From positions 1-16,672 of the forward strand of contig CAYXAY010000015.1 of NCBI GenBank assembly GCA_964463155.1: 16,672 nucleotides of DNA, written 5' to 3'. Under the pieces are notes generated by a model that worked only from the letters and a program-made list of their open reading frames with translations, did no database searches and was not told the DNA's origin. The translations under genes were made by a program, and so were the position numbers. This document shows positions 1 to 16,672 of the stretch, one piece after another. How positions within the stretch are numbered: the first letter of the stretch is position 1; each line of letters begins with the position of its first letter. Origin of the DNA: an uncultured archaeon. GTDB taxonomy: Archaea > Iainarchaeota > Iainarchaeia > Iainarchaeales > CSSED10-239.

Positions 1-960
1 TGCTGTCTGTTCTGGTGAGATATCTGGCGTTTCATCCAATTAAACCGCAGCATCCACCCCTTGTAGTGCACCCCCGCCAATTCCATTAAGTTTCTGCCTT
101 GCGACTGTACTCCCCAGGCGGTGAATTTAATGGTTTCCCTTCGGCCCTGAATTAACTCGTAGTTAACCCAACACCTAATTCACATCGTTTACAGCTGGGA
201 CTAACCGGGTATCTAATCCGGGTTGCGCCCCCAGCTTTCGTGTCTCACTGTCAGATTAGTTCTCGTTTAGCGCCTTCGCCACAGGTGGTCTTCCTAGTAT
301 CTTAAGATTCTACTCCTACTCTAGGAATACCCTAAACGTCTCCCTATCTCTAGCCTACCAGTATCCTTTGCCATTCAATGGGTTAGGCCCACTGCTTTCA
401 CAAAAGACTTAATAAACCAGCTACACACGCTTTAAGCCAAATAATGCTGGATACCACTCGAGGATTGCGTATTACCGCGGCGGCTGGCACGCATATTGCC
501 CCCCCCTTATTCACATAGCGATCTAAGCTATATAAAAGCCAGTTTTTGCTGGCACTTGGAGTTACTCTATCACGGTTTCCCGCATTGTAAAATTTTCGCG
601 ACTGCTGCACCCCGTAGGGCTAGGAACCTTATCTCAGTTTCCTTCTCCGGGCACCCTCTCTCAAGGCCCGTACAGATCTTCGGCTTGGTAGGCAATTACC
701 CTACCAACAACCTAATCTGACGCAGTCCCATCTTTTTGCATCTCACAAACATGAATGTAAGACCTTTGGAAAAACAATCATTCCAGATTTGTTTTTCTAT
801 CAAGCATTATCCTCAGTTTCCCAAGATTAACTTGTCAAAAAGGTAGGTTGACCACGCGTTACTGAGCCGTTTGCCAAAGTCTCTCATGGTTAAGACTTTA
901 AAACTTGCATGTCTTAGTCAAACTCCAATAGCGATATCCACCAGCAGGATCAGCTGGAAT
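1..960 (-). rRNA. rrs: 16S rRNA, 5' ~960 nt (gene continues past the window start)
   Basis: The reverse complement carries archaeal 16S landmarks. The 5' end ATTCCAGCTGATCCTGCTGG sits at 941-960. CTACGGGGTGCAGCAG is at ~602-620, GTGCCAGCCGCCGCGGTAAT at ~471-490, and GAAACTTAATGGAATTGGCGGGGGTGCAC at ~66-94. Spacing between landmarks is normal, so no large insertion or intron. Confidence 0.95.
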
Positions 961-1104
961 TGGTTTTATTATCGTTAATGCACACAAAATATACACAAAG
1001 TTTTACTTTTGCGCACTTGTATTTCTCCTAACATCAGACTCAAAATAGCTTGAACCCTCACAAAAAGAATTCACTACAAAAGATAAAGTCGAAATTTTAT
1101 TCTT

Positions 1105-1135
1105 TGTAGTTATAAAAATATAAGAATAGAAATAT
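1105..1135 (-). promoter_or_regulatory. Candidate TATA-box promoter for the 16S rRNA leader
   Basis: The minus strand reads TTATATTTTTATAAC about 150 nt upstream of the mature 16S 5' end. It is AT-rich like all spacers here, so the call is weak. Confidence 0.2.
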
Positions 1136-1283
1136 TTAAAAATAGATGCTTGAAAATCATGCAATTTTCTTACTTCTCTAGTCCTACAGCTAAAGATAGT
1201 TTCTTCTAAATCAATTATCCAAATTAAAGGGCAAATAATTTATAAATAGGCGTTCTTGGATAAATTTGCTATTCTTTTGTTAA

Positions 1284-1742
1284 TTAGTGGTTAAAAATGG
1301 CCTTTATATCTTTCTTGAAGCACAGGTATTTTCCAGTCTTTTCCAGTAAAGATTTTACTACCGTTTGGTTCTCCACATTTACACTCCCATTCTGAGACAG
1401 ATTCTTCGTTGTCTTCCCAAAGAGCAGATCAATTGTTATTTCTTCTCTGGTAGGTATATCACTTCTAGCAACAACAATAAACGCATCAATCATCCTGGCA
1501 TTAGAATCACAAGAATGGTTTATACAATATCTTGCATCTTTTCCTGGTTCTTCTACACTAAATAAGTCATCGCCCCATTGAATAATTAATTTGTCTGTTG
1601 TATCTATTTTATTTAAATCATCATAATGGAAATGGTTCCGCCAAATAATTACTTTTTCGCATGGTCGGATAGGCGAAGTAGCAAACATTCCTTTGCCTTT
1701 TCCAGAAATTGCCCTAATTACAATTTTTGGGTTATAACCCAA
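1284..1742 (-). CDS. SET-domain protein (putative lysine methyltransferase)
   Basis: Has a GKGMFAT N-terminal strand, an INHSCDSNA (NHSC) motif and REEITID near the C-terminus of the domain. The only in-frame start is TTG at 1742; stop is TAA. Confidence 0.8.
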   Translation of the reverse strand: MGYNPKIVIRAISGKGKGMFATSPIRPCEKVIIWRNHFHYDDLNKIDTTDKLIIQWGDDLFSVEEPGKDARYCINHSCDSNARMIDAFIVVARSDIPTREEITIDLLFGKTTKNLSQNGSVNVENQTVVKSLLEKTGKYLCFKKDIKAIFNH

Positions 1743-1771
1743 TCTTCTTTTGGAATATTATATTCTGTCAT

Positions 1772-1790
1772 AAAAATAGAAAAAATAAAG
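1772..1790 (-). terminator. Oligo-T tract downstream of the eL41 gene
   Basis: The minus strand reads CTTTATTTTTTCTATTTTT shortly after the eL41 stop, which is archaeal oligo-T terminator style. Confidence 0.3.
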
Positions 1791-1801
1791 GAAAGCTAGC
1801 C

Positions 1802-1933
1802 TTATGAAGCTGCCCTCTTTCTTAAATATCTTCTTTCTCTTTGCTTTCTTCTCATTTTCTTCTTTTTCCATTTCCATCTTTCTCTAGATCTGGTTTTTTT
1901 GAATCTACTGCTGTCTTTTTTACGTGTTCCCAT
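1802..1933 (-). CDS. rpl41e: Ribosomal protein eL41 (43 aa; not in the supplied ORF track)
   Basis: Hand translation gives MGTRKKDSSRFKKTRSRERWKWKKKKMRRKQRERRYLRKRAAS. This is an extremely basic Arg/Lys peptide with the RWKWKKK..RR..RER pattern typical of archaeal L41e. ATG start, TAA stop. Confidence 0.7.
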   Translation of the reverse strand: MGTRKKDSSRFKKTRSRERWKWKKKKMRRKQRERRYLRKRAAS

Positions 1934-1989
1934 TTTATCACTTTAATTTTTCTTTAATATATATTATGTTTCCTAAACCTTTTAAATGG

Positions 1990-2084
1990 TTGTTTGCGAA
2001 CCATTGCGGATAAACCACGAAATCCATTGCGCATGAATTCCAGAAACTTTGTTTCTGGGATGCCAAAGACCAACTAGTTTTTTT
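1990..2084 (+). ncRNA. Candidate structured small RNA (G+C-rich island A), family unknown
   Basis: G+C-rich island in an AT-rich spacer. A TATA-like TTTAATATATATTA lies at 1953-1966. There is a perfect 8-bp hairpin CCAGAAAC/GTTTCTGG at 2040-2058 and a T7 run at 2078-2084. The core at 2003-2029 recurs inverted at 10658-10684. Strand and ends are inferred. Confidence 0.3.
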
Positions 2085-2103
2085 GCACGCGCAAAACCGA
2101 CTC

Positions 2104-2177
2104 TGCTCTGAGCGGGATTCGGACCCGCGTTACTGGCTTGAAAGGCCAGTGTGATTACCGGACTACACTATCAGAGC
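2104..2177 (-). tRNA. tRNA-Glu (anticodon UUC), no encoded CCA
   Basis: Hand-folded cloverleaf: acceptor GCTCTGA/TCAGAGC, anticodon stem CTGGC/GCCAG with loop CTTTCAA, T stem GCGGG/CCCGC. The T loop reads TCCGAAT, so position 55 is C. Confidence 0.92.
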
Positions 2178-2381
2178 ACATATCTAAAGTTATTTTTCTA
2201 CTTTTCAAGGCCGACTAAAAAATAGAAATATATATATTTAAGCACAAAAACATTTATATATATTTTATTTCTTGTTTTTGATAAACGAGAGTGCCATTTA
2301 TAAAGTTTATTTACTATAAATATTATATAATCTATCTTATTAAAAGGGAACTATTAACTAAAATTTAAAGGTGTAAATAAT

Positions 2382-2534
2382 ATGAACGATGCCGCAAAGC
2401 AGAGAAGACTAAAGAACATGTGGGTTTGTATGGCATGTAATGCCACAATGAGATCACCAAAGAAACCAACATTTTGTAGGAAATGTAAATCTGTAAAGAC
2501 TAGAGTAAAGAAGAAAGGTAAAAGAGCTAAGTAA
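2382..2534 (+). CDS. rpl40e: Ribosomal protein eL40 (50 aa zinc ribbon; not in the supplied ORF track)
   Basis: Hand translation gives MNDAAKQRRLKNMWVCMACNATMRSPKKPTFCRKCKSVKTRVKKKGKRAK. It has CxxC...CxxC and a basic tail like archaeal L40e. AGGTG lies ~10 nt upstream of the ATG; stop is TAA. Confidence 0.8.
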   Translation: MNDAAKQRRLKNMWVCMACNATMRSPKKPTFCRKCKSVKTRVKKKGKRAK

Positions 2535-2537
2535 ATT

Positions 2538-2566
2538 TAGTTTTTTTCTATTTTTTTATTTTGATA
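2538..2566 (+). terminator. Oligo-T tracts after the eL40 gene
   Basis: TAGTTTTTTTCTATTTTTTTATTTTG follows the eL40 stop codon shortly downstream. Confidence 0.3.
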
Positions 2567-2569
2567 AAT

Positions 2570-3610
2570 TTAAAACCATTTGCGTAATGTTTTTTGTTTA
2601 TCTACTTCGTTTCTTTTTTTTTCAAATTCTTCTAAGTAGTTTCTTGTTCTCTTTTCATCAAAGTTGGCTTTGTCTATAAGGGTGTGTTCAATCTTTTGCC
2701 TGTCAAAGATAGGCTTGTTGTAGCTTGGGTTCTTTTCTATGTCTGGCTTCATAAAGATGTCCATGACTTCCTGGTAGTCAAAGTTAATTTCTTTATTCTT
2801 TTCTTTTAATTGTTTTAAGATGTCTTCAAAGCTGTTGTTTTCCTGAACAAGCTTAAGAGCAGTCTTTGGGCCAATGCCTTCAATCTTGTCATTGAAGTCT
2901 GTTCCTATAAGAAGAGACATCCAGATTAGCTTTTCTCTTGTTATGTTTAGTTTTTCCATAACACAAGAGGTCTCAATCATATAAGGATAAACATCAATAT
3001 AGATTTTCTTAAAAGGCACTTTCTTTTTTCCAGTAACTCCAATATTCTTTAAAAGATTAGGAGAACCAAACAAAAGACAATCAAAGTCCTGAGAGACGGT
3101 GTAGTCTGTTTGTCCAATAGAAGTCATGTAAGAGATTTGAGCTTCTGCTTCTCCTGGAGCTGTAAAGCAAGGAACGCCCATGGCTTCAAGAAGTTCTTTT
3201 GATTGTTCTATAATTTTATAGTCTATGGTTATTGCTTGTCTAGAAAGCTTAGAAATATTTTCAAAATCTTCTTCTTCAATTGCTTTGTCTAGTTTTTCTT
3301 TAGCTAGTTTTCTTCTGTCTCTTCTGTCTTGTTTGGTTTTTGCTTTAAGTTCATGGCTTACACCATCATAAACAAACACTGGGTTAATACCTGCATTTAA
3401 AACATTAGAGATTCTATAAAATATTCCTGAATAATGACTTGTGATTTCTCCGTTTTCATTCTTTAAAGGCTCGCCGTCTATTCCTCTTATGGTTGTAACA
3501 AACTGAAACAACATATTGTAAGCATCAAAACCAAACCTTTTACCTTTAAAGTCTGATAGTTCAATTTTCTTCTTACAATCCTCTATTAAAGAACCTATTG
3601 CTACACCCAT
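2570..3610 (-). CDS. fen: Flap endonuclease 1 (FEN1)
   Basis: Canonical MGVAIGSLI N-terminus, with SHYSGIFYR, PVFVYDG, GEAEAQ, SQDFDCLLFG and GTDFN motifs. C-terminal PCNA-binding box QKTLRKWF. The ATG at 3610 is preferred over the upstream GTG at 3619. Confidence 0.93.
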   Translation of the reverse strand: MGVAIGSLIEDCKKKIELSDFKGKRFGFDAYNMLFQFVTTIRGIDGEPLKNENGEITSHYSGIFYRISNVLNAGINPVFVYDGVSHELKAKTKQDRRDRRKLAKEKLDKAIEEEDFENISKLSRQAITIDYKIIEQSKELLEAMGVPCFTAPGEAEAQISYMTSIGQTDYTVSQDFDCLLFGSPNLLKNIGVTGKKKVPFKKIYIDVYPYMIETSCVMEKLNITREKLIWMSLLIGTDFNDKIEGIGPKTALKLVQENNSFEDILKQLKEKNKEINFDYQEVMDIFMKPDIEKNPSYNKPIFDRQKIEHTLIDKANFDEKRTRNYLEEFEKKRNEVDKQKTLRKWF

Positions 3611-3622
3611 TTCTTTCACTTC

Positions 3623-4018
3623 TTAAATATTTAACCCAAGTTGTATAACTAAAGATAATTTCCTGTTTTTATTATCAAATCTTTTATCAAAGAAATTAAC
3701 AATTGTGCATACTCCCTGTTTTTCTCCAAATTCTCTCATTTTCTTTTCAAATACCCCCAAAATTATTGTTCCAGCGATTAATGTTATTACAGTTCCAATA
3801 CCATAAGATATTCCGTTTCTGTAAACTTCTGTAATTGCCGCAACAATAGCTCCTGCTCCAACAATTGTTGCAATTGCTGCAAAGCTAAAAAGCCAGAATA
3901 TTGTTTTTCTGTTGTTTAGAAGATAACTATTAATTCCTTCTTTTCTTGAAAAGAAAATAGCAACTCCTACCAGTATTAACAAATAAATTACTAACCAAAA
4001 CAATACGCTATCAATCAT
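3623..4018 (-). CDS. Small membrane protein resembling only the N-terminal ~130 aa of a sodium:solute symporter (SSS family); possible gene remnant
   Basis: About three hydrophobic helices. YLLNNRK..W..SFAAIATIVGAGAIV and TIVNFFDKRF resemble the SSS N-terminal region. The ORF ends 12 nt before the FEN1 start, far short of a ~500-aa transporter. Confidence 0.5.
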   Translation of the reverse strand: MIDSVLFWLVIYLLILVGVAIFFSRKEGINSYLLNNRKTIFWLFSFAAIATIVGAGAIVAAITEVYRNGISYGIGTVITLIAGTIILGVFEKKMREFGEKQGVCTIVNFFDKRFDNKNRKLSLVIQLGLNI

Positions 4019-4125
4019 ATGCCCACCAGTTAATAGCCGCCATTTAATAAATATCTAAGAACATAACTAATATAAATATAATATACATTATATATTATTA
4101 CAATATATAAGGAATGTGATTATCG

Positions 4126-5508
4126 GTGACAACTATTTTATGGGTTATTTCGATTTTTTTATTTGTCTTGCTTTGTGCAACTGCTGCAAGAGTGTTTCTA
4201 AAGCAAAAAACATTTTTATGGGTATTTATCCTTCTTCAAACACAATATCTTCTTAAGTTTGTAGATAGATTAGCTTTAAAACACCATAAAGCTTTAACTA
4301 AATTATCAATTTTTGGAATTGCAATTGGCTTTGGACCTTTTGGTGTTGATTATTTAATTAAGGATAAAGCAAGCAAGATTAAAAGAATATTTGTGTTTAT
4401 TATTTCATTTATAGTATTTACTATTGTTTCTTATTTCTTTGCCGGAAATTTGTTTTTTGGTAATCCTTTAATTCCTAAATATATTGGTTATTTTATAATA
4501 GCAATTACTGGATTTATGGGGTTGTCTGGTTTTATAATGGGTGCACTAATTTTTTCTGCATATGATATTATTGCTAAGATGTTTGTTGGTAAAGTTGCTT
4601 GCCCAGGTATTGGTCTTGTTATTCCCGGAGTACAGGTTCCTAAAACCAATTTCTATATTCCAATCTATGGTTGGATAATTTTAATTGCAGCTGCTTTTAT
4701 TCATGAGTTAAGCCATGGAATAATGCTAAGGGTTGCAAAAGTTAAACTAAAGTCAATGGGCGTAATGTTACTTGGAGTATTACCACTTGGAGCATTTGTT
4801 GAACCTGACGAAAAGAAGTTTAAAAAAATAGAAAATAAGAAAAAATTAAAGATGTATGCTGCTGGACCTGCCAGTAATCTAATTATTGCAATTATTTTCT
4901 TTATAGTATATCTTTTGATTGCTGCACCAATTAGTAATTACACAACTTCAATTGATAATTCCAGAGAGCTCGGATTAGTTGTGGGCAATGTTATTGAACA
5001 AGTTGAAATCTGTGGTTCGTCTTTTGAAAATCCAGCATTTGGTAAACTTGAAAAAAATGATTTGATTCTTTTTGTTAATGGTAGGAATATCAGCACAAGG
5101 ACAGATCTGAAAAGAGCAATAAAAAATGATTATGACAATGAGTTTGTTGTTAAAAATCTTGACACTAACATTACAAGAACAGAATATATAAGAACAAACG
5201 AGCTTGGTAACATTAGAATAACTGCTGATGTCCAGATTGACAAAAACATTCCTTTGCCAAAGAATTACACTGTCTACAAGTTAATCTATCAGATTATCTT
5301 TTGGATAATACTGCTAAACTTCATACTTGCAACAACAAACTTCCTTCCAACAGTCCCATTTGATGGAGGAGCAATGGCGCAGATAATCTTTGCTGATTAC
5401 TTAAATCCAAAAGAAGAAGAAGAAAAAAGAATGAAAAGGATAAAGAAGTTCTTTGGATATTCAGTAATACTTTTAGCATTACTAAATATTATTCCTTATT
5501 TTTTGTGA
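4126..5508 (+). CDS. Site-2 protease family (M50) membrane metalloprotease with an internal PDZ-like insert
   Basis: HELSHG (HExxH) in a transmembrane segment. NFLPTVPFDGG motif near the C-terminus. Multiple TM helices. The soluble middle region (GLVVGNV...FVNG) is PDZ-like. GTG start. Confidence 0.85.
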   Translation: MTTILWVISIFLFVLLCATAARVFLKQKTFLWVFILLQTQYLLKFVDRLALKHHKALTKLSIFGIAIGFGPFGVDYLIKDKASKIKRIFVFIISFIVFTIVSYFFAGNLFFGNPLIPKYIGYFIIAITGFMGLSGFIMGALIFSAYDIIAKMFVGKVACPGIGLVIPGVQVPKTNFYIPIYGWIILIAAAFIHELSHGIMLRVAKVKLKSMGVMLLGVLPLGAFVEPDEKKFKKIENKKKLKMYAAGPASNLIIAIIFFIVYLLIAAPISNYTTSIDNSRELGLVVGNVIEQVEICGSSFENPAFGKLEKNDLILFVNGRNISTRTDLKRAIKNDYDNEFVVKNLDTNITRTEYIRTNELGNIRITADVQIDKNIPLPKNYTVYKLIYQIIFWIILLNFILATTNFLPTVPFDGGAMAQIIFADYLNPKEEEEKRMKRIKKFFGYSVILLALLNIIPYFL

Positions 5509-5516
5509 GGGAAAAA

Positions 5517-6239
5517 ATGCCAATTACAATAAAATATGCAAGATCGTCAAAGAATTACAAACCAGGAATGTTAGATCATTTTATAACAAATATACCACAT
5601 CCACATCTGGCCGCTAGTTTTATTGTAATTAACGGAAAATATTTTGATGTTTCAAAAGAAAGACAAGAAACGCAAGTGAATCATGATTATTATAAAATTA
5701 ATGACGCAATATTTGAAAATAAATTTGAATATATCCAAAAGGGTCCAAAAATATTAATTATTAACCACAAAATAAAAATTGGACATACCCATCACGGAAA
5801 AGGAAGAACTTCTGCAACCCCGAGTATAAACGACATACGCACTTTTTTTTACGCCTATTTAAAATATGGCTCTACTTTTTGTGTGATTGTTGGAAGAGAT
5901 TATGAAGCAAACAAGATAACTGGAAAAACCATAATTGAGATTCCTATAAAATATGAAAAAACCATAAAAAACAAATATGGAAAGATGGTTGGGAAACAGG
6001 AATGGAATACACACTGGGATTGTGTTGATACTTTACTAAAAAGTCAAACAAAAAAAGGCTTGTTAAACAAAGGTCTAAAGATTACTGATAAAAACAAAGA
6101 ACTTAATGATGTAAAAAATGAATATCATAAAACGTATTTTCAAAAATTAAGTCAACTATTTGATTTAAATATTAAGATTCAAGAAGCCCCCGGATATAAA
6201 TTTAATAAAGAAACTATGTTTTTTGAAAAAATAGAATAA
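5517..6239 (+). CDS. Hypothetical protein with a possible JAB/MPN-like metal site
   Basis: ATG preceded by GAGGG. The start region overlaps the S2P stop (GTGA at 5505-5508). The motif KIGHTHHGKGRTSATPSINDI resembles JAMM HxH-x(n)-S-xx-D but has longer spacing, and no clear upstream Glu was found. Confidence 0.55.
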   Translation: MPITIKYARSSKNYKPGMLDHFITNIPHPHLAASFIVINGKYFDVSKERQETQVNHDYYKINDAIFENKFEYIQKGPKILIINHKIKIGHTHHGKGRTSATPSINDIRTFFYAYLKYGSTFCVIVGRDYEANKITGKTIIEIPIKYEKTIKNKYGKMVGKQEWNTHWDCVDTLLKSQTKKGLLNKGLKITDKNKELNDVKNEYHKTYFQKLSQLFDLNIKIQEAPGYKFNKETMFFEKIE

Positions 6240-6243
6240 AATT

Positions 6244-7650
6244 TTATTCAATTATCTCTACTGAATATCTTTGAAACTTTGTCTTTTCTCCTTTGTAGCA
6301 ATTACTGCTTAGTCCAGCCTTCTGACAAAGACTGGAAAGGAAAGAGTCTTTATCTGGAAGCTGTTCCCAGACTTGTGGGAGATAAACTGCACTTGCGGCT
6401 CCTTGCCTTAAGATAACCCCGTCTCCTTTCTTTATGTCAGTAAGAGAACAGTCCTCTGGCTTTGAAAGAATTGAAATTTCTATGTGTGTCTTTTCAAATT
6501 CCTCTTCTGTTAGACTATCAAAACGCGAATCTTGAAAAGCAGCAAACTTAGAGTTGTCAATTATTCCTTGAAAGACGGTTTTTGTGCTTGTGATGTTACC
6601 AATACACCCTCTTAATTTCCCAGAGATTGTTAAAGTCACAAAACTTCCTTTTCTTTCTAGGTATTCTTTTGGTATTGCTTGTTCTAGGTCCTCAAAGTTT
6701 TCTTTTCTTACATCAAAGATATTTTGTATTGATCTGTGTGCCAGTCGCAAAAGAAGATGTTCTTTTTCTTCAGAGAAAGCAATACTAGCATAGCCAACAA
6801 CTGTTTTTTTGTTTTTTGTGACATCTCCAGATGTTATTTGTTTTAATAGTTTTGGTTTATCCCACTTTCTTATCTTAGCAATTTCTGCTAATACCAATAT
6901 GGGATTTTTACCACAAGCATCTATTTTGTTATTTTTTGTATTGTCCAATATTTGCTGTATTGTTTTATTATCAATTTCTTTTGCTTTTTCTTCTGGTAAA
7001 TAATGAGAAAGATCGCTTGAGACAATTACTATTGTATTTTCGGTAATTTCTTTGTTTATTTCTTTTGCAATTTCTTGTATTTCTTTTTCGTTTACTTCTC
7101 CAACAATTATAGGAACAATTGTAAATTCTTTTCCTGCTTTTTTAAAGATATATTGTAAGAAAGGAAGCTGAACCTCAATTGCATGTTCTTTTTCATGTGG
7201 CGAATTGTTTATTTCTGCATTTATCTTCGTAGAATTTACTTTAATTTCTCCAAGAGGGGTTCTAAAGACATTATAGTCAGATACAACGGCCCCTTTAATA
7301 TACTCTGTGTGGTTTGGTGCAAGAATAATAACTTTGTAATTATCTTCTTTTCTTAACAATAAATCCAAGTAAAGCTCTTTATAACCAAACATTGCAGTTT
7401 GCCCAGAATAGAGGTATCCTGCGTGTGGAACAATAAGTGCATTTATTTTCCCCCCAACATAATTTATTTCTATTTTTTCAAAAAAGGTATCTAATTGACT
7501 TGTAAGTATTAATTTATTTTCAGGATAAAAACTTCCTGCGACTGCTGGCTTTCTAAAATTATTATCATTCATATTTCCCACAATTGCCTGTGATATTATT
7601 ATTAAAAATATAATCAAAGAAAAAACTATTGCTTTTATTATTTTACTCAT
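6244..7650 (-). CDS. Fusion protein: N-terminal signal/anchor helix + Memo-like domain (AmmeMemoRadiSam protein B type) + AMMECR1 domain (protein A type)
   Basis: Memo motifs: PAVAGSFYP, LIVPHAGYLYSG, SSDLSHY, DACG. AMMECR1 motifs: GSFVTLT..GKLRGCIG and SAVYLPQVW. The N-terminus KIIKAIVFSLIIFLIIISQAIV is hydrophobic. Its ATG overlaps the upstream gene's TGA (ATGA). Confidence 0.85.
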   Translation of the reverse strand: MSKIIKAIVFSLIIFLIIISQAIVGNMNDNNFRKPAVAGSFYPENKLILTSQLDTFFEKIEINYVGGKINALIVPHAGYLYSGQTAMFGYKELYLDLLLRKEDNYKVIILAPNHTEYIKGAVVSDYNVFRTPLGEIKVNSTKINAEINNSPHEKEHAIEVQLPFLQYIFKKAGKEFTIVPIIVGEVNEKEIQEIAKEINKEITENTIVIVSSDLSHYLPEEKAKEIDNKTIQQILDNTKNNKIDACGKNPILVLAEIAKIRKWDKPKLLKQITSGDVTKNKKTVVGYASIAFSEEKEHLLLRLAHRSIQNIFDVRKENFEDLEQAIPKEYLERKGSFVTLTISGKLRGCIGNITSTKTVFQGIIDNSKFAAFQDSRFDSLTEEEFEKTHIEISILSKPEDCSLTDIKKGDGVILRQGAASAVYLPQVWEQLPDKDSFLSSLCQKAGLSSNCYKGEKTKFQRYSVEIIE

Positions 7651-8555
7651 ATCTTTCTTATATATTCTGTATTTTCTAACAACGGATCAAACAGAAATAT
7701 TTTGTCTTTTTTTCTATCATAATAAATATTATCAAAATCCAAAATATCTGTTATTATCCTATTGTCGTCTATTCCATATTTTTTTTTATTTTTTAATTCT
7801 TGATAAATCTTATCTTTTGCATCTTCTATATATTCTTTTATTTCGTGTATTTTTGTTAAAGAAATTAGTCTTTCAGTAACCAACTTTTTTAAATGATATC
7901 CATTTAGTAATTCCGGAACAAAATCATAAACTATGTAACTTTTTTTACTTTCAAAATCTTTAAATGCAAAATGATGACTAATTATTGGTATTCCACAATC
8001 TTGAATTAAAGATAGTGCTTTTGCTTCACTAATACCATCAATCCCTCTTTCAATATAATCTCTAAAAGAAGAGGTGTTCTTATTTCCACTTGTTCTTTCT
8101 AAAATGCCGGAATTATTTGTTTCTTTTATAAAAAATCTCTTTATTTTTCCATTGTGTTTAACTGACAAGACATAAGCAACGTTTGTTGTTCTAACCGACG
8201 GCAGCATCAAGTGTCTTTTTATTTCAAATCTGCCTTCTGGGGCTTTATATTCTTTTAGTCTTTCTTTTGATACTCTATAAAATTCTCTTAATAGTCCTGG
8301 GGTTGCGCGTATTATCTGTTTTGCTAATTTAGAATATCCTAGTTCTTTTGTTTTAGATTCTACAAATCTAAATCTTGGATTTTTTACTTTTTCTTGAATT
8401 TCTATTTTTTGTCTTTCATTTAGAAATCTTAAGAAGTCTTTTTTTCTTTGTGTTCTTTCTTCAGGAGTTAATGTTAATTTAGTTTGATAAATGTGCTTTC
8501 TTTGTTCTCTTCTATTCATTGACTTATTTAGATTTATTTGCCTATTTTTAACCAT
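7647..8555 (-). CDS. Uncharacterised paralog P1 (longest copy, all motifs intact); possibly an atypical RIO/Bud32/Kdo-kinase-like fold
   Basis: Shares with P2 the motifs GYS..KQII..PGLL, ERL..YK.P.GRF.IK, FFIKETN, GIDGISEAKAL.LI, SYIVYDF, and DN.YY...K.KIFLFDP. The ATG at 8555 is preferred; a TTG alternative lies at 8564. It overlaps both the HIT stop and the Memo-AMMECR1 start. Confidence 0.8.
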   Translation of the reverse strand: MVKNRQINLNKSMNRREQRKHIYQTKLTLTPEERTQRKKDFLRFLNERQKIEIQEKVKNPRFRFVESKTKELGYSKLAKQIIRATPGLLREFYRVSKERLKEYKAPEGRFEIKRHLMLPSVRTTNVAYVLSVKHNGKIKRFFIKETNNSGILERTSGNKNTSSFRDYIERGIDGISEAKALSLIQDCGIPIISHHFAFKDFESKKSYIVYDFVPELLNGYHLKKLVTERLISLTKIHEIKEYIEDAKDKIYQELKNKKKYGIDDNRIITDILDFDNIYYDRKKDKIFLFDPLLENTEYIRKI

Positions 8556-8964
8556 TTTCTGCAAGTTTTAATTTATTTGCTAAACTTTCTAAATCTTCTT
8601 TTTGATATCCTGTATTTGGCCAGGTTTTATAATCATCAGTATCAAATCGTGGAACAATGTGGAAATGAATATGAAATACTGATTGTTCTGCTGATTGTCC
8701 TGAAGCATTTAATATATTTACACCAGTACAACCAAATTTTACCTTATAATTAATTGCAATCTTTTGAGTAACTTTAATTATTTTTTCTAAAATCTTATCC
8801 TTACAATCAAAGATGTTTTCATAATGTTTTTTTGATATCACAAGCGTATGTCCTTTAGCTATTGGGTTAATATCTAAAAACGCAATTACTTTCTTATCCT
8901 CATATACCTTATAACTATGCATTTTCCCTTTTGCAATCTTACAAAAAATACATCCTTTTACCAT
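8548..8964 (-). CDS. HIT (histidine triad) family nucleotide hydrolase/transferase
   Basis: Histidine triad HIHFHIVPR, plus CIFCKI and AFLDINP..GHTLV motifs. AGGAG lies 10 nt upstream of the ATG. Confidence 0.9.
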   Translation of the reverse strand: MVKGCIFCKIAKGKMHSYKVYEDKKVIAFLDINPIAKGHTLVISKKHYENIFDCKDKILEKIIKVTQKIAINYKVKFGCTGVNILNASGQSAEQSVFHIHFHIVPRFDTDDYKTWPNTGYQKEDLESLANKLKLAENG

Positions 8965-8970
8965 TTTTTT

Positions 8971-9069
8971 TCATCTCCTTTGTTTTTTTAATAATATTGG
9001 GTCAAATACATAGAATTTTCTTTCTTTTAAACTGTAGAAAGTATTATCTGTGCCAAAATCATAAACCCC
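8971..9069 (-). other. In-frame continuation of P2 beyond its TAG stop (32 codons + TGA), still encoding the family's C-terminal motif
   Basis: Hand translation after the TAG at 9070-9072 gives GVYDFGTDNTFYSLKERKFYVFDPILLKKQRR. This aligns with the P1 C-terminus DNIYYDRKKDKIFLFDPLL. It ends 6 nt before the HIT start codon. Confidence 0.6.
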
Positions 9070-9681
9070 CTAATATTGATCTAACCCAAATTTGTGAAAT
9101 TTGCTATTAATCCTTTTTTCTAAATCTTCTATTTGTTTCTTAAGATTCTTATATCTTACGGTTGTTATTTTATCTTCTCTTAATAAATCATCAATTGTTT
9201 TTAATTGCGAAAAATCACTAGTAATAAAACTTACTTTTCTATTTGGATCAACAAAAGACAGATGAGCAGAAATTACTTTTACGTCTTTTTCTTGTGCAAT
9301 TAATTCTATTGCCTTGTGCTCACTTATCCCATCTCTACCGTGTCTATATTTTATATCAAAACTATAACATCTATCTGGATTTCTATCATTACTTTCTTTA
9401 ATAAAATATTTTGTACCAATTGTAACTATATATACTGAATTTGTATTAGTGTTATTTCTTGGTTTTTCTTGTTTTATACTAAATCTTCCTAATGGATCTT
9501 TATAAAAATATAATCTTTCTGTTACAACTTTATCAAATCCTGCTAAAATTCCGGGATTTTCTTTTATAATCTGTTTTCCGTGTAAAGAATATCCCTGTTC
9601 TTTTCCTGAATGACTTGAATGAAATACACTATTTCCTATTTCTTGTTTAATTGTACTTTTTGTATTTTTTACCAAAGCCAT
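9070..9681 (-). CDS. Uncharacterised paralog P2, truncated by an in-frame TAG (possible pseudogene or readthrough gene)
   Basis: Clear similarity to P1 (GYS, KQII.ENPGIL, ERLYFYKDPLGRFSIK, YFIKESN, GRDGISEHKAIELI, VSFITSDF). GGAG RBS before the ATG. The stop is TAG, with conserved sequence continuing in frame. Confidence 0.75.
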   Translation of the reverse strand: MALVKNTKSTIKQEIGNSVFHSSHSGKEQGYSLHGKQIIKENPGILAGFDKVVTERLYFYKDPLGRFSIKQEKPRNNTNTNSVYIVTIGTKYFIKESNDRNPDRCYSFDIKYRHGRDGISEHKAIELIAQEKDVKVISAHLSFVDPNRKVSFITSDFSQLKTIDDLLREDKITTVRYKNLKKQIEDLEKRINSKFHKFGLDQY

Positions 9682-9693
9682 TTTTTACTCCAT

Positions 9694-10446
9694 TTACTCT
9701 AATTGATAATCTTCTGCTGTAAATCTTTTCTGATATTCAAATCTATTTTTTCTTAAATCTACTTCTGGATTAAATACTACAAATAGTCTTGTTGTTGGAT
9801 TAAATAAAATTTCGTGTTCTTTATAGAAACTAAATAATAATTCTTCTCTTGTTGGTTTTGTTTTTTTTAGTTTTGATAATATCTGGTGGTAATATTTAGA
9901 ATTTATGTTAAAAACATTATTTTCAAATTCTTTAATCTCAGTTTCAGTTAAAGTTCTTGCTTTTTTTGCTTTCTCAATGGTTTGTAATTTTTCTAATTCT
10001 CTATAGTCATAAGCAATATAGCTTTCTCCTTTTTTTAAATTACTATATGCAAATTCCACAGGGACTGTATTAACTCCATGTGCTTCTAATTCTGACATAA
10101 TTACTGCCGAATTATATGCGTGATTTCCCCAAGTTCTTTCTTTATTTGTTTGTTCTATCTTTCTAACATAAAGTTTTTGTTCTTTAGTTTCAATTGAGAA
10201 AGAATTAGGAGATTTTAGTTTTTTAAATGAGAAATATTTTGTTGTAGAAAAACTTTTTCCGTCTCTTATAAATTTTAAAAACTTAAGAATAAGACTTGGA
10301 TTTTCTTTTAATGTAACTCTTGTCTTTGGAGTAATAGCTAAAGCTACATTAACTTTTTCATTAAACTCCAATCTTGGTTTTCTTAGTGGTTTCCCAATAA
10401 TTTTGGAATATATTGGATTCTTAGAAATATCCAATCTTTTTCTCAT
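9694..10446 (-). CDS. Uncharacterised paralog P3 (divergent copy; acidic residues of the C-terminal motif replaced)
   Basis: KENPSLIL, LYVRKIEQTN, ELEAHGVNTVPVEFAYSNLKKGESYIAYDY and LFVVFNPEV align to P1 and P2. The start was moved to the internal ATG at 10446, because the track's N-terminal 54 codons run through tRNA-Gly. Confidence 0.75.
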   Translation of the reverse strand: MRKRLDISKNPIYSKIIGKPLRKPRLEFNEKVNVALAITPKTRVTLKENPSLILKFLKFIRDGKSFSTTKYFSFKKLKSPNSFSIETKEQKLYVRKIEQTNKERTWGNHAYNSAVIMSELEAHGVNTVPVEFAYSNLKKGESYIAYDYRELEKLQTIEKAKKARTLTETEIKEFENNVFNINSKYYHQILSKLKKTKPTREELLFSFYKEHEILFNPTTRLFVVFNPEVDLRKNRFEYQKRFTAEDYQLE

Positions 10447-10514
10447 ATACAAATAGTGAAAGATAACTCTTAAATAGGTATTTATTAGACAAAAATAGAC
10501 TATAATTAAAAGAG

Positions 10515-10586
10515 TGCAACTACCGGGATTCGAACCCGGCTCATCAGCTTGGAAGGCTGAGATCCTAACCGCTAGACTATAGTTGC
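10515..10586 (-). tRNA. tRNA-Gly (anticodon UCC), no encoded CCA
   Basis: Hand-folded cloverleaf: acceptor GCAACTA/TAGTTGC, anticodon stem TCAGC/GCTGA with loop CTTCCAA, T arm CCGGG-TTCGAAT-CCCGG. Length 72 nt. Confidence 0.93.
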
Positions 10587-10708
10587 ATGACCGTTTGCGC
10601 TCAGTCAACGCGCAGCCAAAACTTTGATGGTACTAATTGGTTAGGGCAGCTCGCACTCAGTGGATTTCGCGGTTTATCCGCAATAATTACTTGGCTTGCG
10701 CGCCACCA
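10587..10708 (-). ncRNA. G+C-rich structured 5' leader of tRNA-Gly, or a separate small RNA (island B), family unknown
   Basis: G+C-rich island abutting the tRNA 5' end. A long-range helix pairs 10609-10619 with 10691-10702 (11 bp with a 1-nt bulge). The core at 10658-10684 is the inverted copy of 2003-2029. A TATA-like element lies just upstream on the minus strand. Confidence 0.3.
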
Positions 10709-10715
10709 AAATTCG

Positions 10716-10738
10716 TTTATTCTATTAATATTTAGTAG
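10716..10738 (-). promoter_or_regulatory. Candidate TATA box for the island B / tRNA-Gly transcript
   Basis: The minus strand reads CTACTAAATATTAATAGAATAAACG, roughly 15-30 nt upstream of GGTGGCGCGC, where the G+C-rich island begins. Confidence 0.25.
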
Positions 10739-10767
10739 GAAAAGGATTATAAATATAATTAATTAAG

Positions 10768-11205
10768 TTATTTCCCTGAACTTCCAAATCCTTTTTCTCC
10801 TCTTTTGCTTTCTCCTAGTTCTTGTACTTCTACAAGATTATCTTTATAGATTATTGTTGGAATCAGTTGTGCAATCTTGTCTCCTTTATTTACTTTGAAT
10901 TCTTCTTTAGAACTATTAAACACACAAACTACAAGTTCTCCGGTGTATCCTCTATCAATTACTCCGCCAAAGATATCAATCCCTGATTTTGCTGAAATAC
11001 CGTATCTTGGAGCAACTCTAACATAAATTTCGTTATTTTCTTCTTGAAGATCTGGAAGCTCAATTGCAATTCTTGTGTGCACAGTTTCTCTTGATAGTGC
11101 AGGAATTATTTTATCTTCATCTGCATAAAGATCATAACCTGCATCTTCTTCATGTGCTTTTGTTGGAACTTTTGCTGTTTCTGTAAGTCTTTTTATTTTT
11201 ATCAT
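10768..11205 (-). CDS. dut: dUTP diphosphatase (trimeric dUTPase)
   Basis: Motifs AGYDLYA, PRYGISAKSG, GVIDRGYTGE and C-terminal RGEKGFGSSG. Confidence 0.9.
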   Translation of the reverse strand: MIKIKRLTETAKVPTKAHEEDAGYDLYADEDKIIPALSRETVHTRIAIELPDLQEENNEIYVRVAPRYGISAKSGIDIFGGVIDRGYTGELVVCVFNSSKEEFKVNKGDKIAQLIPTIIYKDNLVEVQELGESKRGEKGFGSSGK

Positions 11206-11230
11206 ATTTTCTCAAATTTTAATATTATAT

Positions 11231-11262
11231 CATTGCGTGCGAGCCGAGCAAAACCGGCTCAG
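11231..11262. repeat. Third G+C-rich island: 6-bp hairpin plus short motifs shared with islands A and B
   Basis: Sequence CATTGCGTGCGAGCCGAGCAAAACCGGCTCAG. Hairpin GAGCCG/CGGCTC at 11241-11260. GAGCAAAACCGGCTC matches GCGCAAAACCGACTC (2089-2103) at 13/15. ATTGCG and GTGCGAGC also occur in A and B. It overlaps the stop codon of the 510-aa gene. Confidence 0.35.
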
Positions 11263-12791
11263 AACCATCCAAGTAGCATTCCAATACCTATTAATAACAT
11301 TATTATTCCTGCAATTAAGTGCATATACTTTACATTTCTATGTTTCCATTCTGCTACTGCTTCAACTTTTCTTACTCCAAAGTAAACTATAAAAGTTATT
11401 GCAAGCATTGGAAGTATAAAGATGATATTGTAAAGTAATAATTGTGGAAGAGCAGCTAAAATTGTTTCTGTTGCTAAAAGGTTCCCTAAGATAACATATG
11501 GTCCAATAGTGCATGGCATTAAAAACAATGTAACAAATGCTCCGACAAGGAATGCTCCACCAGGAGAAGTAATACTTGATATAATCTTTTGAACTTTCGG
11601 TCTAAAGGACATAGGCATTTCTGTTAAGAATCCCCCTGGTTTATAATCAAAGAAGTCTTTTAATTGCAACAAACCTATAAGTATTGCAATACAAGCAATT
11701 ACTGTATACACAATTGATCTTATTGCATCAATTGCTGGTATTAGTTTAAATACATTTATTAATAGTACACCATATATGAAATATAAAATAAAAATTGCAG
11801 CAGTAAAAGCAAGACCTGCTTGTAATGTTTTTTTCTTGTTTTTTGGGTGTGCAGTCATTATTGTAATCAAAAGCATAATTAACACCGCAAATTCACAAGG
11901 ATTAACTGCATCAACTAATGCTAAAGAAACTACAGTAAATAACGGAATTGTTTTCTTTTCTGCACAGTCGGGAGCAGTTACTTCTGTTGTTATTGGACAA
12001 GCTACATAATCAAGTGTGCTTTCTCCATTGTAATATATCTTCCAACCAGGAATGTGTATTGTGTTATCAAAAATAATTTCTGCTTGTGATAATTGTATCT
12101 TTTTATCGTCTATTGTGTGATAATCATATTGTTTTATTATTTCTTCAATTTCTTCTGTTGTTTCTGCATTTAATATTCTATGTAAAATCTTATCATCAAT
12201 TGGTGTTTCTCCATCTTGATATCTTACGATTACTTTTCCATTATACCAGATACTTGGTTTTCCTGCTAATTTACTAAACTCTATATTTTCAAAAGCAGTT
12301 GTTCCATTAGGATAAATTGATTCCGGAAAAGGAACATTATTTACTTTTCCTTGAGCTAATGATCTTTCTACTTTAGGAATTATATCTCTTGAAACATAAA
12401 ATTCATATTCATTAAGAACAATTAAAGGATATCCTAAACCAGAAGAATATTTTTTATTATATTCCACTATTAATTGTGCGTTTTCTTTAATTGCTTTTAT
12501 TTCATATTCAATTATTGCTAAATTTTTGTTTTCAAAAGGCATTTTCTTTAATAAAATAGGATCAACTCTTGCACAATGAGTACAACCAATTCCTGTGAAA
12601 TAGACTATACCAAATATTTCTGTTTTTTCTATTGCTTTTGGAGTATCTTTTGTAATTAATTTATCAAATATAGAATTATTTGTGTCAATTGTACAAACAT
12701 TTGTATTTTCGTCTTCACAATTTGTGTCTTCTGCTAACACTACTCCAATAGACATTAATAAAATTAAAATCACTAATATTTTCTTAAACAT
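11259..12791 (-). CDS. Membrane thiol-disulfide oxidoreductase fusion: signal peptide + thioredoxin-like CxxC domain + unknown middle domain + CcdA/DsbD-type transmembrane domain
   Basis: N-terminal hydrophobic leader. FTGIGCTHCARVDP (CxxC). A C-terminal multi-TM region with VDAVNPCEF and LMPCTIGPY, the paired Cys motifs typical of CcdA/DsbD electron transporters. Confidence 0.75.
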   Translation of the reverse strand: MFKKILVILILLMSIGVVLAEDTNCEDENTNVCTIDTNNSIFDKLITKDTPKAIEKTEIFGIVYFTGIGCTHCARVDPILLKKMPFENKNLAIIEYEIKAIKENAQLIVEYNKKYSSGLGYPLIVLNEYEFYVSRDIIPKVERSLAQGKVNNVPFPESIYPNGTTAFENIEFSKLAGKPSIWYNGKVIVRYQDGETPIDDKILHRILNAETTEEIEEIIKQYDYHTIDDKKIQLSQAEIIFDNTIHIPGWKIYYNGESTLDYVACPITTEVTAPDCAEKKTIPLFTVVSLALVDAVNPCEFAVLIMLLITIMTAHPKNKKKTLQAGLAFTAAIFILYFIYGVLLINVFKLIPAIDAIRSIVYTVIACIAILIGLLQLKDFFDYKPGGFLTEMPMSFRPKVQKIISSITSPGGAFLVGAFVTLFLMPCTIGPYVILGNLLATETILAALPQLLLYNIIFILPMLAITFIVYFGVRKVEAVAEWKHRNVKYMHLIAGIIMLLIGIGMLLGWF

Positions 12792-12802
12792 ATTTATTTC
12801 CT

Positions 12803-13702
12803 CTACTTATAATATTTATATCCAATTATCTTATAAACTAATTTTGCAAGTGTAAAACTTTCTGAAAAACTGGCTTTATTCTTTGGTTCTGGAGAAAATT
12901 CCACCATGTCCACACCAATTACTTCTTTTTCATGGAAAACCATCTTTAAAAGATTGTTTAATTGTGTCCAGTTAAGTCCTCCTGGTTCTGGGGTGTCTGT
13001 GTATCTGATGATTGATGGATCAAAGACATCAACGTCTATAGAAATGTAGATTTTCTTTGGTAATTGTCTTAACTTTTCTTCCAATTCAAAGCAAGAAGAA
13101 AGATCCCAGTTATGTTGTTTTTTTGAAGATAACAAGTCTTTTGCAAATATTACTCCTGTGTTTCTGCCTTTTGTTGATTGTAAAAAATCAATGTCTGTGT
13201 TGTCCATTGATCTTGTTCCGACTAGAAGAGTTTTATGCTTCCTTGATATCTCTCTTGAAACACAAGCATGCCACCAAGTGTCTTTTCCCCAAGGTTCTCG
13301 AAGATCAGAATGTGCATCAAACACCAAAACTCCAAAGTCTTTTTCTTTTTTTTCAAGCGCCTCAATGATTGGAATGGTTGTGGAGTGGTCAGAGCCAAGA
13401 ATTATTGGATATTTCTGTTCATCATAGATTTTTAAGAATTTGTCCAAGATTTTGTGCTTTATTTTAGCAAAGTCTGTATCTTTAATTGTCAATGGTTCTT
13501 CAGTAAAGATACCTTTCTCGTGTGGCTCACAGAAAAGATCTTCCTCGCAGTATTCAAGTTCGTGGCTTGCTTCTATGATTGCCTTTGGCCCAAAATAGCT
13601 TTCGTTTTTTCTGGTGGTCTTTGTCTTGAAGCACACAGGAAAGATAACTACTTTTGATTTTTTCTTGTCCCTATATTCTTTTTGGGGATTCATAAAGTTC
13701 AT
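12803..13702 (-). CDS. speB: Agmatinase / ureohydrolase family (arginase fold)
   Basis: Mn-binding motifs GSDHSTT, DAHSDL and SIDVDVFDP. Confidence 0.85.
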   Translation of the reverse strand: MNFMNPQKEYRDKKKSKVVIFPVCFKTKTTRKNESYFGPKAIIEASHELEYCEEDLFCEPHEKGIFTEEPLTIKDTDFAKIKHKILDKFLKIYDEQKYPIILGSDHSTTIPIIEALEKKEKDFGVLVFDAHSDLREPWGKDTWWHACVSREISRKHKTLLVGTRSMDNTDIDFLQSTKGRNTGVIFAKDLLSSKKQHNWDLSSCFELEEKLRQLPKKIYISIDVDVFDPSIIRYTDTPEPGGLNWTQLNNLLKMVFHEKEVIGVDMVEFSPEPKNKASFSESFTLAKLVYKIIGYKYYK

Positions 13703-13709
13703 AATTCAT

Positions 13710-14753
13710 CTAGTCCTCAAAAATTATTTCTGGTTTTTCCAGATTAAATAGGTCTGTGTAATAGATGTATGCACCTGCATTTAGAAATACAAGTTTATCT
13801 CCTACTTTTGGCTCTTTAAGATATACTCTGTATCTAAAGATGTCTTCTGATGCTGGAGTTAAGCCTTTGATAACATATGATTTTGCATCTTTGTTGGTTT
13901 CTTCAAGCTCGTTTTCAACTAAAAGTTTAATGTTAGCAACAATAACATCCATTGCACAATTAAAAACTGAAGCATCAATAAAGATGTTGTCGTCAACTAT
14001 GTTCTTGATAGTTGCAATCAATTTCCCAGAAGGCCCAGCAATTGCTCTTCCGGGTTCAATTATTAGTTTTATGTTTTTTCTGTTGATGTGTGTCTTTAAG
14101 TTTTTTATCTTCTTGTAGATGTCTTTAATAGTCTCTGCTTTAACATTCTTATAATCTATTGGTATTCCTCCCCCAATGTCAAGATAATTAATGCTTTGCC
14201 AAGTCTCCTTGGAAAGAGATTCTTCCAATTCTTCAACTAGGTTCCATTCTGAAATATTTTGTGTTTTTCTATGTGTGTGTATTCCTAGTTGTTTTATGTT
14301 TTTGTTGTTTTTTAGTTCCGGTATTAGTTCATTGATGTCTTTTGAGAAGAAACCATATACAAAGTATCTTCCTGTTTGTACAGTATATTCCTTTAGTCTC
14401 ATTCTTAGAAGTAAAGTAATTTGTTTGTCTTCTGCTTTTATGTATTTTTCTAAGAAGTTTAGATCGTTTAGGTTATCAACTATGAATTTATCTATGTCTT
14501 TCTTGAAAAGAATATCTAGTTCTTCCTTTTCTGAGGAATGTAGCATAAACCATATTTTTTTTGTATCTTTGATATACTGTAGTTCATTAATATGATGTAT
14601 TAAAAAAAAAGAATTTGTTTTTTCTTCTAAGACCGGAATTATATAAGGATTAGACTTAACGCTATAAGCTATGCTATCACTTAGCTCTTGAAGTTTAGAA
14701 AAATTTTCCGTAATTGCTTGTTTAGAAAAAACAAACTTTGCCTTAGAAAACAT
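13710..14753 (-). CDS. PLP-dependent fold-type III (Orn/DAP/Arg) decarboxylase, probable arginine or ornithine decarboxylase
   Basis: AYSVKSNP (PLP lysine), GIHTH, DIGGGIP, EPGRAIAG and NAGAY motifs. Lies adjacent to agmatinase. The ATG at 14753 is preferred; a TTG alternative lies at 14771. Confidence 0.8.
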   Translation of the reverse strand: MFSKAKFVFSKQAITENFSKLQELSDSIAYSVKSNPYIIPVLEEKTNSFFLIHHINELQYIKDTKKIWFMLHSSEKEELDILFKKDIDKFIVDNLNDLNFLEKYIKAEDKQITLLLRMRLKEYTVQTGRYFVYGFFSKDINELIPELKNNKNIKQLGIHTHRKTQNISEWNLVEELEESLSKETWQSINYLDIGGGIPIDYKNVKAETIKDIYKKIKNLKTHINRKNIKLIIEPGRAIAGPSGKLIATIKNIVDDNIFIDASVFNCAMDVIVANIKLLVENELEETNKDAKSYVIKGLTPASEDIFRYRVYLKEPKVGDKLVFLNAGAYIYYTDLFNLEKPEIIFED

Positions 14754-14946
14754 AAATATATTGTAGCTCAAAAGGTTTTAAAAGCAGTAGTTAGCACTTA
14801 AAAATCTAGGTTTTTAGTTGCTCTATAACTTTATCTAATAGCTTATCAAAATTCTTTATGGAATCCTATAATGTATTAAATATATTGCACCAACTTACTT
14901 TTATTGAATCTTTTGTATTACTTTGACTTATGATTATTTCTTACTT

Positions 14947-16672
14947 TTAAATTTGTGGAAATCGTGTTTTTTTCTTGCGGATTATTATTGTTGCTAGTAC
15001 TATTGTAACCAATAATAATAACATGATTATCACAATATAAATTGAAGACGCGCCTTTTGTTTTTACTGGATTTTCTTCTGAATTTGTAATTGCTTTTTCT
15101 GGTTTACATTCGCCAGTATATGCAATATCTGCTTTTGCAACATCTGCATTGCATTTATTTGAATAAGTGACTCCATCTATACCACACACCGGAAAATATT
15201 CCATTGTACACATTATGTCTTGCTTACTTGTATCTATTTTAAAAATATCTGTAGATTCTAAAACAGCAGGGGGGGAAAATTGTAAAACATTTAGATTTGT
15301 GCGTGGTTTAATATTTGAATAAATCATATAAACTAATTTGGTATCTTGACCTGCTTTAATTAAAGGAACAGTAAACCCAACTACTGGATCGTCCTTTAAT
15401 ATAGTAAATTTTGTTTCAGATTGTATTTGTGATGCAGAAATTGCAATTTCTTTTGGTATTTCAACAACTAAGATTACATTTTCTTGATCTAATCCTTTTT
15501 TGTTTTTTATAATTATTGTAATTGTTGTTTTATAACTTTTTTTGCCACCAGAAATTATTTGTTCAATCTTTGAATCTATATTAAATTCAAAATTCTCTGA
15601 ATTTGAAATCATTTTTGAAATCTCTTCTGAATTAAATAATTTATTCCCTTGTTCATCAATTATTTCATTTAAAATTTTACTTAATGCCTCTTGAGAATAT
15701 GTAATTGGTTGAGTGGATTCTGAAATTATAGTTCTCCCATCAACTACTGGTGCTGATGACCCACCACCGCCACCGCCACCACCAGAGGCGCTTGTCTTAA
15801 ATGCCTTTGAAGCATTTGAATCATTGTTATTTAAATCCCTACAAGCAACATAAAATGTATAATCGGTGTTTGCTATTAATCCACTTAAATTAAGTACACC
15901 TGTACCAATTCCTGCATTTGTTGTAATTAATAAATTTACATTCGCTGGCATTGAGTCATAATTTAAATCTTCAATACTTCTTCTACAAGTTACTAATTCA
16001 TTTGTTGTTACTGTTAATCTTGCAGTTGTTGTTGTTTTTGTTAGAGAGCTTAAAGAAATAATTGGACTTGTAATGTCTGGCAAAGTGGTAAAATCAAACC
16101 GCTTATACTCTACCGAATCATTACCTGCAATATCTCTACATCTTACAAATAAATTGTAATCTGTTTCTCCATTTAAGTCATAAACAACAATTGAACCATA
16201 TAGATCAATTATTTTTTCATGAATCATGTCGGGGTAATTTTTATTTTCGTCAATACTATATCTACAATTTACTTTTTCATTAGAATTTATATCCACTGAA
16301 GCATTTATATCTCCAATTACTGTTGCAGAAGGCATGTTTATGTTCAAATCAAAATTAGGAGCAATAGTGTCAATTACAATTGCCTTATTTTCTCCTAATG
16401 ATCCGGGATATCCGGGATTAACTAATGTAAGATTTGCATCCATTGAATTATTGTTTTTTATAGTTCCGCCATTTAATACCAATGCAGTTGTATCAATATA
16501 ATCTAAATCAGAAGAAACATCTCCATCCTGAACAGTATACAAAAATCCTAAAGTTGTTGTACCGGTTCCAGAAACATAACTTGCCTCTCTGTCTGTTTCT
16601 CCTGTTTCTAAATATAGTGTTGGTGCTCCCGTAACTTTAACAATTTCACTAAACTGAACAGTAATAGTAATA
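14947..16672 (-). CDS. C-terminal part of a large membrane-anchored surface protein (5' end outside the window)
   Basis: The frame stays open from 16542 to the window end. The track's start is a TTG inside the ORF. Contents: adhesin-type Ig-like repeat ([12 protein letters not shown]...[14 protein letters not shown]...LNGGTIKN), two Cys-containing repeats, a Gly8 linker, a Kazal-like module, and a C-terminal TM helix followed by RKKK. Confidence 0.85.
15793..16359 (-). repeat. Two tandem ~90-aa protein-level repeats inside the surface protein
   Basis: Repeat 1 reads [16 protein letters not shown]...[17 protein letters not shown]. Repeat 2 reads [15 protein letters not shown]...[17 protein letters not shown]. 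The Cys, Tyr and CRD..N(N)DS positions are conserved between them. Confidence 0.7.

Follow-up and report, generated by a model that had tools for sequence, protein, structure and literature searches.

The window analysed here, a 16,672-nucleotide stretch of DNA from an AT-rich DPANN archaeon (30% G+C), carries tRNA-Glu(UUC) at 2103..2178 and tRNA-Gly(UCC) at 10514..10586, both on the minus strand. Both genes are full length; ARAGORN predicts complete cloverleaves, and the Rfam matches extend over model positions 1-71 of 71 (69 and 66 bits, respectively). The sequence ATTGCGGATAAACCACGAAATCCATTG at 2003-2029 on the plus strand is the reverse complement of 10658-10684 at 25 of 27 positions, with two mismatches, and an inverted-repeat search lists the pair at 27 nt and 93%. 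The initial annotation placed a 27-nt inverted repeat at these coordinates, considered it too long for chance, and located both copies in G+C-rich islands beside tRNA genes; all three statements are borne out. About 3e-5 matches of this kind are expected per window (composition-aware, for any word equally G+C-rich), and a second match to the 27-mer appeared in 0 of 200 dinucleotide shuffles. G+C content is 44% in one island (1991-2102) and 49% in the other (10587-10712); the adjoining spacers have 16-28%, and the window minus the 16S gene has 30%. Beyond the 27/28-nt core the islands are neither significantly similar nor complementary to each other. For the tRNA-proximal flanks, the duplex energy was equalled by 31 of 500 shuffles and the local alignment by 49 of 500.

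The two arms bracket an 8.6-kb segment, and one earlier suggestion was that they are recombination or inversion sites around an invertible region. A segment flanked by a 25/27 inverted repeat has the expected outline, but this reading is not borne out and is extremely improbable. All assemblies that span the segment are collinear, with the order dUTPase and tRNA-Gly, FEN-1, then tRNA-Glu, and this holds in the presence of both repeats, one or neither; L025, an independent assembly, runs through arm 2 (copy 2) with the arrangement unchanged. Pfam, applied to nine window ORFs that include five in or next to the segment, gave no recombinase domain, and three paralogous ORFs within the segment had no Pfam match. 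Of the four remaining window ORFs, two (6244-7650, 8548-8964) have orthologues that are annotated in relatives as Memo/AMMECR1 and HIT. The segment furthermore holds conserved housekeeping genes (FEN-1, site-2 protease, HIT, Memo/AMMECR1). The inverted repeat is not a switch. Archaeal rRNA-operon processing stems were also considered and rejected: protein genes of both strands lie between the arms, and the 16S gene (1-960) lies outside them.

Each arm is the core of a longer island next to a tRNA gene. Copy 1, a long form of ~112 nt (1991..2102, minus strand; nhmmer E=2.5e-20), occupies the 3' trailer of tRNA-Glu. Its core (arm 1, 2003..2029, no strand assigned) reads, in minus-strand order, GGATTTCG, hairpin P3 and CAAT. 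In the tRNA-Glu trailer RNA, P3 is GUGG-UUUAU-CCGC (2006..2018, minus strand), as identified by folding and pair counts. Long forms alone also contain an optional internal module of ~55 nt with the hairpin CCAGAAAC-AAA-GUUUCUGG (2040..2058, minus strand), which is kept identical in the relative L042 and with compensated differences in L026. Copy 2 (10587..10712, minus strand; alignment A1; nhmmer E=9.8e-28) is inverted relative to copy 1. It sits between the conserved putative tRNA-Gly promoter and the tRNA, and its transcript would form a 5' leader of ~115-125 nt. The presumed promoter, AAATATTAATAGAAT (10719..10733, minus strand), is a TATA-like, AT-rich box that precedes the leader element and is kept in all four A1 sequences whether the element is present or not. 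Within the core of copy 2 (arm 2, 10658..10684, no strand assigned), P3 of the leader RNA is UUGCGG-AUAAA-CCGCGA, with 6 bp on this strand (10667..10683, minus strand; fold and consensus fold of five leaders). A 45-nt leader stretch (10605..10649, minus strand), delimited by A1 gap columns and the family alignment, is unique to the window genome, of which L025 is a second assembly that also has it. The final 15 nt ahead of tRNA-Gly are altered, and combined with them the stretch looks like a second mini unit of the family next to the tRNA.

Copy 1 stands in place of ~10 nt at the same site in relatives. The insertion after tRNA-Glu is absent from L026, L029 and L031 in alignment A2 and also from L032-L037, L039-L041, L044 and L047, and among all genome groups examined this copy is private to the window genome. 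It appears to be a recent gain. Alignment A3 shows copy 1 (2102-1991) to be collinear from end to end with two tRNA-Ala trailers, that of tRNA-Ala(CGC) in L026 and that of tRNA-Ala(AGC) in L042; under lenient gap penalties, 86-89% of the aligned columns are identical. It is very doubtful that copy 1 is instead a small-RNA gene in its own right, encoded on the plus strand (~1990-2085) and convergent with tRNA-Glu, with an AT-rich TATA-like stretch upstream at 1953-1988 and a T7 run at 2079-2085. Among the tested copies, the best fold does belong to the plus strand of 1984-2102 (-35.0 kcal/mol, z = -3.85, 0/200 shuffles), and the T7 run and upstream AT-rich box are visible in the sequence. However, the T7 run is a form of the internal module peculiar to the window, where L026 and L042 have TGCTAAACAAAT, and the AT-rich box at 1953-1988 is the conserved promoter region of a small basic ORF on the opposite strand (A2). 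The G.U pair in P3 of copy 1 lies on the minus strand and would be an A.C mismatch on the plus strand, and the homologous tRNA-Ala trailers of relatives leave no space for such a promoter.

A search of relatives for the repeat with an nhmmer profile and motif scans covered ~240 kb of overlapping syntenic DNA, a sample of ~12 flanks from ~10 genome groups in one syntenic neighbourhood. Copies were found, solely beside tRNA genes and never more than 100 nt away from them: in the leader of tRNA-Gly and in the trailers of tRNA-Ala(CGC), tRNA-Ala(AGC) and tRNA-Glu. The two islands of the window belong to one family. The initial annotation had proposed oppositely oriented members of one small-RNA family, of which the common family and opposite orientation stand; free-standing small-RNA genes do not, the copies being inserts in pre-tRNA leaders and trailers, and the family also occurs at the tRNA-Ala genes of relatives. 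Short (55 nt) and mini (35 nt) forms are found in L033 and L026. No Rfam family matches the element, even at E<=1. Read outward from the tRNA, a GGTTTCG-like sequence occurs 4-8 nt from the tRNA in 11 of the 12 flanks, and the element end that carries GGTTTCG, ~6 nt from the mature tRNA end, points to the tRNA. With the same element end always turned towards the tRNA, copies 5' and 3' of tRNAs encoded on one strand necessarily have opposite orientations. In line with this polarity, the 17 nt that end the tRNA-Gly leader of L029 and the 17 nt that open the tRNA-Ala trailer of L026 are reverse complements without a mismatch. Trailers begin 0-2 nt past the discriminator base.

Position and form of the element vary among relatives. 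In L026, L033 and L042 it lies on different tRNA-Ala genes, and the Ala clusters of L039-L041 carry none. The tRNA-Gly leader copy may be shared, shortened, replaced or cut to a remnant: a short form of ~80 nt is common to the window, L026, L032 and L035 at 92-96% identity, L044-L046 have a divergent allele, and in L028, L029 and L047 only 13-17 nt are left. Element identity is incongruent with that of the flanks. Between the window and L032 the element is 95.5% identical and the flanks 82-88%; between L044 and L032 the element is 75% identical and the flanks 96.5-97%. The high leader identity between some genomes could stem from purifying selection instead of exchange. The populations are generally mosaic, and background recombination could explain part of the incongruence. 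Comparison of filled and empty sites shows ~10-15 nt replaced, with no clean duplication visible (A1, A2).

The hairpins are conserved through compensatory substitutions. Changes in P3 comprise one G-C to C-G exchange and one C-G to U.G, and at the P3 position L044 has a stem of entirely different sequence, CGCAG/CUGCG; in the consensus fold of five leaders, 4 pairs are changed on both sides. The tRNA-sense strand folds better than the antisense strand by 2.4-5 kcal/mol in five of six copies. The exception is the tRNA-Glu copy of the window, where the antisense (plus) strand is slightly better (-35.0 vs -33.0 kcal/mol). G.U-vs-A.C asymmetries are confined to the window trailer and the L035 leader, and both favour the transcribed strand. 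The observed P3 pair counts were equalled in 25 of 500 shuffles, and z-scores of individual folds range from -0.9 to -3.9.

That same-strand transcripts might pair in trans had also been raised. In this case two minus-strand transcripts, the leader of tRNA-Gly and the trailer of tRNA-Glu, would anneal via a 28-bp core (trailer 2026-1999 with leader 10688-10661), and the duplex would link or control how the two pre-tRNAs mature or are turned over, or make a dsRNA substrate. Physically such pairing is possible, with the 28-bp duplex predicted: the cofold reaches -100.4 kcal/mol, vs -69.6 kcal/mol for leader and trailer folded separately, and the duplex energy is -85.2 vs -48.6 +/- 5.0 in shuffles. 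The pairing is not conserved in relatives, and as an explanation of the repeat it is unlikely. The tRNA-Glu partner is present in the window genome only, cofolding of the L026 leader with its Ala trailer gains just 4 kcal/mol, and complementarity of leader and trailer outside the core is at chance level; moreover, the compensatory changes keep the intramolecular hairpin and break leader-trailer complementarity. The two window copies have derived features in common that are not seen in relatives, namely a near-identical P3 and TTTGCGC for TTTCGC, which would suit paired partners but equally two recent copies of one master, or gene conversion. Complementarity between the trailer of one gene and the leader of another is also the geometry of the split (trans-spliced) tRNA halves of Nanoarchaeum equitans, which carry G+C-rich complementary stretches (PMC3491384). 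The window is similar in that a G+C-rich stretch 3' of one tRNA gene complements a stretch 5' of a distant one. Unlike split-tRNA halves, both window tRNAs are complete by Rfam (1-71 of 71) and ARAGORN, there is no bulge-helix-bulge junction, and the complementarity is not conserved among relatives. The predicted duplex also ends 16 nt before the tRNA-Gly 5' end: the intermolecular helices stop at leader position 10603, and the 16 nt that follow are unpaired or self-paired.

The turnover described above invites comparison with mobile repeats. A rather unlikely alternative is a selfish repeat that acts at the level of DNA only (MITE-, REP- or REPIN-like): a transposase encoded elsewhere would move it and recognise its hairpins in ssDNA, and its RNA would have no role. 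The element is short, non-coding, hairpin-forming and found in either orientation, its G+C content is unlike that of the genome, and close relatives differ in its presence and in nested or modular variants. REP and REPIN sequences are bacterial repetitive extragenic palindromes moved by RAYT transposases (PMC3116915, PMC3733652), short, non-coding, hairpin-forming repeats of intergenic DNA that likewise lie in both orientations, are frequently co-transcribed where they sit at the end of a gene, and differ in presence from one close relative to the next. Palindromic units are present in the element too, and its long forms are imperfect extended hairpins, the long leader form being similar to a REPIN doublet. 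The hallmark of REPs is an imperfect palindrome of 20-40 nt with a conserved GTAG or CGTC tag (PMC3733652), yet no family-wide tag of either type exists here, GTAG being confined to the L026-type leader (GGTAGCGCGC). Further differences are the archaeal host, the lack of a transposase or RAYT among the loci examined, and the strict position at tRNA gene ends with fixed offset and polarity, which is atypical of MITE and REP repeats alike. The G.U asymmetries and fold energies, which favour the transcribed strand in both orientations, argue for constraint at the RNA level.

With MITEs, including archaeal ones, the element has in common a size of 40-125 nt, a non-autonomous nature, insertion polymorphism and nested or modular variants. 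It differs in its lack of terminal inverted repeats, in being G+C-rich in an AT-rich genome, and in its restriction to tRNA flanks within the DNA examined; no clear target-site duplication was found. In trailer copies, the best match of the first 25 nt to the reverse complement of the last 25 is 5-6 nt. Mobile elements that target tRNA genes include yeast Ty3, Dictyostelium TRE5-A, integrative elements at tRNA 3' ends and type V-K CRISPR-associated transposons. All of these are large and protein-coding, or derive from such elements, and their machinery is known. The present element is like them in lying near but outside tRNA genes at a defined distance, and unlike them in being a hairpin of 35-125 nt that occurs on both sides of tRNAs with mirror-image polarity.

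A further comparison is with dicistronic tRNA-sRNA genes, such as tRNA-Val with the C/D box sRNA8 of N. equitans, described as 'mobile C/D box sRNAs' in a study that also cites plant tRNA-snoRNA genes (PMC3491384). In both cases a structured RNA lies directly 3' of a tRNA at variable locations; in the dicistrons it uses the tRNA promoter and has its 5' end set by tRNase Z, and the same is predicted here. In contrast to such dicistrons, the element is also found inverted in a 5' leader. No box C (RUGAUGA) occurs on either strand of nine copies, box D (CUGA) is likewise missing from both strands, and Rfam gave no snoRNA or sRNA match in the element.

The two arms are best explained, with a probability of roughly 0.6, as the best-conserved unit of two copies of a lineage-specific, modular, G+C-rich hairpin element in transcribed tRNA-gene flanks. 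This unit consists of hairpin P3 (4-6 bp) and the flanking GGATTTCG and CAAT. The inverted repeat would then be a by-product of common descent and fixed polarity, as both tRNAs lie on the minus strand. From geometry alone, the elements are probably co-transcribed with the tRNA, because one copy lies between promoter and tRNA, and the trailers, which in relatives end in a T-run, start so close to the tRNA that a separate promoter would not fit. RNase P would remove the leader element and tRNase Z the trailer element, and selection would keep the elements folded on themselves as RNA. Their spread may have occurred by copy-and-paste or recombination among tRNA flanks, in the manner of a tolerated selfish repeat. 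The elements may have a further role in forming the 3' ends of pre-tRNAs, or in pre-tRNA stability or processing.

As the initial annotation had claimed, the 27 nt at positions 2003-2029 of the window (plus strand) match the reverse complement of those at 10658-10684 at all but two positions, and this inverted repeat is genuine rather than random. The claim made there that such a match would be very unlikely by chance also holds: a second match appears in 0 of 200 dinucleotide shuffles, and a composition-aware estimate gives approximately 3e-5 such pairs per window. Each arm lies beside a complete minus-strand tRNA gene identified by ARAGORN and Rfam, namely tRNA-Glu(UUC) at 2103-2178 and tRNA-Gly(UCC) at 10514-10586. 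The G+C-rich islands described beside these genes are likewise present, with 44% G+C in the tRNA-Glu trailer (1991-2102) and 49% in the tRNA-Gly leader (10587-10712), compared to 16-28% in the adjoining AT-rich spacers; the window without the 16S rRNA gene is 30% G+C. The window begins inside this archaeal 16S gene (1-960, minus strand) and otherwise encodes FEN-1, a site-2 protease, a Memo/AMMECR1 fusion, HIT, dUTPase, agmatinase, and further proteins. More distant homologues of the FEN-1, which share 42-59% identity with it, bear the names Iainarchaeum or Diapherotrites, i.e. DPANN archaea.

Both islands are insertions when set against the syntenic loci of about ten related genome groups (L025-L047). 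At the tRNA-Glu site, approximately 112 nt (2102 down to 1991) in the window align opposite approximately 10 nt in L026, L029, and L031, and the insertion is missing also from L032-L037, L039-L041, L044, and L047. The tRNA-Gly copy is placed between the tRNA and a conserved TATA-like box. In L026, L032, and L035 this leader takes an 80 nt form, which matches the promoter-proximal 66-70 nt of the window copy at 92-96% identity; the window copy has 45 additional nt (10605-10649) and differs in its last 15 nt. The leader allele of L044-L046 is strongly divergent, and the leaders of L028, L029, and L047 are down to 13-17 nt of CGAAACCGATTC-like sequence.

The tRNA-Glu trailer of the window is collinear over its full length with the trailers of tRNA-Ala(CGC) in L026 and tRNA-Ala(AGC) in L042 (86-89% identity across the aligned columns when gaps are penalised leniently). 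A short form of 55 nt lies 3′ of tRNA-Ala(CGC) in L033 and a mini form of 35 nt 3′ of tRNA-Ala(AGC) in L026; tRNA-Gly leader elements, once reverse-complemented, align to the short form. The long form differs from the short form by an additional internal module of approximately 55 nt, which contains two hairpins. Across approximately 240 kb of overlapping loci, motif scans and nhmmer --max located every copy no further than 100 nt from a tRNA gene; the sole other match lies in a coding region of the window (11231-11260), at a marginal E = 0.011. Within the loci scanned the element is absent at tRNA-Tyr, at tRNA-Ala leaders, and from the whole Ala clusters of L039-L041.

Read outward from the tRNA, a GGTTTCG-like motif occurs at offset 4-8, mostly 6, in 11 of 12 flanks, and the offset rule is the same for 3′ trailers and, on the opposite strand, for 5′ leaders. 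Because this polarity is fixed and the two window tRNAs share the minus strand, copies on the 5′ and 3′ sides are necessarily mutually inverted. Collinearity, restriction to tRNA flanks, and fixed polarity all support the first reading offered for the repeat, that of two oppositely oriented members of one family. The 17 nt that end the L029 tRNA-Gly leader (CGCGCGAAACCGATTCA) and the 17 nt that begin the L026 tRNA-Ala(CGC) trailer are perfect reverse complements, and the similarity ends exactly at the mature tRNA ends. The element could be an archaeal mobile hairpin installed specifically at tRNA gene ends, with its junctions at the mature 5′ and 3′ tRNA ends, where RNase P and tRNase Z cut, and mirror-image polarity on either side, although we consider this full reading improbable, at roughly one chance in seven. 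The pattern would need a mechanism in which either the acceptor-stem symmetry of the tRNA gene or processed RNA ends guide the insertion, e.g. a released leader copied onto a tRNA 3′ end. To our knowledge, no tRNA-end-guided insertion mechanism of this kind has been described in archaea or bacteria.

By sequence comparison, element and flanks are phylogenetically discordant. Between the window and L032 the element is 95.5% identical, compared to 82-88% for neighbouring genes and spacers; between L044 and L032 it is 75% identical with 20 gap columns, compared to 96.5-97% for neighbouring genes and 100% for the tRNA. The tRNA-Ala gene that hosts the element differs among L026, L033, and L042. 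Derived states common to both window copies, a near-identical P3 (the hairpin inside the 27 nt core) and TTTGCGC for TTTCGC, suggest that, in the window lineage, one master copy recently gave rise to both in two events, or that gene conversion took place. The best explanation of the inverted repeat is that its arms lie in two copies of common ancestry, both belonging to a new tRNA-flank hairpin element of narrow distribution, and that one copy is a recent private gain. We infer the function of the element and its mechanism of spread.

Inside 6 kb, identity between L044 and L032 goes from 96.5-97% in dUTPase and the gene beside it to 85% in FEN-1, suggesting that related populations often exchange DNA by homologous recombination. 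A second, unrelated family of tRNA-trailer hairpins (TGCGTTTTTC...GAAACACGCGG) was observed at L026 15891-15925, L033 6019-6115, and L042 1387-1490, with optional nested hairpins and fold z-scores of -2.1 to -3.6. It lies 3′ of tRNA-Ala(TGC) in L026 and L033 and 3′ of tRNA-Ala(CGC) in L042, and thus likewise seems to move between tRNA flanks.

The initial annotation had also proposed that the arms could be inversion or recombination sites. All assemblies spanning the segment have one gene order, L025, an independent assembly of the window strain, runs across the 10658-10684 arm unaltered, and no recombinase domains were found among the window ORFs scanned; the repeat is not an inversion switch. 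The remaining proposal, base-pairing of the two transcripts in trans, stands in part, in that a 28-bp core duplex is predicted in the window genome and a functional duplex is possible there, but conservation does not support it. Trailer and leader cofold at -100.4 kcal/mol, compared to -69.6 kcal/mol folded apart. Leader-trailer complementarity outside the core is not above that of shuffles (31 and 49 of 500 equal it), the cofold gain for the L026 leader and Ala trailer is just 4 kcal/mol, and compensatory changes in P3 disrupt the complementarity. Leader and trailer copies could possibly form a sense/antisense pair in pre-tRNA metabolism.

P3 has the form GYGS-YUUAU-SCGC, and among eight copies one pair changes from G-C to C-G and another from C-G to U.G. 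Its score is matched by 25 of 500 shuffles, and slid controls score lower, with zero both-side pair changes; L044 has another stem, CGCAG/CUGCG, at this position. Five leaders give a consensus fold with 18 pairs, of which 4 are changed on both sides, including pairs of the hairpin GAGCYN-loop(CGAAAC)-NRGCUC, which lies one nt 5′ of the tRNA. The tRNA-sense fold beats the antisense fold in five of six copies. Two informative wobbles (GUGG/CCGC in the window trailer and GCGG/CUGC in the L035 leader) pair on the transcribed strand only, even though these two flanks carry the element in opposite orientations. There is thus modest evidence that the inserts may be constrained as parts of pre-tRNA transcripts. 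In L026, an RNase P RNA candidate at 16785-17023 covers the whole model (E = 2.7e-12) with 52 bits vs. the Rfam gathering score of 84, and this RNA may be reduced or divergent in the lineage; the candidate makes removal of the leader by RNase P plausible.

Literature searches yielded no account of hairpin repeats in the tRNA flanks of DPANN archaea. The element is most like REP-, REPIN- or MITE-type selfish hairpin repeats, and also like the 'mobile' sRNAs linked to tRNAs in Nanoarchaeum equitans (PMC3491384). However, it carries neither the defining tags or terminal repeats of the former nor the C/D boxes of the latter and, unlike split tRNAs, has no half-tRNAs and no bulge-helix-bulge junction. 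Terminal inverted repeats, clear target duplications, C/D boxes, and a transposase were not seen in the copies and loci examined. Rfam searches of the window and L026 in E-value mode returned only 16S rRNA, tRNAs, and the sub-threshold RNase P RNA in L026. A 20-mer scan of 185,579 species genomes found no exact core in archaeal representatives and 24 matches, all bacterial (42-69% G+C). The 20-mer GCGGATAAACCNCGAAATCC of these matches (L001-L024) recurs in many alphaproteobacterial genomes in one conserved sequence context, presumably a coding region, and the bacterial matches, many of which share that context, were rejected as relatives of the element. A metagenome scan with a degenerate P3 pattern, too narrow for L042-type copies, returned one contig, the syntenic L032. 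Three scans of viral contigs for element motifs gave 0 matches, and hence nothing to indicate that the element came from a virus or plasmid.

Other candidates were also rejected. A split RNA gene formed from the stretches that separate the arms from the tRNAs (72 nt and 71 nt) is at odds with close relatives that have no islands. For a 16S rRNA guide RNA, the longest perfect complements of the two cores in 16S are 0 and 8 nt by k-mer check. As to a relic of an rRNA processing stem, the 16S flanks of L026 have no significant similarity, and nhmmer found none there.

Additional features were observed in the surrounding regions. Just downstream of the tRNA-Glu trailer, window 1802-1933 (minus strand) holds a conserved, extremely basic 43-aa ORF (MGTRKKDSSRFKKTRSRERWKWKKKKMRRKQRERRYLRKRAAS), with DNA 94.7% identical to relatives and no Pfam matches, that by eye looks like ribosomal protein eL41. 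Between this ORF and the 16S gene lies a SET-domain ORF (1284-1742, minus strand; Pfam E = 2.9e-7); L026 has only approximately 350 nt of non-coding DNA at this site, and the ORF thus looks like another lineage-specific insertion. Downstream of tRNA-Gly, three paralogous proteins with no Pfam matches are encoded at 7647-8564, 9070-9681, and 9694-10440 (minus strand); at most two recognisable counterparts occur in any one relative. The last, listed as 9694-10608, overruns tRNA-Gly and probably starts at the ATG at 10440, like that of L032. A tandem tRNA-Ala trio (CGC, AGC, TGC) at L026 15380-15890, L033 5565-6018, and L039 9543-9926, each gene preceded by a near-identical AT-rich promoter-like box, lies downstream of a 16S gene; a 23S gene is absent from the DNA examined, and the rRNA operon appears unlinked. 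L039 also carries a tyrosine-recombinase (Phage_integrase) gene (15333-16466) directly 3′ of an intron-containing tRNA-Tyr, an arrangement typical of an element integrated at a tRNA gene and unrelated to the hairpin family.

In AT-rich genomes, distant tRNA flanks can be linked by long G+C-rich inverted repeats through common repeat ancestry, and such repeats are not necessarily switches or split genes. The presence, absence, and allele of the elements vary among genomes with 97% identical flanks, and they could thus be used as strain-level markers. If the pattern is genome-wide, a reduced DPANN archaeon would carry a small repeat family tied to both sides of tRNA gene ends with fixed polarity. 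This would show that pre-tRNA leaders and trailers can gain long structured inserts with tRNA maturation unharmed, and would provide a handle on the origin and movement of non-coding repeats in archaeal genomes seemingly almost without spare DNA.

Follow-up and report, generated by a model that had tools for sequence, protein, structure and literature searches.

A truncated protein-kinase-like family in a compact archaeal gene cluster: predicted active, interrupted and pseudokinase copies beside HIT and Memo-AMMECR1 genes

A 16,672-nt stretch of DNA from an uncultured archaeon of the Iainarchaeota (the whole analyzed stretch, hereafter the window) carries five minus-strand genes at positions 6244-10446, which the ORF list and the minus-strand sequence place in the order P3, P2, HIT, P1 and Memo-AMMECR1. 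The locus raises two questions: what are the three P proteins, and does their packing against the HIT and Memo-AMMECR1 genes reflect a common function? A first-pass annotation of the same DNA had described P1-P3 as kinase-like paralogs of an unnamed family and had joined all five genes into one module. The layout and the junctions that it reported were all recovered on re-reading: P3 and P2 are separated by the 12-nt gap ATGGAGTAAAAA with GGAG inside, the P2 tail closes with TGA and is followed after 6 nt by the HIT ATG, HIT and P1 overlap by 8 nt (ATGGTTAA), and P1 overlaps Memo-AMMECR1 by an ATGA. The features of the cluster are collected in Table 1.

Table 1. Features of the P3-to-Memo cluster and its upstream boundary (positions in the window)
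Feature	Position	Strand	Remarks
tRNA-Gly(TCC)	10514..10586	-	upstream boundary of the cluster
TATA-like element TATTTAAG	10469..10476	-	centre ~26-27 nt upstream of the P3 ATG; sequence reading
P3, family member, 250 aa, predicted pseudokinase	9694..10446	-	
P2, kinase-like paralog, all catalytic motifs encoded, TAG-interrupted	8971..9681	-	
Premature in-frame TAG inside P2	9070..9072	-	differs from a Tyr codon by one base (TAY to TAG)
HIT-family (HinT-like) nucleotide hydrolase	8548..8964	-	Pfam HIT and NCBIfam HinT-type matches
P1, intact, predicted minimal protein-kinase-like protein, 302 aa	7647..8555	-	
Memo-AMMECR1 fusion (AmmeMemoRadiSam B + A)	6244..7650	-	Pfam and NCBIfam matches

The P family and its predicted fold

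P1 is 34% identical to P2 (E = 9e-29) and 20% identical to P3 (E = 6e-6), an HMM of the family made without P3-type sequences matches P3 with 77 bits, and none of the three proteins has a match in Pfam or NCBIfam. Thus, the three are paralogs and their family is unnamed, as had been proposed. The family is narrow: an exhaustive profile search among 1.84e9 representatives retrieved only 74 clusters at E <= 1e-3, with lengths of ~230-290 aa. The eleven lineages in which gene neighborhoods were read are all archaeal, with genomes that look compact and AT-rich.

Every motif previously quoted for P1 (FIKE, ISEAKAL followed by GIPIIS, SYIVYDF and FDP) was found in this protein, and its predicted catalytic residues are K144, E177, D270, N276 and D290. 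Among 51 family members, the corresponding sites are conserved as K in 47, E in 43, D in 43, N in 36 and D in 44, and the complete KEDND pentad is present in 31. The spacing between the catalytic Asp and Asn of P1 is D-x5-N against the canonical D-x4-N, and P1 has no glycine-rich loop of the GxGxxG type.

An AF2 model based on the 51 sequences (pLDDT 87.6, pTM 0.79) predicts an N-terminal part made of a conserved hairpin and two helices (PGL motif), an N-lobe that carries the alphaC Glu and, in FIKE, the Lys that would anchor ATP, a low-pLDDT disordered insert between beta3 and alphaC (residues 149-163), and a C-lobe with a hinge (SYIVYDF), alphaD/alphaE, a catalytic loop (D...N) and a Mg-binding Asp (FDP, the DFG equivalent). 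Since the protein stops ~12 residues past the DFG-type Asp (12 aa past D290 in P1), neither an activation segment nor the alphaF-alphaI substrate platform is present. A kinase fold without alphaF is unusual. The absence of these two elements and of the Gly-rich loop is nevertheless compatible with protein-kinase-like (PKL) superfamily membership, because RIO and Bud32 likewise have them in reduced form or not at all; all three are traits of eukaryotic-type kinases.

When the confident model was compared with PDB using Foldseek, the best 50 matches were all kinases, among them GRK2, MRCK, ASK1, PhK-gamma2, Rio1, CurKC and LicA (probability up to 0.99, E >= 3e-3, TM 0.3-0.43); an earlier, weaker model had the same outcome. 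In the viral library BFVD, 24 of the best 27 matches are annotated as kinases and 3 are unnamed (best E 7.8e-4). At the sequence level, the top match of the family profile in PDB is CK2alpha' with a marginal E = 0.011, and the profile segment 'isDinpeNvFiDpktkklyifDp' aligns in register with its catalytic loop and DFG motif. D270, N276 and D290 are placed opposite the HRD, N and DWG positions of CK2alpha', as well as opposite their equivalents in the 279-aa kinase 6VVG, with which a larger profile is collinear from the N-lobe to DFG (E = 0.019); these sites are absent in P3. Both profile search and structure prediction followed by Foldseek returned PDB kinases at marginal E-values, and the kinase-like reading with its proposed motif order is borne out by the conserved pentad, the CK2 register and the structural matches. 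The predicted fold, the Lys/Glu pair and the Asp...Asn/Asp set support placing the P family in the PKL superfamily, with marginal statistics.

The three copies and the evolution of the family

Judged from its residues, P1 is the sole complete, catalytically equipped copy among P1-P3 of this genome; its dN/dS is 0.11-0.17. P2 is broken by a single in-frame TAG and not by a frameshift; the TAG is aligned to a Tyr in the intact 236-aa ortholog P0008. The TAG can be taken as an ordinary rather than a recoded stop, because the arginase and OrnDC genes of the window end in TAG. The resulting 203-aa product would be devoid of the catalytic loop and the DFG-type Asp. P2 has a dN/dS of 0.23 (in comparison with L007) and is missing in lineages L001-4, L014 and L028, the closest relatives showing outright deletion. 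On this alignment evidence, P2 is a recent knock-out through a Tyr-to-TAG change.

P3 lacks the Glu of alphaC, both Asp and Asn of the catalytic loop, and the Asp of DFG type; its motif string is RSFEN versus KEDND in 31 of the 51 members. Its dN/dS is 0.29-0.30, and it adjoins P1 in most lineages of the clade, being missing in L016 and probably in L006/L007. We predict that P3 is a conserved, catalytically dead paralog that is kept in relatives and represents a subfamily without catalytic residues. Accordingly worded, the earlier description of the trio as one intact, one interrupted and one degenerate copy holds for P1 and P2, whereas P3 is conserved (dN/dS ~0.3) and not degenerate. An encoded dead, conserved protein beside an active-type one is reminiscent of LKB1-STRAD-type kinase/pseudokinase pairs; in contrast to these, P1 and P3 are known here as neighboring genes, and P3 is missing in some relatives. 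P3 may act as a non-catalytic partner of P1.

The copy number of PKL genes varies from 1 to 4, with both losses and pseudogenisation observed, and lineage L024 has tandem arrays with gene fragments. In all compared pairs dN/dS is below 1. At the same time, the PKL genes diverge at the non-synonymous level 2-6 times as much as flanking genes, with discordance between the paralogs: 90% identity in FEN1 goes with 51% in P1, and 85% in FEN1 with 38.5% in P2. The alignments and the model describe P1-P3 as members of a previously unnamed family of fast-evolving, stripped-down PKL proteins.

It can be speculated that such proteins are rapidly diversifying minimal kinase/pseudokinase effectors in symbiont-host or virus-host conflict, with a logic similar to that of HopBF1. 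The arrays and gene fragments of L024, the nonsense mutation and deletions among close relatives, and the raised, discordant divergence would all fit such a role, and one member matches the HopBF1 model weakly (E = 0.0015). However, this match is single as well as weak, dN/dS indicates constraint below 1 throughout, there are no signal peptides, and the genes reside among housekeeping genes and not in islands, so that we consider an effector role quite improbable. Drawn out by analogy with HopBF1, and hardly more credible, the idea would be that lineage-restricted, fast-turnover kinases and pseudokinases of small symbiotic archaea act on host, virus or competitor proteins, and that, in the HIT-linked clade, HIT might undo or edit that nucleotide-dependent mark.

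The explanation that we prefer, and hold to be somewhat on the probable side, is a minimal PKL family in which P1 is equipped, P2 knocked out, and P3 dead but conserved, its adjacency to HIT and Memo being an inherited order. P1 would bind Mg-ATP and might work as an ATPase or autophosphorylating switch in the manner of RIO/Bud32, or alternatively as a kinase that relies on a partner, in place of its own C-lobe, to present the substrate.

New PKL families are now routine products of structure-based screens (e.g. bioRxiv 10.64898/2026.09.18.752743). The significance of the present one is limited by its narrowness and by the lack of support for a kinase-HIT-Memo-AMMECR1 pathway. It appears to be an unmodelled, unusually truncated PKL branch whose domain ends just past the metal-binding Asp, and a full catalytic pentad under purifying selection within such a fold offers a natural test of the minimal fold for ATP-dependent activity. 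It also exposes active gain and loss of genes, seen as duplication, a conserved pseudokinase, a nonsense allele and deletions, in the otherwise static housekeeping neighborhood of a reduced archaeal genome.

Relation to RIO, Bud32 and other kinases

The likeness to RIO, Bud32 and Kdo kinases noted in the first-pass annotation stands as a resemblance in architecture to RIO and Bud32, whereas membership in RIO, Bud32 or Kdo was not demonstrable. Like the RIO kinases (A. fulgidus Rio1, PDB 1ZTF/1ZTH), the P proteins are small atypical PKL proteins with a Lys / Glu / Asp...Asn / Asp set and without an activation segment or substrate-binding subdomain; the extra N-terminal helices and the disordered insert between beta3 and alphaC in the model resemble RIO elements and may correspond to them. 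Unlike RIO kinases, they are multi-copy, evolve fast and end soon after the DFG-type Asp. Bud32/PRPK of KEOPS is likewise a minimal kinase with a truncated C-lobe, which serves as an ATPase switch inside its complex, and one member of the P family adjoins the gene for Cgi121, the Bud32-binding subunit. In contrast to Bud32, the P family varies in copy number and shows no Kae1 linkage in the contexts read, and its conserved N-terminal PGL module is not known from Bud32. The eukaryotic-type Ser/Thr kinases CK2alpha', ASK1 and PhK-gamma2, which are among the top Foldseek matches, share the catalytic loop and DFG in register with the P family; the latter differs in having no Gly-rich loop, activation segment or alphaF-alphaI, and identity is ~13-17%.

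These similarities suggest an alternative in which the P proteins are Bud32 (KEOPS) or RIO orthologs, or replacements for them, that have diverged far and would serve tRNA-modifying or ribosome-assembly complexes as ATPase switches. The small size, the missing activation segment and the RIO-like insert are consistent with it, and so are the strongly basic N-terminal extension of P1 and the Foldseek comparison, in which Archaeoglobus fulgidus Rio1 gave the longest alignments and the best target-normalised TM (0.40-0.43). In the P0038 subfamily, the gene follows a Cgi121 gene (Pfam 30.8 bits, cut-off 25) after 15 nt, an adjacency confined to P0038, with no Cgi121 in the window. However, P1-P3 have no match to the RIO1 model PF01163 at E <= 1, and of the 51 family members none matches Pfam RIO1 at E <= 0.01 or the NCBIfam Bud32/RIO models at E <= 0.1. 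With hhalign, K144 and E177 fall opposite the Lys and Glu of yeast Bud32 (query sequence verified against 4WW5), the probability of 0.14 being not significant. The ATP-loop and metal-loop motifs of RIO and the signature motifs of Bud32 are not seen in the P-family alignment. Moreover, one to four copies with fast, discordant evolution, loss and pseudogenisation are unlike single-copy core machinery. This alternative has a low probability in our estimate.

Linkage to HIT and Memo-AMMECR1

Both non-kinase neighbors have clear database matches. The HIT protein matches its Pfam model with E = 2.5e-26 and 92.6 bits (cut-off 21.5) and retains an intact histidine triad, HIHFHIV. The fusion protein matches Memo (E = 3.6e-53) and AMMECR1 (E = 8.9e-42) in Pfam, as well as TIGR04336 (241 bits, cut-off 26) and TIGR04335 (160.6 bits, cut-off 99) in NCBIfam. 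Thus, the B (Memo) and A (AMMECR1) components of the AmmeMemoRadiSam system (TIGR04335/TIGR04336/TIGR04337) are present and fused; the fusion differs from that system in its N-terminal hydrophobic anchor (residues ~7-25), which is kept in L015, L016, L028 and L029. The annotated ORFs of the window and the gene tables for L001, L005, L009, L012 and L016 yielded no radical SAM partner, which might lie at another place in the genome.

Spelled out as a model, the module of the first-pass annotation would make the P kinases, HIT and the anchored Memo-AMMECR1 fusion parts of a single dedicated pathway, in which, for instance, P1 would produce a phosphorylated or nucleotidylated intermediate, HIT would edit it and Memo/AMMECR1 would use it. 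The genes leave no space for intergenic promoters, as they overlap or lie almost end to end, P1 occupies precisely the place between HIT and Memo, where stop and start codons overlap, and the order PKL-HIT-(P1)-Memo/AMMECR1 recurs in all lineages read within the clade. However, with FEN1 identities of 80-90% these lineages are closely related, and their whole dUTPase-to-FEN1 block is syntenic, therefore the conserved order amounts effectively to one evolutionary observation. The tight spacing is not special either, because unrelated genes in the window are separated by 3, 4, 7 and 11 nt (ORF coordinates). In L016 the order is PKL-HIT-Memo/AMMECR1, with HIT overlapping Memo directly and no P1 in between.

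In the contexts read, linkage to HIT and Memo occurs in this one narrow clade alone. Distant homologs occur in other contexts (TBP-PKL, Cgi121-PKL, RPA-PKL-CorA, RPA-PKL-MCM and the tandem array), and in all readable ones, about six of them independent, neither HIT nor Memo lies beside a P-family member; for the contexts read, this is the outcome by which the first-pass annotation had said its module would be refuted. In addition, the evolutionary rates of the PKL genes differ from those of HIT and Memo, and the hydrophobic N-terminus of Memo-AMMECR1 suggests another cellular location than that of the leaderless P proteins. The single-module proposal is not supported, and we regard a dedicated pathway as unlikely. 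Under the preferred explanation, the adjacency would be gene order inherited in a compact genome, with no family-wide functional coupling.

Within the HIT-linked clade, all of ~10 lineages keep a PKL gene next to HIT, and P1 shows translational coupling with each of its neighbors, thus a lineage-specific functional link is possible. A single transcript from a promoter upstream of P3 probably covers the P genes together with HIT and Memo-AMMECR1. Judged by the usual spacing of archaeal promoters, the TATA-like element ahead of P3, whose position is read from the sequence, is a candidate promoter for a leaderless, P3-led transcript.

Fold and residues of the P family

P1, P2 and P3, the three minus-strand paralogs that flank the HIT gene, gave no meaningful Pfam or NCBIfam match. 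P1 and P2 share 34% identity (E = 9e-29), and P3 aligns with P1 at E = 6e-6 and scores 77 bits against a family HMM built without any P3-type sequences, which confirms the paralogy proposed in the first-pass annotation; these scores make P3 a true, if remote, relative of P1 and P2. Word-indexed searching recovered 8 relatives among 5.8 billion clusters, and a second word-indexed protein search recovered 16 proteins. When 1.84 billion representatives were searched exhaustively with a HMMER profile, 74 proteins reached E <= 1e-3, almost all of them 230-290 aa long.

In a 51-sequence alignment of family members, the Lys of 'FIKE' is kept in 47 sequences, the Glu of 'G.sE.kA' in 43, the Asp and the following Asn of 'isDi...N.f.D' in 43 and 36, respectively, and the Asp of 'lyiFDP' in 44; the hinge-like 'SfIvYD' is also conserved. 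In this alignment, conservation falls precisely on the kinase positions and follows their proper order, and the full pentad (K144, E177, D270, N276 and D290 in P1) is present in 31 of the 51 members. A 9-sequence profile had no matches among PDB sequences. The best PDB sequence matches of the family profile were to CK2alpha' (E = 0.011), with the catalytic-loop Asp, the Asn and the 'FDP' Asp aligned to the HRD Asp, the catalytic Asn and the DWG Asp, and a 73-sequence profile aligned collinearly with the kinase 6VVG from the N-lobe to DFG (E = 0.019).

The AlphaFold2 model from a shallow alignment was poor (pLDDT 62), and the one built with 51 sequences reached pLDDT 87.6 and pTM 0.79. With both models, the top 50 Foldseek matches in the PDB were kinases only, and 24 of the 27 top matches in a viral library carry a kinase annotation. 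The longest Foldseek alignments were those with Rio1 of A. fulgidus, which also had the top target-normalised TM (0.40-0.43). Taken singly, the links to kinases are all weak in statistical terms (E of ~1e-3 to 1e-2, TM < 0.5); nevertheless, because three independent lines agree in register, we take the kinase-like fold, first guessed from motif order, as established with high confidence.

The family proteins are unusual in their extent. The chain ends ~12 residues past the DFG-type Asp, and no activation segment, no alphaF-alphaI and no glycine-rich loop was found in them. The N-lobe is preceded by a conserved N-terminal hairpin and two helices (PGL motif), the insert between beta3 and alphaC is of low confidence in the AlphaFold2 model, and a strongly basic extension of ~60 residues occurs in P1 alone. 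The P family is an unmodelled, unusually truncated new branch of the well-known protein kinase-like (PKL) superfamily, for which structure-based screens now routinely report new families (bioRxiv 10.64898/2026.09.18.752743). Its significance is bounded, as the family is narrow.

Known kinases and predicted activity

The first-pass annotation had compared the paralogs with RIO, Bud32 and Kdo kinases. The resemblance to RIO and Bud32 stands at the level of architecture, a minimal kinase with no substrate lobe, and does not extend to membership: none of the 51 members matched the RIO1 or Bud32 models, and hhalign against yeast Bud32, whose sequence was checked against 4WW5, gave a non-significant probability of 0.14. 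Matches to other models were isolated and weak among the 51 members (E = 0.0058 for Kdo, 0.0086 for Kinase-PolyVal, 0.0015 for HopBF1 and 5.9e-5 for DUF6382), and no test placed the family among RIO, Bud32 or Kdo kinases. A diverged replacement of Bud32 or RIO is improbable.

The fold and residue conservation documented here lead us to infer that P1 would be a Mg-ATP-binding minimal kinase-like enzyme. Because P1 has no substrate platform of its own, it would most likely serve as an ATPase or autophosphorylating switch in the manner of RIO and Bud32, or else work on a substrate that a partner presents. P3 would be a non-catalytic paralog and possibly such a partner, and P2 a redundant copy that was probably lost recently.

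Two observations concern the distant member P0038. Its gene lies 15 nt downstream of a gene for Cgi121 (Pfam 30.8 bits, cut-off 25) in locus L018, and likewise in L019 and L020; within KEOPS, Cgi121 is the subunit to which the atypical kinase Bud32 binds. P0038 and two other members account for the weak DUF6382 matches, the best of which (E = 5.9e-5) falls short of the cut-off. In the type VII secretion proteins TseJ and TsfJ, DUF6382 occurs as a fusion with FHA (PMC11217815); the domain may itself be kinase-like.

Fate of the paralogs

P3 had been described as degenerate, a view that its conservation contradicts. Its orthologs share 85% identity with it at a dN/dS of ~0.3, and the clusters of its subfamily, at least 5 at 50% identity, have the loss of the Glu, Asp, Asn and Asp positions in common. 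These patterns characterize P3 as a conserved pseudokinase-type paralog, and its decay is ruled out by the dN/dS, the conserved orthologs and the score against the independent HMM.

P2 is indeed interrupted, by a single in-frame TAG; a frameshift is therefore ruled out. The tail beyond this codon (GVYDFGTDNTFYSLKERKFYVFDP) aligns with the P1 C-terminus, and an intact 236-aa ortholog (P0008) has Tyr at the TAG position, so a one-base change (TAY to TAG) accounts for the break. Recoding or read-through of TAG is also ruled out, since TAG terminates the arginase and decarboxylase genes of the window. The dN/dS of P2 against locus L007 is 0.23, which points to recent inactivation. P2 is intact in L010, L012 and L006/L007 and absent from the closest relatives (L001-L004, L014 and L028), where the order is P3-HIT-P1-Memo.

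The PKL genes evolve more rapidly than the genes around them, and their changes do not track those of the flanks. Against loci L005/6/7, the window shows identities of 90% for FEN1, 78% for HIT, 77% for Memo, 51% for P1 and 70% for P2, and against L012 the respective values are 85%, 80%, 77%, 85% and 38.5%. The divergence of the two paralogs is thus discordant: one lineage keeps P1 while its P2 diverges, the other shows the opposite, and flanking genes remain at 75-90%. Paralog replacement, recombination or episodes of fast evolution could be behind this pattern.

The fast copy has a non-synonymous divergence 2-6 times that of the flanks, with dN/dS < 1 and dS near saturation. Together with copy numbers of 1-4, a gene fragment, a deletion and a nonsense allele, this fast divergence indicates birth-and-death evolution of the family. 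That these genes form a conflict or host-interaction effector family is a reading of the same data to which we give little credence.

The HIT and Memo-AMMECR1 neighbourhood

At its start the window carries the 5' part (944 model positions) of an archaeal 16S rRNA. It has ~30% G+C and is densely packed with genes, including FEN1, an M50 peptidase, dUTPase, arginase, an Orn/Arg decarboxylase and a SET-domain protein; this composition and gene density suggest a DPANN-type archaeon, symbiotic and with a small genome. Read on the minus strand, all the junctions described earlier are borne out: the P3 stop is followed by 12 nt (ATGGAGTAAAAA) before P2, 6 nt separate P2 from the HIT ATG, HIT overlaps the P1 ATG by ATGGTTAA, and the P1 end overlaps the start of Memo-AMMECR1 (ATGA). 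Gaps between unrelated genes of the window measure 3, 4, 7 and 11 nt, so tight spacing is the rule here and by itself says little on function. A TATTTAAG element lies ~26-27 nt upstream of the P3 ATG and the cluster leaves no intergenic room, which makes co-transcription plausible in this genome.

Features of the window and of related loci
Feature	Sequence	Coordinates	Strand	Remarks
P3	window	10446-9694	minus	stop TAA
P2 frame	window	9681-8971	minus	terminal stop TGA at 8971
P2 in-frame TAG	window	9070-9072	minus	
HIT	window	8964-8548	minus	solid domain call
P1	window	start 8555	minus	302 aa
Memo-AMMECR1	window	7650-6244	minus	both domains solid calls
Memo-AMMECR1 N-terminus	window	7576-7650	minus	hydrophobic segment
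244-aa ORF	window	5505-6239	plus	
131-aa ORF	window	3623-4018	minus	symporter-like
50-aa ORF	window	2382-2534	plus	Cys4
531-aa protein	window	14947-16542	minus	Kazal-type
Cgi121 and P0038	L018	1984-3371		
Tandem paralogs	L024	846-3734		
Memo-M50 slot ORF	L029	1966-2667		one copy
Memo-M50 slot ORFs	L028	3831-5284		two tandem copies
Memo-M50 slot ORF	L005	2423-3028		by position alone

The paralogs, HIT and Memo-AMMECR1 had been proposed to form one module. A locus search with alignment A3 returned two genome loci and three metagenome loci. In one clade the order (tRNA-Gly), one or two PKL genes, HIT, P1, Memo/AMMECR1, M50 and FEN1 is invariant; in this same clade the whole block from decarboxylase/dUTPase to FEN1 is syntenic, with flanking proteins 70-90% identical, and the arrangement therefore amounts to essentially one evolutionary observation. 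Locus L016 has one PKL gene before HIT and no P1, and its HIT overlaps Memo-AMMECR1 directly; thus, the adjacency of HIT and Memo is independent of P1. All more distant members with readable context lie outside the HIT/Memo setting: after TBP, after Cgi121 (P0038), between RPA and CorA, between RPA and MCM, or in a tandem array of three copies and a fragment. By the refutation criterion that the first-pass annotation had set, the module hypothesis does not hold beyond the local clade, and a dedicated P-HIT-Memo/AMMECR1 module is unlikely; this operon-level idea, the more surprising one, is without support.

In L024, and also in L025, a 107-aa fragment of a fourth paralog precedes three full-length kinase-like paralogs in tandem, and no HIT gene was found on the contig. 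DPANN are a group of small-genome symbiotic archaea, and literature searches on AmmeMemoRadiSam, on Memo-AMMECR1, and on DPANN with kinases yielded no functional information for this arrangement.

The Memo-AMMECR1 fusion corresponds to AmmeMemoRadiSam components B and A (NCBIfam), and no radical SAM partner was found in the window. Just ahead of the canonical Memo domain start lies a conserved hydrophobic segment (MSKIIKAIVFSLIIFLIIISQAIVG), with segments of this type also in L015, L016, L028 and L029, which suggests that the protein is membrane-anchored or exported.

Between Memo-AMMECR1 and M50 lies a 244-aa ORF of no known family, with a 4-nt overlap at the M50 stop. In L029 and L028 this slot is filled by ORFs whose C-terminal motif (PGYKFNK..FFEK) matches, ORFs in L005 and L009 were noted by position alone, and the slot is empty in L001; these ORFs look like another variable family next to the cluster. 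The 131-aa ORF is probably a gene remnant; its match to the sodium:solute symporter model (406 positions) is confined to positions 1-91, and L001 lacks it between M50 and FEN1. The 531-aa protein, a probable surface protein, combines a Kazal-type inhibitor domain with a poly-Gly linker and a hydrophobic anchor at its C-terminus. Finally, the 50-aa Cys4, Lys/Arg-rich ORF has no Pfam match and may encode a small zinc-ribbon ribosomal protein; a 50-aa gene occupies the corresponding place beside FEN1 in L001, L002, L009, L012 and L016.
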